Positions 1 through 64,000 of a DNA stretch of 64,000 nt are shown here, piece by piece. The DNA is taken from positions 1,813 through 65,812 of the forward strand of contig CALKWM010000020.1 in the NCBI GenBank assembly GCA_938004065.1. The letters are read 5' to 3'. Both the position numbers and the translations under genes were made by a program. The notes under the pieces were generated by a model, which made no database searches, was not told the DNA's origin, and saw nothing but the letters and a program-made list of their open reading frames with translations. Within the stretch, counting starts at the first letter, position 1, and each line of letters begins with the position of its first letter. The DNA comes from an uncultured bacterium. GTDB taxonomy: Bacteria; Patescibacteriota; JAHJAL01.

Positions 1-304
1 CATCAATTTTTAAGCTTTGACTAGTGTTAGAAAAATTGGATATTTCTCCTGCGCTTTGAGGCACTAATGCCACTGAATCACTTGATTGATTAAGCTTGAT
101 AAGTTTGGGGTCGTCAGTATTAAGCAAAAATTTCGATTCATTATTTAACAACCATTTTCCACTTTTATCTATCCCGATAAGGATTGGGTTATATTTTTCT
201 TTATCAATTGCATCAAAAACATTTTTTGCAGATTGCAACGATACTTCATGCTCAGCTGATTTTCCACCGAACAATATTCCGATATTGATTTTTTTCTTAT
301 TCAT
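1..304 (-). CDS. ddl: D-alanine--D-alanine ligase, N-terminal portion; the gene continues past the window start
   Basis: The minus-strand reading from ATG (302-304) gives [51 protein letters not shown]..., the classic Ddl N-terminal signature. It is absent from the ORF track because it runs off the window edge. The listed 96..317 + ORF is antisense to it. Confidence 0.8.
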
Positions 305-340
305 AAACTTCCTTTAAAAAGATATAAAGATGGGCAGTAT

Positions 341-472
341 TTCACATAACGTTTGCGTGTATGAGAAGTTTCGCCGACTTCCTCATTATTTTATCATAGA
401 GGAGGCGAAATTTGGGCGGAGGCTTTCGGAAGTATGGAGAAAGCCGTAGCCAGATACACGCTGTTATGTGTA
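341..472 (+). repeat. Module B variant (mosaic)
   Basis: It shares the 5' arm tatttcacataacgtttgcgtgtatgagaagtttcgccgacttcc and the ggaggcgaaatttggg block. Its distinct 3' part ends in cagatacacgctgttatgtg. Confidence 0.7.
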
Positions 473-621
473 GTATTGGAAAACAAAGTCGACGTTAGGA
501 GACTTTATGCTTTGGGGAATTTTTTCTAATTTCAAAAACTTTTATTTTCTTTGCGAGCGATAGCGAGCTCCTTATTTTAGGGGCGAAAAATTTTTAACGT
601 CGCAAAGCGACACCTTGTTCT

Positions 622-1236
622 TTACGGTTCAATTCCTAAAATTAAAAGCGGCACTGGTGGATTATTGCGACCATGACGAAGCACATTGTAAACTTCACCT
701 TCATAATAAGCCACACCAGAAGACATTTGCGATTGCATTTTTTTGGTTGGCAAAATTTCAATACCAAGATTGATCACACCACCTGAATAAAAAAGCAAAT
801 GCTTAACAAAAAGATCAAAAGCTACAAAAGCATATTTTCCAAATTGCACTTCGATTGCGATTTGATCTTTTACAAAATCAGTTTGCTTGTAGGAAGAAAT
901 TGGCTCTTTGTTGCCATGTTTGATTAAAAAATCTTTTTGTTCGGCATAAGGCAACACGATCAATTCATTCATTAGCTTTGGATCAGTCGTAATGTAGTAT
1001 TGATAGCGACTTTCGTGCCAATTTTTCGCATTGAACTTTTTGTTAAATTCCTTGTTAATATCTAAAGGACTATAAAGCATTTTGCCTTTCATTGTCTTTT
1101 CTTTGCTTTCTTTGGTTATAAATTTGTTGGCATCAATGCTTTTAATTGTGCTAATAATTTCATCATAAAGTTTTTTATGATGAACAATCAGATATTCTTC
1201 GCCGTTTAAATGTGAATATTTTTGAGCAATTTTCAT
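622..1236 (-). CDS. Putative Type II restriction endonuclease, BglII/BamHI-like
   Basis: The 204-aa ORF sits 12 bp downstream of a beta-class MTase. It has a candidate catalytic core TDFVKDQIAIEVQFGK, i.e. D...E-x-Q as in BglII, and the size is typical for this fold. Confidence 0.5.
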   Translation of the reverse strand: MKIAQKYSHLNGEEYLIVHHKKLYDEIISTIKSIDANKFITKESKEKTMKGKMLYSPLDINKEFNKKFNAKNWHESRYQYYITTDPKLMNELIVLPYAEQKDFLIKHGNKEPISSYKQTDFVKDQIAIEVQFGKYAFVAFDLFVKHLLFYSGGVINLGIEILPTKKMQSQMSSGVAYYEGEVYNVLRHGRNNPPVPLLILGIEP

Positions 1237-1247
1237 AATGTTAAGTG

Positions 1248-2174
1248 CTAATTGGTTAAAGCAAGACGAATATCATCGCCAAATTCAACGAAAATATTTT
1301 GTTGGTTATCTTCTTTTGGTTTGTAAATTGGCTGATTCATTGGTCGCGTTTTGAGTTGTCCATAAGATAAAAGGTTTACTCTTTTTTTCGCAATATCTAA
1401 ATATTTTTGTTCAATATCTGCTCCAGCACTTTTTCGATTATGTAAAAGTGAAGCAACAGCAGTTGTGCCAACGCCCATAAAAGGATCAAAAACAAGATCA
1501 TTTTCTTGTGTCATTGATAAAACAAGTCTTTCAATCAAGGCTACTGGAAATTGACAAGGATGATCAGTTTTTTCAATATGATTACTTTTTACGTTTGGAA
1601 TATCCCAAACATCTTCGGGGTTTTTCCCAAGCGGATTACACGAAAGCTCTCCTTGTTTATCTCCCTTAAAATGTTTTTTGCCAGGATATTTTTGCGGAAC
1701 ACGAACAGGATCAAGATTGAAAAAATAATTGTCGTTTTTTGTAAACCAAATAATCGTTTCATATCTTCCTGAAAAACGCTTGGAAGCGTGAAGACCATGG
1801 CCAAAACGCCAGACAATGCGATTTCGCATTTTCATTCCAAGTTTGTCAAAAATCGGATACATCACAATATCCAAAGGAATAATTGAACCGTTATCAACAT
1901 AATTGCCAGTTTGCCAACAAATACTGCCCTCTGGTTTTAAAATACGATAGCATTCCTTGATTACTTGTTCCTGAAAATCAAGATAGCTTTGTATTTTTTG
2001 TCGTTTTTCATATTCTTTTCCAATATTGTAAGGAGGAGAAGTAACGACTAATTGAACCGAGTTATTAGGGATTTGCTTGAGCAAATCCATGCAGTCTCCC
2101 AAATAAAGAGTTAAATCATTACTCTTTTTATATTGTTCGCCGATTATAATCTTTTTGTTAAATAATGTTTGCAT
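1248..2174 (-). CDS. Beta-class N4-cytosine/N6-adenine DNA methyltransferase
   Basis: Motif IV VVTSPPYNIG lies near the N-terminus and motif I DPFMGVGTTAVAS near the C-terminus. This IV...I order defines a beta-class amino-MTase. Confidence 0.85.
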   Translation of the reverse strand: MQTLFNKKIIIGEQYKKSNDLTLYLGDCMDLLKQIPNNSVQLVVTSPPYNIGKEYEKRQKIQSYLDFQEQVIKECYRILKPEGSICWQTGNYVDNGSIIPLDIVMYPIFDKLGMKMRNRIVWRFGHGLHASKRFSGRYETIIWFTKNDNYFFNLDPVRVPQKYPGKKHFKGDKQGELSCNPLGKNPEDVWDIPNVKSNHIEKTDHPCQFPVALIERLVLSMTQENDLVFDPFMGVGTTAVASLLHNRKSAGADIEQKYLDIAKKRVNLLSYGQLKTRPMNQPIYKPKEDNQQNIFVEFGDDIRLALTN

Positions 2175-2330
2175 AAGCCTTTTATATTTTAATAAAAAAT
2201 TTCTAATTTAATAATAAAGAAAATAAAAGTTTTTTCCAATTCGAAAAATTCCCCAAAGCATCAGAAATATTTTTTGTTTCTTTCTTTAAAATCAATTTAG
2301 GAAACAAAAATATTTCTGGTTTTCCAATAT

Positions 2331-2467
2331 TTCACATAACGTTTTCGAGTATGAGAAGTTCTGTTGAAGTGAAACGAAACAGAATTTGGGTTAAAAATAT
2401 TTTACGTTCATCTATTTAATTACTAAAAGGTAAAATATTTTTGCCTCATACTCGATGTTGTAGGATG
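2331..2467 (+). repeat. Module B variant (mosaic)
   Basis: tatttcacataacgttttcgagtatgag ... cctcatactcg keeps the same architecture with a compensated terminal inverted repeat. Confidence 0.7.
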
Positions 2468-2593
2468 TAAATTTTTTATCTGTATTTAAATTCGTTAAAC
2501 TCTGTATTACTTCTAAGAAAACTTGATTTTTTGTTTTAAAAAATTCCAGAGGGGCAAGGGGTGAATGGAATTTTTTAAAACTCCTTATTGTAT

Positions 2594-3085
2594 TTATGCG
2601 ATGATACTTTTGATAATTTCCTCAGTCGGCTTATTAGTTGTGATGTTAATGTGTTTTCCCGGCATGACCGAGTAATCAAAGCTTTCCGTTTCAATTTGAC
2701 TTAATAGTTTTTCATCAGCCTCCTGATGACACGCATGTCTTTCGCGCGACAAGACTCGATCTTTTCTAGTGATATTATCAGCACTACATATAACAAAAAA
2801 CAAATTAACTTTAAATTTTTCTTGCCATTTTTCAAAAATTGCAGCATCTTCTTTAAAATTGAATGGGCCTTCAATAATTAAGTCAACGCCGTTAGAAATT
2901 TGTTCCTCTGTGAATTTCAAAAGTAGGTTTAGGGCTTTCGGTGTCAGAACGTCCAAGACGTCGTGCACTGTTGCTTTGATTTTGTCCTTATGAAGACAAA
3001 CAATGTTTAGTTGTTTTGAAAGTTCTTTGGCGGTAGTTGTTTTTCCTGACCCACCTAGACCACAGACTACGATAAGCTTACTCAT
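2594..3085 (-). CDS. P-loop NTPase / predicted kinase (AAA_33-like)
   Basis: Walker A motif VVCGLGGSGKTT is present. At 163 aa it is a small stand-alone kinase-like protein. Confidence 0.6.
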   Translation of the reverse strand: MSKLIVVCGLGGSGKTTTAKELSKQLNIVCLHKDKIKATVHDVLDVLTPKALNLLLKFTEEQISNGVDLIIEGPFNFKEDAAIFEKWQEKFKVNLFFVICSADNITRKDRVLSRERHACHQEADEKLLSQIETESFDYSVMPGKHINITTNKPTEEIIKSIIA

Positions 3086-3086
3086 A

Positions 3087-3965
3087 TTATTCTTTGGTTA
3101 ATTCATAATCAACTTCGTTGATTCTTGTTTTCATTTTTCCGTCATTATCAATTGTTACAGAAATGCCCGCACCAAAATCAACGGGTAAATATCTATCTCC
3201 GATTGGCTCTTTAAGTAATTCTTTTTTCACGAAAGGACTAATAGTGTCATAATGAGTAAAATTAAAAATAATTAATCTGCTGTCAGGATTTGCTTCATGA
3301 AATTTTGCCGAATACCTCTGTAAAACAATTAAGAATTTTTTCAATCTATCTGCTGTTTCCTCTGGACCTTCAGCGTTCATTTCAAGGCGCACGTCCTTCT
3401 CTTTGTCTCTATCAAAAGCTTGCACAAAATCAGAGTTTTCAGGGTATAGCTCAGCTAAGTAGCTTCCAAAAGGAGAGCTTTTGTCTATGTCTGGTGATAT
3501 TCGTAGTCTGGCTGTCGGTCTAGGCATTCCTTGTCCAGTATTTCTGTATTCTCGGGTGTAATTTAGGAAGTTATTTTTATCAATATTATATTTTTCTAAT
3601 ATTTTAATAACTTCTTCTGAAAATATTGTTCCTGTTTCCATCGCACGCGCACCTTTGCCAGGATAAGTTGAATCACTTCCTAAAACTAAGAAAAATATCT
3701 TTTGCCGTTCGGATTCTGGAATGGTTTCGATTAATTTGATTAATCTTTCGCTAGATTCCTCTTTCGCTGCTTCACGTCCTTTTGGCGTTAATTTTCCATG
3801 TTCTGGTGAAGTACTATTTTTCTCGTGTTCTTGGTGTCGCTGAAACACAATCAACGTTTCGTTTTGTTTTAACGAATGACTTTCTAGGATATTTCTACTT
3901 TCAATTTTATTGATTTGGTTTTCAGGGCCTTTAAACATTGTATTTATATAATAATTATTCGTCAT
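3087..3965 (-). CDS. Histidine phosphatase superfamily protein (PGAM/SixA-like)
   Basis: LIVFQRHQEHE matches RHG-type catalytic Arg-His. LTPKGREAAKE matches the LTxxGxxQA region. FNFTHYDTISP near the C-terminus supplies the second catalytic His. The stop is 1 bp from the kinase gene. Confidence 0.5.
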   Translation of the reverse strand: MTNNYYINTMFKGPENQINKIESRNILESHSLKQNETLIVFQRHQEHEKNSTSPEHGKLTPKGREAAKEESSERLIKLIETIPESERQKIFFLVLGSDSTYPGKGARAMETGTIFSEEVIKILEKYNIDKNNFLNYTREYRNTGQGMPRPTARLRISPDIDKSSPFGSYLAELYPENSDFVQAFDRDKEKDVRLEMNAEGPEETADRLKKFLIVLQRYSAKFHEANPDSRLIIFNFTHYDTISPFVKKELLKEPIGDRYLPVDFGAGISVTIDNDGKMKTRINEVDYELTKE

Positions 3966-4090
3966 TTTATTTTCTTAAGAAATAGAATGACACCATATTA
4001 CCCCTCATTAATTAAAAAAATCAAATTTTCTGTCCCTTTAAAACCACCAAAGGCCTGAAATTATCACAAGATAAAAAATTTATTTTCTAC

Positions 4091-4248
4091 AACGTGCCGC
4101 GGCTGATCCGATCGTGGCCAAAGGCCGCCGCAGGCGAGCCGATGGACATGTCGGATAGCCGCTGTTAGACGACGTCGCGGAGCGACGGAGGATAACGGGG
4201 GCGAAGCCGCGGCACGTTAGACAACGAGCGAAGCGATGTTGGCTAACG
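4091..4248 (+). repeat. GC-rich palindromic repeat module A, copy 1
   Basis: About 158 bp. Its ends, aacgtgccgcggct...agccgcggcacgtt, are perfect inverted complements. Internal hairpins include ggcc-aaa-ggcc, ccga-tggacatg-tcgg and cgacgtcg. It is visibly GC-rich against AT-rich surroundings. Confidence 0.85.
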
Positions 4249-4251
4249 TTT

Positions 4252-4388
4252 GCGTGTATGAGAAGTTTCGCCGACTTCCTTATTATTCATTATAGAGGAG
4301 GCGAAATTTGGGTGAAAGAAAAAGTGCAACCTTTGAAAATATTTAACGCACTTTTTCTTGAACCTCATACACGCTGTTATACGCTGTT
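4252..4388 (+). repeat. Structured repeat module B, copy 1 (always 3' of module A via a ggctaacgt junction)
   Basis: gcgtgtatgag...ctcatacacgc is a terminal inverted repeat. Inner stems are tttcgcc/ggcgaaa and aaaagtgc/gcactttt. Confidence 0.8.
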
Positions 4389-5048
4389 TCGCCCGTCGTT
4401 GATTTCAATATCAAGCTGTTTAATATAATCTGTCATAAATTCAACAAGTGGCTTTGCAAATTGCCTCGCCGATTCAGTACTCAAATTGTCATAACAACTA
4501 ATCTGAAAGTTGATTTGGTCTATAATAAAATTGCCAATACCAATTCCACCGTCAAAGCGTTTGTCAAAATCAACCGCTTTCATTTGCCATGTTTCACCTT
4601 TAATATCGGCGACATCATATTCTGGTTTTGAAGATTTAGAAGTGAAAGCTCTCATGATGCCGACCGCACCAAACAAATCCATCATATCAGCATCACGCAA
4701 AATTTTTAATAATTTGCCTTCGCCTTCGCGGTTTTTATTGTGAAATTTTATCGCATTACAAATCTCGGCAATTTTATCTTGTGTGAGTAAATTATTTTCT
4801 GTTAAAAATTTTGCGGACATTTCAGCACCAACTTCGCCATGCAGATTGCGTTTTTCAGCTTTTGTTAATCCAATATCATGCATTAAGGCTGAAATTTTCA
4901 CCACTTCTAAATCTTCAAAACTTTCCTTATCGGCAATTTGCAAAGCCCAATTTTTAACACGAACAACATGTTTAAAGTCATGAGCAACTTCATTGCTCAT
5001 AACGCTTTTTACATAATCTTCCACTTGTTGAATTTTTTTATTTATCAT
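4377..5048 (-). CDS. HD-domain metal-dependent phosphohydrolase
   Basis: The H...HD...D signature is present as AHDFKHVVRV ... ALMHDIGL ... LRDADMMD. The true start is probably MINKKIQ (ATG 5046-5048). The track ORF's N-terminal extension runs into a GC-rich repeat and is likely spurious. Confidence 0.7.
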   Translation of the reverse strand: MINKKIQQVEDYVKSVMSNEVAHDFKHVVRVKNWALQIADKESFEDLEVVKISALMHDIGLTKAEKRNLHGEVGAEMSAKFLTENNLLTQDKIAEICNAIKFHNKNREGEGKLLKILRDADMMDLFGAVGIMRAFTSKSSKPEYDVADIKGETWQMKAVDFDKRFDGGIGIGNFIIDQINFQISCYDNLSTESARQFAKPLVEFMTDYIKQLDIEINDGRNSV

Positions 5049-5068
5049 GTTTGAAATTTTAGTATAGG

Positions 5069-5352
5069 GCGAAATTGCGTATAATGGGCGGCGTTTATGC
5101 AACGTCTTGTATGGACGAAATCGTAAGATTTCGGACAGACGGGATGTAGCGAAGCGGTGCATAAACGACAGTTGTGCGAAGCTCCGCCTAAGCACATACT
5201 GGCGTGAAACGCCGCCCATTGTGCAAAATGAAGCGAAGCGGAATTTTGCACAACGTATCGGCATATCTGATGTTTGCCGTAGCGTAGCGGAGGCAAATAT
5301 GGGTGGAGGCTTTTGTATAAAAGCCGTAACCAGATATGCCGTGTTAGCTGAT
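5069..5352 (+). repeat. Mosaic repeat module E (A-like 5' part + B-variant 3' part)
   Basis: It begins attgcgtataatgggcggcgttt (cf. attgcgtataacgtgccgcggct of A). Its stems are aatgggcggcgttt and aaacgccgcccatt. It ends with ggaggcaaatatgggtggaggctttt...agccgtaaccagatatgccgtgttagctg, as the 341-472 variant does. Confidence 0.7.
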
Positions 5353-5419
5353 GTATTCCTTTTCTTTTTTCCGACAGCAGTCGGAATTGTTTTAAAAAAT
5401 TTTCAAATTTCTTTTTACG

Positions 5420-5537
5420 TTTTGGATTTTGGGCAGAGGGGTTAGGGGTGAATGCCCAAAATTCAAAACACAATATTTCTTTTTCGTTTGAGGGAGGGGC
5501 AAGAGGGGAATTAAAGGGGTGAATTGCCCCGACCGAA
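5420..5537 (+). repeat. Twin-hairpin repeat module C, copy 1 (3' of a minus-strand gene)
   Basis: attttgggca-gaggggttaggggtgaa-tgcccaaaat, then ggggcaa-gaggggaattaaaggggtgaa-ttgcccc. Both are perfect stems. Confidence 0.8.
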
Positions 5538-5543
5538 TTCTAC

Positions 5544-6535
5544 TTACTTGTTTTTGTATGGTGTCCATTGGGGGTTTTCTTTGATATATTCTTTTAAATA
5601 ATTAAGCGTTTTATTAGAATATTTTTGCACTTTTGATGTTTTTCCAGATTTAATCGAGGTGTGATATTCAGGATTATTTAATAATTTTAAATGTTTTATT
5701 AATTTTTGAATAAAATATGATGTTACATTCATTATACGAGAAAGGTCTGATTGTAAAAATGGATAATCAACTTCAGGATTACTTTTTTTGACTAAAACTG
5801 TAAGTGATTCCGATGTCTTTTTTGCTTTATTTGTAGTAATTTCAGATTTGTATCCTTTTGACGTTTCTACTGGCACTATAATAACATTCTCTTGCTTGTT
5901 TGTATAATCGTTTATTGACAAATGTCGACCAATTCTAGCTTTTTTTTGTTTTGATTTTATGTCATTTAGCCAATCCTTGTGACTAATAAATGTATTTTCA
6001 TTTTCGGTTTCGGCAAACTTGCAAGCACGATCAAGAATATATAACGCTCTATTTTTTTCTGACTTTGATTTTCTTGAGTATGCAAATAATCTACCTATCT
6101 TGTGTGAGTAAAATGTATGATCTTTAAATGCGACAGATAGATAATTTTTATCAAACTTTATAAAATATGATCTAAATTCTTCCTTTAGAATTTTATGAAA
6201 AGATTTTAAAGACCAGTAAATTAAGTGAGTTATGATTTCATCATCAAGATCGGGATAAATATTATGTAGTGATTCATTTCTTAAAGATATAATTTGTTGA
6301 ATTGTTTGATTTTCTTCCAATGATATTAAATGAGCTACATGGTGTAATTGATTGACTGCTTTATTAAAATTGCCTTGGAAAGCAGTTCCCATGCTTGCGC
6401 ATTAAATATTACTGATGCTTGCCTAGAGTGCGATCCCTCAACTCTATTGAACATTTCTATGCTTAATTTTGCAGCGTTTATGGCTGTATTCACGTGGTAT
6501 TGATATTTCATTATACGTGATTTTCTTTTTGCCAT
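5544..6535 (-). CDS. Hypothetical protein split over two overlapping frames (6335..6535 and 5544..6392); possibly frameshifted, with an N-terminal R-x4-H (HEPN-like) motif
   Basis: The two minus-strand ORFs overlap by 58 bp in different frames, directly downstream of the large MTase. The upstream piece contains AINAAKLSIEMFNRVEGSHSRQ, an R-x4-H pattern. Confidence 0.3.
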
Positions 6536-6536
6536 A

Positions 6537-9500
6537 TTATTTTATTGAATTTTCTACAATTTCAATTTCCTCTGGCGTAAGTTCGTAGAGTTTATAAACA
6601 AGCTGATCAATTTGCGATTCAAGATTTTTAGTATCCGCGTCTTTATTTTGTTTTTTGAGAGTTAAAATTTGATCAACTAATTTTACTAATGAATCTTGTG
6701 ATTCCTGACTGTTACGAATAATAGGAATTTGTGACATAGAGCCATTTTTTTGAGCTAAAAAATATTTATATCCACCACCTGCGTCCTTACCCTCATTTTT
6801 ATACCAAAAATTTAAAAGCTTTGAATTTAAAATAGCGACAATGTATTTTAATGCTAAGTCTGAATTTTCTTTTTTTAATAAAACAGGAACATTACCCACG
6901 GTAAAATAATTATCATCATCATAACTAAAACGATTTTCATCTGAGCGATAAGGTGTTAAAATTTTTTCTTGTTCAAAAAATTCCTTTTTTCTTGGCCAAT
7001 TTATGCTATACCATGGTATCTTGCCACTAACGCACTCTCGTTTTTTTTCTAATAAAACACGATATTTTTCAAGGTGTTTTTTTATATTTGGATACTTTTC
7101 TATGTGATGATCTTTTGTTATATAAATTAAATAATGTCTTTTGCTTCTTCTATTGGTAGCAAATTTCTTTACTTCATCAGTTGTAATCCAATCTTTTATT
7201 AATTCCTTTTTTTCTTCCAAATTTGGGCTTATTTCTGTTAAATCATTTTCTGTTAAGATAAAAATGCCTTTATTGGCTTCCCAATTTTTATTATATTTTG
7301 TTGCCAAAGTATTTGTAACTTTATCCGCACCTGTAATTATCCCTTGTTTAATTTCACAATATTCTGAAATAGGTTTACCTTTTTTCTTAATTTTATTTAT
7401 TAAATCTAAAACATCGGAAGATTTTGCATTTTCTGCGGGGATATCAATAATTAAATCATTCCCTTTATATAATTGTTGTTGTTCGAGGGAAGCGTAAAGA
7501 GATTTTTTATCTGACCAATCAAAAATAGATCTAAGAATTTCCGAATCAGCAAAACCTTTATTTTGCGTGCTACATATATTCGCTAAAAAATTTTTATCTG
7601 TGTTTTTTTCTAAAATTGTTATTATATTATGTTGCCCTAGAGCTGATTTGAATATTTTTAAATCATTGAAATTGATCAACTTTTTTATTATAGTACGTTT
7701 TTTAAAATCTTCTCTCAAGATTTTTGCCCCATTGGAAGATAGATAATAATTTGTTGTTATAAAAGATAGTTGTCCACTTTCTTTTAACAAATTTAATGAT
7801 CTATGAAAAAAGAAGTAGAACAAATCCATTCTACGTTTGTAAAAATTACCAAGAGACCCCATTCTCACAATTCTAAATATTTCTTTATGTCCTTTTTCAC
7901 CAACATACGGTGGATTTCCTATCACAACATCAAAGGCTTGAACCCCGTGCATTAATTCCGGATCGTAAAATTCTGAAGATGAGCTAATATCAAACGGTTT
8001 ATAGCTTTTTAATTGCTGTGTTTTTTTGTTATCAAACAAACTAGCATTTTGCGTAAGCTTTAGATAATCCTTTTGCAATTTTTCTTTTTTTATTTTGCTA
8101 CTTGTTTTGAAATATTCATTCCGAATAGTTATCAATTTATCTTTTAGATCATGGTCGGTAAGAAATGTTGCTTGCTCAGTGTTATCAAGCGGAATAAGTG
8201 TGTTGGCGCAAACAAATTTAAACTCAAGGTTTGGCAATGGGTCAACCTTTTCACCTTCTGGAATATCCACAATTATTGAAAGCCAAGCTCGCAGACGAGT
8301 GATCTCAATGGCTGTTTGTTCAATATCCACACCATAAAGTGATCGTGATAAAATATCTCGTTTTAATCCCGAAATATCTTTTTCAAATTTTGGATCAAGG
8401 CGAGAATATACTTTCACGAGTAAATGAAGCATGCCCATCGGAAAAGCACCAGATCCAACCGCAGGATCAAGCACTGTGAGAGGAGATTCTGTTTTTGAGC
8501 CTTCAAGCGCTTTTATAATAGCTTCACGATACGGCTTCCAATCACGACGTTTATTTTGATCCTGATCACGGAATATTGCTTCAGGCATACGCACAAGCTC
8601 TTCTATACGACGATCACGATCTGGGGCTTCTGGAACTTTAGTCTTGAGATATTCAATCAAGGATTGCTCGCACATATAGCTCACGATTTCTCGCGGAGTA
8701 TAAAAAGCACCGGTGGCTTTCTTTTTGCTATTGCCCGTATTTTCGTCAATTTGCTCTGCAAGCAAACTCTCAAAAATACGCCCCAACATTTCAGGATCAA
8801 TAGCGACATGCTGGAATTCCGGACTACTTTCATCAACTGTAAAATTGTATTTATTTAAGGTTGTAAAAAGTTGATTAAAATAACCATTTGGAAAAGTTAG
8901 TTTTGGGTCGTTGAAAAAATCAGTCGTGTTTTTATCAAAAAGACCACCGTTCAAATAAGGAGTCAATTTATCGCCGTTATCTCTTTCTAGTTCTTCTCGA
9001 TTTAATACTTCAAAAAAAAGTTTTTCCAGTTGGTTTTTGTAGTATTCTGATTGTTTTTCCGGATCAATCACCGAAAAATAATTAACATTATTATTTACTA
9101 AATTTTTCTTTTTCAAAAACCAAATAAAAAGCAAACGTCCAATAAGTCTGGTCGTGAACATTACTGACTGTTTGCGTCCAAAATCTTTTTCAAGATGGTG
9201 TACTAAAATGCTAAAATGTTCAACCAATTCAAGGTAAAATTTGCGATTGATCGGTTCAAAGTTGAAGCTTTCCCAAAGTTTTGAGTGTAAAGTATTTTTT
9301 AATTCAGCCTGATCAGCAATCTCTAATTCGGAAAGTTTCGCCCATTGAGTAAATATTTCTAATTGGGTTGGGGTAATATGATCTTTTAATTCAAGAGCGC
9401 GAATCTTAAATCTATTAGAAAGCAAAACTATTATACTATCGCAGGTTTCTGGTACAACAAAATCAATCCCTATATTTTTATAATCATTTGAAAGTGCATC

Positions 9501-9824
9501 TTCAAAATTTGGAGTAAGACCAATAATCCACGAAAGATTTGTTTTGCTAGTTTTTTTGACCCAAAAAAGTTTAAGATCAACTGGTTTTCCGTCTTCGTGC
9601 GGTAATTCATACGCCGCCGCTTGGCGAGCAAAACCTGGAGCAAGTTGAAATCTCGTTAATTCCGCGTCTACGCGAGGTATATTTACCAAAAATCTGTCTG
9701 TGGTTTTTATATTGAGTAGCCCAACCAGTTCCGTCGTAATTTTTTCCGCGACATCAAAAGATCTTTCATTTGAAAGTTGTTTTAAGAGTTGGTCAAATTT
9801 GTTTTTTATCTCTAGGGTATTCAT
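6537..9824 (-). CDS. Large gamma-class N6-adenine DNA methyltransferase (Type IIG / PglX / Type ISP-MTase-like) with a long N-terminal domain and a C-terminal putative TRD
   Basis: GAFYTPREIVSYM (motif I/X region) and VIGNPPYVGEKG (motif IV NPPY) are present. About 350 aa precede the MTase core and about 400 aa follow it. The start lies 4 bp after the stop of the upstream helicase gene. Confidence 0.8.
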   Translation of the reverse strand: MNTLEIKNKFDQLLKQLSNERSFDVAEKITTELVGLLNIKTTDRFLVNIPRVDAELTRFQLAPGFARQAAAYELPHEDGKPVDLKLFWVKKTSKTNLSWIIGLTPNFEDALSNDYKNIGIDFVVPETCDSIIVLLSNRFKIRALELKDHITPTQLEIFTQWAKLSELEIADQAELKNTLHSKLWESFNFEPINRKFYLELVEHFSILVHHLEKDFGRKQSVMFTTRLIGRLLFIWFLKKKNLVNNNVNYFSVIDPEKQSEYYKNQLEKLFFEVLNREELERDNGDKLTPYLNGGLFDKNTTDFFNDPKLTFPNGYFNQLFTTLNKYNFTVDESSPEFQHVAIDPEMLGRIFESLLAEQIDENTGNSKKKATGAFYTPREIVSYMCEQSLIEYLKTKVPEAPDRDRRIEELVRMPEAIFRDQDQNKRRDWKPYREAIIKALEGSKTESPLTVLDPAVGSGAFPMGMLHLLVKVYSRLDPKFEKDISGLKRDILSRSLYGVDIEQTAIEITRLRAWLSIIVDIPEGEKVDPLPNLEFKFVCANTLIPLDNTEQATFLTDHDLKDKLITIRNEYFKTSSKIKKEKLQKDYLKLTQNASLFDNKKTQQLKSYKPFDISSSSEFYDPELMHGVQAFDVVIGNPPYVGEKGHKEIFRIVRMGSLGNFYKRRMDLFYFFFHRSLNLLKESGQLSFITTNYYLSSNGAKILREDFKKRTIIKKLINFNDLKIFKSALGQHNIITILEKNTDKNFLANICSTQNKGFADSEILRSIFDWSDKKSLYASLEQQQLYKGNDLIIDIPAENAKSSDVLDLINKIKKKGKPISEYCEIKQGIITGADKVTNTLATKYNKNWEANKGIFILTENDLTEISPNLEEKKELIKDWITTDEVKKFATNRRSKRHYLIYITKDHHIEKYPNIKKHLEKYRVLLEKKRECVSGKIPWYSINWPRKKEFFEQEKILTPYRSDENRFSYDDDNYFTVGNVPVLLKKENSDLALKYIVAILNSKLLNFWYKNEGKDAGGGYKYFLAQKNGSMSQIPIIRNSQESQDSLVKLVDQILTLKKQNKDADTKNLESQIDQLVYKLYELTPEEIEIVENSIK

Positions 9825-9827
9825 AGG

Positions 9828-12800
9828 CTAATTATTATCTCTAGAAAATCCAAATATAGGGTTTACAGAAACTACTTTAACAGCTTGCTTCTCTTCAGGT
9901 AATATTTTCTTGATTTTTTCCAAAATACTGTCTCTTTCGGATAATTTTCCCTCGCGGATAACTTCACGAAGTTGTTTAGTTAATTTTCTAGCAATACGAC
10001 CATGAAAAACATTTCTCGTCATGAGTAGGCTTTCCAAACGCGCGCGATCAGACGCACTCCAGCCAACATTCATTGCCTCATCTAAAATTGTTTGTTGGGA
10101 AGGTGTTAATCTCTGAATATTACTATCAAAACGAGTTATTTGTGGGCCATTCTTTGATACATATTCAAGGTGTAGTTTCTTATTAAGAGTAATATTGTCT
10201 TTTTTTCTTTCTTGATCATTTGATCTTAATGTTTGCAGAGCTTCACCAGTAAGCAACACATCCAAAGCATTGGCACTTTTATTATTACGAAAAAAAGTAA
10301 ATTGTTTTTGATTGTTGGAAAATTCTGATTGAGAAAAAACAAGGACTTCCGGTGATTGCAAAATTTTCGTTTGATCCACGACACCCCACTTAAATACAGG
10401 TATTTTTTCTAAAGCATTTTGTGCTTCTGGTGTTGCTTGTTCTTTGAAATGTTTTAAATCCGCAATAAACTGATCGTCAGTAAAAACATCAGCTTCTTTT
10501 TCTAAACGCAAATATTCTGCAGTAGCAGTGTCGCTATCTGTGTCATAAATACCCTTATAATTAATTGGGTTAATTTGCTCTCCTAAAACAGATGAATCAC
10601 TTCCGATCGTTGCGTTGATCAGACTTATTTTATCTTCAAGTTTTGTTACCAAGCCAAGAAATTGATCTAACTCTTTATTTGGAACAATATTGATTACCTC
10701 AACCTCTGAATGAGGTGATCCAAGCCTATTAATACGACCGTTTCTTTGAATCATGCGAACCGGGTTCCAATGAAGATCATAATTTATAAGCAATCCACAA
10801 TCTTGTAAATTTTGTCCTTCAGCAAGAACATCAGTACTAAACAAATAAGTTAATTCCTCTTTTTCAGAAACACGTTCGCGCGCATCTTTTGCAACAGGAG
10901 CAAACCTTTCCGCTGATCGCATTGCATCTGCTTTCTCTTTACCAGATACAAATTCTGTATTTTCGGTAGTGAAAATATTTTTTTTATTATTTAATACATT
11001 TTCTTTTAAATATTTTATTGTGTCAGCAAAAAAAGAAAAAACAAGTATTTTTTTATTTGGATTTTTTTTAGCAATTTTAGTCACTTTTTCTAAAAATACT
11101 GCCAGTTTTTTATCTTTATTTTTAAACTGTTCGGTTAATTCTATTATTACGGCAAGTATTTCCTTTTCAGTAGCAATGTCTTCTTTAAGAGCTTTAATAT
11201 TGTGAGAATTTGTAGATACTTTTGTTCCAAGTTTTTTTGCTTTTTCAAGAATTTCTTCATCTGTTAAATCCAAATTTTCTCCATCCTCTGCTTCATATTC
11301 ATCTAAAATATCATCTATGTCAGAAAGATTTAGTAATAAGTTTTCTTGAAGAAAAATATCTTCGAATGTTTTTAATCTTTTTTGATATCTTTTTACTGAC
11401 GCTAGTAGTGCATATGATGATGATTCAAATCTTTTCAACCATACAATACGCAATAATCCATACATACTTAATTGTAGTCCGATTTTTTCTTTTGTTTCTT
11501 TGGTAAATTTAATATTTTTTATTTCATCAAGAGTCTTACCATAAACCTTGTGATCATACATTGATGTTCTATATGGTATAAAAGATAAAGAAAGAATATA
11601 TTGATATAAACGATAAATAATTGATTTGCCAGTGATATTCATGGTCTCTTTTTTTAATTCTTCTAATTGTCGTAATGGGTGAATTAAGATGTCAGTTGTT
11701 TCCTGAATTTTTTCAACAGGGGTTTTTTCAATTGACTCAATAACTGAATCAATTATTATACTTTGATATTCGCCGGAATTAAAAGTTTCATTGGAGACCT
11801 TGATTTTAGGAAAGAAAAACTCTTTACCATCTATTTCCAAACCATTACCGTTCAATTCTTCTTCAATACTTTGACGAGTATTTCTAATAACAAATTCACG
11901 TAAAATAGGATCAATTACTTGGCGTGCTTCTTTATAAATAGGTGTCATATCATTACCTTGCGCGCGATTTTGACTAATTTTTTTCTTTAGCTCAAATAAA
12001 GCATCGAAAAACGATCTTGATTTAATAACACCTTCAGAATTACGAACATTGACCTGTAAAAGATCTTGTTCACCACGAGTACCAAGCAAAATTTGATTTG
12101 TTAAGTCATCAATAGAATTATTTACTGGTGTTGCAGTAAGAAGTAGTGTATTGGCATCTGAATTATCAACTAACCATTCGCTTATTTGTTGAAAACGTTT
12201 ACTATTATGAGATCGCAAATTATGTGATTCATCTATAACAAATAAACTAATTGGTATATATTGGTCTTTTTTTCTTTCTTCATCTATTTGATTTTTATTT
12301 TGCATAGAAATAACCGTGATGCCTAGAATTTTCTCTCTAGCTATTTCGTTTTCCCACTGACCAACTAATGATTTTGGAGCAATCACAATTATTCTTCGTC
12401 CTATATATTGACGAATAACGCCAATTGCAGTAATTGTCTTACCTAAACCAACCGAATCTGCAAGCATTGCAACGCCGTTTTTATCTAAACGCCAAAGTAT
12501 TTGTTTGACACTTCTTTCTTGAAAATTTTGTAATTTACGTGAAGATAATGCTTCAATTTTTCGATCCTCTTTTAAAAGGTCTCCATACATATGATCAAGT
12601 GTCTTGATATACATTTCATACGGACTAAAAAGCATTTCTCCATGAATAGAAGTATCTATTAACTCTATAAACTTACCGGTCCATTCGACACAGCCCTCAT
12701 CTGTCCAAACCTCTTCAAACCAAGACAAGTGCCCATGTTCCTGATCCTTATTTTTAGGATTAAACTGGACTACGCGCTGATCGTCTTCGCCGGCATTTAA

Positions 12801-13262
12801 TTCGCGATTTGAAGTAATGCCATTTTTTGTAAAATTAGAAGAACCTATGACACCGATTGCTGTTTCGGATTCAAAATTACCAAAAATATAACATTTAGCA
12901 TGCAAAAATGCTTTTTTAAAAACTTTTACTTCAAGGATTTTATTATCAACTAATTGTTTTAACTCTTTTACTGTTGGTTTTAAATTACTGTCGATTTTTA
13001 GTTTTTGCAGATCTTCAAAAATATCTTTGTCTGGAAAATCTGGTTCAACTTCATTTAGTTGGTGTCGTGGGATTAAGGGTTCTCGACCAATAAGTAAACG
13101 AATTTTTTTATATTTTTTCAAATGAGGTAAAAGCAAAGCAGTCGCCTCAAGATCCCAATATCCAGTAGCAATAGAAATTTCATCAAAGTTAGCACTAACA
13201 GAAATTAGACTATTTAATAAATCTACTCTAGTATTGTCGATGATTTTTGGAAATTTTTTCAT
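9828..13262 (-). CDS. PLD-family nuclease fused to an SNF2/SWI2 helicase (SF2 ATPase)
   Basis: An N-terminal HKD motif is intact: LHAKCYIFGNFESETAIGVIGSSNFTKNG. Helicase motifs present are LADSVGLGKTITAIGV (I), VIDESHNLRS (II) and LLLTATPVNN (III). The C-terminal lobe reads EGQNLQDCGLLINYDLHWNPVRMIQRNGRINRLGS (V-VI). Confidence 0.85.
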   Translation of the reverse strand: MKKFPKIIDNTRVDLLNSLISVSANFDEISIATGYWDLEATALLLPHLKKYKKIRLLIGREPLIPRHQLNEVEPDFPDKDIFEDLQKLKIDSNLKPTVKELKQLVDNKILEVKVFKKAFLHAKCYIFGNFESETAIGVIGSSNFTKNGITSNRELNAGEDDQRVVQFNPKNKDQEHGHLSWFEEVWTDEGCVEWTGKFIELIDTSIHGEMLFSPYEMYIKTLDHMYGDLLKEDRKIEALSSRKLQNFQERSVKQILWRLDKNGVAMLADSVGLGKTITAIGVIRQYIGRRIIVIAPKSLVGQWENEIAREKILGITVISMQNKNQIDEERKKDQYIPISLFVIDESHNLRSHNSKRFQQISEWLVDNSDANTLLLTATPVNNSIDDLTNQILLGTRGEQDLLQVNVRNSEGVIKSRSFFDALFELKKKISQNRAQGNDMTPIYKEARQVIDPILREFVIRNTRQSIEEELNGNGLEIDGKEFFFPKIKVSNETFNSGEYQSIIIDSVIESIEKTPVEKIQETTDILIHPLRQLEELKKETMNITGKSIIYRLYQYILSLSFIPYRTSMYDHKVYGKTLDEIKNIKFTKETKEKIGLQLSMYGLLRIVWLKRFESSSYALLASVKRYQKRLKTFEDIFLQENLLLNLSDIDDILDEYEAEDGENLDLTDEEILEKAKKLGTKVSTNSHNIKALKEDIATEKEILAVIIELTEQFKNKDKKLAVFLEKVTKIAKKNPNKKILVFSFFADTIKYLKENVLNNKKNIFTTENTEFVSGKEKADAMRSAERFAPVAKDARERVSEKEELTYLFSTDVLAEGQNLQDCGLLINYDLHWNPVRMIQRNGRINRLGSPHSEVEVINIVPNKELDQFLGLVTKLEDKISLINATIGSDSSVLGEQINPINYKGIYDTDSDTATAEYLRLEKEADVFTDDQFIADLKHFKEQATPEAQNALEKIPVFKWGVVDQTKILQSPEVLVFSQSEFSNNQKQFTFFRNNKSANALDVLLTGEALQTLRSNDQERKKDNITLNKKLHLEYVSKNGPQITRFDSNIQRLTPSQQTILDEAMNVGWSASDRARLESLLMTRNVFHGRIARKLTKQLREVIREGKLSERDSILEKIKKILPEEKQAVKVVSVNPIFGFSRDNN

Positions 13263-13295
13263 AATAATTTAGTTTACCTGTTGTTATTGTATTCG

Positions 13296-13354
13296 TTTTC
13301 CCCTTATTAATAAATCGTTTTCGTAGCGGAGCGGAGAAAACACCTTATTCCCCT
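13296..13354 (-). promoter_or_regulatory. Conserved 58-bp leader element D, copy 1 (upstream of the PLD-SNF2 gene)
   Basis: The minus strand reads agaggggaataaggtgttttctccgctccgctacgaaaacgatttattaataaggggaa, about 35 nt upstream of ATG 13262. Confidence 0.5.
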
Positions 13355-13398
13355 CTATAATTAAAGAAAAAGAAATTTGAAAATTTTTTAAAACAATT

Positions 13399-13590
13399 GG
13401 GCGATAGCCCAAAAAAGAAAAGGAATATTTCAGCTAACGTTCCAGCGTATGCGATGTTTTTGCGACCAACGGGAGCAAAAATATGGGAGAGGGGCGAGCC
13501 GAGCCCCGAACCGCATACGCTGTGTTATACGCCCCGACGACCGAAGGGAGGAGAGCGCAGCGGGGCGCGACTGAAAGGAGCGAGTTCAAA
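13399..13590 (+). repeat. Mosaic repeat module F (same family)
   Basis: It contains gctaacgttccagcgtatgcgatg ... ccgcatacgctgtgttatacgc (B-like arms), ggagcaaaaatatgggagagggg and a GC-rich tail. Confidence 0.65.
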
Positions 13591-13655
13591 AAATATTTTT
13601 CATTCAATTTCATTTTGACAGGCTTTTTATTCAATAATTATAAATTTGTTTTTTT

Positions 13656-13768
13656 GTTTTGGATTTTGGGCAGAGGGGTTAGGGGTGAATGCCCAAAATC
13701 CAAAACTCCTTATTCTGTTTGAGGGAGGGGCAAGAGGGGAATTAAAGGGGTGAATTGCCCCGACCGAA
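13656..13768 (+). repeat. Twin-hairpin repeat module C, copy 2
   Basis: About 95% identical to copy 1. It lies 7 bp from the stop of the 13775..14695 MTase gene. A partial relative is at 2545-2576. Confidence 0.8.
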
Positions 13769-13774
13769 AACATT

Positions 13775-14695
13775 TTATTTCAATATTTTGTATTTTTTCT
13801 TATCAAGCAACTTTAGATCGCCTTTGCTCTTCCAAATTTCTTTGAAATCTTTGTTTCTCATAGTCCTAATGTGTCCAAGGTAAACTGAAACAAAATGCCC
13901 GTTGATTTTTGTTTCTTTTGTTGCCTTGATATTTTTTTCAGCAATTTTTACATAATCAGAATCAAGCTCAATTCCAATGTATTTTCTACCTAGTTGTTTA
14001 GCCGCAACCGCAGTTGTGCCAGTTCCCATGAATGGGTCAAGTACTACATCATCTTCATCTGTGGTCATTAAGATCAATCTCTCAAGTAGAGGGATTGGGA
14101 GTTGACAAGGATGTTCATCTCTTCGCTTTTTATGCCGGATCCGATGAATATCATTCCAAACATCAGAAAGTAATGGCCCAAAACCATGGGCTTGATCTTT
14201 TTTACCGCCGTAATCTTTTAAAAATTCATCACAAGTTCTACATCTTGGGTGCGGATATCTAATGTCATTAAATTTAAAATCTTTATGAGATTTTGATTTT
14301 GTATAATATAAAATTCCATAATGATTTGGTAATAAAGTTTTACCCATTGGTGCGCCGCCAGAATCCCAAGCAATCCAATGTCTGAAATATGCAATTTTAT
14401 TTAAATGCTCCGCATAATGCGAAAGCCAACGAGGAATATTGTGAACAAAAATTGCACCGGTTGGTTTTGTAATCCTGACCATTTCGCTCATCCAATCATT
14501 ACACCAATTCAAATAATCTTGCTTTTCTTTTGAATCCTCATAGTGATTATATTTTTTCTTTAAATTAAAAGGCGGATCGGCAAAAGTCATATCTACCGAA
14601 TTATCCGGTATTTCTTTCAATACCTTTAGGCAATCGCCCTTAACAATTGTATTTATATAGTTTTTTTTCATAATTAAGATATTGTTAAATTCCAT
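13775..14695 (-). CDS. Beta-class N4/N6 DNA methyltransferase
   Basis: Motif IV MTFADPPFNL is N-terminal and motif I DPFMGTGTTAVAAKQLG is C-terminal. It is a paralog of the 1248..2174 MTase. Its start overlaps the stop of the upstream gene by 22 bp. Confidence 0.85.
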   Translation of the reverse strand: MEFNNILIMKKNYINTIVKGDCLKVLKEIPDNSVDMTFADPPFNLKKKYNHYEDSKEKQDYLNWCNDWMSEMVRITKPTGAIFVHNIPRWLSHYAEHLNKIAYFRHWIAWDSGGAPMGKTLLPNHYGILYYTKSKSHKDFKFNDIRYPHPRCRTCDEFLKDYGGKKDQAHGFGPLLSDVWNDIHRIRHKKRRDEHPCQLPIPLLERLILMTTDEDDVVLDPFMGTGTTAVAAKQLGRKYIGIELDSDYVKIAEKNIKATKETKINGHFVSVYLGHIRTMRNKDFKEIWKSKGDLKLLDKKKYKILK

Positions 14696-16362
14696 ACATT
14701 CATAGCAATTTCTGCTAATTTTTCTTGCCGATTTTTTATTGACTCAGCTGACCATTCATTATAATCGTCATTTATCATTTTAGTTATCCATAAATCAGAA
14801 CTTTGATATCTAGATTTTTTATCTGTAAAAGGAGCATTTCCTTCTTCTGAGTTTGGTCGTGATTGCATTAATGTTAAGTTGCCAATACGATTTTTATATT
14901 CATTCAGTTCCTCTTCGGAAAAATTAGGCCAATTTTCGCTTGGATTTTTTGGGAGAATATGCTCTAAATTAACAGCGCTGGGATCACTATTAACTAAAAG
15001 TTCCGGATCATCTATACCACCTCTTTTATGATTTTCGATGGCCCTCAAATAATAGCGAGCATATTTTTCAGTGCTAGATTTTGCATAAATAAACTTATCT
15101 TTAAATTCGCTATCAGATGGAATAATATGTTGAAGAGCGGTTTTTAAATCCGTAGCATTATTTATTTTCCCCTCCGCTATATCTTTGGCCTTTTTAGCAT
15201 ACTCGACTTCAAGTGTACCTCCTCCAAGAGAGCCAGTTATTAAATTTCTAACGAGCCATGAAACAATTAATTTTAATGATTTTCGAATCTCTTGTTTGTT
15301 GGTGAATTTTTTGAGAATTGATAATAGCAAAGGCCTGTATTGTTCCAAATTAAAAAAATTTAATGTTTCAATGTATTGTTTTACTTTTGGATCAAAATCG
15401 TTCCAATATTGATGATTATGATTAACGATTGCTAAATATAGAGAAGTATCATTTTTTAAATTATTAACAAAAGTAATTGATTGTGTCGTATTGCGAATTT
15501 GACTTTTTATATCATTGTACAACTCCCTGTTTTTTTCTCTGGTAAGTCCGTTTTGGGCAGACCAATAATGCTTAATATATCTCAATATTAAACTTTCATT
15601 TTCTGCTGTTTCTATTTGAGATGTCATTTCAATCCAAGTATTTTGAATTTCCTCAATCCGATCACTTGCTTTGCTATATAAATAATTTTTAAGAAGATCT
15701 ACTTGCGCTAATTCCAAGCCCCTATCATTAAGAGTTTCGCAAATTGTGAAAGCGTTGGCTTTACTTGGGACAGTTATTGTCACGACTTTAAGTTTGTCAG
15801 ATATAAATTCTATCCAGTCATGCAAAATATTCAAATTCGCATCCGATAATTCGGCCAATTTATTTATTTTTTGAATTGATAGTTGTTTGGTATTTTTTAT
15901 TCTTTCGTGAGATTCCTTTGTTGACAAAGTAGCTTCATTTTTATTAACAATATATTCTCTAAAAAATATATTATCCAAATTGCCCAATTTAATTTTAGGA
16001 AGATGCTCTCCTGTACGCCTGTTAAATATACTCAAAAAGTCTTGTTGTATAGAATTGGCTTGTTCGTCTTCACTTCTTTGTCTAAAAAATTGTTCTACTG
16101 CTGATAAAAAAATATAAATGGAAGTAATTCTTTGTTGGCCATCAACGATCTCGAGCTCGTCAGAGTTTTCTTTTTCAGAAAAAACAATAGTTCCGAGAAA
16201 ATATTCATTTTCATTATTGCTAATTGCATTATGAATATCATTGAACATATCATCAATATGTTTTTTTTCCCATGCATAAGGACGTTGATATATTGGCACC
16301 GCGAGTTGATGCTCTTTTATCACCTTTCCGATCCCTTTAATTTGAAAGTTAATGCTACTCAT
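14674..16362 (-). CDS. DUF262(ParB-like NTPase/nuclease)-DUF1524(HNH) protein, GmrSD-like
   Basis: The N-terminus shows the DUF262 DGQQR signature in ...IYQRPYAWEKKHIDDMFNDI...EIVDGQQRITSIYIF. The C-terminus has an His-Me finger-like LEHILPKNP. Gene order matches GmrSD/SspE/BrxU-type enzymes. Confidence 0.75.
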   Translation of the reverse strand: MSSINFQIKGIGKVIKEHQLAVPIYQRPYAWEKKHIDDMFNDIHNAISNNENEYFLGTIVFSEKENSDELEIVDGQQRITSIYIFLSAVEQFFRQRSEDEQANSIQQDFLSIFNRRTGEHLPKIKLGNLDNIFFREYIVNKNEATLSTKESHERIKNTKQLSIQKINKLAELSDANLNILHDWIEFISDKLKVVTITVPSKANAFTICETLNDRGLELAQVDLLKNYLYSKASDRIEEIQNTWIEMTSQIETAENESLILRYIKHYWSAQNGLTREKNRELYNDIKSQIRNTTQSITFVNNLKNDTSLYLAIVNHNHQYWNDFDPKVKQYIETLNFFNLEQYRPLLLSILKKFTNKQEIRKSLKLIVSWLVRNLITGSLGGGTLEVEYAKKAKDIAEGKINNATDLKTALQHIIPSDSEFKDKFIYAKSSTEKYARYYLRAIENHKRGGIDDPELLVNSDPSAVNLEHILPKNPSENWPNFSEEELNEYKNRIGNLTLMQSRPNSEEGNAPFTDKKSRYQSSDLWITKMINDDYNEWSAESIKNRQEKLAEIAMNVWNLTIS

Positions 16363-16364
16363 AA

Positions 16365-17354
16365 TTATTTTTTTATAAAAGTGTCAAGTAATAGCTTTTC
16401 AAACCGTTTTAATTCTTCCTTATGAAAAGTAAAAACATCCTCATAGGCTGTAACCATTCTTTTTAGATCGCCTTTTCTGACATACCAACCAACACCATCC
16501 ACAAAACCAATAAATTTCGCCTTTGGATAATGCGACTTGATAAGTGAATCAATAGAAATCTCTGTTTTTGATTTATCGCCTTGACCGGATGAAGTTGTTA
16601 CCAAAAATGAGCTTTCGGCAATAATTAACGGATTTTGTTTGTTCGGAATAATAAAATCCATCGTTCTTTTATTATCGGGGGCATTGTCAATTAGTTCGCT
16701 GAGGTCGCCCTTTTCAAACGGTATTTCTAAATGATTTAAAATTTCTTCAATTAAAATTTCCGGATTATTTTCTTTCATTCCGGAATAGCTGCCTTTTTCT
16801 TTATATCTAATTAAAGTGTCGATCATTTCCGGCAATTCAAATTTTAGTTTTGAAATACTTAGTTTCTTCAATTCAAATAGCGGAATAGTTTTTGTTAAAA
16901 ACGGAACTGTTGAACCTTCAAAGAAAATATTTAAAATTCCTTTTCTGAAAAATTCATTTTCTTTTATAAATTTTGCTATTTGAGCGTCTGACCACTCTTT
17001 CAGATTATTTATATCTTCATCCTTAAACCATTTGTCCTTATAAACCAACTTACTCAATTCTGGATCATTAACAACTCTAATAATTGTAGTCAATCTTTTT
17101 AAGGTTTCGTTTGAAAATCCGGTCAAAGCAAGCAACGCCCTAAGACCATTTTCTTTTTCAATTAGTAGCTGTTCAAAAAATTCCTTTTTCAATCCCTGTG
17201 TTTCAATATTATTTTTCAATATCAAAAGCATTTCTTTTAACGAGTTTAGATAACCTTCATATTTTTCTTCAAAAGCTGGATTGAAAAAATAAAAAGTATT
17301 TTTATCAATCACAGTTTTAAATTTCAATTCGGTTGTAGGTTTTGTGTATTTCAT
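16365..17354 (-). CDS. Hypothetical protein; candidate restriction endonuclease partner of the adjacent alpha-class MTase
   Basis: The 329-aa ORF sits 5 bp after the MTase stop and 2 bp before the DUF262 gene. It has a possible nuclease core MDFIIPNK...IIAESSF. No confident motif was found. Confidence 0.3.
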   Translation of the reverse strand: MKYTKPTTELKFKTVIDKNTFYFFNPAFEEKYEGYLNSLKEMLLILKNNIETQGLKKEFFEQLLIEKENGLRALLALTGFSNETLKRLTTIIRVVNDPELSKLVYKDKWFKDEDINNLKEWSDAQIAKFIKENEFFRKGILNIFFEGSTVPFLTKTIPLFELKKLSISKLKFELPEMIDTLIRYKEKGSYSGMKENNPEILIEEILNHLEIPFEKGDLSELIDNAPDNKRTMDFIIPNKQNPLIIAESSFLVTTSSGQGDKSKTEISIDSLIKSHYPKAKFIGFVDGVGWYVRKGDLKRMVTAYEDVFTFHKEELKRFEKLLLDTFIKK

Positions 17355-17359
17355 AATTG

Positions 17360-18610
17360 TTATTTTTGATTAGTAAAAAATAATATGGATTCCTCCTTCA
17401 TCGTATTTTGTAACCCCCGGATCGGCTTCTTTAAATTAAGTTCAAATTTTAGTCCTTGTTTTTCTCCAAGCTCAGTGACTTTTGTTTCCAGTCTCACGCC
17501 ATTTGTTTGAATATCGTTTGTGCCAATAATTATAACTATAGGCGCGTTTTTCTTTGATACCCGTTTCATTTCACCAAGGGCTTGATTCATTTTGTCAAAA
17601 TAAATTTCTAATTTATTTTCCACGCCTCGCCCCTGTAGGCCGATCATCTCTTGTCGCAAAACTTCCAGATCGTAGCCGAGATATTCTAATTGGGGCTGAT
17701 CATTTTTTAAATAATCAATAGCAAAAGAATAGGGCGGTGAAGTGATTACTGCGTCCACGCTATTATCACCAAGCGGCAAATTTAAAATACTACCTTGAAC
17801 GATTTTACTTTTTCCGATTTTTAAATCCATTTTTTTTCTTGCTTCTTGAAAATATTTTAACGTTGAAACATATCTGTCCAATACACGCGGGAAAAGTTTA
17901 TCAATAGAAGAACTGCTTCGGCCGGCAAATCCGACGGTATCTAAAAATGCTAATAAAATTATTTCATAGTAGTGTCTTTTTTTATCGTCTTTATTGTTTT
18001 TAAAATATTCTGGAACTTTGTCTTTTTTCAACTTATCCAAAATTTCTTTTGGATTTTTAATAATTGACTCTAAAATTTTAATATCCAAATTTAGAGCAAA
18101 TGTTTTAACTTTTCCCATTAGCTCACAAAATGGGCTTAAATCAACAGAGATAGCATCAATTCCGAGCAAATTAGCCTCAACTGCAACAGTAGAACTCCCG
18201 GCCATTGGATCAAGAACAACATGGCCGGGTTTTATATCAAGTATATTTAACAATGCCCTTATCAGTTGCGGGTGAAATTTTCCACGATATGGAAAAAGGC
18301 CATGAGTTGCGTATCCAGTTGAATATTTCCCGTCTAAAAAGAAAATTTTTGTCCGGAAAGAGCTATTTTTATGAACTTCTTCTAAATTTTGAAGGTTGCA
18401 AGTTTTATAATGAGCTGTTTCTTTCCCGTCAACTAATTTAAAATATGCGCTTCTTTCAACTAATTCTTTTTTTGATAAAACCTCATATTCCCACAAAGCT
18501 AAATCTAATTCAAAAATCTCATCAGTCCCGTCAATGAGATAAAAATTATTACCAAATAGCCTTTCTATGATCGGTTTATGCTTTGTAGTCATGATAGTAT
18601 TATAGTTCAT
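17360..18610 (-). CDS. Alpha-class N4/N6 DNA methyltransferase
   Basis: The motif I-like VVLDPMAGSSTVAVEA precedes AVITSPPYSFAIDY (motif IV) by about 150 aa. This is the I...TRD...IV order. Confidence 0.8.
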   Translation of the reverse strand: MNYNTIMTTKHKPIIERLFGNNFYLIDGTDEIFELDLALWEYEVLSKKELVERSAYFKLVDGKETAHYKTCNLQNLEEVHKNSSFRTKIFFLDGKYSTGYATHGLFPYRGKFHPQLIRALLNILDIKPGHVVLDPMAGSSTVAVEANLLGIDAISVDLSPFCELMGKVKTFALNLDIKILESIIKNPKEILDKLKKDKVPEYFKNNKDDKKRHYYEIILLAFLDTVGFAGRSSSSIDKLFPRVLDRYVSTLKYFQEARKKMDLKIGKSKIVQGSILNLPLGDNSVDAVITSPPYSFAIDYLKNDQPQLEYLGYDLEVLRQEMIGLQGRGVENKLEIYFDKMNQALGEMKRVSKKNAPIVIIIGTNDIQTNGVRLETKVTELGEKQGLKFELNLKKPIRGLQNTMKEESILFFTNQK

Positions 18611-18668
18611 TTCCCCTTATAAATAAATCGTTTTCGTAGCGGAGCGGAGAAAACACCTTATACCCCTT
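18611..18668 (-). promoter_or_regulatory. Conserved 58-bp leader element D, copy 2 (upstream of the alpha-MTase operon)
   Basis: Same sequence with 3 substitutions. It abuts ATG 18610. Confidence 0.5.
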
Positions 18669-18760
18669 TCTAATAAATAAAAAAACAAATTTATTCCCCT
18701 TTTTAAAAAGCCTGTCAAAATTCCTTATAAAAAGAAAAATATTTTTTGAATTGCGTATAA

Positions 18761-18916
18761 CGTGCCGCGGCTGATCCGATCGTGGCCAAAGGCCGCCGCA
18801 GGCGAGCCGATGGACATGTCGGATAGCCGCTGTTAGACGACGTCGCGGAGCGACGGAGGATAACGGGGGCGAAGCCGCGGCACGTTAGACAACGAGCGAA
18901 GCGATGTTGGCTAACG
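18761..18916 (+). repeat. GC-rich palindromic repeat module A, copy 2
   Basis: Identical over about 165 bp to copy 3 and nearly identical to copy 1. Same orientation. Confidence 0.85.
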
Positions 18917-18917
18917 T

Positions 18918-19056
18918 CCGCGTGTATGAGAAGTTTCGCCGACTTCCTTATCGTTTATTATAAAGGAGGCGAAATTTGGGTGAAAGAAAAAATGCAACCT
19001 TTAAAAATTATTAACGCACTTTTTCTTGAACCTCATACACTCTGTTATATGCTGTA
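18918..19056 (+). repeat. Structured repeat module B, copy 2
   Basis: About 95% identical to copy 1. Confidence 0.8.
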
Positions 19057-19060
19057 TTTT

Positions 19061-19351
19061 TTACCATTTCGTACTAAAAGGAAAGATATTTTGGGGTAGC
19101 AGTTGAATTCCTTTAAAATACGTCCCACTTGATAAACAACCACTGCCACAGCTGTTATATTCAATTTGAACAGAGTAAAGTAAAAAGAGTACTAGAAATA
19201 CAAAAAATAATATAGAACGCCATTTAGATAAAACTTTTTTTCGTAGTAAAAACAAAATAATAGCTAGTGCTCCGAATAGAAGTCCTAATACAGTAATGTA
19301 AATATAAGTTTGTTGTGTGCAAACTGTTGGGCACAACATCATTAAATCCAT
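19061..19351 (-). CDS. Small hypothetical membrane protein
   Basis: The 96-aa ORF has two hydrophobic segments. It is flanked on both sides by identical ~165-bp GC-rich module-A repeats. Coding status is uncertain. Confidence 0.3.
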   Translation of the reverse strand: MDLMMLCPTVCTQQTYIYITVLGLLFGALAIILFLLRKKVLSKWRSILFFVFLVLFLLYSVQIEYNSCGSGCLSSGTYFKGIQLLPQNIFPFSTKW

Positions 19352-19379
19352 AATTTTTTAAGTTAAATGGTAAAAAATA

Positions 19380-19544
19380 TTGCGTATAACGTGCCGCGGC
19401 TGATCCGATCGTGGCCAAAGGCCGCCGCAGGCGAGCCGATGGACATGTCGGATAGCCGCTGTTAGACGACGTCGCGGAGCGACGGAGGATAACGGGGGCG
19501 AAGCCGCGGCACGTTAGACAACGAGCGAAGCGATGTTGGCTAAC
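19380..19544 (+). repeat. GC-rich palindromic repeat module A, copy 3
   Basis: Same sequence as copy 2. It lies 110 bp upstream of the tyrosine recombinase gene. Confidence 0.85.
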
Positions 19545-19653
19545 TAGTATATATACGAAAAGTTTATCTTATAATATACTGAAAATAGTAGTGTATAAGT
19601 TTATCAAGTAAATATTTATTATTTATCTTAATTTTACATTTTTGTAATACTGT

Positions 19654-20466
19654 ATGCAAAAATATTTGGATTTAGCCAAAAGGGAATTGGAGATTAGAAA
19701 TTATAGTTCAAAGACTGTTGCAAGTTATTTAATTTCTTTGAAGAAATATTTTGAATTCAAGAAATTTGATTTCGGTGAATTTGATGAAAACAATTTGAAA
19801 GATTATTTATCGGTGCAAATAAAGCAAAAATTATCTCCTCAAACTATCAATCTCTCATTGAACGCTATTAAATTTTTTTACTATGAGATGATGGGGATAA
19901 AAACCAAGATCAATATTCGGAGTGTGAAAAAAGAACACAAATTACCGGTGGTTTTGTCCAAGGATGAAGTCAAACAAATTATCGATGTGATAAAAAATCC
20001 TAAACACAAATTGATGATTGCGCTCTCTTATAGTGCAGGTTTACGGGTGAGTGAAGTGATAGTGTTAAAAGTTGGAGATTTGGCGCTGGAAGAATTGATT
20101 GTGCATATTAGACAAGCAAAAGGCAAAAAAGACAGAATAAGTTTATTGCCGGAAAAGTTGGTGAATGATATTCGAAATATGATTGTTGGAAAATCTTCCC
20201 ATGATTTACTTTTTGTCAGTGAAAGAGGGGGTAAATTGACAACTAGATCGGCGCAAAAGATTTTTCAAAATGCTTTGCATAAATCCGGCATTAAAAAAGA
20301 AGCGACTTTTCATAGTCTTCGCCATAGTTTCGCGACGCATTTGTTGGAAAATGGTGTTGATGTGCGTTATGTTCAGGAGCTATTGGGCCACGCCAATATT
20401 AGAACAACTCAGATATATACTCATGTTACCAATCCGGCGATTAGAAATATTAAAAGTCCCTTATGA
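19654..20466 (+). CDS. Tyrosine site-specific recombinase (Xer/integrase family)
   Basis: The C-terminal catalytic region reads HSLRHSFATHLLENGVDVRYVQELLGHANIRTTQIYTHV, i.e. R..H-x-x-R...Y. The N-terminus has a SAM-like core-binding region. The stop codon lies inside a 46-bp repeat core. Confidence 0.85.
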   Translation: MQKYLDLAKRELEIRNYSSKTVASYLISLKKYFEFKKFDFGEFDENNLKDYLSVQIKQKLSPQTINLSLNAIKFFYYEMMGIKTKINIRSVKKEHKLPVVLSKDEVKQIIDVIKNPKHKLMIALSYSAGLRVSEVIVLKVGDLALEELIVHIRQAKGKKDRISLLPEKLVNDIRNMIVGKSSHDLLFVSERGGKLTTRSAQKIFQNALHKSGIKKEATFHSLRHSFATHLLENGVDVRYVQELLGHANIRTTQIYTHVTNPAIRNIKSPL

Positions 20467-20590
20467 GCCAAAATACCAAGCGAAAAAAGCATAAGAAAGA
20501 ACAAGAAATTTCGATTCCAATTGCTATGTGACTGGGTTGTTAAAAAATACCCCAAATGTCGGGTGGCGGATGTGGGTGGCGGAGTTTTTT
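20462..20590 (+). repeat. Direct repeat copy 1: truncated duplicate of the 5' end of the SAM-MTase gene, with a K-rich mini-ORF
   Basis: A 46-bp perfect core, ttatgagccaaaataccaagcgaaaaaagcataagaaagaacaagaa, followed by about 80% identity through gatgtgggtgg. It overlaps the recombinase stop codon. Confidence 0.8.
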
Positions 20591-20600
20591 TTAGTGTTAT

Positions 20601-21779
20601 TTATCTTATATCACCGCCCCAGATGTAGTCATCAAATTTGGGAACGTTTTTTCTGCCAATCAGATGGTATTTCTTGATGCCGGCTAAATTTGACAATTTG
20701 GATAATTTGGTTAGATCGTTTTTTGTTGGTGATTCTTTTAATTCTAGAGATACTTTTTTATCCAAGATAAAATCTATCTCATTTCCATTTTTCAATGCAT
20801 AGTAGCGGATATCACCAAAGTGCCGGATCTGATTAAAAAAGGCATTTTCAAATTTTGAACCGCTGTTATTTTCCGATAGAATATTTAATAGTCCATTGTC
20901 GCAAAAATATACTTTTTTTGCTTTTACTATTTCGCGATCAAAGTTATGTGTATGAACGGGCACACGATAAATTAAATAGGTTTTTTCGAAAAATTCCAGA
21001 TATTCTTCAACTGTGTGACGTGATAGATTGGTCAATCTAGCTAGTTTGTTATAATCAAGGCGAGTACCTACTCTTGAAGCAAGCATTTTGATTAAGCTGA
21101 AAATTTCTTTATCTTTACGAAAATCAGAAAGTGATTTGATATCGATATTTACATAAGAACTAATAATATCGTTTAATAATTCTTTTTTTAAATCTTTTTT
21201 CTTGGTTAATACAACTTCGGGAAATCCGCCGAAATTGATGAATTCTTCATAGTAGAATTTTAGTCTTTCATATTCAAATTCAGAGAAATTTTTAGCAAAA
21301 GATTTTTTCTCTTGGTGATAGATTTCTTTGAAGGTTAAAAATTCGCCAAAATCCAAGGGGAACATATCAAAAACAATCTTTCTACCGGCAAGAGATTGGG
21401 TAAAAAGATTTTTAAGATAATATGAACTGGAGCCGGTAACCAAAAATTTAATGTTATGGTGGTCGTAAAGATATTTTATAATACTAGTGATGTTTGGTAA
21501 AAACTGGATTTCGTCGATGGCCAGATAAATTTTCTTTTTTGGATCTATTCCCATCCGGGCAAGATCTAGTAAGATATTGTCATAATTTTTTTGGTCAAAA
21601 ATACCTCGGTCAGACAATTTTTCCAAATCGAAATATGCCTTATTTTCGGATTTAATTTCTGATAAAAGTTGTTTTAATATAGTAGTTTTACCGACTCGTC
21701 TAATACCAGTTATTACAATTACCTGTTTTGCACTAATGTATTTCTGAATTTTTTGGTAGATTTTTCGTGGAAATATCAT
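20601..21779 (-). CDS. AAA+ ATPase of the AAA_14/DUF4143 family
   Basis: Walker A motif VITGIRRVGKTT is present. The length and organisation are typical of AAA_14 + DUF4143 proteins. Confidence 0.7.
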   Translation of the reverse strand: MIFPRKIYQKIQKYISAKQVIVITGIRRVGKTTILKQLLSEIKSENKAYFDLEKLSDRGIFDQKNYDNILLDLARMGIDPKKKIYLAIDEIQFLPNITSIIKYLYDHHNIKFLVTGSSSYYLKNLFTQSLAGRKIVFDMFPLDFGEFLTFKEIYHQEKKSFAKNFSEFEYERLKFYYEEFINFGGFPEVVLTKKKDLKKELLNDIISSYVNIDIKSLSDFRKDKEIFSLIKMLASRVGTRLDYNKLARLTNLSRHTVEEYLEFFEKTYLIYRVPVHTHNFDREIVKAKKVYFCDNGLLNILSENNSGSKFENAFFNQIRHFGDIRYYALKNGNEIDFILDKKVSLELKESPTKNDLTKLSKLSNLAGIKKYHLIGRKNVPKFDDYIWGGDIR

Positions 21780-21919
21780 ATTTTTTGTTATTATTAAAAT
21801 ATAAGTATATTGTAACTTTAGTAATACTATTTAGTCAATGGGATTGCAGGTGTTTTTTTATGATATCTTGTAGTTATTAATCGGAGTGAATATTTACAAA
21901 ATTACTAGAGGTTGATGAG

Positions 21920-22047
21920 TTATGAGCCAAAATACCAAGCGAAAAAAGCATAAGAAAGAACAAGAAGTTTCGGTTCCAGTTACTGAGTGACTGGATTGTT
22001 TCTAAATATCCAGAATGCAAGGTAGCCGATGTGGGTGGAGGTAAAGG
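21920..22047 (+). repeat. Direct repeat copy 2 (intact 5' end of the SAM-MTase gene)
   Basis: Same 46-bp core. It encodes the mini-ORF MSQNTKRKKHKKEQEVSVPVTE, followed out of frame by the MTase N-terminus. Confidence 0.8.
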
Positions 22048-22468
22048 TTTGCTGGCGTATTTGTTGCATGAAAAAGGATGGGAGGTAACGGTAATTGATC
22101 CGGTTAAAACATTGCCATTATTGAAGTTCAAGGATTTTGCTTGTGGAAATAGGGTTAAACTGGATGAAAAAGATTGGGATAAAATTGATTGGATAGAAAA
22201 GGAGTTTGATATAGGTATGATTTCGGATTTTGATTTAATCGTGGGTTTGCATGCGCATGGGGTAAATATGAAAATAATTGAGGGATGTGCAAAGCATCAA
22301 AAGAAATTTGTACTGTTGCCTTGTTGTGTGATAGAGGAGCCGATAGAAAAGAAACCAGGGATTAACTGGTTTGATTCACTGGTAGGATATGCGAGTGGTT
22401 TGGGATTGGATGCGAAAACTGATGTGCTAAATTTCAAGGGGAAAAATATGATTTTGTATCTGGAGTAA
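22031..22468 (+). CDS. Small class I SAM-dependent methyltransferase; start uncertain
   Basis: VADVGGGKGLLAYLL is a glycine-rich SAM-binding motif I. The frame is open upstream to 21926 without an ATG. The track starts at a GTG. Confidence 0.5.
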   Translation: MGGGKGLLAYLLHEKGWEVTVIDPVKTLPLLKFKDFACGNRVKLDEKDWDKIDWIEKEFDIGMISDFDLIVGLHAHGVNMKIIEGCAKHQKKFVLLPCCVIEEPIEKKPGINWFDSLVGYASGLGLDAKTDVLNFKGKNMILYLE

Positions 22469-22474
22469 ATAAAC

Positions 22475-23710
22475 TTATTTCATTTCCCCAGCCAGATACC
22501 CGGTACTCCAGGCGATTTGGAGATTGTAGCCACCGGTGGGACCGTCGATGTCGAGGATTTCTCCGGCCAGATATAGATTGTCGATAATTTTTGATTTCAT
22601 GGTTTTGGGATCAATTTCTTTTAAGTCCACTCCACCACAAGTTATCATCGCTTTGTCAAATCCCGCCAGACTGGCAAAGTTTAGTGCAAATGATTGGATG
22701 TGTTTGGTGATATTTTTTCTTTCCGGTTTGGTAATCTCTCCGGCTTTTTTGGTTTCTGCGACGGATGAAAGTTTGATGATAATCGGGATGAGTCGTTTTG
22801 GTAAAATTTTATCCAAAGTATTTTTTATTTGTGTATGGGGTGATGCGGATAGTAGTTGGATGATTTTTTTATCGAGTGATTGGTAATTTAAATTCGGAAA
22901 AAAATTGATTCTGATGGTGATTGGCTTGGAATTTATCTCATGGATTTTTTTGTTCATATTGAAAACAGCCGGTCCAGATAATCCATTGTTGGTAAAAATT
23001 GCATCGCCGAGGCAGGTAGCAATTTTTTTGGTTTGCCAGAGAGAAATTTCGACGTTTGACAGACTTAGACCCTCCAGATCTTTGACGAAATTTTCCCGGA
23101 CTATGATAGGGGAGAGCCCCGGTTTTGGTTCGATAATTTTGTGTCCCATTTCTTGAAGCCATAGATAGGCATCGCCGGTTGATCCGGTTGCAGGGTAAGC
23201 TTTGCCCCCGGTAGCAATCAGATATTTATCGGCGGTAACTATTTGATTGTCAGCAAGTATTATTTTTTCGATGTGGTTAGATTTGAAAACAATTTTTTTG
23301 ACAGTGCTTTCGAATTGTATTTTGACTCTATTTTCCGTTAGATAATTTTTCAATATTTGGATAACTTCTTGTGATTTGTTGGAAATTGGGAAAACTCGCT
23401 GATTGTTTTCGATTTTCGTTTTTAAACCATGTTTTTCAAAAAAGTTGATTAGATCCAGATTGGAGAAATTGTGGAAAGAGGGGTAGAGAAATTTGCCGTT
23501 TTTGCCATAGCTATCGATGAGTTTTCGTAGGTTGGGTTCGGCGTTGGTTAGATTGCAACGGCCGTTGCCGGTCATGGATAGTTTGATGCCGACGAGTTTG
23601 TTTTTTTCCAGCAGGATAACTTTGTGGCCAAGTTGCCCGGCATGACCGGCGGCCATCAGGCCGGCCGGGCCGGCGCCGATGATGACTATGTTGTATTGAG
23701 GTTTTTTCAT
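22475..23710 (-). CDS. HI0933/BaiN-family NAD(P)/FAD-dependent oxidoreductase
   Basis: The dinucleotide-binding N-terminus IVIIGAGPAGLMAA and the family-typical TGNGRCNLTN motif are present. Confidence 0.8.
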   Translation of the reverse strand: MKKPQYNIVIIGAGPAGLMAAGHAGQLGHKVILLEKNKLVGIKLSMTGNGRCNLTNAEPNLRKLIDSYGKNGKFLYPSFHNFSNLDLINFFEKHGLKTKIENNQRVFPISNKSQEVIQILKNYLTENRVKIQFESTVKKIVFKSNHIEKIILADNQIVTADKYLIATGGKAYPATGSTGDAYLWLQEMGHKIIEPKPGLSPIIVRENFVKDLEGLSLSNVEISLWQTKKIATCLGDAIFTNNGLSGPAVFNMNKKIHEINSKPITIRINFFPNLNYQSLDKKIIQLLSASPHTQIKNTLDKILPKRLIPIIIKLSSVAETKKAGEITKPERKNITKHIQSFALNFASLAGFDKAMITCGGVDLKEIDPKTMKSKIIDNLYLAGEILDIDGPTGGYNLQIAWSTGYLAGEMK

Positions 23711-23925
23711 CCAAGGATAATGTAATTGTTTCTTATGCGAGTATACAGAAAAACTTAGTGAAAATCATTGTGTTCCAAAAAAAATTAGATCAGCAGGAGT
23801 GGATGCTATTGGAGTATTTTTGTTAGAATTATTGCAACTAAAATGGATATACTAAAAACACGTTTAAAAATGTTTTTTAGCGTGTTTCTTATTTCTTGCT
23901 TCTTTCTTCTTGCTACTTACCAAAA

Positions 23926-24013
23926 CGGAGGGGGAGGGATTCGAACCCCCGAGGAACACAAGGCCCCTAACAGTTTTCAAGACTGCCGCATTCAACCGCT
24001 CTGCCACCCCTCC
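23926..24013 (-). tRNA. tRNA-Ser (anticodon UGA)
   Basis: The reverse complement reads GGAGGGGTGGCAGAGCGGTTGAATGCGGCAGTCTTGAAAACTGT...GGGGGTTCGAATCCCTCCCCCTCCG. It has a 7-bp acceptor stem and a GGTTCGAAT T-loop. The anticodon loop CTTGAAA gives UGA, and the long variable arm marks a class II tRNA. Confidence 0.85.
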
Positions 24014-24305
24014 TCACGTTGGAATCGAATCTTACCGTTCCATGTGAGCCAGACAAGCTGTCTCCCATTTCACTCAACGATTCGTTCCTCCTCTTTTCCA
24101 AAAAATATGATTGCTTCGCATCTAATTTTTTGGAAATTATGAAAAAATAAAACTTAAAAGTAAACTTTAAATTACATATTATAATTTACCTTTATCTAAG
24201 GTAAAAGTAAAGAATTAATCTAAGCTATATACCAAATTAATGTCGTTTTTGTTATGATAGGAGACAGCACAAAAAATAGTTGTGAGATATTGTTAATATA
24301 AAAAA

Positions 24306-24740
24306 ATGAATATTATTAATGAAAGAATTCATCTGGAGACAAAAGAGGCGTTTGATATGATAGACATCACTCATCATTTGACCAAGTTTGTTACAGATAA
24401 CAATTTAAAAAATGGTTTAGTAAATGTTTTTTTGGAGCATACAAGTTGCGGGTTGGTGATAAATGAATTTACGGACCCAAAATTGTTGAATGACTTTAAA
24501 AAGAAGTTATCGGAATTTAGTCCGGAAGATGCAATTTATGAACACAATGAATCTCATGCTTGTAATGGTGATGGTTGTGTAAATGGACATTCTCATTGTA
24601 ATGCGTTGTTTTTGCCGACGTCGATTGGTTGTCAAGTGGTTGATGGGAAGTTAAATTTTGGTACTTGGCAGAGGATGTTTGTAATTGAATTGGATCGAGC
24701 CAGGCCAAGAAATGTGAGCATGATGTTTGTTGGGGAATGA
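24306..24740 (+). CDS. YjbQ/UPF0047-family protein
   Basis: Family-typical length and a C-terminus ending ...RNVSMMFVGE. It ends at a TGA stop, which argues for the standard genetic code. Confidence 0.7.
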   Translation: MNIINERIHLETKEAFDMIDITHHLTKFVTDNNLKNGLVNVFLEHTSCGLVINEFTDPKLLNDFKKKLSEFSPEDAIYEHNESHACNGDGCVNGHSHCNALFLPTSIGCQVVDGKLNFGTWQRMFVIELDRARPRNVSMMFVGE

Positions 24741-24784
24741 TTTATGTTATTTTAGATTAAAAAATTATTTTTAGCTATTTTTAC

Positions 24785-24895
24785 GAAGTACGAGTATCCC
24801 GCCCGCATCGCCAGCTTGCCCGCTTGTCGAGTTTCGCGAGGCAGCCAGGGCGAAGCGTGGCGGGCGAGGCAAGTAGCAAGTTACAAGTGTGGAAG
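24785..24895. ncRNA. GC-rich intergenic structured element, candidate small ncRNA
   Basis: About 110 nt, visibly GC-rich, between the YjbQ gene and the secreted-protein gene. The outer helix pairs cccgcccgc with gcgggcgagg. It contains ggcagcc and cagg blocks. Confidence 0.3.
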
Positions 24896-24967
24896 ATATT
24901 ATAATAGAATTGGAAAAGTGATAAATTGCTTAATTGTTTGGAAATTGTAATTTGGAAATTAATCAAT

Positions 24968-25807
24968 ATGAAAAAAATATTTTGGACAATAGTGATGATT
25001 TTGTTGGTGCCACAGATGGTGTTGGCATATAGTTTTGAAGTGGATGGGGCGAAGGTGGAGTTTGATGGTAGCCAGATCAAGATGACGGATGATGAGGGGG
25101 AGGTAGTGATTGATGAAAGTGGCATCGTAGCTACGAGTGAAGAAGGTCAAGTAAAAATTGATGAAAATAGTATTTATGCTGAAAGTGATGATGGTACTTT
25201 TCAGGCAAATGATGTGGTAGTCAATGAGGACGGTAGCGTGGTTATGAATGATGTAAATATTAAGTTAAATAATGATGAAATTGATTCGATCAATATTGGA
25301 GAATTGGGAGTAGTGGTTGAGGAAGAGGGAGTAATATCGGATTTGGTTTTTAAAGAGGCAAAGGATAATGAGTTGATTTTTGAACAAGAGGGCAATGAAG
25401 TTAGGGTAAATATTGGTCTTAAAGGTATAAAGGTGAGTGACAATCTCGGTAGTGTAATAGTTTATTATGGCGAAAGCGGGATTGAAACCAGTGGTATCAA
25501 AATTGGAGATAAAAGCGGAGCGATATATTTGGAGTCTGATTTTGGACAAGTGAAGATGGGAACATTGCCTCTACAGATGGTTAGAGAAACAGTAAACAGG
25601 GGAGTAAAAATTGAAAGAGTTGAATTTCGCTGGGAATTGGCAGGAGAAAGTTTAGATTATGCAATTAATGGATTAAAAAAACAACGGGTGCTGTGGATAA
25701 TTCCGGTGTTTATTGATGAAACATATTTGTACAATGTTGAAAATGGTCAGTTGGTGCGGGTTGATAAAAATATGTGGCATTCAATATTGGATATTATCGC
25801 TTTTTAG
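24968..25807 (+). CDS. Secreted acidic hypothetical protein
   Basis: The signal peptide MKKIFWTIVMILLVPQMVLA is followed by a D/E-rich repetitive body. The start is moved to MKKIF. Confidence 0.5.
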   Translation: MKKIFWTIVMILLVPQMVLAYSFEVDGAKVEFDGSQIKMTDDEGEVVIDESGIVATSEEGQVKIDENSIYAESDDGTFQANDVVVNEDGSVVMNDVNIKLNNDEIDSINIGELGVVVEEEGVISDLVFKEAKDNELIFEQEGNEVRVNIGLKGIKVSDNLGSVIVYYGESGIETSGIKIGDKSGAIYLESDFGQVKMGTLPLQMVRETVNRGVKIERVEFRWELAGESLDYAINGLKKQRVLWIIPVFIDETYLYNVENGQLVRVDKNMWHSILDIIAF

Positions 25808-25873
25808 TATTGATGATAAAAATTTTTTGGTAGAATAGAGATATAAGATTATTAATATTTGAGGGAAAAAACT

Positions 25874-26245
25874 ATGGAAGATGCTTTTCCAGCAGGTTTG
25901 ACTGCCGGTTTGGGTTTGGCCAGTATGACCATACCTTTGGTTGTTGGTTTGGTGATGTATATCTATATCGGTTATTCTTTGATGGTTATGGCGCAAAAGT
26001 TGAAAATTGACGGTGGTTGGTGGGGTTTTGTGCCTATTCTAAATATTTTGTTGTTGTGTAAATTGGCGGATAAACCTTTGTGGTGGTTTTTGTTGTTTTT
26101 AATACCGCTGGTAAATGTGGTGATTATGGTTATTATGTGGATGAAGATTGCAGAAAGAAGGGGTAAACCAAGTTGGGTAGGAATTTTGATGATTGTGCCG
26201 ATTGCACAGATTATCGTACCCGGGTATTTGGCATTTACCGAATAG
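25874..26245 (+). CDS. Small integral membrane protein
   Basis: Three to four TM helices. The RBS GAGGG precedes ATG 25874. Confidence 0.5.
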   Translation: MEDAFPAGLTAGLGLASMTIPLVVGLVMYIYIGYSLMVMAQKLKIDGGWWGFVPILNILLLCKLADKPLWWFLLFLIPLVNVVIMVIMWMKIAERRGKPSWVGILMIVPIAQIIVPGYLAFTE

Positions 26246-26315
26246 TTATTTTTTTTAAGAAAAAAATATAAAACCGTCAGATAGTAATCTGGCGGTTTTG
26301 TTAAAAAATAATTTA

Positions 26316-27332
26316 CTAGAATACGATCACTTTTTCAATATAGAAAGTTAGATTGACTTTGGTGTTTAGTGAATCGGTTAAATTGTAAATTATCGTTTGT
26401 TTTTGTTCTTTGGTCATTTCGATATTTTCCGGTAAGGCGATGCTTGCTTCGATATCGATCTGGTTGGAGTTAAATGAAGGTATTTCAGTTTTTATGTTTT
26501 TAATTTTGATGTCTTTCGATATGGTTGATAGATTTTCGGAAATAACATGTTCGACGGTGTTATATGATATGTTTTTAAATGAATAATTTTGTAACAGGTA
26601 GAATAATATTAATGCGATAAATACAACCAATCCGACAACTATCGATATACCTTTATTGCGTAGTTGATTTTCAATTTTTTCTTTTTTCGGACTGTCTTTG
26701 TGATTGAGTCCGATAAATAAGAAAACTATGATGGCGGCAAAGATAATGGCAATGATATTGGTTGAAAATAATATAAATGAATTGACAAATATGGAGATAT
26801 TGCCAAGTGCCAATCCGATGCCGATTACACAGAGTGGTGGCATTATCGCTACGGCGATAGCAACGCCGGCCAGGCTATCCGAAATTCGTTTTTGAGTAAT
26901 TGCAAGTGCGCCAATAATACCCGAAGTAAAGGCAATTATTAGATCAATCAATGTCGGAGAGGTGCGGGCAATAATTGCCGGGTTTATTTGTTTTATCGGA
27001 GAGACAAGAGAGATCAAATATGAACTTATAAAACCAATCAGAATGCTGATAATAAATATTTTCAGGGCGGTATATATATATTTGTTTTCACCAAAAGCGA
27101 TGCCAACCGATATCTTGAGGAGTGGCCACATCATTGGTGAGATAAGCATGCCACCTATGATAATAGGCGTAGAGTTAATCAATAGTCCCAGAGTACAAAT
27201 AATAATCGAACTTATTAGCAGTGACAGGTAGCTATAAGATAGATTGGTGTTGTTGTTGATAATTGTAAGCAGATCCGATTCTTTGATTTTTGCAAAATCG
27301 TGTTTTAGCTTAAAGTTGAATAATTTATTCAT
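26316..27332 (-). CDS. DUF389-family hydrophobic membrane protein
   Basis: Multi-TM protein with a pattern typical of DUF389/TIGR00341. Confidence 0.5.
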   Translation of the reverse strand: MNKLFNFKLKHDFAKIKESDLLTIINNNTNLSYSYLSLLISSIIICTLGLLINSTPIIIGGMLISPMMWPLLKISVGIAFGENKYIYTALKIFIISILIGFISSYLISLVSPIKQINPAIIARTSPTLIDLIIAFTSGIIGALAITQKRISDSLAGVAIAVAIMPPLCVIGIGLALGNISIFVNSFILFSTNIIAIIFAAIIVFLFIGLNHKDSPKKEKIENQLRNKGISIVVGLVVFIALILFYLLQNYSFKNISYNTVEHVISENLSTISKDIKIKNIKTEIPSFNSNQIDIEASIALPENIEMTKEQKQTIIYNLTDSLNTKVNLTFYIEKVIVF

Positions 27333-27443
27333 ATTTTAAATTTTTATTGTTAATGTAAGTATAATTTATTTTGTTTGTTTGATAAATTTTTGATTAATTT
27401 GAAAAAGTGTTTTAATTTGGATATAGACACAATAGTATAAAAT

Positions 27444-27632
27444 ATGAATGCTAGATTTTGGTTAATTGCATTACTTTCAATGATGGCGATTATTGCTTTT
27501 GGGGTGATATATTCGGCAGTCAATGATCCGGGAGTTGATCGTTTGAATTTTTTCAATATTGGCTCTTCGGATACGGTCAATGAAACATTGATTGATCAGG
27601 TGCAAAACACTGCCAATGAAGTGGTAAATTAA
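27444..27632 (+). CDS. Small hypothetical membrane/secreted protein
   Basis: A 62-aa ORF with an N-terminal hydrophobic segment in an otherwise unoccupied gap. Confidence 0.25.
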   Translation: MNARFWLIALLSMMAIIAFGVIYSAVNDPGVDRLNFFNIGSSDTVNETLIDQVQNTANEVVN

Positions 27633-27661
27633 TATTATTTTCAAAAAAAGGGGGGATACGG

Positions 27662-27838
27662 ATGTATTGTGTTTGTTGTGGTTATCTGGTTGATGATGGG
27701 ATTTGTACAAATTTAAAATGCAAGAAATCGGTTTACGAATCTTATCAGCTGGGAGTTAAACTATATTGTGTGGAATGTGGATATAAATTATTGGATGATG
27801 GCAAGTGCGAAAATTGTCATCTGGTCAGGGTGATATAA
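27662..27838 (+). CDS. Small double zinc-ribbon protein (58 aa; below the ORF-track size cutoff)
   Basis: MYCVCCGYLVDDGICTNLKCKK...YCVECGYKLLDDGKCENCHLVRVI, with two CxxC...CxxC ribbons. A strong RBS AAAAGGGGGG lies 6 nt upstream. Its N-terminus is paralogous to ORF 28595..29245. Confidence 0.45.
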   Translation: MYCVCCGYLVDDGICTNLKCKKSVYESYQLGVKLYCVECGYKLLDDGKCENCHLVRVI

Positions 27839-27905
27839 AAAAATTTTAGGCGACTTAGTTCGTCTATTTTATTGTATTTTTACTTGGCAGTGATAAATCA
27901 TTTTT

Positions 27906-28544
27906 ATGTGTGGAAGATTTAGTATAAAATCGGATCGAGAATATATCGAGCATAGATTTAAGGCAGGTTTTTGTGAGAAATTTCGTCCCAACTCGAATGC
28001 ATCTCCGGGTCAAATTTTGCCGGTAATAAAGTCAGATACACCAAGTGAAATTAATTTTTTGAAATGGGGTTTGAGTCCCGCTTGGTACAAAAAGATGAAA
28101 GGAGAGAGTGCGGGGCTTATCAATGTGCGGGATGATAATTTGAAATTGAAAAGAACTTTCGAAAAGGATTTACTGGATAGACGATGTCTGGTCTTGGCCG
28201 ATGGTTTTTATGAATGGAAAAAAGTTGATGATAAAAAAGTTCCCTACAGATTTGCAATGGGTGGGGATGAATTGTTTGCAATGGCCGGTATATGGGGAGA
28301 AAATGTGGATAAACGTGGGGAAAAGATTTTGACGTTTGCGATAGTTACGACCGAAGCCAATAGTGATGTGAAGGAAATCCACAATCGAATGCCGGTGATT
28401 TTGGAGCCGGAGCAAGAACAAATCTGGCTTGCAAAAAGTGAAAAAAATAGCTATTTGAGTTTGTTGGATCCATTGCCACCTGGCATATTGGAGGGGAAGG
28501 TGGTTGGTAAAGTAATAAATATGCGCCCAAGGCGCACCAGATGA
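27906..28544 (+). CDS. SOS-response-associated peptidase (SRAP/YedK, DUF159)
   Basis: The N-terminal MCGRF, with catalytic Cys2, and the downstream conserved core are present. Confidence 0.85.
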   Translation: MCGRFSIKSDREYIEHRFKAGFCEKFRPNSNASPGQILPVIKSDTPSEINFLKWGLSPAWYKKMKGESAGLINVRDDNLKLKRTFEKDLLDRRCLVLADGFYEWKKVDDKKVPYRFAMGGDELFAMAGIWGENVDKRGEKILTFAIVTTEANSDVKEIHNRMPVILEPEQEQIWLAKSEKNSYLSLLDPLPPGILEGKVVGKVINMRPRRTR

Positions 28545-28562
28545 CTGGAAAAGTAAAAAGTA

Positions 28563-28589
28563 AAACCGGATTATTGGTCCGGTTTTTTT
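28563..28589. terminator. Bidirectional intrinsic terminator between convergent genes
   Basis: AAACCGGA-ttattgg-TCCGGTTTTTTT, a 7-bp stem plus T-run. Confidence 0.6.
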
Positions 28590-28594
28590 GATTA

Positions 28595-29245
28595 TTAAAT
28601 CTTTAATTTTTTTGATTTGATGAACCATTCATTTAAGATCGATTCATCAAATTTTAGTTCTCCCTTTCCGTTAATTTTTAAAGGGATCTCTGTTGGCATT
28701 GTTCTACGTAGTTTTTCTATTCTTTTTTCATTTAGTCTTTTATATCCAGTTTGTTTGATAACTCTTTCAGCTATATCGGAGTTTAGAGTTTTGTTTTTAT
28801 ATCTGTATTTTAGATTAATTTGGGGTTGGGTACTTACGGAATAGTACCCATTATTGCTTCTTTTGTAATTGAGTCCAGTTTTATTGTCATGTTTATACTC
28901 TTTCGGTGACAAATTAAATGGACACTCATTCTTATTAATAAATTTCCAATCCCCTTGAATATAGGAAATGGAAATTGTTTCTACGAATTTGTTGCAGTAT
29001 GGACATTCATAAGCCGGATCAATGTCGTTATCACATCTTTGGCATTTGGTATAAGAAAGGTGCTTTACAATTTGATCACGGCTTTTTTGACAATTACCAC
29101 AGTATTCTTCGTCATCGTCTAAGCCATTGCCACAATTCCAGCAATAAATTGGATAAGCATTGACTTCACGTAAACTAATGGCTGAATTGTGACAAGAGGG
29201 ACAGATGTCGTTTTCCAGAGTAAATCCGCATTGAACACAATACAT
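28595..29245 (-). CDS. Cysteine-rich multi-zinc-ribbon protein
   Basis: MYCVQCGFTLENDICPSCHN plus several more CxxC pairs. Confidence 0.5.
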   Translation of the reverse strand: MYCVQCGFTLENDICPSCHNSAISLREVNAYPIYCWNCGNGLDDDEEYCGNCQKSRDQIVKHLSYTKCQRCDNDIDPAYECPYCNKFVETISISYIQGDWKFINKNECPFNLSPKEYKHDNKTGLNYKRSNNGYYSVSTQPQINLKYRYKNKTLNSDIAERVIKQTGYKRLNEKRIEKLRRTMPTEIPLKINGKGELKFDESILNEWFIKSKKLKI

Positions 29246-29432
29246 TATACTTTATCATCTCGCTTTCTGTTTTTTATTATTTTAAATTTCTTAACAAGTC
29301 AATGATATGAAAAAAATTGGGTAACGGCAATTGTTTATTATGTAATTGAGTAATGTGAAGAAAAAAATGTAAAATATAATTAGAAAGAAATTGGATAGGG
29401 TATAATTTTATATAGATATTTAAAAGTGCAAT

Positions 29433-29954
29433 ATGTGGAAATATTTATGGTTGGTAGTTATGTTCTTTGTTGTTACCGGATGCGAAAAATCTACGGATGT
29501 AGGGAATGTGGATTTGGATGTGGTGCCGGTAGCTGATGAAAATCATATGTTAAATGTGGAATTGGATAATGATGAAGTACAAGCTTTGATAATGGCAATC
29601 GATGATGAATACAAAGCCAGGGCGACGTACAAAGCGATAGTGGAAAAATTTGGGGAGATAAGTCCTTTTGCAAGTATCATCAAAGCTGAGCAAAAACACA
29701 TCGATGAATTGCTAATGTTGTTTGAAAAGTATGAGGTGATGGTTCCAAGTGATAGTTGGGAGATAAGTCCGGATGATTTTGAATCGAAAGAATTGGCCTG
29801 TGTGCTGGGAGTGAATGCCGAGTTAAACAATGTGTTGTTGTATGATATGTTGTTGCCCAAAATAAAACATCAGGATATCGTGGATGTTTTTGAAAAACTG
29901 CAAGACGCTTCAGAAAACAATCATTTATTGGCTTTTGAAAAATGTGGAGAATAG
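29433..29954 (+). CDS. Lipoprotein with DUF2202/ferritin-like domain
   Basis: The lipobox VVTGC is followed by DDEYKARATYKAIVEKFGEISPFASIIKAEQKHIDEL. Confidence 0.5.
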   Translation: MWKYLWLVVMFFVVTGCEKSTDVGNVDLDVVPVADENHMLNVELDNDEVQALIMAIDDEYKARATYKAIVEKFGEISPFASIIKAEQKHIDELLMLFEKYEVMVPSDSWEISPDDFESKELACVLGVNAELNNVLLYDMLLPKIKHQDIVDVFEKLQDASENNHLLAFEKCGE

Positions 29955-30043
29955 GCAATAAGCAATAAGGAAATATAGTGTTAATGGTGGTTAAAAATAT
30001 TAGAAATTTGAAATTTGATTAATATTTTTTTGAGGGTGAAGTT

Positions 30044-30988
30044 ATGAAAAAAATATGGATGGTGTTTTTGGGATTTGGTTTGGTTTTGTCCGGATGTCTG
30101 CCTCGGGGTGGGGATGATCTGGAAAATATACTGAAAAATTTATTTGCGGAAAAATATGATAAGCCAGTTATGGATATCGAAGTTGATATCAACGCCAGGA
30201 CTGATCATCATGCTCGGGGTTCGGTTAGATTGGGAGAAGGTGCGGGAAACGCGGGTGGATTTTTGGCTTCCGATATGTTGGGTGATTGGGAAATAGTGTG
30301 GGATGGAAATGGAGTTTATAGTTGCAGTCAAGTTGAGCCCTATGATTTCCCCCCGGATTATATCGAAGGTTGTTATGATGATGGAGCAGATAAGAGCACG
30401 GATGGTGTAGATCAAGACCAACAGATGAAATCAATTATCAAGTCATTGTTTTTGGCGGAACCGGGCTTTAGTGATTTGTCTGTGGATGATATCGCCATTA
30501 CATTTAGCAAAATAGCAACGAACCATGTATCCGGTATGGTGGAAGTTTTGGGTGGTGGTCCGGGAAATGCCGGTGGTTTTCTCGCATCAAATATTGCCGG
30601 TGATTGGGAATTGGTATGGCATGGAAATGGTGTGTACGAATGCAGTTTGCTGGAACAGTATAATTTTCCGGAAAATATGAAAGAAGGTTGTTTTGACAAT
30701 GGTTTTGCCAATGAGGTGGTAAATGAAGATGTCGAACAGATTTTAAAACAAAGATTTGCGGAAAAGTATAACAAAAATGTAAATGAAGTAGAATTGCATA
30801 TCAATGATCAGATTCCAAGTTTTGTAAAAGGTGGGATTAAATTTGCCGGAGAGATTTCGGGAGCGATGTTTTTTGCGGCTGAAGTGGGCGGGGAATGGGT
30901 GATAGTGTGGGATGGAAATGGTGTGTATGAATGTAGTTTGTTGCAAAGTTATAATTTTCCGGCAGATTGGATGGAGGGATGTATATAG
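30044..30988 (+). CDS. Lipoprotein with three tandem ~100-aa repeats
   Basis: The lipobox LSGC is followed by three repeats sharing GNAGGFLAS...GDWE[IL]VW[DH]GNGVY.CS...Y.FP. Confidence 0.5.
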   Translation: MKKIWMVFLGFGLVLSGCLPRGGDDLENILKNLFAEKYDKPVMDIEVDINARTDHHARGSVRLGEGAGNAGGFLASDMLGDWEIVWDGNGVYSCSQVEPYDFPPDYIEGCYDDGADKSTDGVDQDQQMKSIIKSLFLAEPGFSDLSVDDIAITFSKIATNHVSGMVEVLGGGPGNAGGFLASNIAGDWELVWHGNGVYECSLLEQYNFPENMKEGCFDNGFANEVVNEDVEQILKQRFAEKYNKNVNEVELHINDQIPSFVKGGIKFAGEISGAMFFAAEVGGEWVIVWDGNGVYECSLLQSYNFPADWMEGCI

Positions 30989-31013
30989 GGTAAAAAATAG
31001 TTTTTGGGATGAA

Positions 31014-31047
31014 AAAACAGACAGTTGTTGTTCGGCTGTCTGTTTTT
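31014..31047 (+). terminator. Intrinsic terminator
   Basis: ACAGACAG-ttgttgttcgg-CTGTCTGTTTTT. Confidence 0.6.
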
Positions 31048-31264
31048 AGTAAACTTGTTGACGGTTGACAAAAATATTTATACGTGTTAAACTGTATTTG
31101 TCTGATAATTAATCCATTTAAATTGATCGATTTTGTAAGCTAGAGAGAATTGATAAAAAATAATTCAAACGACCTTTTTTTGGTGTATTGAGTATTTTGA
31201 TAATATCAGTTCTTTTTTTGGATGGGAAAATCAATTTGATTGGATTAATCAGTTGGGAGGATAT

Positions 31265-32800
31265 ATGAGTAAAAATGATCAAAGTATTTTATCAATAAAG
31301 AATTTATATGTCAGAGTCGGTAGTAGAAAATTGGTCAATGATGTTAGTTTTTCTTTGGGTATGGGTGAGTGCGTGGGGGTTGTTGGTGAAGAGGGAAATG
31401 GAAAGAGTACATTGATTGGTTTGATAGTGGGGGAAAAGTTGGATCAAATGTTTAAATATGAGGGGAATATTGCGATCAATGGTAGCATAGGGTATTTGCC
31501 ACAAAAAGTAGACAATCCAAATTTTGCTCATTTTTCCGTGGGAGAGTATTTGGTATGCAATGAAAATAATCAAATGATGGACTGGGAGAAGTATAATCAA
31601 TGGTCAGAAATTGAGAGAAAAGCGAATGAGTGGGGCATAAAATCCGTAATGGACCATGATATCCATTGGCGGGATTTGAGTGGAGGAGAAAAAATAAAAT
31701 TGGCTTTACTAAAAATACTTTATAACAAACCTGATTTGTTGGTTTTGGATGAACCGACTAACAATATGGATAGAGAGGGGGTAAAGTGGTTGACCAAATT
31801 GATTAAAAGTTACGAGGGTGGTGTGGTTTTAGTAAGCCATGATCAAGAGTTGTTGGATGGTGTGGTAAACCGTGTGGTACATTTGGAACAGGTGAAAGGT
31901 AGAAAGCTGGGGGTAACACATGTTTTTTGCGGATCTTTTAAAGACTATTTGATAGAATATAATGATGATTTTATTTCCAAGTTGAATAAATATCGACGGA
32001 ATTTTCGTAAAAAGAAAGTAGCATTAGAAAAAGCCAATGATATTAAAAACCGGGTGCGACAGCAGCAAGAAAATATCAAAGATTGTAATACGCGGAGATT
32101 GCTGAACAAAAAGATGAAAAATATATTGGTGGTGGAGAAAAATATTGTTAAAAAGTACGAAATGACTAAACCGGAACGTGAGCAAATATCTGATTTTTGT
32201 TTAAAAAATAAAGGTCCTAAGAAAAAAAATTGGGAGTTAGAAATTGGGGCCTTGGGATTTCCTGGGAAAAATATCTTGAAGAAGTCTAAAATAAATATTG
32301 GATTTGGTGAAAAGATTTTTATTACCGGCCGAAATGGTTGTGGTAAAACAACATGGTTGGATGCATTGGCGGTGGAATTAGAAAAAAAAGGAATTAAGTA
32401 TGGGTATTTTAGACAGGAATACAGTAATAGTGTAAATTCTCAAACAAAGATAGTAGATCTATTTGATCCAGGATTAAAAGAAAGATTTGGTTGGTTGGGG
32501 ATGAATAATTTATCAGATTGGGAGCTAAATTCGAGATGGGGGGAGTTAAGTGAGGGGCAAAAGGCAAAAATCTGTTTGATAAAGTTGTTTGTCGAAGATA
32601 ATGAAATCTTGCTTTTGGATGAACCGACCAGAAATCTGTCAATTTTTTCCAAGCTAAAATTTGATGAAATATTGAAGCGAGACGGTCGGGCGATGGTGGT
32701 AGTATCGCATGATGGAATTTCGATAAATTCTGTAGCGGACAGATTATACAGGATTGAAAGTTGTGTTTTAACCGAGGATAATAAAAATTGCCCCAAATAA
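31265..32800 (+). CDS. ABC-F family ATPase (two ABC domains, no TMD)
   Basis: Two Walker A motifs, GEEGNGKST and GRNGCGKTT. Two signature/Walker B pairs, LSGGEKIKL...LLVLDEPTNNMD and LSEGQKAKI...LLLDEPTRNLS. An RBS GGAGG precedes ATG 31265. Confidence 0.8.
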   Translation: MSKNDQSILSIKNLYVRVGSRKLVNDVSFSLGMGECVGVVGEEGNGKSTLIGLIVGEKLDQMFKYEGNIAINGSIGYLPQKVDNPNFAHFSVGEYLVCNENNQMMDWEKYNQWSEIERKANEWGIKSVMDHDIHWRDLSGGEKIKLALLKILYNKPDLLVLDEPTNNMDREGVKWLTKLIKSYEGGVVLVSHDQELLDGVVNRVVHLEQVKGRKLGVTHVFCGSFKDYLIEYNDDFISKLNKYRRNFRKKKVALEKANDIKNRVRQQQENIKDCNTRRLLNKKMKNILVVEKNIVKKYEMTKPEREQISDFCLKNKGPKKKNWELEIGALGFPGKNILKKSKINIGFGEKIFITGRNGCGKTTWLDALAVELEKKGIKYGYFRQEYSNSVNSQTKIVDLFDPGLKERFGWLGMNNLSDWELNSRWGELSEGQKAKICLIKLFVEDNEILLLDEPTRNLSIFSKLKFDEILKRDGRAMVVVSHDGISINSVADRLYRIESCVLTEDNKNCPK

Positions 32801-32829
32801 ATAATCGGGGCAATTTATTTTGGTGTTTT

Positions 32830-33171
32830 TTATATTATTTCTTCGATTAATACTTCTTCTTCGATATCTATTTCAATATCGGTCGAGTTTTTGGTTAGGT
32901 GATACAAACTCTCTACTTTTTTGTATTGCGATGTTCTATTTAGACGACTCAAATCAGCAGAAGTAAATTTTTGGGCTTCGGAATAATATTTTTTGGCTGT
33001 TTCAAAATCTTTTATTCCATCATATGCCATGGCAAGATAAATAAGTGTGTCTTTGTGTTGGGGGTATTTCTCGATAATTTGGGAGAAATTTGAAATTGCC
33101 TGGCGATAGTTTTTTTCATAGAGAAGAAGGTGGACTGATTCGTTGTATAGATTTACAAATTTTGTTTTCAT
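32830..33171 (-). CDS. TPR-repeat protein
   Basis: TPR-like A/Y/L periodicity in a 113-aa ORF. Confidence 0.4.
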   Translation of the reverse strand: MKTKFVNLYNESVHLLLYEKNYRQAISNFSQIIEKYPQHKDTLIYLAMAYDGIKDFETAKKYYSEAQKFTSADLSRLNRTSQYKKVESLYHLTKNSTDIEIDIEEEVLIEEII

Positions 33172-33350
33172 GTTTTTAAAATTCCTTTCTTGTAAAAAAT
33201 TTCCAAGAGTATTTATATAATAAATCAGTTGGGGAAATATGGAAAGGTTAGTGTTTAAATATTTTTTATGTTTGAAAACGTGAGAATATGAATAATTAGT
33301 TAAAATACTATTTAGGTAAAAATATTTTAATAAAAAGATAATTTAAAATC

Positions 33351-33740
33351 ATGAATAATAGAGTGCGAGGAATAATCATCGATAACGGTAAAATTTTATT
33401 GATGTATAGATATAAAAATGGTATGGAGTATTGGGTGGTACCGGGCGGGGGAATAGAGGAGGGAGAAAATGAGATTGAGGCGTTGAAGAGAGAAATGAAA
33501 GAAGAGACAAATTATGATGTGCAGGTGGGAAAGAGGGTTTTTGATGATAAATATAATGGGGTAGATATTGGTTATTTTCTGATTGATAAATTTGAGGGTG
33601 AATTGGAGTTGGGCGGACCGGAAAAAGAACAGACGAGTCAGGAGAATGTATATTCACCTAGATGGGTGGATGTAAGCGTATTGAATGAATTGACATTATA
33701 TCCGGAAAAGTTAAAGGAGAAAATATTTCAATTGTTGTAA
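33351..33740 (+). CDS. NUDIX hydrolase
   Basis: Nudix box GGGIEEGENEIEALKREMKEETN. Confidence 0.85.
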   Translation: MNNRVRGIIIDNGKILLMYRYKNGMEYWVVPGGGIEEGENEIEALKREMKEETNYDVQVGKRVFDDKYNGVDIGYFLIDKFEGELELGGPEKEQTSQENVYSPRWVDVSVLNELTLYPEKLKEKIFQLL

Positions 33741-33760
33741 CTTTTTGATAGATTTTATAG

Positions 33761-35269
33761 TTACTTTGTGGATAAATCTTGGAGTTTGTACGAACACTCT
33801 TTAGCCTGCAGAAGCAGATCAAAGGGTGTTTTTAGTTTGTAGATTATGTTTCCATCTTTCAGTTGCAAGTTCGAAAATACGAATTTAAGTAATTGCCGTT
33901 TTTTGTCTATTTCCGAACTTTTGGCAAAAATTTGAGGGGCTTTGGAACAGACATTAAGCAGGAAGGTAACGGATTTTACGAATTTTTCGTCAGCTTCAGT
34001 ATGATCTTTCATAGACTGGGTAATTTCATATTGTCTATTTTTTAAATCTTTGGCTTTTTTGTCATATTGGTCCTGAGTAATACTCCTATTAATACATAGG
34101 TCCAAAAGAGTGTCGAGCGATAATTGAATTTTGCTGTATTCGGTTTGAAGATGAGTAATGCTATTTTTATGATATTCAATTTTGGCTTTGTGAGTTTGGT
34201 TGATTTGATTGATTAGATCAGCAAGGATGTCGTCTGGAATGACTAACAGATTAAGGATTCTATTAATTTCCTTTAGTAATTGTTTTTCTTCTATTCGAAT
34301 AGCTCCGTGTTTACCTTTTGATTCCGTGCATTTAAGGTAGATATATTTGTTTTTCTTTTTATCTGATGAAATAGCACAACCGCAGTTGGCGCAGGTCATC
34401 ATGCCACGACCTAGTATTGATTCGTATTTAGTGGACCACTTGAAAGGTTGTTTATGGTATCCCAGAATCACATCTTGGCATTTATCAAATAATTCTTTTG
34501 TAATTAAATTGCCGTGATAATGGGGATATAATTTTCCTTTGATTCTCATTTCCCCATAATAAAAGGGATTTGAAAGCATGCGATTGATTTGGCTATGAGC
34601 AAGAGGTTTTCTGGATGGACCTCTATTGGTTAATCCTTTCTTTTTCATTAATGTCGCTAATCCACGGACAGAATAGTTGCCGGTTGAGTATAGTTGAAAT
34701 ATTTCTTTGATTAGATAAGCTCGTTCTGAGTCGATAATGATAGATGTTTTATTTGTAAGAGGGTCTCTAGTATTTAGATAGCCGATGGGTGCTGTAGTTA
34801 TCCATTCGCCTTTTTTTATTTTTCCTTCTTGAGCTCGTTTGGTATTGTCACTGATTGCATCTGAGTAATATTTGGCTAGACCTAAATTTATTGTAAAATG
34901 AAACTTTTCGACGGCGGATATATTTGAGTTAATAACAAGGTTGTCTGAAACAAAATGCATTTCAATTTTGTCCTGCATCGTCATTTCGTAGAGATTAGCT
35001 ATTCTTTTATCGAATACATTTCTGGAAAATCTATCGACTTTATCAAAACAAACAATAATTTTTTCTTTTTGTTTTTTAATATAATCTATCATATTGTCAA
35101 AATCGTCTCTTTTACCTTTGTATGCTCCTTCGTCAAAACTGAATTTTTTCATTATTGAAAATTCTTTTCGTTGGCAATAAGCGATCATTCGATCGGTTTG
35201 GGCTGGTAAGGAATTACCGGCGTCTTTTTGTTCCTCAGTGGACACTCTAGCTAGTATGACGGCTTTCAT
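33761..35269 (-). CDS. Large serine recombinase (resolvase/integrase)
   Basis: The N-terminal resolvase catalytic domain is MKAVILARVSTEEQ...DRFSRNV. It is followed by a recombinase domain, the zinc ribbon CANCGCAI and a C-terminal coiled coil. The start is moved to MKAVIL. Confidence 0.85.
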   Translation of the reverse strand: MKAVILARVSTEEQKDAGNSLPAQTDRMIAYCQRKEFSIMKKFSFDEGAYKGKRDDFDNMIDYIKKQKEKIIVCFDKVDRFSRNVFDKRIANLYEMTMQDKIEMHFVSDNLVINSNISAVEKFHFTINLGLAKYYSDAISDNTKRAQEGKIKKGEWITTAPIGYLNTRDPLTNKTSIIIDSERAYLIKEIFQLYSTGNYSVRGLATLMKKKGLTNRGPSRKPLAHSQINRMLSNPFYYGEMRIKGKLYPHYHGNLITKELFDKCQDVILGYHKQPFKWSTKYESILGRGMMTCANCGCAISSDKKKNKYIYLKCTESKGKHGAIRIEEKQLLKEINRILNLLVIPDDILADLINQINQTHKAKIEYHKNSITHLQTEYSKIQLSLDTLLDLCINRSITQDQYDKKAKDLKNRQYEITQSMKDHTEADEKFVKSVTFLLNVCSKAPQIFAKSSEIDKKRQLLKFVFSNLQLKDGNIIYKLKTPFDLLLQAKECSYKLQDLSTK

Positions 35270-35369
35270 TTTGTAAAAAGTGATTATTGGTATAAAATTG
35301 AAGTAGTGTTTATAATCTAATGTTATCAAATGTTATCATTTTTATCAAAATTGTAAAGCGTTTATATAT

Positions 35370-35849
35370 ATGCTTTTGCAGGTCAAAAAAGCTTTAGAAC
35401 AGTTTGCGAGAGATTACTATTCTAATAATTGGTTTTTTAAGGAGCGTGAAGCTGTTAGTGCTTTTGCTTTGGGTTATTTACCTAGGCAATGCGCTGATGG
35501 TCAAAAACTATATCATCCGGCGCAAATAGGTGTTGAGTTTGCTGTTCCGCAACAGAAGTTGGATCCGACAAAACATTACAAAGCACAGGTTTGTAAAGAT
35601 GTTGTGATTTGGGGTAGTCCTTTTACTAGCTGTTGGGATGAGGATTGGGAGCCCGTTTATTTTCCGGATATGATTTTAGAATGGAAAGCTCATGTTTCTG
35701 GCATTGATCAAAAGGATAAAGATTGGCTGATGGAATATTCCAAGAAAGTACCTGATTTTGTAGGTATGTGTGTGACTCTGAATAATGATTCATTGTTTGG
35801 GATTGATATTTCAGATGGACGAGTGATTGGTGAGTGGAGGTATAGATAA
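35370..35849 (+). CDS. Hypothetical protein, paralog A of a tandem pair
   Basis: A 159-aa ORF. It shares FARDYY..W...EREA.S.F..GYL, HPAQIG.E..VP, W..PF, EWK and DKDWLMEYS with the next ORF. Confidence 0.5.
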   Translation: MLLQVKKALEQFARDYYSNNWFFKEREAVSAFALGYLPRQCADGQKLYHPAQIGVEFAVPQQKLDPTKHYKAQVCKDVVIWGSPFTSCWDEDWEPVYFPDMILEWKAHVSGIDQKDKDWLMEYSKKVPDFVGMCVTLNNDSLFGIDISDGRVIGEWRYR

Positions 35850-36334
35850 TGCGTAAAATGTCAGAACAAATATTTTCAGCTCTGGATAATTTTGCTCAAG
35901 ATTTTTTCAAGAACAAATGGATAATTCGCGAGCGGGAAGCTATCAGCTTTTTTGTATTTGGGTATTTATTGCCGGAAATAAAAGCTGAGGATGAGTTGCA
36001 TCATCCGGCACAGATAGGGATAGAGGTGCAAGTGCCGAAGTTGTTGGTCCATTACAATACCAAGAACAAGGATTTAATTTTTTGGCAGAAGCCTTTTGAA
36101 GTTGCTTATGATAGAAATAACCAAACTGCAAATTTTCCTTTGGTAGTAATGGAGTGGAAGGACCGGTTGTTTTCTTTGGATTCAAAGGATAAGCATTGGT
36201 TGATGGATTATTCGCGGGTGGTCCCGAGTGAATTTTTGGGGATTTGTTTGACAATCAATGAAGATAAAATATTTGGAGAGAATATTGCTAAAGGAGAAGT
36301 AATTAGAAGTTGGGAGATTTGTAAGAAGAATTAA
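35849..36334 (+). CDS. Hypothetical protein, paralog B of a tandem pair
   Basis: A 161-aa ORF whose start overlaps the stop of paralog A. It carries the same conserved blocks. Confidence 0.5.
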   Translation: MRKMSEQIFSALDNFAQDFFKNKWIIREREAISFFVFGYLLPEIKAEDELHHPAQIGIEVQVPKLLVHYNTKNKDLIFWQKPFEVAYDRNNQTANFPLVVMEWKDRLFSLDSKDKHWLMDYSRVVPSEFLGICLTINEDKIFGENIAKGEVIRSWEICKKN

Positions 36335-36355
36335 TATAGGTAATAAGATATATTT

Positions 36356-36565
36356 ATGGATAAAAAAATAGACAATGATGCTATTCCGGAGATGTCAAAG
36401 TTGCTTACCTTGAAGCAGGCTTGCGAGATATTGCAATGCCATCCCAATACTTTGAGGCAGTGGGATAAAAAAGGCATATTGAAAGCGATTAGAATTGGTA
36501 TTAAAAAAGCGAGAAGGTATAGGAGAGAGGATATTGAGAATTTTATTAACAAGAAAAATGATTAG
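36356..36565 (+). CDS. Excisionase-family helix-turn-helix DNA-binding protein (RDF-like)
   Basis: LLTLKQACEILQCHPNTLRQWDKKGILKAIRIG..ARRYRREDIENFI matches excisionase/MerR-type HTH proteins. Confidence 0.6.
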   Translation: MDKKIDNDAIPEMSKLLTLKQACEILQCHPNTLRQWDKKGILKAIRIGIKKARRYRREDIENFINKKND

Positions 36566-36619
36566 TTGTTGGTTATTGTAAGTCTGGTTTGATATAAATA
36601 TGTATTAGCAAAAGATGTA

Positions 36620-39600
36620 ATGAATAAAGTATTAGACAATAAAAAATCCAAAGTATCGGATGTGTTGCTGACTGAAATTGCCAAAGACGCAAAGATGTCG
36701 GTTGTATCCGCCTATTTTACAATATATGCTTTTGAGAAATTGAAAGAATCATTGTCGAAAATTGATTCTTTGCGGTTTTTGTTTGTGGAGCCGACTTTTA
36801 CCAAGGAGCAAGAAGAGATTCGGGAGTTTTATATCGACAAGCTCAATCGTGAAAAGCAATTGTCGGGAACGGAATATGAGATCAAGTTGAGAAATGAATT
36901 GACTCAGTCCAAAGTGGCGAAGGAATGTGCTGATTGGATAAGAAATAAAGTAGATTTTCGATCATTGAAGAAATCAGATCTTTCGCGGGCGAGAGCAATT
37001 CATGTCCAGAATCCTGATTCGGAGTTTATCGTGCAAGGAACGCTTGATTTTACTTCATCCGGATTGGGTTTTTCTACTTCCAACAAACTGGAAATGAATG
37101 TTTATTCTGATGATCAAGATGCAACCAAAGATATGTTGTCGTGGTTTGATGAAATTTGGAATAATGACAAGATGGTGGAGGATGTCAAAGAAGAGGTTTT
37201 AAAGAGTATTCAAACTATCTACAAAGAAAATACACCGGAGTTTGTTTATTTTGTTACTTTGTATAATTTATTTAAGAATTATCTGGATGAGTTGACGGAA
37301 GAAAATATTATCAAGTCGAGGACCGGTTTCAAGGATACGCTGATTTGGAATAAGTTATACAAGTTTCAGAAGGATGGAGTAATGGGAGTGATTGATAAGT
37401 TAGAAAAACACAATGGATGTATTTTGGCGGATAGTGTGGGTTTGGGAAAGACTTTTGAAGGTTTGGCGGTAATTAAATATTATGAATTGCGCAATCATCG
37501 AGTATTGGTTTTGTGTCCGAAAAAATTGAGGGACAATTGGATGATGTATCGGGCAAATGATGTGAGAAATGTTTTGGCAAATGATCGTTTTGGGTATGAT
37601 ATTTTGAATCATACTGATTTGAGTCGGACAAAGGGATTTTCCGGTGATATCAATTTGAGTACAGTGAATTGGGGTAATTATGATTTGGTCCTGATTGATG
37701 AATCGCATAATTTTAGAAATAATGATTCGCTAAAAAATAAAAAGACCAGATACAGAAGATTGATGGAAGATATTATTAGAAGCGGGGTCAAAACCAAGGT
37801 ATTGATGTTGTCGGCGACGCCGGTCAACAATCGGATGAATGATCTGAAGAATCAAATTGCTTTTATAACTGAGGCGAATGATAGCGCTTTGGTCCAAAAT
37901 GGAATTGTAAGCATTGGTAATACATTGAGAGTAGCTCAATATCAGTTTAATAAATGGCTGGAAAAACCGGTGGAAGAGCGAGGACTAGAATCGTTGTTGG
38001 CCAATCTGAATGTGGATTATTTCAAACTGTTGGATGCTTTGACGATTGCTCGTTCACGTAAACATATCGAGAAGTATTATGATTTGACGGAAGTGGGTAA
38101 ATTTCCGGACCGGTTGAAACCAAAAAATGTTAAAGCAAAAGTTGATTTGATTGGTGATTTTCCTAGTTTTGAAAATATTAATGATTCTATCAAACGATTG
38201 TCCTTGGCGATATATTCTCCTTTGCAATATGTGCGCTCGGATAAGGTCAAAAAATATCAAGAGAGATATGATATGGCGGTCAAAGATGGCACATCGACTT
38301 TCAAACAAACTGATCGTGAGAAAAATATTGTCAATTTGATGCGGGTAAATATTTTGAAGAGATTGGAAAGCTCAATTTATTCATATAATTTGACTTTGGG
38401 CAGATTGGCGGAAAAAATATCATCTTTACTGGCGACGATTGATTCATTTTCGGAATCGGAAAAATATGATTTGGATTTGGATGACGCGCCGGAAAGTATC
38501 GATGGTGATGATGAGCAATTGGAAGCGATGACGATTGGAAATAAAATAAGTGTGGAATTGGGTGATATGGATTTGATTCGATGGAAAGAAGATTTGGTGG
38601 ATGATTTGACGAGATTAAATGAATTGATAGAACAATCAAAACCGATTACGGCGGAAAGAGATGCAAAATTGGCGGAGCTAAAGAAATTGATTGCTGAAAA
38701 AATAAATAATCCAATCAATGATGGTAATAAGAAGATTGTAATTTTCAGTGCATTTGCTGATACGGCAGAGTATTTATACAAAGATATAGCTATCTGGGCG
38801 CAGGATACATTTAAAATTCATTCAGCCTTGGTAACCGGCGGAGGGTCTAATCAAACTACTTCCAAAGGAATTCAAACAGATTTGGGTAGTGTTTTGACCA
38901 ATTTTTCGCCGATATCAAAAGAGAAAGAAAAAATATATCCGGATGTCAAAGATGAGATAGATATTTTGATTGCTACTGATTGTGTATCGGAGGGTCAAAA
39001 TTTACAGGATTGTGATTGTTTGGTGAATTATGATATTCATTGGAATCCGGTTCGGATTATCCAAAGGTTTGGGCGTATTGATCGTATCGGATCAAAAAAT
39101 GATCGAATACAACTGGTGAATTTTTGGCCGGATATGGAACTGGATTCTTATATCAATCTGGAGCAACGGGTGCGAGGCAGAATGATTTTACTCAATGCTA
39201 ATGCGACTGGCGAGGAAGATATTATCAATGAGACTGACAAGGATGTGATGAATGATATTGAGTATCGCAAGAATCAATTGACGAGGTTGCAAGAAGAGGT
39301 ATTGGATCTGGAAGATATTTCCGGTAATATTTCGATTACTGATATGACGATGAATGATTTTAAGATGGATTTGATGGAGTATTTGAAAGATAATCGGAAA
39401 ATATTGGAGCAGGCTTCATTGGGAATGTATGCGATTGTGCCGAAAATTGATGCGATGGAAGAATTGTCATCCGGAGTTATTTTTACTTTGCGACAGGTGG
39501 ATTTTTCGGAGGCTAAATCGGGTGAGGCCAATGCTTTGCATCCATACTACATGGTTTATATTAGTGACGAAGGAGAAGTGAAATTAACTTATTTGCAGGC

Positions 39601-39877
39601 CAAGTATATTTTGGATATTTTCAAGAAGCTGTGCAATGGTGATGATGTTGTTCATCGAGATTTGGTGGAATTATTCAATCGGGAAACAAAGGAAGCCAAG
39701 GAGATGTACCATTATTCTCAATTACTTAAAGAATCGATTGAGCATATTATTGGAGAGAAGCAGGAAAAAGGCATGGGAGAACTTTTTGGCAGTCTGGGCA
39801 AGACTAATATCGCCAAAGACTCTTCACTGTCTTGGATTGATGATTTTGAGTTGATCTCATTTTTGATAATTAAATAA
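36620..39877 (+). CDS. SNF2/SWI2 helicase with N-terminal degenerate PLD-like domain
   Basis: Helicase motifs present are LADSVGLGKTFEGLAV, VLIDESHNFRNN, LMLSATPVNN and EGQNLQDCDCLVNYDIHWNPVRIIQRFGRIDRIGS. The N-terminal region aligns to the PLD domain of ORF 9828..13262, but the HKD motif reads AIHVQNPDSEFIVQGTLDFTSSG, with K changed to Q and GSxN degenerate. Confidence 0.8.
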   Translation: MNKVLDNKKSKVSDVLLTEIAKDAKMSVVSAYFTIYAFEKLKESLSKIDSLRFLFVEPTFTKEQEEIREFYIDKLNREKQLSGTEYEIKLRNELTQSKVAKECADWIRNKVDFRSLKKSDLSRARAIHVQNPDSEFIVQGTLDFTSSGLGFSTSNKLEMNVYSDDQDATKDMLSWFDEIWNNDKMVEDVKEEVLKSIQTIYKENTPEFVYFVTLYNLFKNYLDELTEENIIKSRTGFKDTLIWNKLYKFQKDGVMGVIDKLEKHNGCILADSVGLGKTFEGLAVIKYYELRNHRVLVLCPKKLRDNWMMYRANDVRNVLANDRFGYDILNHTDLSRTKGFSGDINLSTVNWGNYDLVLIDESHNFRNNDSLKNKKTRYRRLMEDIIRSGVKTKVLMLSATPVNNRMNDLKNQIAFITEANDSALVQNGIVSIGNTLRVAQYQFNKWLEKPVEERGLESLLANLNVDYFKLLDALTIARSRKHIEKYYDLTEVGKFPDRLKPKNVKAKVDLIGDFPSFENINDSIKRLSLAIYSPLQYVRSDKVKKYQERYDMAVKDGTSTFKQTDREKNIVNLMRVNILKRLESSIYSYNLTLGRLAEKISSLLATIDSFSESEKYDLDLDDAPESIDGDDEQLEAMTIGNKISVELGDMDLIRWKEDLVDDLTRLNELIEQSKPITAERDAKLAELKKLIAEKINNPINDGNKKIVIFSAFADTAEYLYKDIAIWAQDTFKIHSALVTGGGSNQTTSKGIQTDLGSVLTNFSPISKEKEKIYPDVKDEIDILIATDCVSEGQNLQDCDCLVNYDIHWNPVRIIQRFGRIDRIGSKNDRIQLVNFWPDMELDSYINLEQRVRGRMILLNANATGEEDIINETDKDVMNDIEYRKNQLTRLQEEVLDLEDISGNISITDMTMNDFKMDLMEYLKDNRKILEQASLGMYAIVPKIDAMEELSSGVIFTLRQVDFSEAKSGEANALHPYYMVYISDEGEVKLTYLQAKYILDIFKKLCNGDDVVHRDLVELFNRETKEAKEMYHYSQLLKESIEHIIGEKQEKGMGELFGSLGKTNIAKDSSLSWIDDFELISFLIIK

Positions 39878-39878
39878 A

Positions 39879-40670
39879 ATGAAGGAACGGGTAATACAAT
39901 TGTTGGGATTGAGACGGGATAAGATTTTGCAAGATGCCAAGATTGCCAAGAGTAAATTTTATGAGTTGGATGATTTTGATAATAAAAAGAAAAGGATTTT
40001 TACTGATGAGATAGAGGAAATTACTTTGTTGGCGATTCTCAATGAGGATACGATCAATATTGCTTCCCACAAAGACAATGAGGTGAATTATAGTGAGGTT
40101 TATTTTGTTTATGTAGAATTGAAGAAGGTGAATAGTGTTGTCGGTATAATCGAGGCGATGCAAAAGAATATTCCCAATCCGGTGGTGTTGATTTTTGGTT
40201 GGCATGACAAGATTTGTGTGGCGACGGCGCGGAAGCGGTTGAGTTTGAATGAGAAGGGCAAACAGGTGATCGAGAGTGAGCAGATAACCGGTTGGCTGTC
40301 ATTGGTGGAGTCGACACAGTTGGAAAAAGAATATTTGGGAGGTCTGAATATAGCCAATTTTTCTTTTTTGAATTTGTACGATTTTTATCAGGAATTTTCG
40401 TTGTACGTCTATCAGTCTATTTTGTTGTCATTTGTGTCGGAATTTCATTTTTATAAAAGTTTAGTTATTGAGGATATAAAGCCGAATATTGATAGGTATT
40501 TGGCTAAGCAAGCGGAAGTGAAACGATTGCGGGAGGAAGAATCGGCGACGATAAATTTTGGGGACCGGATTGCGATTCATCAAAGATTGATTCAGGCAGA
40601 GAAAGAGGAGGGGGAATCAAAGGAATTGATTAAAAAGATGTTTGAGAAAAATTTAGATAATGGTAAATAA
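39879..40670 (+). CDS. DUF4391-like protein, assigned by size and context
   Basis: A 263-aa ORF immediately after the SNF2 gene and overlapping the Mod start. This is the position DUF4391 proteins occupy in SNF2/Type III-like loci. The call is not verifiable without a profile search. Confidence 0.4.
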   Translation: MKERVIQLLGLRRDKILQDAKIAKSKFYELDDFDNKKKRIFTDEIEEITLLAILNEDTINIASHKDNEVNYSEVYFVYVELKKVNSVVGIIEAMQKNIPNPVVLIFGWHDKICVATARKRLSLNEKGKQVIESEQITGWLSLVESTQLEKEYLGGLNIANFSFLNLYDFYQEFSLYVYQSILLSFVSEFHFYKSLVIEDIKPNIDRYLAKQAEVKRLREEESATINFGDRIAIHQRLIQAEKEEGESKELIKKMFEKNLDNGK

Positions 40671-42630
40671 TAACAATATGAAAAAAATTGATGGTAAGAC
40701 AAGTGATTTGATTGGAGAAAATATTGAGAAGTTGAAACAACTTTTTCCTGAGATCTGGGAGGAGGGGAAAGTTGATTTTGAAATGTTGAAAAAGATATTG
40801 GGTGAGAAAGTGGAAACGGAGCGGGAGAGATATAGTTTTACTTGGCATGGCAAGTCGGACGCGATCCGGATGGCTTTGAAACAATCGACGGGGACTTTGA
40901 GGCCGAAGAAGGCGGAGAGTAAGAATTGGGATAAGACGAATAATCTGTATATTGAGGGTGATAATCTGGAGGTGTTGCGGGTGTTGCAGGATAGTTATCG
41001 AGGGAAGGTGAAGATGATTTATATTGATCCGCCGTACAATACGGGGAAGGATTTTGTGTATGAGGATGATTTTGCGGATAATATCAAGAATTATAAGGAG
41101 AAGGTGGGGGATAGTTTGAAGGCAAATGCGGATTCTAGTGGGCGGAAGCATACGAATTGGTTGAATATGATGTATCCGCGGTTGCGGTTGGCGAGGAATT
41201 TGTTGAAGGATGATGGGGTGATTTTTATTTCGATTGATGATAATGAGCAGGCGAATTTGAAGAAGGTTTGTGATGAGATTTTTGGGGAGGAGAATTTTGT
41301 TTCATTATTTCCACGAATAACAAAAAAAGCTGGTAAGACTACTGAAGGTGTTGCAAAAAATAATGATTATATACTTTGTTATGGCAGAATAGCTAATATG
41401 GTTAAATTTAATTCTTTTGAAATTAACGATGATGGTTATAAACATATAGATGAACACGAGGCGCTTAGAGGTAAGTATAAATTGAGTCAGACACTTGATT
41501 ACGGTTCGATACAGTATTCACCATCTTTAGATTATGAAATAGAAATAGATGGACATATTTTGAGACCGGGAGGAGTATCGAGGGAAGAAATGGAAGAACG
41601 AAAAAAACGGAATCCTTCGAGTGATTTTTGTTGGAGGTGGTCTAGTGATTTATATAAATTTGGCTTAAAAGAAGGTTTTATTGTTTTGAGGAAATCTAAG
41701 GATGGATATAGAATTTATACAAAAACTTATGAAAATGTTTTCATAAACAAGAATCAAGATGGTTATTATTTAGAAGAAAAAGAGCGAACAAAATTAGTAA
41801 CATCTTTGGATTTTGTTGAAAATAAATATTCGAACGATAATTCTAGAAAAGATTTAGCAAATATTTTCGATTCGAATGTTTTTGATTATTCAAAGCCAAT
41901 TTCATTATTAAAAATACTTACTTATTTAGCAACCGAAAAATTTGATTTTGTTTTCGATTTTTTCTCTGGTTCGGCAACTACTGCTCAGGCGGTGATGCAG
42001 TTGAATGCGGAGGATGGGGGGAATAGGAAGTTTGTTATGGTCCAGTTGTTGGAAGTTACGTCGGAGGATAGTGAGGCGAGAAAGGCGGGGTATAAGAATA
42101 TTTGTGAGATTGGGAAGGAGAGGATTAGGCGGGCGGGGGAGAAGATTGTGAATGAGTTGAGGGAGAAGCAGACGGGGCAGGGGAAGTTGATTGATAATGG
42201 GGAGAAGGTTGTCGATCCGGATGGTTTGGATATTGGGTTTAAAGTGTTTGAGTTGGATGAGACCAATTTTACGCAGTGGGACGCGAATACGCAGGATATT
42301 GAGAAGTCTTTGATGGATCAGTTGACACCGATCAAGATGGACCGAACGGATGAGGATGCGGTTTATGAGATTATGTTGAAATATGGAGTTGATTTGACAA
42401 TGCCGATTGAGGAGCTGGGGTTGGCGGGAAAGAAAGTTTTTTCGTTAGCCGGTAATTATCTTTTGATTTGTTTGGAGAAGCAGATTGGTTTGGAGACGGT
42501 TGAGGAAATGGCGAAGCTGAGTCCGCATCGGGCGGTTTTTTATGATGATGGTTTTGCGGATGATACGGTTAAAGCCAACGCGGAGCAGACTTTGAAGAAG
42601 GCGGGGGTTGAGGAGATATTGGTGATTTAA
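40660..42630 (+). CDS. Type III restriction-modification Mod-like N6-adenine DNA methyltransferase
   Basis: MIYIDPPYNTGKDFVYEDDF (motif IV DPPY) precedes the C-terminal FFSGSATTAQA (motif I). This beta-like order and the length are typical of Mod proteins. Confidence 0.85.
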   Translation: MVNNNNMKKIDGKTSDLIGENIEKLKQLFPEIWEEGKVDFEMLKKILGEKVETERERYSFTWHGKSDAIRMALKQSTGTLRPKKAESKNWDKTNNLYIEGDNLEVLRVLQDSYRGKVKMIYIDPPYNTGKDFVYEDDFADNIKNYKEKVGDSLKANADSSGRKHTNWLNMMYPRLRLARNLLKDDGVIFISIDDNEQANLKKVCDEIFGEENFVSLFPRITKKAGKTTEGVAKNNDYILCYGRIANMVKFNSFEINDDGYKHIDEHEALRGKYKLSQTLDYGSIQYSPSLDYEIEIDGHILRPGGVSREEMEERKKRNPSSDFCWRWSSDLYKFGLKEGFIVLRKSKDGYRIYTKTYENVFINKNQDGYYLEEKERTKLVTSLDFVENKYSNDNSRKDLANIFDSNVFDYSKPISLLKILTYLATEKFDFVFDFFSGSATTAQAVMQLNAEDGGNRKFVMVQLLEVTSEDSEARKAGYKNICEIGKERIRRAGEKIVNELREKQTGQGKLIDNGEKVVDPDGLDIGFKVFELDETNFTQWDANTQDIEKSLMDQLTPIKMDRTDEDAVYEIMLKYGVDLTMPIEELGLAGKKVFSLAGNYLLICLEKQIGLETVEEMAKLSPHRAVFYDDGFADDTVKANAEQTLKKAGVEEILVI

Positions 42631-42640
42631 TAAAAAAAGT

Positions 42641-44323
42641 ATGAATCAAAAAGAAGTTGAAAATATATTGAATTTGCTACGAGAAAAGAATGAATTGTCT
42701 TATGTTGAGGCAAAGGATTCTTTAGCTGATAAAAATAAAATAGGCGAAACTATTTCTGCTTTGTGTAATTCGGCTAGCTATTCTGACCAAGAGTATGCTT
42801 ATTTGATTTGGGGGATTGAAGATACTACTTGGAATTTGGTTGATACCAAGTTTGATCTTGAAAAATGTGTGCAAGGTAAAAGCGGATTTATATACCCTCA
42901 AATTATTAGTGCATTTAATTATAAACCTAAGCTCAAATGTGGAGAATTTTGGGTTGACGGTAAACGATTATATGTTTTGCGGATCAAAAATGCTGGATCA
43001 AATCCGTTATATTTTAATAAAATTGCATATATCAGAATTGGAGAGGTTATTGATGAACTTTGTGATCATCCTGAAATACAAAAGTATTTGATAAACAAAG
43101 ATGTTGATTGGAGCGGCCAGGTACCTGAAGGTTCTGAGTTGGATTGGATAGATGAGAAGTCTTTTGATTCTTTGAGTGAGAAGTATTTCGATATTAAGGA
43201 AAACAAGAATAAACATTTAAATAAAGTGCAACTTCTGAATGCATTGTCTTTATTGGATAAGAATAATAAACCAAACAATACTTGTTTGTTATTTATTGGT
43301 AAAAAAGAGATTATTGATAAAGTTTTTGGTGGTAAAAATAAAATTACTTGGGTTTATAGAGATGAGTTGAATGATATTGAAGAGAGGGTGCCAGCTGGTG
43401 ATCAAAGTCGTCCGTTGATTTTGGGTTTGTACGAAATACTCAACAAGATAAATAAATTCAATGTTACTTTGCGCGATTTGGATTTATTCAGGAATGATGT
43501 GTTGCAATATGACAATAAAGCTATTGAAGAAATATTAGTGAATGCGATTGCTCACAGGGATTGGAATATTGATTTGTGGATTGAGGTAAAACAAACACCG
43601 ATTAGTTTGGAGATAATAAATCCTGGTCGTTTTAGAGCTGATTTAAACAAAGTCTTGTCGGAGAATAAAAGACCGGTTTATTTGAATAAAAATTTGGCAG
43701 AATTTCTAAGTCGTATAAACCTTATGGAAAAAGAGGGTGGTGGTTTAAGAAAAGTGTATGAATCTCAAATTAGAAAGGGATTAAGCGTTATTCCCAAGTT
43801 TGATAATGAAAGCGTAGAACCGAGAGTCGATTTTATTTTGAGTGGAAGAGTAAGAAATAATGATTTTGCTCGTTTTATGTTTTTGTCTAGAGATTTAACA
43901 CAGGACCAAGTTATTGTTTTAGATAAAATATATTCTGGAAAGAATATATTTGGAAAAGATGTCGACGAGCGAGAATTTAATATAGTGAGAAATTTAGTTA
44001 CTAAGACCGGAAAGGGTGGTTCGGTTTTGAAAATTCAAGAGGGAATATTAAAAAAATCAAAGTTGTATATTGATAGTTTTTCTAATACTTATGCTAGTAC
44101 TGGTACTTTGAGAACAATTATTTTAGATTATGCAAGTAAGGACGATCAATTTTCCGTTGTTGAAATTTATGGAATTTTAAAAGGAAAAAATAAGGCTTGG
44201 ATAAGACAAACTCTTATGAAAATGGTTAATGATGGTGTTTTGCGTAGAGTCCAAAGGGGTATCTATAGTCTAGTTAGGTTACCAAACAAACTAAACGGAA
44301 AAACTAACAAAGAAAATAACTAA
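42641..44323 (+). CDS. AlbA_2/Schlafen-like putative DNA-binding ATP-dependent regulator
   Basis: The N-terminal ELSYVEAKDSL...YLIWGIED matches the AlbA_2 (divergent Schlafen) domain. It sits between Mod and Res. Confidence 0.55.
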   Translation: MNQKEVENILNLLREKNELSYVEAKDSLADKNKIGETISALCNSASYSDQEYAYLIWGIEDTTWNLVDTKFDLEKCVQGKSGFIYPQIISAFNYKPKLKCGEFWVDGKRLYVLRIKNAGSNPLYFNKIAYIRIGEVIDELCDHPEIQKYLINKDVDWSGQVPEGSELDWIDEKSFDSLSEKYFDIKENKNKHLNKVQLLNALSLLDKNNKPNNTCLLFIGKKEIIDKVFGGKNKITWVYRDELNDIEERVPAGDQSRPLILGLYEILNKINKFNVTLRDLDLFRNDVLQYDNKAIEEILVNAIAHRDWNIDLWIEVKQTPISLEIINPGRFRADLNKVLSENKRPVYLNKNLAEFLSRINLMEKEGGGLRKVYESQIRKGLSVIPKFDNESVEPRVDFILSGRVRNNDFARFMFLSRDLTQDQVIVLDKIYSGKNIFGKDVDEREFNIVRNLVTKTGKGGSVLKIQEGILKKSKLYIDSFSNTYASTGTLRTIILDYASKDDQFSVVEIYGILKGKNKAWIRQTLMKMVNDGVLRRVQRGIYSLVRLPNKLNGKTNKENN

Positions 44324-44406
44324 AATACATTTTTACTCTGTTGCTGGACCTAACAGACTAAACTTGACTAAACAATTTATAAACATAATTATATATTTAT
44401 GTCAAT

Positions 44407-47400
44407 ATGACAAAATTAAAATTACAATTTGATGCCAATCAGGAATTTCAAAAACAAGCTGTGGATGCGATAGTTGATGTTTTTGACGGGCAACCTTTGA
44501 AGCAATCAAAGTTTACAGTATCGGTGGCGGATGGTTCGTTGTTTGGTAAGAATACGGAGTTGGGATATGCAAATAAGTTGGATTTGATACCGGAAGATTT
44601 GTTTAAGAATGTTATCAAGATTCAGGACCGGAATCATTTGAAAAGAAGTGAAGGTTTGTTGGATGCGGATTATGGAGTGCCAAACTTTGCGATTGAGATG
44701 GAGACGGGGACAGGCAAAACTTATGTATATACGCGGACGATATTGGAATTGAATAATAAATACGGTTTTACCAAATTTATCGTCGTGGTCCCGAGTGTGG
44801 CTATCCGTGAAGGTGTGAATAAATCTTTGGATATTACCAAGGATCATTTTGAAGAATTGTATCAAGGCCAGAAGTTCAATTATTTTGTGTATAATTCGGA
44901 TCGTTTGACGGAGGTGCGTAATTTTGCGACCAGTGATTCAATCGAAATTATGGTTATCAATATTGATGCATTTCGTAAAGGTTTTGAAGAGGATAACAAG
45001 AGTAACAAGAATGCGACAAGGATACACAAAGAACAGGACAAGCTGGAAGGGCGACGGCCGATTGAATTTATTCGTGATACCAATCCAATTGTGATTATTG
45101 ATGAGCCACAGTCGGTTGATAATACCGAGAAATCCAAAGAAGCAATCAAGGCGCTCAATCCAATGTGTATCGTGCGTTATTCGGCTACTCATAGAAATAC
45201 TTATAATCTGATGTATAGGCTTGGTCCGATCGAGGCTTATGAAAATAAATTGGTCAAAAAGATTGAAGTGGTAGCGGTGGAAGGAATAGGTAGTGGTCCG
45301 TATATGAAGTTGGAAAAAGTGCAAAAAGCGCCTAATGGATCGTATTCGGCGGATGTGGTATTGAGCGTGTTGGATAAAAAAGGCGAAGCAAAAACGAAGA
45401 GAGTAAAAATCAATACCGGTAAGCGTAAGAGTTTTTTTGATGTGTCTGGACAAAATGAGATATACAGAAATTATGTGGTAACAAATATCAGTATTGAATC
45501 CGGAATGGAATATATTGAGTTTGAGACGGGTGATATCTTGAAGCTGAATCAAAATACAGATGATTTGGAAATTAAGCGTACTCAAATCAGGTCCACTATC
45601 GAATCGCATTTGGAAAAGGAATTGAGATTGTTGGATAAAAATATCAAAGTCTTGTCACTTTTCTTTTTGGACCGAGTAAATAATTATCGAGAGTATCTTA
45701 ATGAAGGTGGATTCAAGAAGGGAAGATATGCGCAGATTTTTGAGGAAGAATATTTGAAGATAATTAAATTGCCAAAGTATAATCAACTTTTTGTAACTGA
45801 AAAATCCAAACAATATGCTTTGTGTGAGGATGTTGACAAGATTCATGATGGATATTTTGCGCAGGACAAGAAAGGTATATTCAAAGAATCGCGGGGTGAA
45901 GGTGCAAGTCAAGCGGATGAGAGCGCTTATGATTTGATTATGAAGGACAAAGAAACGCTTTTGAGTTTTGATACGCCATTGCGCTTTATTTTTTCACATT
46001 CGGCTTTGAAAGAAGGCTGGGACAATCCGAATGTGTTTCAGATTTGTACTTTGGTGGAGAGTGCGGACACTATGACCAAAAGACAGAAGGTGGGGCGTGG
46101 TTTGCGTTTGCCGGTCAATCAATCAGGAGAGCGGATATTTGATGACAATATCAATATTTTGACGGTGGTGGCTAATGAAAGTTACCATAGCTTTGCCGAG
46201 AATTTGCAAAAGGAGATTGAAAAAGATACCAATACCAAATTTGGAGTAGTGGAAGAGCGATTGTTTGAGAATATATTGTTCGAAAAAGAAGGGAAAGTCG
46301 GAGAGCTGGGATATGAAGAGTCAAAAGAAATATGTGAATATTTGAGAGAGCAAGGCTGGGTGGACAAAAATGGTAAGGTAAAGGACGAATTGAGGCAAAT
46401 AGTGGCTCGGGAAGAAAGTGGCGAAGATGCCTTGGTTTTGCCGATGAAGTTTGCGTCAATCAAAAAGAAAATAGTGGAACAGATAAAGACTACATTGAAA
46501 CGATTGCCAATAGTAGATAGCAAAAAGAAAGAAAAGGTATCGATCAATAAGCAGGTATTTATGAGTGATGATTTTGTGGAGTTGTGGAATAGGATCAAAT
46601 ACAAGACCGTCTATCATCTGGATTTTGATAGTAAAATATTGGTTGAAAATTGTATTCATGAGGTCCGAAAGATGCCGGAAATCAAATCAAATGCGATTGT
46701 GGCGCGCTGGATTGATTTGGAGATTAACAAAAGGGGTGTGACATTTAATGAACCAACAATGATTCGTAATTATGTGCGTGATAAATATGATCAAAAACAA
46801 TTGCCGGATATTTTGCGTTATGTTGCCACGTATACCGGACTCAAAAAACGATCGATTGCGGATATTTTACTAAGGTCCCAGACCATAGATGCTTTTTATA
46901 TCAATCCGCAAGAATACATGGAGCAAGTGATTCAGATAATCAATATTGAGAAAAGAAAGTTGATTGTGGACGGTATCAAGTATGACAAGATTTGTGACGA
47001 TGTTTTTTATCAGCAAGAATTGTTTGAAAATGAGGAGTTGATTGGTTATCTCAAGGACAATGCCATTCAGGTAGGAAAGAGTGTTTATTCTCATGTTATT
47101 TATGATTCAGATATAGAGATGACTTTTGCCGAAAGACTGGAAAATGATGCTGATGTAAAACTTTATGCCAAATTACCCGATTGGTTCAAAATTGAAACTC
47201 CATTGGGTGATTACAATCCGGATTGGGCGATTTTGCTGGAGAAGAATGGAGTAGAGAAATTGTATTTTGTGATCGAGACAAAAGGGTCTATTTTGTCGGA
47301 AGATTTACGACCGATAGAGCAGGGGAAGATAGAATGTGGACAGAAGCATTTTGAGGCGCTGGGGACCGGAGTGAAGTTTGAGAAGGTGAGGAGTTATGAG

Positions 47401-47418
47401 GAGTGGCGCAGTATATAA
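44407..47418 (+). CDS. Type III restriction enzyme Res subunit (SF2 helicase + PD-(D/E)xK endonuclease)
   Basis: Walker A is AIEMETGTGKTYVY and motif II is VIIDEPQS. The C-terminus has the Res endonuclease signature YFVIETKG. Confidence 0.85.
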   Translation: MTKLKLQFDANQEFQKQAVDAIVDVFDGQPLKQSKFTVSVADGSLFGKNTELGYANKLDLIPEDLFKNVIKIQDRNHLKRSEGLLDADYGVPNFAIEMETGTGKTYVYTRTILELNNKYGFTKFIVVVPSVAIREGVNKSLDITKDHFEELYQGQKFNYFVYNSDRLTEVRNFATSDSIEIMVINIDAFRKGFEEDNKSNKNATRIHKEQDKLEGRRPIEFIRDTNPIVIIDEPQSVDNTEKSKEAIKALNPMCIVRYSATHRNTYNLMYRLGPIEAYENKLVKKIEVVAVEGIGSGPYMKLEKVQKAPNGSYSADVVLSVLDKKGEAKTKRVKINTGKRKSFFDVSGQNEIYRNYVVTNISIESGMEYIEFETGDILKLNQNTDDLEIKRTQIRSTIESHLEKELRLLDKNIKVLSLFFLDRVNNYREYLNEGGFKKGRYAQIFEEEYLKIIKLPKYNQLFVTEKSKQYALCEDVDKIHDGYFAQDKKGIFKESRGEGASQADESAYDLIMKDKETLLSFDTPLRFIFSHSALKEGWDNPNVFQICTLVESADTMTKRQKVGRGLRLPVNQSGERIFDDNINILTVVANESYHSFAENLQKEIEKDTNTKFGVVEERLFENILFEKEGKVGELGYEESKEICEYLREQGWVDKNGKVKDELRQIVAREESGEDALVLPMKFASIKKKIVEQIKTTLKRLPIVDSKKKEKVSINKQVFMSDDFVELWNRIKYKTVYHLDFDSKILVENCIHEVRKMPEIKSNAIVARWIDLEINKRGVTFNEPTMIRNYVRDKYDQKQLPDILRYVATYTGLKKRSIADILLRSQTIDAFYINPQEYMEQVIQIINIEKRKLIVDGIKYDKICDDVFYQQELFENEELIGYLKDNAIQVGKSVYSHVIYDSDIEMTFAERLENDADVKLYAKLPDWFKIETPLGDYNPDWAILLEKNGVEKLYFVIETKGSILSEDLRPIEQGKIECGQKHFEALGTGVKFEKVRSYEEWRSI

Positions 47419-47454
47419 GATACAGGAAAATTATTTTGTTTATTAGTATTTTTT

Positions 47455-48138
47455 ATGGATTTTTTTATGGCAAAAATAGAGAAAATGAGCAAAATAACTG
47501 CAAAAATAAAATTTTATGATGAGGAAATTGCAGGGAGAGATTCATTTGAATCAGAAAGTCTTACAAAAAGATTTTTAGAAAACATGAAAAATTTTCTCTA
47601 TCCAGCAGAAGTTGATTACTTGGCTTATAAAATGTTGGTTGAAGATGATGTGTGTGTTATGGCATCAATGACCAATTATCAACAAGCTGTAGAAAAATAC
47701 TTAAGATTTATAAAGTTGTATTTTTATGGAAAAGAATGTCCAAAAAGTAAACAAGGACATATGTATGATGTGATTGTACAAGATACAGATTTGAATACTG
47801 TTATTCCGGATATTACCAGAAAAGAGTTTGTAAAAATATGTAATGAGTTTTCAAGTTGGAGGTATCTTGATTTTAATTCAACAGTAACAAAAGATTTAAT
47901 GAAGATGAACATAGTATTAGATCAGTTTGTGTATGAATTTTGGAAATTATTGTGTGGGTCGCGTGGATTCGTGTTGATGTATAAAACATGTATCATTTCT
48001 GGCAATCCTCATTCTTTTATTCTCCCGCGTATATATCAGACAAATGGAGATTTGAGAAAAAAATATTTAAATTTATTGAAGAGAGATAATCAATATTTTG
48101 AGAAAATGGAGGAATTGTTTAAAAATTATAAATTTTGA
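47455..48138 (+). CDS. Hypothetical protein
   Basis: A 227-aa ORF with no recognisable motif. Confidence 0.4.
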   Translation: MDFFMAKIEKMSKITAKIKFYDEEIAGRDSFESESLTKRFLENMKNFLYPAEVDYLAYKMLVEDDVCVMASMTNYQQAVEKYLRFIKLYFYGKECPKSKQGHMYDVIVQDTDLNTVIPDITRKEFVKICNEFSSWRYLDFNSTVTKDLMKMNIVLDQFVYEFWKLLCGSRGFVLMYKTCIISGNPHSFILPRIYQTNGDLRKKYLNLLKRDNQYFEKMEELFKNYKF

Positions 48139-48147
48139 GGAGATAGA

Positions 48148-48468
48148 ATGAACTATGAAGAGTTAGTTTTGAAGGTTTTATATGAAAAACCCAATAAACC
48201 AGAAAATGTTGTTAAAAGTAAGCATGTTAAATTTGAAGAGTTGAAGATTGCATGTTTTGGTGATGATAATGTGCCGGATTCTAAATTGCTTGATTATGAA
48301 AGTATAGTAGAGCCTTTATTGGATGATTTGAGAAATCTTGAAAATAAAGGATTGATAAAAAATAATTGGCTTGGAGAGAATGTAATTGAACCACTTAGCA
48401 CTTTTATTACTGAAAGAGGAATAAAATACTATACTGATATGTTTTTGGAAGAGAGCTATGATGAGTAG
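48148..48468 (+). CDS. Hypothetical protein
   Basis: A 106-aa ORF with an RBS-like GAGGAG upstream. Confidence 0.4.
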   Translation: MNYEELVLKVLYEKPNKPENVVKSKHVKFEELKIACFGDDNVPDSKLLDYESIVEPLLDDLRNLENKGLIKNNWLGENVIEPLSTFITERGIKYYTDMFLEESYDE

Positions 48469-49643
48469 TATTTATGAATAGTGTAGTATTTGAATTGTTG
48501 TTCTCTTAGATTAGATAGTTTTGTAGGTGTAAACTCTTGCAATTGTTTTTCAACATCGATTAATAAATTATATTTTCCATTTTTTGGGATATTGAGATTG
48601 GATAATTTTCTTTTCAATTTATACCAATAAGAGTGGTTCCGAGCTGTGTCGATGATGTTTCTGAGTTGATTGTGACTGCTGGAATTGATGGCAGTGATTG
48701 CTCCGGATAATTCTAGAATCTGTCTTGCTTTGAGACTCGGATTATTTGTTTTTATTATTTCCATGGTCTCGATTGGTGATTTGCCGCTAAGTAGTAGCAT
48801 TTCTTTGTTTTTGGTCAGTTCTTGCCAGAAGTATTGGAGGACCTTTTGGGATGTGCTTTGTTTAAATAACTGCTTGAAGGTTAAGATTTGGTCAATGCTG
48901 TTTTCTTTGAGGATGCTTTTGATTTTGGCTGTTTTGTTTAGTCTTATTTCTAGTCTCAAAATATTTCTAAATTTAGGTTGGTTTATTTCATCGAGAAGAT
49001 TTAGTTGAATGGAATTGTCATTTTCGATTGCTCTTTTATCTGAGGTTTGGGCTTGTTCGAGATCCTTGATTTTGTCATAAATAACTATTTCATAACTATT
49101 GGCGTGCAATTGAAAAGATTGTCCGCCATTTCTGAATATGACTTTGTTTTCCGTTAGTCTGGGAAATGGATTTAGTTTATGTAATTCAGTGATGATCATG
49201 GGAGGAGTGGTGTGATAGGGTAGGGGAATATTTTTTGAGTAATGGATAGCGGTAACCGGAGCATTATCTAAATGATGATCAAATAATCTAATACCCATAT
49301 TATCGAGAGTGTCTTTTAGTAATTGGAAAATTTTTGGATAGTCCGCATCCGTAAGTTCGTCAAAATTATTTTTGTATAACAGTTTTGGAAGTGATAATTC
49401 GATTCTTAGCTTGATAATTGGTCCGAATAATCCCATTACTGCAATCAAGGTAATTCTTGGTTTATAAATTCTTGAGCGCAATTCTTGTTTGGTTGGATTT
49501 TGGATCCATTTCTTGTTTTGTCGATGTTTAAGATGGCTTATTTCTTCTGAAAAAAGTTTGCTATTGGTATATGGGGAAAATTTACCATAGTCCCAGATTG
49601 AAAACCAATTAATTGGGAATGTTAAAACTATCGTATCGATCAT
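48456..49643 (-). CDS. Rolling-circle replication initiator, Rep_trans family (pT181 RepC / phage CRI-like)
   Basis: KVIFRNGGQSFQLHANSYEIVIYDK matches the Rep_trans catalytic Tyr block (cf. ...YFG....RFIRIYNK). LRLEIRLNK matches the conserved WRVEIELKR block. Confidence 0.55.
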   Translation of the reverse strand: MIDTIVLTFPINWFSIWDYGKFSPYTNSKLFSEEISHLKHRQNKKWIQNPTKQELRSRIYKPRITLIAVMGLFGPIIKLRIELSLPKLLYKNNFDELTDADYPKIFQLLKDTLDNMGIRLFDHHLDNAPVTAIHYSKNIPLPYHTTPPMIITELHKLNPFPRLTENKVIFRNGGQSFQLHANSYEIVIYDKIKDLEQAQTSDKRAIENDNSIQLNLLDEINQPKFRNILRLEIRLNKTAKIKSILKENSIDQILTFKQLFKQSTSQKVLQYFWQELTKNKEMLLLSGKSPIETMEIIKTNNPSLKARQILELSGAITAINSSSHNQLRNIIDTARNHSYWYKLKRKLSNLNIPKNGKYNLLIDVEKQLQEFTPTKLSNLREQQFKYYTIHKYYSS

Positions 49644-49920
49644 TAGCTTGCATTACTTTTTTGAATTGATTAATAACTTCTCTTTCTATGATTTGAGAAG
49701 TTTCTTTATTGATAGGGTGAAATAACTGAATATGATTATCACCTATTTTTTTAGTGGGATAGGTGAGTCGGTAACCTTCTTGATTGAGCTTGCTATGAAT
49801 GCCTATTGAGCTAAGATATATCTTGTTATCTAAGACAAAACTAGCAAAAGCAATTAAACCATTATGAGCTTTGATTGGAATGATTTGAATTTCGGTTATT
49901 CTGGTTGTCACTTTTTTCAT
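49609..49920 (-). CDS. spoVG: SpoVG-family DNA/RNA-binding protein
   Basis: ITEIQIIPIKAHNGLIAFASFVLDNKIYLSSIGIHSK...YRLTYPTKKIGDNHIQLFHPINKETSQIIEREV is collinear with SpoVG. Confidence 0.75.
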   Translation of the reverse strand: MKKVTTRITEIQIIPIKAHNGLIAFASFVLDNKIYLSSIGIHSKLNQEGYRLTYPTKKIGDNHIQLFHPINKETSQIIEREVINQFKKVMQANDRYDSFNIPN

Positions 49921-50140
49921 TGTTTTGGTTCATTTCAATTAATAAATTGACGTAGTTAAAAAGATTTTCAAATGCTTCTTCGACCTCAGGTTCGCTGAGT
50001 TGCGGAAAATATTTTTGACCAAGTTTTTTGCGGTTTTCTGAAAGCATTAAAAAATCGACTTATATTTGTAAGTCGATAATAAAATGAAATTGTATTGTAA
50101 AACGGGATTTCCTAGCCGTTCCTAACGAATCCTAAGAAAT

Positions 50141-50857
50141 CTATTTCTTAAAATCAAGAATTGTGAGAAGTCCAAAATGGGTTTTTTCTAAATGATTTTT
50201 TGTAATTGGGTTTGTAAATTTTATAATTTCCTTATTGATGGTAAAGAAAAGTTTTTTAGATTTATCTTTGAATCCTAAATCATTGATGATGCCAGATATA
50301 TCACGTTTTGATTCTAGCTCAGCATTTTTAATAACGTCTTGAGTTTTTAGGTCTTGGTTGGGGTTGTTAATCAAATATCTAATGAGTTTGTTGCTGTCTT
50401 TTCCATAGACAGGCGTATGAATTACTATGTTGTTTAGAAGTAATTGATCTGTTTCTTCGTTGAACGATAGCTCGTATATAATGTCTTCTTTTTTCATGAT
50501 CTTAGTTCTTTTATCAAATTTATCAGCGAGTTTTTTATAATAGGGTGGAAACTTGTTGCTCAATTCGATTAGATATTCCACGCATTGTGGATCTTCTTTC
50601 TCAACTTGATTAATAGTTAGGTTTCTATCGTAATCGTAAGGATCATATGAATTTTTACTTCTATACTCGATTGAATGTATTTTGAATAATTCATTATCTT
50701 GGGATAACTTTTTAATCAAGAGATGAAACTCATGGTAAAAGGGTGCAAGAGCCTCTGGTTCAATGCGAATATAGTCATTTGAAGATGTGATTTGAGATTT
50801 TTCATAAATATACTGGACCAATTTCCAGATTTTTCCTTCGTATTTTTCGTTGTTCAT
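50141..50857 (-). CDS. Hypothetical protein
   Basis: A 238-aa ORF. Confidence 0.4.
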   Translation of the reverse strand: MNNEKYEGKIWKLVQYIYEKSQITSSNDYIRIEPEALAPFYHEFHLLIKKLSQDNELFKIHSIEYRSKNSYDPYDYDRNLTINQVEKEDPQCVEYLIELSNKFPPYYKKLADKFDKRTKIMKKEDIIYELSFNEETDQLLLNNIVIHTPVYGKDSNKLIRYLINNPNQDLKTQDVIKNAELESKRDISGIINDLGFKDKSKKLFFTINKEIIKFTNPITKNHLEKTHFGLLTILDFKK

Positions 50858-50947
50858 AATGCATTACGTTTTTATTGTTATTATTACTGTATATATTATA
50901 TATTTTATAATATTTTTCGGGTTATAATATATATGAGGAGTAAAAAT

Positions 50948-51448
50948 ATGATTAAAAATATCTCCGAAAAATATAAGAATGTAATTATCTATTTTGCCAT
51001 AAAGATTCGTAATGGTACTTTGGGCGTTTTAAAGTTGGCCAAATTGATGTACTACCTAGATTTTGATTTTTTTGAGAAATATGGAAAATCTGTAACTGGT
51101 GATGAGTATCTGAGGTTTGACAGAGGTCCGGTTCCTAGAATGTTTAAAAAGTGTATTGATGAAATGGATGGAAAAGAGATAAAGGTTATAAAAAAGAAAT
51201 TGGGAAATGGTTATAATGATCAACAATGCATAGAGCCATTGGTTGGTTTTAATAACTCATATTTTACTAAGAATGAATTAGTCATGATGGATGAGATAGC
51301 TGATAAATGGGAAAAAATGACAGGAACAGAAATGAAACATGCTAGTCACGGTGAAGCTCCTTGGATTGCAACCAAAAAAGACGCAGTTATTGATTATAAT
51401 CTTGCATATTATCGCAATAAATATAGCGAAATGGATGCAAAGGAGTGA
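50948..51448 (+). CDS. Panacea-domain (SocA-like, DUF4065) putative antitoxin
   Basis: LKLAKLMYYLDFDFFEKYGKSVTGDEYLRFDRGPVP is the core of the Panacea/DUF4065 domain. The start is moved to MIKNISEKY. Confidence 0.65.
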   Translation: MIKNISEKYKNVIIYFAIKIRNGTLGVLKLAKLMYYLDFDFFEKYGKSVTGDEYLRFDRGPVPRMFKKCIDEMDGKEIKVIKKKLGNGYNDQQCIEPLVGFNNSYFTKNELVMMDEIADKWEKMTGTEMKHASHGEAPWIATKKDAVIDYNLAYYRNKYSEMDAKE

Positions 51449-51795
51449 AATTGGAGATAAAGTGTCATTCTGATATTGATAAAGATTTGAAGAATTTAAA
51501 AAAGTGTGCCGATCCCTTGGGTTCACTTGAATCATGGGAGAGACTTTTTCTAGTTAAAGGAATTAATGAAACTCCAGGAATTGATCCTTATCCTGGTTTT
51601 GGAGATAAAAAAATCTATAAGGCAAGAGTAGTTCCATTGAAAGAGAATCGTGGCAAATCTGATGGTTATAGATTGGTTTTTCAACTAATATCCAATGATT
51701 GTATAAAACTTGTAGCATATTACAGACATAATGCTGGTAAGCTAAAAAAAGAAAGTAAGGTTATGGGTGTTGTAAAATCGAGGTTATTGGATTAA
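51445..51795 (+). CDS. RelE/ParE-superfamily toxin-like protein
   Basis: Its start overlaps the Panacea stop. ...KKIYKARV...GKSDGYRLVFQLISNDCIKLVAYYRH matches RelE/ParE C-terminal beta-strands. Confidence 0.5.
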   Translation: MKLEIKCHSDIDKDLKNLKKCADPLGSLESWERLFLVKGINETPGIDPYPGFGDKKIYKARVVPLKENRGKSDGYRLVFQLISNDCIKLVAYYRHNAGKLKKESKVMGVVKSRLLD

Positions 51796-52069
51796 TGCAT
51801 GTGACAAAGTTTAGTATTGTTTCATGAAATGAGATAATATCGAGGTAGTATTTAGTTCGAAACATGTCAATGAGGGGGAGTGCTTTTTTTAAGTAGAGTA
51901 TAGTAGTTGGTTTTGAAAGTGGATAAATAAATTGTGAATAAAAAAAATATGATAGAGAACAATTTGTGAATGAGGGTTTATTAATATAAATTTAATCTAA
52001 TTATTAGATTATTTTAATGTGGTATATTATTAAATTGTTAATATGTTTTAAAATAGTAATATTAAAAAA

Positions 52070-52264
52070 ATGGGGGGGGATGAAATGGAAAAGGAATTAC
52101 CAAAGGTGGTAATTGTTGGTGAGAGATTTTATGCCGGACTAAGATCGATAGGATCAAATTCCAAGAAGTACAAAGCTGAGAAATATGAAACGGCAGATAG
52201 TTTTATCAATCATTTTTCAGCAAATATTAATGGATTGGATGAGTGTGCATTAGTGGTTGTTTAA
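52070..52264 (+). CDS. Small hypothetical protein
   Basis: A 64-aa ORF immediately preceding and coupled to 52265..53170. Confidence 0.3.
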   Translation: MGGDEMEKELPKVVIVGERFYAGLRSIGSNSKKYKAEKYETADSFINHFSANINGLDECALVVV

Positions 52265-53170
52265 ATGGAACTACCTGATACTCAAAAAAATGGAATTACG
52301 GTGGCGTTGTTTTTGGAAGAGGCCAGATTTTCAAATTATTTGCTTATGAGTACCATGACCAAAGATCAGTTTATAGGCAAATTATCCAGTTGTGTAATTC
52401 CTAATAAGTCAAAAATTTCTGCGATAGCAAAAATTTTTCAAGAGTGTTTGATAATGCCCAATTTAAATGGCGAGTTTCTCAATTGTTTGCTAAATTTAAC
52501 TATTAAATTTGTCCATTCGGGCAAAAAAATTCAATTGTTAAAAAAATCGTTTGGGGATTTAACTATTGAGAATAAACAATTGTCGTCTGTGGCAGATTTA
52601 ATCGATTGTTTTATAAATGCCATTGACGCATCTCAAAAAACCGCCGAGCAATATATTGTTGAATTATCAGATGGGCGATATGTGACTGAACTCGGTATGG
52701 ACTTGTTGGTGAAATTGCATCATACCATAGAAGAATTGTCGGAACTGGTGATTTTTGGTCAGGATTGTTTTTCTAAAAAAAGTTATGGGAAAGATATCAC
52801 TTTGGTCGATTCAGTAAAAAATGTGATTACTGAATTGTCTAAAAAAATTGGTTGTGAGATTGATCCTGATTTGTCCGGAATCGATAATGATGTTATTAAA
52901 ATTTCTCCCGGGATATTGGATGTGGTATTGTCCGATTTGTTGCAAAAATACATCCAATATTTGAGAGAAAAAAAGCAAAATCAGTTTTTTATCGAGATGA
53001 AAACTGATGTAAGTTTAAAGACCAGGTTAAATGTAAAATTGAATAGCGCTGATTTTGTAAAGAGTTATGCCAAATCATATTTTGAAAATTCTTTTCTGAA
53101 AAATTTGCATGAAAAGGAAATTGTGTGTTTTGGTGTAGTTAGCGCAAATGAAATCGAATACAAATTTTAA
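52265..53170 (+). CDS. Hypothetical protein
   Basis: A 301-aa ORF. Confidence 0.45.
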   Translation: MELPDTQKNGITVALFLEEARFSNYLLMSTMTKDQFIGKLSSCVIPNKSKISAIAKIFQECLIMPNLNGEFLNCLLNLTIKFVHSGKKIQLLKKSFGDLTIENKQLSSVADLIDCFINAIDASQKTAEQYIVELSDGRYVTELGMDLLVKLHHTIEELSELVIFGQDCFSKKSYGKDITLVDSVKNVITELSKKIGCEIDPDLSGIDNDVIKISPGILDVVLSDLLQKYIQYLREKKQNQFFIEMKTDVSLKTRLNVKLNSADFVKSYAKSYFENSFLKNLHEKEIVCFGVVSANEIEYKF

Positions 53171-53176
53171 ATATAG

Positions 53177-53205
53177 CAATCCGGAATATTCTTCCGGATT
53201 GTTTT
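53177..53205 (+). terminator. Intrinsic terminator
   Basis: CAATCCGGA-atattc-TTCCGGATTGTTTTC. Confidence 0.6.
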
Positions 53206-53327
53206 CAAATATAGAGAAAATATTTTTCATTGATTATTTTGGCTTTTTGGAACTTGGCTGATTATTGAAAAGTAATTGGGTTTTGTATTATGCTGTATGT
53301 TAAGATTTAAACAAGGAGGGGGTAGAA

Positions 53328-54155
53328 ATGAATTTTAAAAAGGTAGAGGAAAGAAAATCACAATTAGTGAGATTGGAAAATCATGAACTGGATTTACCCG
53401 TGGACACTTATTTTTATATCGACGATGATCTGGAAGATATTTTGTTGGACAGAAGTATGGTTGGATGGTTACTGCAACTAAAAATGTTTCGAGTAACGAG
53501 GTCGATATTTAGTTCGATAAGAGAAATTATTTTGGATAGGTATCCGCCGGAAACTAGAGTGGAACAGGTAAATTTAGCCGGGAGCGATTTTTACCAAGCG
53601 CAGTCCGCACATGCCAAAGAATTTAATAGTTGTTTACGGCGAAATTATGTTGGGGAGCATCGAGAGCCAATCAAAGGCAAGTATGATGCAAATGGCAAGC
53701 AGCAATTCAGAGTTGTTGTGTCATATGTTAGAATTGAGGCCTTTGGGAAGCTGTTAATTTTGTGCGAGACATTGGCAACTGGTAGAAGTGCTATAGAAAG
53801 TTTTAATCATACTTTGCCGGTCATGTTGGAAAATGGTTTGGAAACCGTATTGATCATAACGGTTGCCGGTTCGATTGATGGTGCTCAGAATTTATATCGA
53901 TACTTGAAACGATATAAATTGGAAGTGGTGTTTATGGTGGGTATGGGTTTGTTCCCTTTGGGTGCAGACGGAACAGCGCTTATGTGGCGAGGTAAAAATG
54001 GTGAGGAACCCATAACTTTGCCTGAATATGTCGAACGAGGTAAAAAAATATTCCTCCCCGGGGAGTGTTGTATAGGTGATTGGGGGAGAAGATATACTGA
54101 TCCAAAGGGGTATTTGGAAGAATGGAAGAAGGAGACGACAATGTTAAAAAAATAG
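53328..54155 (+). CDS. Hypothetical protein
   Basis: A 275-aa ORF with the RBS AAGGAGGGGG 6 nt upstream. Confidence 0.5.
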   Translation: MNFKKVEERKSQLVRLENHELDLPVDTYFYIDDDLEDILLDRSMVGWLLQLKMFRVTRSIFSSIREIILDRYPPETRVEQVNLAGSDFYQAQSAHAKEFNSCLRRNYVGEHREPIKGKYDANGKQQFRVVVSYVRIEAFGKLLILCETLATGRSAIESFNHTLPVMLENGLETVLIITVAGSIDGAQNLYRYLKRYKLEVVFMVGMGLFPLGADGTALMWRGKNGEEPITLPEYVERGKKIFLPGECCIGDWGRRYTDPKGYLEEWKKETTMLKK

Positions 54156-54254
54156 ATATAATTAGAAAAAAATTTACGATTTGATGACTATCAGGTCGTT
54201 TTTTTATTGATTAAAGGTTAAAATGGATATAGTTTTTAAAATTATTATAAATAG

Positions 54255-55601
54255 ATGAAGATTACTTTGAAGGGGGCGGCTGGGGGTGTGACGGGATCGT
54301 GTACATTGCTGGAGACGAAAGGTAAAAAATATTTGATTGATTGTGGTATGTTTCAGGGTGGAGAGGAGATGAAACAAAGGAATCGTGAGTTGTTTGATTT
54401 CGATGTCAAAGAAATTGAAGCGGTTTTTTTAACTCATGCTCATTTGGATCATTGCGGATTGTTGCCCAAGCTGGTAAAAGAGGGTTTCAAGGGTAAATTG
54501 TATTGTACCAATCCAACGGTAGAAATGACGGAGATTGTATTGTTGGATTCGGCCAGAATTGCGAGCGAGGACGCCAAATATGATGAAATTGAACCGATAT
54601 ATGACGAAGACGATGTGGGTATGCTTTTGAGTTTTTTTGTTGGCAAGGAGTATCATGAGCCATTTTTGGTAAATGATCTGGAGGTGAAGTTTTGGGATGC
54701 CGGGCATATATTGGGATCGGCGATTGTGGAAATATTTGATGGAGAAAAAAGAATTTTGTTTTCAGGCGATTTGGGTAACTATCCGGTTTTATTGTTAAAT
54801 AAACCCGATTCTCCGATCGGTGCCGATGCGTTGGTAGTTGAGTCAACTTATGGAGATAGACAGCATGAAGATGTTTATATGAGGAAATTGATTTTGCGTA
54901 ATGCGGTTTGTAAAGCTTTGGGACATGGAGGAGTGGTGATGATTCCGGCTTTTGCAATGGAGAGGACGCAAGAACTTTTGTATGTTTTCAATGATTTCGC
55001 CGAAAGAGAAAAAATGTGTCGAGGGATGGTGTATATGGATAGCCCGATGGCAACCAAGATTACCAAAGTTTTCAATAAATATACCGATTATCTCAATGAA
55101 GAAGCGAAATGGTTTTTATCAACTGAAAATGACTTGTTCGGGTTTCCACAATTAAAAATTACCAATACGGTGGCGGAGTCAAAGGCGATTAATTTTGATG
55201 CCGAGCCAAAAGTGATAATAGCCGGATCGGGAATGATGAATGGAGGTCGGATTAGACATCATTTGAAACATTATTTATCGGATAGTAGAAATGTGGTTTT
55301 TATAGTGGGCTATCAGGTGGCCGGTACTTTGGGCCGAGAGATATTGGATGGAGCCAAGAGTGTGAAGATATTTGGTGAAGACATAGATGTAAAAGCACAA
55401 ATTATGGCAGTGGGGGCCTTTTCGGCGCATGCTGATCGAAATCGTATATTGCAATGGATTGCCTCGATGGAAAAATTGCCTCAAAAAATAATTTTGAATC
55501 ATGGGGAGCAGGGGGCAAAGGAAAGTTTACAGGTGAAGATAAATGAGACTTTGCGGACGGAATGCCTGGTGCCGAAAGAAAATGAAGTATTGGAAATATA
55601 G
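54255..55601 (+). CDS. Beta-CASP family metallo-beta-lactamase RNA-processing nuclease (RNase J/CPSF-like)
   Basis: The MBL motif is THAHLDHCGLLP. The N-terminus is MKITLKGAAGGVTGSCTLLETKGKKYLIDCGMFQGG. The C-terminus has a beta-CASP/RNA-specificity region. Confidence 0.8.
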   Translation: MKITLKGAAGGVTGSCTLLETKGKKYLIDCGMFQGGEEMKQRNRELFDFDVKEIEAVFLTHAHLDHCGLLPKLVKEGFKGKLYCTNPTVEMTEIVLLDSARIASEDAKYDEIEPIYDEDDVGMLLSFFVGKEYHEPFLVNDLEVKFWDAGHILGSAIVEIFDGEKRILFSGDLGNYPVLLLNKPDSPIGADALVVESTYGDRQHEDVYMRKLILRNAVCKALGHGGVVMIPAFAMERTQELLYVFNDFAEREKMCRGMVYMDSPMATKITKVFNKYTDYLNEEAKWFLSTENDLFGFPQLKITNTVAESKAINFDAEPKVIIAGSGMMNGGRIRHHLKHYLSDSRNVVFIVGYQVAGTLGREILDGAKSVKIFGEDIDVKAQIMAVGAFSAHADRNRILQWIASMEKLPQKIILNHGEQGAKESLQVKINETLRTECLVPKENEVLEI

Positions 55602-55624
55602 AAACAAAATTATCATATTGCTTT

Positions 55625-55745
55625 TTTTGACAGCAAAAAAAGCAACAAAAAAACTGCCGGGGGTCATAATTGCGGGAATCTCTATGGTAATTGTATATTT
55701 GCGCTGCAGGGCCGCAAGTATTCCCCCCGGACCCCCATGTTGCTA
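55625..55745 (+). repeat. Long-hairpin repeat module G, copy 1
   Basis: gggggtcataattgcgg ... ccgcaagtat..ggaccccc form a 17-bp interrupted stem with a ~45-nt loop. An upstream A-rich block is similar in both copies. Confidence 0.7.
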
Positions 55746-55789
55746 CGAGTTCAAAAAAAATAACAATATTTACATTATTGATATAAAGT

Positions 55790-56725
55790 ATGTATTTGAT
55801 TGAAAAAGAACAATTTGAGCGGTTTCCGGTACAGATGGTTGAGCTAGCAAAAATGGCGGAGGAGATGGGATATGAGGTGAGTTGGGTGGATAAATGGTCC
55901 GGGGGTTTGATGGAAATCAATGGCCGTTTTTTTGGTTATGGATTAATACCGAAGTTTCCTTTAAATAGTGGTATTTCGAGGCAATTGGTGAGGGATAAAG
56001 TGTATGGTTACATGTTAATGGAAAAAAATGGAATTAAGGTGCCCGAAGGAGATTATTTTTTTCGATATGATGAAAAATATTTGAAACAAACTGAGGGCAA
56101 GGGAGTGCAAGAAGCAATTGAATTTGCTAGCCGTTTGAATTATCCGGTTTTTGTGAAACCTAATCGCGGAGCTTTGGGAAGAGATTGTAAACTGGTGATA
56201 AATGTGGAAGAGTTGAAAGATGGATTGGAAAAAATATGGACTAGTGATTTTATGGCGATTATCCAAAGAGTATTAAATGGTAGAGAATATCGAGTGATGT
56301 TTTTGGATGGAGAGGTGATATTGGCTTATGAAAAAAGTAAGTTGTATGTGGAAGGAGATGGGATAACAAATCTCAAACAAAAAGCAAAGAAGCAGGAATC
56401 AAGAATAAAGAAGCAAGATGAAGAAAAGATACTCAAAAAAGGGGAGAGATATTATTTGACAGATGTGGCGAATTTGAGCGGGGGTGGGGTGGTAGTGGGG
56501 GTGGTTGATGACTATAGTGATGGATTGAAGAATTTAGTGAAAAAAATATCAGATGTTTTTGATCTTAGGTATGGCGGGATTGATTTTATCGGTGGAGATG
56601 TAAACAATGTTGATGAGTTAACGGTTTTCGAGGTAAATGCTGATCCCGGGTTGGAAGGGTTTTTGGAGTTTGATCGGGAGAGGGGAATGGGAGTGTTGCA
56701 AAAATTATTGAAGGCGAGTTTTTGA
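55790..56725 (+). CDS. ATP-grasp domain protein (RimK/cyanophycin-synthetase-like)
   Basis: YPVFVKPNRGALGRDCKLV is typical of ATP-grasp enzymes. The overall length is about 310 aa. Confidence 0.5.
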   Translation: MYLIEKEQFERFPVQMVELAKMAEEMGYEVSWVDKWSGGLMEINGRFFGYGLIPKFPLNSGISRQLVRDKVYGYMLMEKNGIKVPEGDYFFRYDEKYLKQTEGKGVQEAIEFASRLNYPVFVKPNRGALGRDCKLVINVEELKDGLEKIWTSDFMAIIQRVLNGREYRVMFLDGEVILAYEKSKLYVEGDGITNLKQKAKKQESRIKKQDEEKILKKGERYYLTDVANLSGGGVVVGVVDDYSDGLKNLVKKISDVFDLRYGGIDFIGGDVNNVDELTVFEVNADPGLEGFLEFDRERGMGVLQKLLKASF

Positions 56726-56870
56726 GTAAATTAAATAAAGTATCAAGTATCAAGGATCAAGGATCCCAGCCCAAGGATGGTCCGCCTAGGGCGGAAAGTA
56801 TGGAGTCGCTAAAGCGACTATTATAAAATAGGCAGGAAAAAAGCCATCGGATGTTTTGACGGCTTTTTTT

Positions 56871-57503
56871 TTATGAATTTTTGTTTTTGATAGGGATTTT
56901 AGCTTGAATGTGGTCAATGCATCTTTCGTCGTCTAATCCATAGCCACGATACCAAAGTTCTGATGGAACTTTGAAATAGGGAGCTAATTTATAAAACAGT
57001 GGAAATTCTGATAATTTATTTTTCAGTTGTTCAAAAGGGTGTTTGTTAATCATGGTAAAAATAGAAATATTAATCGGGAAAAAAGGAGATTTGGAAAAGG
57101 TATCTAGCAATGTTAAAATAGTTGTTCCTTTGTCATACATGCAATCGATGATGATAATTTTTTTATTTTTAATTACATCCGGAAGTTTGGGTGAATAATT
57201 GACAGTCATCTCTTTTAATCTTTTTTCATTTTTGAAAGACATGACATCAACATATGCGATATCAAGTCTTTTGGGATTGTTAATGTATTTCATAAGGTTG
57301 TTGGGATATTTTACCGCTCCAGCAATTTCGACTGGTACTAGTACCACCTCTTCATTAGTGGCAAAAATTTCATTAAAAAATGCTGCTTGAATTTCGCAGC
57401 GTTCGTCGAGTTTTTCCGCGGAAATGAATGGGTTGAATTCACCCGGTTTCCATGAGGATGGTACGTGCAGTTCCTCAATTTCATATTTCTTTGTTTTAGT
57501 CAT
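56871..57503 (-). CDS. Phosphoribosyltransferase-like protein
   Basis: The PRPP-binding-like motif is IIIIDCMYDKGTTI. The start is moved to MTKTKKYE, with the RBS AAGGAGG 7 nt upstream. Confidence 0.4.
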   Translation of the reverse strand: MTKTKKYEIEELHVPSSWKPGEFNPFISAEKLDERCEIQAAFFNEIFATNEEVVLVPVEIAGAVKYPNNLMKYINNPKRLDIAYVDVMSFKNEKRLKEMTVNYSPKLPDVIKNKKIIIIDCMYDKGTTILTLLDTFSKSPFFPINISIFTMINKHPFEQLKNKLSEFPLFYKLAPYFKVPSELWYRGYGLDDERCIDHIQAKIPIKNKNS

Positions 57504-57695
57504 TTTTTCGACCTCCTTAAAAATGATTGTAGGTAGATAATAGCATAGAGAAAAAAATTGTTCAATTCTTTTTTTCAATCCGTGTTTTGGTGTATAATGA
57601 TATTTGGGGCAAATTAAGAAATAAGAAGTAAGAAATAAGTAAAAAGTAAATCAATTTTTTCTTAGTTCTTATTTCTTGTTTCTTGCTTCTTTTCT

Positions 57696-57753
57696 GGAGG
57701 GTTGGCTTAAGTGGTCGCCTCTTCGGCGACCTGCCGATGAGGCAGGTTGAAAG
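57696..57753 (+). pseudogene. 5' fragment of tRNA-Ser(GCU), about the first 26 nt, interrupted by a 31-nt twin-hairpin insert
   Basis: GGAGGGTTGGCTtAAGTGGT-[cgcctcttcggcgacctgccgatgaggcagg]-TTGAAAG compares with the intact GGAGGGTTGGCTGAGTGGTTGAAAGC at 58022. Confidence 0.6.
57710..57750 (+). repeat. 41-bp twin-hairpin direct repeat, copy 1
   Basis: agtGGTCGCC-tcttc-GGCGACC then ACCTGCC-gatga-GGCAGGT, followed by tga. Two 7-bp stems share the ACC. Confidence 0.75.
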
Positions 57754-57767
57754 TATTATATTAAAAA

Positions 57768-58043
57768 ATGTATTATACATATGTGCTTATAAGTAAAGGT
57801 GATGGTAGATTGTATATTGGTAGTACTTCAAATTTAAAAAGACGTTTTGAGGAACATAATAAAGGTTTAAATAAATCTACTAAAAATAGAAGGCCTTTTA
57901 AATTGATTTACTATGAGGCCTATATTTTAAAAAAAGATGCAACTAAGGCGGAAATGTTCTTTAAAAGTGGTTATGGAAGAGAAGTATTAAAAGGTAAGCT
58001 TAGTTATTTTTACCAATCTATGGAGGGTTGGCTGAGTGGTTGA
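57768..58043 (+). CDS. GIY-YIG nuclease-domain protein (small stand-alone URI domain)
   Basis: YTYVLISKGDGRLYIGSTSNLKRRFEEHN is the GIY-YIG motif pair. The last 22 nt including the stop overlap the 5' end of tRNA-Ser. Confidence 0.75.
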   Translation: MYYTYVLISKGDGRLYIGSTSNLKRRFEEHNKGLNKSTKNRRPFKLIYYEAYILKKDATKAEMFFKSGYGREVLKGKLSYFYQSMEGWLSG

Positions 58044-58110
58044 AAGCAGCGGCTTGCTAAGCCGTACTAGGGATTTTTCCTTAGCGGAGGTTCAAATCCT
58101 CCACCCTCCG
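58022..58110 (+). tRNA. tRNA-Ser (anticodon GCU)
   Basis: GGAGGGTTGGCTGAGTGGTTGAAAGCAGCGGCTTGCTAAGCCGT...GGAGGTTCAAATCCTCCACCCTCCG has an acceptor stem of GGAGGGT/ACCCTCC. The anticodon loop TTGCTAA gives GCU, and there is a long variable arm. Confidence 0.85.
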
Positions 58111-58184
58111 TTTTGCAAGCGATAAGCAATAAGCTTTGGGCGGTAAGTTTACAAAGATCAATTTATTTTGGTTTTTTTTGAAAA

Positions 58185-58225
58185 AGTGGTTGCCTCTTCG
58201 GCGACCTGCCGATGAGGCAGGTTGA
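58185..58225 (+). repeat. 41-bp twin-hairpin direct repeat, copy 2
   Basis: Identical except for one base (C to T). Together the copies bracket the GIY-YIG gene and tRNA-Ser. Confidence 0.75.
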
Positions 58226-58230
58226 TTATG

Positions 58231-58256
58231 AAAACACACTTATAAAGTGTGTTTTT
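58231..58256 (+). terminator. Intrinsic terminator
   Basis: AAACACAC-ttataa-GTGTGTTTTT. A near-identical terminator at 59829-59855 follows a tRNA 3' remnant. Confidence 0.6.
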
Positions 58257-58394
58257 GCTATTGACTTGTGTATTAGTAGAGCTATAATTGCGGTGGTTCT
58301 TTAAAATGTTGTTTTAAGATATTACGAATAGGAGGGATTATCAATAGATACTGGAGAATATGGTATCGAATTCTCCAAAGAAGACTTTGAATGG

Positions 58395-58898
58395 ATGTTT
58401 GAATTTTACGATAAAAATCGTAAAGACTTGTTTATGGGAGTAAAGAAAAAATCGTTTCAAAAGGTCGAAAATATTCATATTGAAACGGTTGCAAGAGATC
58501 TAAAGGACTTGATAAGTAGATATTTTTGCTACTTATACAATGATTATTGCTGGAGAGACGAAAATATTAGATTTAAGGATGGCATGGATAGAGCCATTCA
58601 GATATTAGAGGAGGCAAAAAAATTCATTTTGGCCTTTTTTCCAGAGGCGCTCATCAAAGGTGGATTTTGTGGTTATTTTTACACCTCAGGTGGGCCAACT
58701 GCTGTAAATGGCTGGGGAGATTGTTCATATGATGTTATAAAAATAAAACGAGCTCTTCATATGATTGATGATGCTATAGTAGAGATCAAATGCGGTTATG
58801 TGCATATCGGTGAAGGTGATTTTTACGATAAAACCTCTTTAGAATACAGGTTAAGCAGTTCGTTGGATCCACAGGGCTTAAGATTCTCACTATTTTAA
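58395..58898 (+). CDS. Hypothetical protein
   Basis: A 167-aa ORF. Confidence 0.4.
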   Translation: MFEFYDKNRKDLFMGVKKKSFQKVENIHIETVARDLKDLISRYFCYLYNDYCWRDENIRFKDGMDRAIQILEEAKKFILAFFPEALIKGGFCGYFYTSGGPTAVNGWGDCSYDVIKIKRALHMIDDAIVEIKCGYVHIGEGDFYDKTSLEYRLSSSLDPQGLRFSLF

Positions 58899-59151
58899 AA
58901 ACAAGTTTATAGCTTGGTTAACATAGATTAATCAATCTTTCTTTATATCCAATTTCTTAGTAATAAATCTATTTGAGAAGTTCTAATTTCATTACTCCTT
59001 GTTTATATGGGGAGTTATAATTAGAGATAATGTTTATTTAGATGTTGATGAAAATATAATATTTGTAAATACTCTTGTAAATAGTGTTATAATGCGATAT
59101 TGTATTGTAGTAAATTAAAAAACAATCAGATATGAGGGGAGATGAGATGAA

Positions 59152-59667
59152 GTGGATTTTAGTGTTAGAAGTTTGACGGAAAAATTGATTGGAGATTATG
59201 AGATATATTACAAGTTAGAGAAAAAAATACCATTCGGTTCCAAATTTTTACGTCGAGCAGGATCGGAAAATTCTCGTTTGGTTTCATGTTTTCCGGAATT
59301 AATGCAGAAAGCAATGAAGTTGGATTATCGACCGAGAAGGTTTACATTTTATTCAGCAGTTGAAGCTATATGGGAGAAAAAAATGGTACGTAGAAATCAA
59401 AAGGATTTGTTTCTTGTGGCATTAATGGAATTGAGGAAGACGTGGCGGATATGGGCTCCATTGAGGGAAGAAGATCGAATGATGTATGAGAGGTCGGTAA
59501 GAGATTTTGATAATTGGCTGGATATGGAGAAAAAGAAACAGGTTCTGGATGAAAATATTGAGAAAAATAGAGAATGTGTGGATATTGACAGAGTGGTAAA
59601 AATGGGAAGTGTTAAATATAGAGTTAAGGGGTCTTTTCAAATAGACTTGATAATATCGATATTGTAA
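59152..59667 (+). CDS. Hypothetical protein
   Basis: A 171-aa ORF. Confidence 0.4.
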   Translation: MDFSVRSLTEKLIGDYEIYYKLEKKIPFGSKFLRRAGSENSRLVSCFPELMQKAMKLDYRPRRFTFYSAVEAIWEKKMVRRNQKDLFLVALMELRKTWRIWAPLREEDRMMYERSVRDFDNWLDMEKKKQVLDENIEKNRECVDIDRVVKMGSVKYRVKGSFQIDLIISIL

Positions 59668-59783
59668 ATAAATAAATTTTTAAATGTTATAGAATTTAAG
59701 GTTAGTTGATGAAAATTGACTAACTATTTTTTATGCTCTATTTTCAAGTGGTATTTTTGCTATGTTGATTCTAATAGGATTTT

Positions 59784-59796
59784 CTACCACCCTCCG
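59784..59796 (+). other. Remnant of a tRNA-Ser 3' end, att-like
   Basis: ctaccaccctccgtttt matches the 3' end of tRNA-Ser(GCU) at 58098-58114. It is followed by the same taag-rich motif and terminator as the intact tRNA. Confidence 0.5.
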
Positions 59797-59893
59797 TTTT
59801 TGTAAGTAGTAAGTAATAAGTAATAAGTAAAACACGTTTATGATGCGTGTTTTTGTGATATGATGTGAGTATGAAATTTAACAAATTGAGGAG

Positions 59894-60247
59894 GTGAATG
59901 GGGTGTTAGAAGGTCAGTTCTATGCTGAGGTTTTTGCTCTGAGATCTTTGGATACTTATATTCAATATAGGGATATAATCCAAAAAGATTTTCAAAAAAT
60001 GGGTGAACTCTTAGTCGATGCCGAGGGGTGGTTCAAGTGTCCGGATGATCAAGAATTGAGCTTATATTATGATTCTGATTTAAATGATATAGATCAGATT
60101 ATGAAGAGGATAAGTGTGGTTAAACATTTGGCAATATGTATGCGTTGTCAAATGTTGATGTTATGGAAAGAATGGAAAGGAAAGGTAAGTCAAAAAGATT
60201 TTTTTGATCTCGCGGATAAATTGAAGGAAGAGGGTTATCTGGATTAA
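59894..60247 (+). CDS. Hypothetical protein; GTG start, possibly at 59903
   Basis: The RBS GAGGAGG at 59887-59893 favours the in-frame GTG at 59903. Confidence 0.4.
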   Translation: MNGVLEGQFYAEVFALRSLDTYIQYRDIIQKDFQKMGELLVDAEGWFKCPDDQELSLYYDSDLNDIDQIMKRISVVKHLAICMRCQMLMLWKEWKGKVSQKDFFDLADKLKEEGYLD

Positions 60248-60376
60248 AAAATGATGAATCAAAAAGACCGAGTAAATCGGTTTTTTGTAAATTTGATAAG
60301 GAAAGAAAATAGTAAAGCTAGCCGATTTGTGGCTAGCTTAATTATTAAATAATAAGGAAATATTTGATTGAAATTA

Positions 60377-61156
60377 TCATAATTCTGACCAGGTTTTAGT
60401 GGTGACTTTTCCATTAGTAAAAAAGACAGAACAGGATTGTATTGGAAATCCTGTTTGGTAATGCCAATATTCTGATTTACCGTAGTTTGCTATTTCTGTT
60501 TCACTGATTGATTCAGGTTCGCCAAGTATAGACTTTACTTGAGTTGTTGTCATATCTGCTTGGATTTCATTACATTTGTCTTTTGTAATTTTATTTTCTG
60601 ATACTTCAAATGTTTTTTCGGAGGATGAATTATTGTCAGTGTTGAGAGAATCGGCGAAGTCGTTGATTTCATCATTTTTGGCATTGAGATCGTCGATGAG
60701 GAGATTGTATTCTTCAACCGCGGTGTTAAATTTGGGGGTATCGGCGTAGTTGGTAACCATTTCTTTGGCTTTGGCGGTCAGCTTGTCGCATATTTCCAGG
60801 TATTCTTTGATGAGTGAGTTTAAGTCATTTGACTTGGAGGAAGTTTTGGCAAAATCTTTTAATATTTCTACTTTTTTATCAAATTCAACGCGAGCGCTAT
60901 CGATTTTGTCGGCACTTTCGTCAGCGGTAATGGTGTTGGTCAAATGTTCCAATACAAATACTATGTCATTGCGCAAATCGACTGTTTGGTTATTGTATTC
61001 AACAATATCTTGTTTGGTCTGAGTTTTTTCTTGTTCGATTTGAACTTGATTGTTGATTGCTTTGTAAGAATAATATCCGCCGACTAATAGCAAGATGACA
61101 ATTACACTGCAACAGCCGATAGCTACGCCGATAATGATTTTTTTAGAGTTGCTCAT
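60377..61156 (-). CDS. Membrane-anchored coiled-coil protein
   Basis: The N-terminal TM helix is IIIGVAIGCCSVIVILLLVGGYY, followed by a long charged coiled-coil-like region. Confidence 0.5.
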   Translation of the reverse strand: MSNSKKIIIGVAIGCCSVIVILLLVGGYYSYKAINNQVQIEQEKTQTKQDIVEYNNQTVDLRNDIVFVLEHLTNTITADESADKIDSARVEFDKKVEILKDFAKTSSKSNDLNSLIKEYLEICDKLTAKAKEMVTNYADTPKFNTAVEEYNLLIDDLNAKNDEINDFADSLNTDNNSSSEKTFEVSENKITKDKCNEIQADMTTTQVKSILGEPESISETEIANYGKSEYWHYQTGFPIQSCSVFFTNGKVTTKTWSEL

Positions 61157-61271
61157 TTGGTTTGAGGTTAGAGATAAATAAATATTTGATATGTTTTAAG
61201 TATAATATTATTTTTATTTATTTTATAATTATCTTGAAGCAGGTGTTTTATTTATTTTAATTAATACAAGT

Positions 61272-61730
61272 ATGAAAACCAAAGTTATGGGTTTGATGAT
61301 GGTTTTAAGTCTGACGTTGGTGGGTTGTACACCACCAAAGGTGGATGATACAAAAACAACTGATATGCCAAAGGAAGAGACGACTAAAATTGCCAATCCG
61401 GCGAGTGAAAACTGTGATGCAGTCGGTGGGGATTTAAAAATGGCGGATGTGTTGATCGATGGTGAAAAGTTTGGGCAATACGGTGTTTGTGAATTTGATG
61501 ATGGTAGGTTGTGTGAAGAATGGGCGTTGTTCAATGGTGATTGCCCGGTGGGTGGAGTAAAAGTAACCGGTTACGTATCGGAAGCGGGAAAGTTTTGTGC
61601 AATTACCGGTGGTGAGTATGCAGCAACCGGACAATTAGGGGAGACATTTGAACAGGGTACATGTACCGGAAAGACGGGAGTTGTCTGTGAAGTTTGGGAT
61701 TATTATCGGGGAGTTTGCAGTATCAGATAG
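61272..61730 (+). CDS. Lipoprotein with two DUF333-like Cys-rich repeats
   Basis: The lipobox LVGC is followed by two copies of C..(V/T)GG....C.F(D).G..C..W..(F/Y)....C. Confidence 0.5.
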   Translation: MKTKVMGLMMVLSLTLVGCTPPKVDDTKTTDMPKEETTKIANPASENCDAVGGDLKMADVLIDGEKFGQYGVCEFDDGRLCEEWALFNGDCPVGGVKVTGYVSEAGKFCAITGGEYAATGQLGETFEQGTCTGKTGVVCEVWDYYRGVCSIR

Positions 61731-61858
61731 AAAAGTGACGATAAAACATAAAAGACATTGTCTGTTGACGATGTCTTTTTTAAAATCATCACGCCAGAAT
61801 TTAAAAAAATTTGTATAATAGGTTTGTAACCGTTTATTTCGTTAATGGTGAAAATATT

Positions 61859-62287
61859 ATGGAAAAACCGATAAATGTGCTGGGAAGATTGGTGATAATT
61901 GATCAAGGAAATCTTTTGGTAGTCAAAAAAGCGGATTGGACATTTTTGCCGGGCGGGCATGTGGAGTATAACGAAGGTGTGAAAGACACGATTTTACGGG
62001 AATGTGTGGAGGAATTTGGTGGAAATGTGGAGGTGGGTGAGTTGATGGGGGTGTTGGAACATAGTTTTGAAGACAAAAATGGGCCTTATCACGAGATTAA
62101 TTTTGTTTTTGCCGGAAAATTGTTGGATATGAATTATCCTCAGGTACCAAAATCTCTGGAAGATGATTTGGAAGTAATCTGGATACCGCTTGATAAACTG
62201 GAGGAAAAAAATCTTTTGCCGAAGGAAATTTGGCCGATGATTAAAGGTGAATTTGGTGGAAAATGGATGAGTACGATGGAAAAGTAG
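61859..62287 (+). CDS. NUDIX hydrolase
   Basis: Nudix box GGHVEYNEGVKDTILRECVEEFG. The start is moved to MEKPINV. Confidence 0.8.
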   Translation: MEKPINVLGRLVIIDQGNLLVVKKADWTFLPGGHVEYNEGVKDTILRECVEEFGGNVEVGELMGVLEHSFEDKNGPYHEINFVFAGKLLDMNYPQVPKSLEDDLEVIWIPLDKLEEKNLLPKEIWPMIKGEFGGKWMSTMEK

Positions 62288-62309
62288 TATAATTTTTTTC
62301 TTTGTACTT

Positions 62310-62420
62310 TTTGATGCCAAAAAGTACCAAAAAGCACTGGGGGTCATAATTGCGGGTATCAAAAATTAAAGGTTATTTTGCGCTGTATAGCCGCAAGTAT
62401 GTCCCCCAGACCCCAAGATA
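62310..62420 (+). repeat. Long-hairpin repeat module G, copy 2
   Basis: Same stem sequences. Both copies lie 3' of plus-strand genes. Confidence 0.7.
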
Positions 62421-62509
62421 ACCATGTTATGACTTGTGTTGCTAGCTTGTAGTAAAAAATATTAGTTTTTAGATTTATTTCAATAGAAATATAGTTTTAA
62501 GGAGGATTT

Positions 62510-63202
62510 ATGAAGTATGAAATTTTGCATCAACCGTCTTATGCGGTGGCCAAGTTGATGTTGGACAAAGATGAAAGTGTGCAAGCCGAGAGTGGAGCAA
62601 TGGTTTCGATGAGTGATAATATCGAAGTGGAGACCGGTTTACAGTCCGGTGGTATCTGGGGAGCATTGAAAAGAACAGTATTGGGTGGGGAAAGTTTTTT
62701 TGTAAACACGTTTACTGCGGAGGATCGCGAGGGGGAGTTGATATTGGCGCCGGTTTTGTCAGGTGATGTATTTATCCAAGAATTGACTGACAAGGCGATG
62801 CTGGTCCAATCAGGATCATATCTGGCCGGATCGAAAACTTTGGAAGTGGATACCAAATGGGGCGGAGCGAAAACATTTTTTTCCGGTGAAGGATTGTTTA
62901 TGTTGCGAGTTTCCGGTAGTGGGGTTTTGATGATGTCAAGTTACGGAGCTATTCATGAAGTTGATTTGGTGGAGGGGCAAAAATATGTAATTGACACCGG
63001 ACACGTGGTGGCGTTTGATGAAGATGTAAAATATGAAGTAAAAAAAGTTGGTAACTGGAAATCAACATTTCTTTCCGGTGAAGGATTGGTGGTGGAATTA
63101 ACCGGTCCCGGGAAGGTTTTGTTGCAGACCAGGAGCTTTGAGTCGTTTTTAAATTATTTGATTCCCAAATTACCAAGGAATGATAGTGGGGGAAGAGAAT
63201 AG
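62510..63202 (+). CDS. AIM24/DUF124 (TIGR00266) family protein
   Basis: The RBS AAGGAGG lies upstream. The sequence is collinear with AIM24-family proteins. Confidence 0.55.
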   Translation: MKYEILHQPSYAVAKLMLDKDESVQAESGAMVSMSDNIEVETGLQSGGIWGALKRTVLGGESFFVNTFTAEDREGELILAPVLSGDVFIQELTDKAMLVQSGSYLAGSKTLEVDTKWGGAKTFFSGEGLFMLRVSGSGVLMMSSYGAIHEVDLVEGQKYVIDTGHVVAFDEDVKYEVKKVGNWKSTFLSGEGLVVELTGPGKVLLQTRSFESFLNYLIPKLPRNDSGGRE

Positions 63203-63253
63203 CAAGCAGTAAGCAATATGCAATAAGCAATGAACAATAAGCAATAAACAAAT

Positions 63254-64000
63254 ATGGATATTAAATTTTATTTAAAAGAATACAGTTGGCTGGTTATTCT
63301 TGTGGCTATCGGGTTGGGATTATGGTTGCCGAATACCGGTTTGGTCATTAAACCATATGTATCATATTTGTTGATGGGATTGATGTTTTTGTCGTGTGTA
63401 AATATTGATTTTTCTCGAAGCTGGAAGCATTTGAAAAAAATTCGAAAAGTGATATTTTCAATGTTTGTAATTTTCTTGTTGTCTGGTATTTTGGTGTATT
63501 TTTTTCGAGGTAATTTTAGTGATGATGTTTATTTGGGTTTGATTTTAACGACATCGATGCCGGCCGGTATAAGTGTAATATTTCTGTCAAAATTGTATGG
63601 TGGTAGTACCGCTAAGTCTTTGGTAATTAGTGTTTTGGCAAATATTCTTAGTCCGGTGTTGGTTCCCGTGATAGTTTTGTGGTTGGCGCAAACACAGATC
63701 GAAGTTAATGTCTGGCAGATGTTTTTGACAATTAGCAAGCTAGTTTTGTTTCCGATTGTTTTGGCTAGAATTGTTGGGATGACAGGATTTAGAAAAATAG
63801 TGGAAAGTGAAGGGACATATATTTCCATTATTCTATTGTTTGGTTTGATATGGGGTGTGGTGGCTCCTGTTGGTCCGGTTTTGTCTGAAACCAATAATTT
63901 ACTGTTGTTGGTTTTGATGGTTATACTGCTGGTTCTTTTAAATATTGTGATTGGATTGTGGTTGGGTAGTGATTGGAAAGCCAAAAAAACTTATGCGATT
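63254..64000 (+). CDS. Bile acid:sodium symporter (BASS)-family transporter, N-terminal part; the gene continues past the window end
   Basis: An open frame runs from ATG 63254 to the window edge with multiple TM helices. The listed 63529..63984 minus ORF is antisense to it. Confidence 0.55.
   Translation, partial: MDIKFYLKEYSWLVILVAIGLGLWLPNTGLVIKPYVSYLLMGLMFLSCVNIDFSRSWKHLKKIRKVIFSMFVIFLLSGILVYFFRGNFSDDVYLGLILTTSMPAGISVIFLSKLYGGSTAKSLVISVLANILSPVLVPVIVLWLAQTQIEVNVWQMFLTISKLVLFPIVLARIVGMTGFRKIVESEGTYISIILLFGLIWGVVAPVGPVLSETNNLLLLVLMVILLVLLNIVIGLWLGSDWKAKKTYAI

Follow-up and report, generated by a model that had tools for sequence, protein, structure and literature searches.

A small selfish cassette, composed of a minimal GIY-YIG nuclease gene (the ORF) and a complete tRNA gene, probably lies nested inside a tRNA-Ser(GCU) gene of an uncultured patescibacterial genome, where it would have replaced the resident copy. 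The locus was analysed within a single stretch of 64,000 nucleotides, termed the window, and against a comparison set of ~200 related loci. In the window, the 3' part of the interrupted gene (part C) is nearly all missing, and nesting is argued there by analogy with other loci and from a 10-nt tRNA end and its flank. No published description of nested GIY-YIG and tRNA cassettes was found in a literature search that covered few subscription journals and is thus weak evidence.

Architecture of the tRNA-Ser Locus

Table 1. Features assigned to the tRNA-Ser(GCU) locus, in window positions.
Feature	Position	Strand	Basis or remark
GTGTATAATG box, likely promoter	57590-57599	+	TATAAT at 57593-57598; common to cassette-free allele L208
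AT-rich imperfect inverted repeat	57616-57691	+	35-nt arms; repeat search; between promoter and part A
Part A, putative 5' half of dead resident tRNA-Ser gene	57696-57753	+	tRNA positions 1-20, insert, resumed D-arm
Left 42-nt repeat copy	57709-57750	+	AAGTGGT + twin hairpin + TTGA
GIY-YIG nuclease gene	57768-58043	+	91 aa; Pfam PF01541
Part B, intact tRNA-Ser(GCU)	58022-58110 (Rfam, 63.8 bits); 58021-58111 (ARAGORN)	+	
Putative start of part C, right 42-nt repeat copy	58184-58225	+	after tRNA B
Stem-loop and T run, AAAACACAC-TTATAAA-GTGTGTTTT	58231-58256	+	12-bp stem, fold
Extra segment, 1,686 bp	58115-59800	+	missing from L001, L002 and L208 (blastn against the window)
Orphan ORFs in extra segment	58395-58898; 59152-59667		
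Putative end of part C, last 10 nt of resident tRNA-Ser, CCACCCTCCG	59787-59796	+	resident 3' flank and terminator next

The GTGTATAATG box, whose counterpart in L208 reads gtgtataatgg (L208 41-51), probably served the resident tRNA locus as promoter, and it now stands 5' of part A, the ORF and tRNA B; the consensus promoter scan made no call at this box, because the -35 region is weak. The left arm of the inverted repeat between the box and part A resembles in alignment the AAG/ATAAG-rich 3' flank of the tRNA-Ser gene, and no Rfam family matched the repeat at gathering score. The fold of 57607-57756 gave z = -8.5.

Part A carries positions 1-20 of the tRNA (GGAGGGTTGGCTTAAGTGGT, 57696-57715), which are split in the D-loop by a 31-nt twin-hairpin insert (CGCCTCTTCGGCGACCTGCCGATGAGGCAGG, 57716-57746) before the D-arm resumes with TTGAAAG (57747-57753), as a previous sequence-only reading had described. 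The distance of 72 nt to the ORF given by that reading holds for the start of the fragment, whereas its end lies just 14 nt before the ATG. The fragment had been taken for a duplicate of the functional tRNA, and it appears instead to represent the 5' half of the resident gene that was displaced. The direct repeat does occur twice as claimed, but it spans 42 nt rather than 41, and its copies are not identical, differing by one C>T change that preserves a G.U pair. A 30-nt core of this repeat was found in exactly 2 copies in the 64-kb window with 3 mismatches allowed, compared with 0 in 100 shuffles. At the right-hand copy, the remnant assigned to the resident gene is reduced to AAGTGGT from the D-loop, followed by the twin hairpin and then TTGA, and its position matches that of the class-C hairpins following an intact tRNA in L119, L106, L098, L131, L004, L139 and L157.

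The intact tRNA B is identical to the tRNA-Ser of L208. Its 3' flank (58111-58183) is diverged, being ~70% alike, as judged by eye in an alignment, to the resident flank that runs from 59797 on; it is read as a diverged copy of the resident flank, and B would therefore have been imported together with it; tRNA B is interpreted as the cargo of the cassette. The stem-loop and T run downstream look like the terminator of an A-ORF-B transcript, and the consensus terminator scan gave no call there, because the stem has few G-C pairs.

The extra segment is bounded by a 14-nt repeat, CCACCCTCCGTTTT (58101-58114 and 59787-59800), and contains the imported flank of B, part C, a promoter-like site (58261-58288, matching at 11/12 positions) and two orphan ORFs. 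Neither ORF had a match in Pfam or NCBIfam, and the homologue search with the 167-aa ORF returned only itself. The sequence from 59797 on matches at 97-99% the sequence directly 3' of the tRNA in L001, L002 and L208, while 59747-59786 may be a decayed variable-arm/T-arm remnant, the resemblance being only suggestive.

The GIY-YIG Nuclease

The protein encoded by the ORF matched PF01541 over residues 1-70 in the Pfam profile search (E=1.5e-17, 64.1 bits, cutoff 22.6). The conserved core comprises ~84 aa, and the final 7 codons extend into tRNA-Ser, so that the TGA at 58041-58043 serves as stop codon and at the same time belongs to the D-loop of the tRNA. The ORF overlaps an intact tRNA-Ser(GCU), as reported earlier and borne out by ARAGORN, Rfam and Pfam, and this overlap amounts to 22-23 nt. 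A homologue search found 627 relatives, the greater part 81-90 aa long and of patescibacterial origin, covering query residues 1-78; those listed measure 78-123 aa, the majority 81-95 aa. Among 41 homologues, residues Y3/Y5, Y16, G18, R26, H30, N31 and E50 show either no variation or a conservation of at least 90%, and family membership suggests that they have catalytic roles, including those of the Tyr of GIY, the Tyr of YIG, the Arg, the His/Tyr and the metal-binding Glu. The fold was assigned from Pfam and from sequence matches to solved structures, of which the nearest are the UPF0213 proteins 1ywl and 1zg2 (E=1.7e-7). The Pfam search found neither a second domain nor a C-terminal DNA-binding module, and the NCBIfam group-I-intron endonuclease model scored 26 bits only against a cutoff of 56. 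Blastn of 57600-58300 against a phage collection gave no match. The single-copy, fixed-position pattern of a UPF0213 housekeeping gene was not observed, inasmuch as L208 lacks the gene and the family occurs elsewhere in multiple copies at varied targets, with at least two copies in several genomes.

Strain Polymorphism

The allele comparison proposed by the sequence-only reading could be made, since a tRNA-Ser locus without the nuclease gene was found in L208. The window, L208, L001 and L002 come from near-identical strains, and a 117-aa neighbour protein is 100% identical across them. L208 has the promoter, the tRNA and the flank without the cassette, the alleles L001 and L002 contain the ORF with the tRNA but not the flanking pieces, and the window has the full A-ORF-B-C structure. 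Together with the recurrence of the same architecture at many tRNAs, these alleles uphold the idea of a mobile GIY-YIG cassette at a tRNA gene. The same tRNA-Ser-GCU and the same layout are found at the syntenic locus of the relative L211 (75% RNase J identity), and the layout recurs at a tRNA-Ser-UGA in L003, with a nuclease 72% identical. The cassette at this locus may be old and mostly vertically inherited, as it is also present in the fairly distant L211. The contigs of the closest relative by RNase J, P0126 (84% identical), stop right after the RNase J gene.

Recurrence of the Nested Design

A same-strand tRNA gene starting within ~300 nt downstream of the ORF stop, mostly within ~100 nt, was found at 32 of 80 loci of nuclease relatives, and 12 tRNA identities were represented (Gln, His, Met, Gly, Ser, Lys, Val, Arg, Thr, Phe, Asp and Leu). 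A copy of positions 1..k of the same tRNA precedes the ATG in at least 24 of the 34 loci with a downstream tRNA; these copies are split by a GC-rich hairpin and then resume for 4-12 nt. The construction occurs in many phyla-level lineages, the order is tRNA-ORF instead in L007, L008 and L017, and the nest-and-replace layout is also seen at protein-coding targets (L059, L033 and L034). The target range is consequently far wider than the tRNA-Ser formerly proposed, embracing at least 12 tRNA identities in addition to protein-coding genes.

The evidence for nesting comes from the acceptor strands. In L119, those of A and C read TACGGGA/TCCCGTA, as against TGCGGGA/TCCCGCA in B, and in L004 they read TGGGGTA/TACCCCA, as against TGGGAGA/TCTCCCA in B; the acceptor of A likewise pairs with the 3' end of C rather than that of B in L157, L139, L093, L094 and L127. 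An automated scan located the reverse complement of A(1-7) 3' of B in 7 of the 26 loci in which A differs from B, where chance would give ~0.5. The acceptor strands of A and C pair with each other and not with B, which argues that the cassette is nested in, and replaces, a resident tRNA gene; by this complementarity, A and C are read as the two halves of what was once a single tRNA gene. The idea that the outer tRNA is still functional, as a split or intron-containing gene, was set aside, the C copies being truncated or decayed in most loci.

The two hairpin copies had been ascribed to an element that struck twice with a preference for agtggt|tga. They share 7 + 4 nt of D-loop flank, and an A/C hairpin pair brackets the GIY-YIG gene and tRNA in L119, L106, L004, L139, L157, L098 and L131; because of the same bracketing in these seven other loci, they are considered the duplicated borders of one nested insertion. 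The border repeat measures 42 nt here, ~44 nt in L119 and ~56 nt in L106. Such variability speaks against a staggered cut of constant length, and a fixed target-site duplication was set aside on the same ground. In versions without the ORF, the inner tRNA is bounded by another inverted repeat, CCCCGCACC...GGTGCGGGG, with the twin hairpin standing apart in the D-loop, and the twin hairpin is therefore not always the cassette border.

The Twin Hairpin and Alternative Explanations

Each hairpin of the twin element consists of inverted 6-bp arms around a 5-nt spacer, and perfect GC-rich 6-bp hairpins number 10 in the 35% GC window where 0.18 are expected. Such arms, together with the hairpin-containing direct repeats that flank the ORF and tRNA, would suit a miniature integrative element that moves as a circle through site-specific recombination by a host recombinase at an att-like twin hairpin, with the GIY-YIG gene as cargo (e.g., toxin, defence or DNA repair). 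The variable extension of the repeat into the tRNA would also be expected if both partners had hairpin-bearing tRNA pieces. Nevertheless, no recombinase lies in or beside the cassette, the hairpin would have to reside in the resident tRNA, as a dead gene, before the cassette arrived, and the ORF-less nested tRNAs have other borders, so that we regard this explanation as unlikely.

The distribution of the twin hairpin bears on a second explanation, namely that it is an independent MITE/REP-like element inserted twice at agtggt|tga beside an unrelated GIY-YIG gene. The 33-nt twin hairpin is indeed short, non-coding and multi-copy, being present in at least 120 metagenome stretches, and its conserved hairpins occur in varied contexts: ~40% of the examined copies have neither tRNA nor GIY-YIG gene within 900 nt, and some appear to lie in coding sequence. 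AG-TC usually precedes the copies, whose flanks are usually AG-TC...GG-(G/A)A, and no clear target-site duplication was seen. Against this stand the 7 + 4 nt that the window copies share as one 42-nt repeat, the like bracketing in at least seven other loci, and the sequence 5' of the second copy, which is not tRNA-like beyond AAGTGGT. Moreover, a GIY-YIG gene starts on the same strand within ~65 nt downstream of 22 of 84 copies, and 19-28 of these 84 copies, between roughly one quarter and one third, are linked to the family in fixed position and orientation. Hairpins of class A have the GIY-YIG gene at +37..+305 and the tRNA at ~+300..+400, while in class C an intact tRNA ends ~20 nt before the hairpin. 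The hairpin type also co-varies with the nuclease subfamily: nearest-neighbour nucleases agree in their type of upstream element in 73 of 100 cases, where chance would give a fraction of 0.28, and share the twin-hairpin type in 25 of 29. An independent hairpin is thus decidedly unlikely. The sequence-only reading had named two circumstances that would jointly undermine it, and only one was encountered: metagenomes do contain many hairpin copies in unrelated contexts, but the position of the GIY-YIG gene at this locus is not a fixed one.

Covariation supports the twin-hairpin fold; it counts for the nested cassette and would also suit a functional RNA. Over 80 distinct 33-mers from other genomes (143 copies), whose counts are not phylogenetically independent, pairs 2-16, 19-31 and 20-30 show double compensatory changes, and 97% of the pairs are paired versus 86.5% in shuffles, the observed value being reached in 0 of 1000 shuffles. 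One long hairpin, with a 13-bp stem that is perfect in L021, was also considered for the conserved fold and rejected, since its variable pairs do not covary (0.66 paired versus 0.71 in shuffles); a diversity-generating retroelement, considered for 300-nt GC-rich repeats, was likewise rejected, the mismatches not being adenine-specific. The tRNA 5' fragment and hairpins might form an RNA leader, a tRNA mimic or processing signal for GIY-YIG expression or tRNA maturation in a stable operon, as would fit the stable fold (z = -3 to -8), the location of the fragment within the 5' untranslated region, 14 nt from the ATG, and the architecture kept at the same locus in L211. A leader of this kind leaves unexplained part C, the pairing of the A and C acceptors, which is distinct from that of B, the imported flank, the strain polymorphism and the same layout at protein-coding targets. 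The wobble-type mismatches of the 33-mers (8 G.T versus 6 C.A) have no strand bias, and Rfam 15 returned nothing credible at 57696-57753 and 58184-58225 even at E<=1, the tRNA alone reaching gathering score. The leader is hence very improbable. Other Rfam matches at E<=1 were weak miRNA or plastid chance matches.

That a local tandem tRNA duplication decayed around a UPF0213-type housekeeping gene placed there by chance is scarcely credible, for although tRNA genes do duplicate in tandem and UPF0213 proteins, whose function is unknown, are the nearest relatives with solved structures, the order is nested rather than tandem, the flank of B has diverged from the resident flank, the same construction recurs at at least 12 tRNA identities in many phyla-level lineages, several genomes hold multiple copies, and L208 lacks the gene.

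Proposed Origin and Maintenance of the Cassette

According to the nested-cassette explanation, which these observations favour, sequence comparison indicates that the resident gene for tRNA-Ser(GCU) was split within the D-loop, and that its 5' part A and its 3' end at 59787-59796, with the original flank, now bracket the insert. The latter consists of the minimal GIY-YIG gene, a whole tRNA-Ser (B) as replacement, followed by a diverged 3' flank of its own, and the border repeat, in which a handful of D-loop bases adjoin the 33-nt twin hairpin and which occurs in A as well as in C. Part A, the ORF and B would be transcribed from the old tRNA promoter, and RNase P would then cut the tRNA off the nuclease mRNA, at whose 3' end it lies. 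Since the ORF overlaps the sole functional tRNA-Ser(GCU) at this locus, the nuclease gene is not easily lost by the host unless the tRNA goes with it.

As to the mode of movement, we infer homing-like recombination: nuclease-stimulated gene conversion would carry the cassette into the cognate tRNA gene of other genomes, with the strong conservation of tRNA sequence providing homology on both sides. The twin hairpin would be a sequence- and structure-specific site travelling with the nuclease gene, most likely the recognition site of the nuclease, and would at the same time break up the homology between A and B, leaving stretches too short for deletion of the ORF by recombination; solo hairpins elsewhere would be non-autonomous copies or scars. 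It counts against homing that the putative nuclease is a ~84-aa catalytic domain alone, without a DNA-binding domain. Furthermore, tRNA B keeps the D-loop of the naive gene, and simple sequence-specific homing would therefore cut the donor too.

A more far-reaching proposal, which we advance tentatively and consider possible rather than probable, is that of an unrecognised class of bacterial mobile elements, in which a minimal 85-aa GIY-YIG enzyme recognises the 33-nt twin-hairpin DNA and mobilises both autonomous cassettes, made up of the nuclease gene with a replacement for the essential target gene, and non-autonomous solo hairpins, host dependence arising as the resident tRNA gene is killed and its sole working copy supplied. 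RAYT enzymes and REP elements offer a parallel for the relation of enzyme to solo hairpins. If true, it would represent the first case in bacteria of structure-directed insertion based on a GIY-YIG enzyme, and the class would be a major shaper of tRNA loci in Patescibacteria.

If the nested-cassette explanation is correct, it bears on the frequent annotation of small GIY-YIG genes beside tRNA genes in Patescibacteria and other uncultured bacteria, and on the tRNA fragments and pseudo-tRNAs riddled with GC-rich hairpins found there. A selfish gene would persist in a tiny streamlined genome by fusion to the sole working copy of an essential tRNA, and tRNA annotation as well as tRNA-based island detection in these genomes must allow for nested and dead copies. 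The 84-aa nuclease and the defined 33-nt twin hairpin also form a candidate pair for biochemistry, which could reveal a mechanism of structure-directed DNA insertion or homing by a very small protein.

Comparison with Known Systems

Characterised GIY-YIG homing endonucleases of the I-TevI/Seg type combine a catalytic domain with a C-terminal DNA-binding module. The cassette resembles them in its presence/absence polymorphism at a conserved target (L208 versus L001, L002 and the window), and its protein differs in having no such module. With UPF0213/YhbQ-type proteins, which belong to the Slx1-like cluster, it shares the size and the GIY-YIG core as the only domain; unlike those proteins, which are treated as housekeeping and are of unknown function, the cassette family is multi-copy, polymorphic and situated in disrupted targets. 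A fusion with a TrmH-like methyltransferase of tRNA G18, in the D-loop, has been described for the Slx1-like cluster, and a link to RNA metabolism was suggested (PMC1564403).

As in tRNA-targeting integrative elements, a tRNA gene is the site of insertion, direct repeats of tRNA sequence stand on both sides, and tRNA function is supplied by the insert itself: D-loop bases are part of the 42-nt repeat, and intact tRNA B lies inside. Phages and ICEs use tRNA genes as att sites, usually at the 3' end, by means of an integrase. Unlike them, the cassette occupies the D-loop and 5' half, brings a complete second tRNA and leaves the resident gene dead in two pieces; no integrase or recombinase was found between the repeats, where the GIY-YIG gene is the only ORF, and the integrase at 19654-20466 lies 37 kb off.

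REP and Rickettsia palindromic elements are GC-rich palindromic mobile repeats. Further examples are Allomyces mitochondrial double-hairpin elements, yeast mitochondrial GC clusters and Neurospora PstI palindromes flanking tRNA genes (Paquin 2000 and others, cited in PMC2800124 and PMC3787672). Like these repeats, the twin hairpin is short and GC-rich, is formed of two adjacent hairpins in AT-rich genomes, is multi-copy and polymorphic, and occurs in intergenic, RNA-gene and apparently coding contexts. It differs in that 19-28 of 84 copies are tied to one nuclease family, and no sequence relation is expected.

SegB of phage T4 is a GIY-YIG homing endonuclease in a tRNA gene cluster, which cleaves the tRNA-gene region of a related genome and thereby favours inheritance of its own (PMC2330249). 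The cassette is similarly a GIY-YIG gene among or at tRNA genes, whereas SegB is a two-domain phage protein of more than 200 aa, without nesting in a dead tRNA, a tRNA 5' fragment or hairpin repeats.

Some free-standing homing-endonuclease genes bring with them a replacement piece of their target gene. In Allomyces, a mobile mitochondrial endonuclease ORF reportedly makes a gene hybrid of atp6 and leaves the displaced gene fragment as a pseudogene. Mobile endonuclease ORFs creating 'gene hybrids', with the displaced fragment as a pseudogene, are also described for Glomus mitochondria (cited in PMC3787672). Unlike these fungal ORFs, the cassette targets a bacterial tRNA gene and carries a whole tRNA rather than a gene end, its protein is a catalytic core of ~84 aa, a twin hairpin marks its borders, and homing is here something that we infer. 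Like them, it places an ORF in a conserved gene with neither intron nor intein, is polymorphic between close relatives, and rescues function by an element-borne copy while the displaced fragment stays beside it.

Organization of the locus

The GIY-YIG ORF and the intact tRNA-Ser(GCU) gene (termed B) constitute a cassette that is nested in a former tRNA gene, and the elements listed by the sequence-only reading were all recovered from the window. The ORF terminates at the D-loop TGA of the tRNA gene, which gives an ORF/tRNA overlap of 22-23 nt. Upstream lies piece A, the 5' part of the dead resident tRNA gene, in which a GC-rich insert separates the tRNA 5' end from a few resumed tRNA bases. 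The hairpin core has just two copies in the window with three mismatches allowed and none in shuffled sequences, while perfect GC-rich hairpins, small in number (10), are approximately 50 times commoner in the window than in shuffles. In addition, an AT-rich inverted repeat ahead of A has a left arm similar to the AAG/ATAAG-rich sequence 3' of the tRNA-Ser gene, suggestive of a tRNA flank duplicated to a position before A.

Features of the tRNA-Ser(GCU) locus and of other parts of the window
Feature	Position	Remarks
AT-rich inverted repeat	57616-57691	35-nt arms; between promoter box and A
tRNA-Ser 5'-end copy, GGAGGGTTGGCTTAAGTGGT	57696-57715	one base extra
GC-rich 31-nt insert	57716-57746	after the 5'-end copy
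TTGAAAG, resumed tRNA bases	57747-57753	14 nt ahead of the ATG
42-nt direct repeat (AAGTGGT, hairpins, TTGA)	57709-57750 and 58184-58225	one mismatch
GIY-YIG ORF, 91 aa	57768-58043	PF01541, E=1.5e-17
Intact tRNA-Ser(GCU) (B)	58021/58022-58110/58111	ARAGORN and Rfam, 63.8 bits
Diverged flank version	58111-58183	
Orphan ORF, 167 aa	58395-58898	own promoter-like site; inside the dead tRNA copy's remains
Orphan ORF, 171 aa	59152-59667	as for the 167-aa ORF
tRNA-Ser last 10 nt, CCACCCTCCG	59787-59796	joined to resident flank
Hairpin TGCGCC-CAA-GGCGCA	28522-28536	solo, GC-rich, at a gene end
Hairpin TCCGCC-TAG-GGCGGA	56781-56795	solo, GC-rich, at a gene end
DpnII-like gene	16365-17354	
DNA methylase gene	17360-18610	
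Tyrosine recombinase gene	19654-20466	at the GC-skew switch
AAA-ATPase gene	20601-21779	
tRNA-Ser(UGA)	23926-24013	minus strand
~300-nt repeat, copies 1, 2 and 3	4088-4387, 18756-19055, 19385-19684	~51% GC
Direct-repeat pairs, 91-122 nt	20461-20582/21920-22041; 13285-13378/18598-18691; 5387-5477/13624-13714	84% identical

Polymorphism among strains

As the sequence-only reading had proposed, the tRNA-Ser locus was compared with and without the GIY-YIG gene, and close strains, all with 100% identity in the 117-aa protein encoded downstream, displayed three locus states. The window itself belongs to a Patescibacteria assembly, ERZ724101 NODE_192, also available as GCA_036848155.1. In strain L208, which has no GIY-YIG gene, the same GTGTATAATG box is found together with a tRNA identical to B and the resident flank with its terminator, and the 165-nt leader is unrelated to that of the window and has no Rfam match. 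In strains L001 and L002, the ORF (99% identical) is joined to the tRNA and directly followed by the resident flank; both part from the window sequence exactly after TTGAAAG, their contigs ending 55-60 nt further upstream. The window itself shows the order A-ORF-B, a diverged flank version and the second hairpin copy, and only 1.56 kb further on do the last bases of tRNA-Ser join the resident flank. The resident tRNA has been replaced by that of the cassette.

The extra segment of the window (1,686 bp) is bounded by the 14-nt repeat CCACCCTCCGTTTT and contains, besides two orphan ORFs that are absent from L001, L002 and L208, a strong promoter-like site and a hairpin resembling a terminator. 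Neither ORF has a Pfam or NCBIfam match, and a homologue search with the 167-aa ORF retrieved itself only. AAGTGGT is common to A and to the piece past B (termed C), whereas B and L208 carry GAGTGGT, which marks the second hairpin copy as the beginning of what is left of the displaced resident gene; the earlier notion that the hairpin had struck twice is thus abandoned.

The same kind of cassette occupies tRNA-Ser(GCU) in L211, a more distant, syntenic relative (RNase J 75% identical), with a different twin hairpin (TGCGCCCTAGGCGCA CCCGCCTTGGGCGGG) and a nuclease only 43% identical. The first GIY-YIG ORF of L211 (8547-8800) is missing from the gene calls, and a second, divergent one (80 aa, 9127-9369) was noticed 230 nt downstream of the cassette.

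The same architecture at other loci

A survey of 80 genomic loci encoding nuclease relatives revealed a same-strand tRNA starting within about 300 nt of the ORF stop, mostly within about 100 nt, in 32, with 12 tRNA identities represented. Genomes of roughly 1 Mb carry about 45 tRNA genes, so that such adjacency would be expected by chance in less than 1% of cases. When the window and L003 are taken in, at least 24 of the 34 ORF-tRNA loci harbor positions 1 to k of their own tRNA in the 60-140 nt ahead of the ATG, where k, mostly 18-23, places the break in the D-loop; next come an insert of 17-86 nt with a GC-rich hairpin and 4-12 further tRNA bases. The nuclease of L003, 72% identical to that of the window, adjoins a different serine tRNA (UGA), and its upstream fragment fits that tRNA, with compensatory T-A to C-G changes in both hairpins. 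Mirror versions, with the tRNA before the ORF, were found in L007, L008 and L017. Protein-coding targets were also encountered in L059, L033 and L034, the first of which comprises the 5' fragment of an epimerase-like gene, a GC hairpin, the ORF and the intact version of that gene with a different N-terminus.

The nesting is documented by piece C, a 5'-truncated and often decayed tRNA copy past B with the hairpin again in its D-loop (L119, L106, L098, L131, L004, L139 and L157). The acceptor strands of A and C are mutually complementary, and compensating changes set them apart from B, as in L119 (A TACGGGA, C TCCCGTA; B TGCGGGA/TCCCGCA) and L004 (A TGGGGTA, C TACCCCA; B TGGGAGA/TCTCCCA), and likewise in L157, L139, L093, L094 and L127. 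A and C thus belong together, and the ORF and B must have entered a pre-existing tRNA gene with the same identity as B. In 7 of the 26 loci where A differs from B, an automated scan detected A(1-7) in reverse complement no more than 330 nt past B, against about 0.5 by chance; the scan is noisy, as some of its "A" calls are neighbouring tRNA genes.

ORF-less nested tRNAs, in which an intact tRNA resides inside a dead tRNA of the same identity, were observed in L093, L094, L127 and L140. They are bordered by CCCCGCACC...GGTGCGGGG, the intact tRNA lying between the inverted repeat CCCCGCACC(T)TTTT...AAAAGGTGCGGGG near the anticodon loop of the dead tRNA, which also bears the twin hairpin, set apart in its D-loop. 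Such arrangements could represent cassettes that are non-autonomous or that have lost their ORF.

Tandem units were seen as well, namely an 82-nt unit (tRNA-Arg 5' fragment, hairpin, spacer) occurring twice ahead of the intact tRNA (L161, 946-1057), a second tRNA-Gln fragment with hairpin after the GIY-YIG ORF (L037) and two hairpins side by side (L142, 1-82), possibly through repeated insertion at a regenerated site. Dead tRNA copies before or after the intact tRNA in L004, L106, L116 and L026 gain additional GC-rich hairpins, and these are specific to loops (anticodon loop, T-loop); L026 has a hairpin that occupies the loop of a second one.

The twin-hairpin element

Further hairpin copies, which the sequence-only reading had suggested seeking with their flanks, were found by a degenerate-pattern scan in at least 120 metagenome stretches; the unit is approximately 33 nt long (consensus GTCGCCTCATCGGCGACCCGCCGAAGAGGCGGG). 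Across 80 distinct 33-mers (143 copies), covariation is evident at pairs 2-16 (T-A 70, C-G 8), 19-31 (C-G 58, T-A 18) and 20-30 (G-C 69, A-T 6). These are 97% paired versus 86.5% after column shuffling, the observed value being reached in 0 of 1000 shuffles, with the reservation that the copies are related and the events not independent. The alternative fold into a single long hairpin showed no covariation and was rejected. Wobble-type mismatches have no strand bias, so that DNA-level and RNA-level roles are not separable.

Among the 84 copies in the 80 loci listed, 19-22 precede a GIY-YIG ORF at +37 to +65, with a tRNA (Gln, Gly or Pro) beyond it, about 15 sit in a tRNA 5' fragment with an intact tRNA within 20-125 nt and no ORF between, and about 11 lie some 20 nt past an intact tRNA. 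About 35 have neither tRNA nor GIY-YIG within 900 nt, and the many solo copies are a difficulty for the mechanism proposed below. The arms of the two solo hairpins of the window recur in hairpin inserts of other cassettes (L211, L012); the two may be solo single-hairpin elements or terminators.

The nuclease family

Detectable homologues of the nuclease number 627, mostly of 81-90 aa and from Patescibacteria, and they match residues 1-78 only, indicating that the tail reading into the tRNA is not conserved. Among solved structures, the nearest relatives are those of UPF0213 proteins (1ywl, E=1.7e-7), and SLX1 is weakly similar, for which reason a structure-specific rather than sequence-specific enzyme is plausible. 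As a lead only, Slx1-like GIY-YIG domains are fused to a TrmH-type tRNA G18 (D-loop) methyltransferase (PMC1564403). Moreover, the nuclease subfamily co-varies with the upstream element type, the nearest neighbour being of the same type in 73 of 100 cases (chance expectation 0.28).

In a second subfamily, a conserved TTCACCCYGTKAAATAATTTTAAAT precedes the ORF at about positions 1470-1500 of the loci (L018, L023, L028, L030-L032, L035, L038, L039, L041, L044, L048, L050, L053, L056, L058, L061, L063, L065, L067, L070, L071, L073 and L075-L079), and its proteins are mutual nearest neighbours (21/21). Its reverse complement follows the stop codon in L032, L033, L065, L076 and L077, resembling a terminal inverted repeat. 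Many of these ORFs lie at the SNIAEG motif within a gene for a four-helix-bundle protein similar to 23S rRNA intervening-sequence proteins.

The left part of the window

GC skew runs from about 0 to -0.13 up to ~18 kb and then, unusually strongly, from +0.15 to +0.47 to the window end. The low-skew part holds the DNA methylase and DpnII-like genes and two ORFs of more than 1000 aa. The change in skew probably reflects an integrated island or the boundary of an inversion. A long, imperfect palindrome (ACGTGCCGCGGCT...AGCCGCGGCACGT) is part of the ~300-nt repeat, which adjoins the recombinase gene; identity is 96% between copies 1 and 2 and about 67% for copy 3. The mismatches of the repeat are not adenine-specific, so that it is no DGR template/variable pair, and it may be a recombination site, attC-like or of another kind. 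Three shorter direct-repeat pairs also occur here, some flanking the AAA-ATPase gene.

Proposed mechanism

Transcription would start at the old tRNA promoter, and the tRNA would be processed out of the mRNA 3' end. Nuclease-stimulated recombination may carry the cassette into other genomes, at the cognate gene, which is highly conserved, with the hairpin as the putative recognition site of the nuclease. The hairpin would also split the A/B homology into pieces of at most 20 nt; efficient RecA recombination generally needs roughly 23-27 bp, so that the ORF would be shielded from deletion. The host would effectively depend on the cassette, because the sole working tRNA overlaps the ORF. Difficulties are that B retains the naive D-loop, donor immunity to its own nuclease being unaccounted for by the mechanism, that border-repeat length varies between loci and that the nuclease has no DNA-binding domain.

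Overall, a nested selfish cassette is regarded as a reasonably probable reading, with its anatomy held more firmly than its mode of movement. The mobile cassette of the sequence-only reading is retained, without the double hairpin strike.

Comparison with known systems

In the literature searched, the coverage of which is incomplete, no description was found of GIY-YIG and tRNA cassettes nested in dead tRNA genes or of this twin-hairpin family. In these bacteria, rRNA genes are known to carry non-intron insertions with GIY-YIG ORFs (PMC11270868). The cassette is rated a homing-type selfish cassette with target replacement, with a genuine possibility that the pairing of hairpin and nuclease represents something more novel than that. 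A close analogue is provided by mitochondrial free-standing endonuclease ORFs, which deliver a substitute piece of the gene, with hybrids or pseudogene fragments as the result (PMC3787672). The closest analogues also include T4 SegB, located in the phage tRNA cluster (PMC2330249), tRNA-targeting integrative elements, and double-hairpin elements and other GC-rich palindromic repeats (PMC2800124 and PMC3787672).
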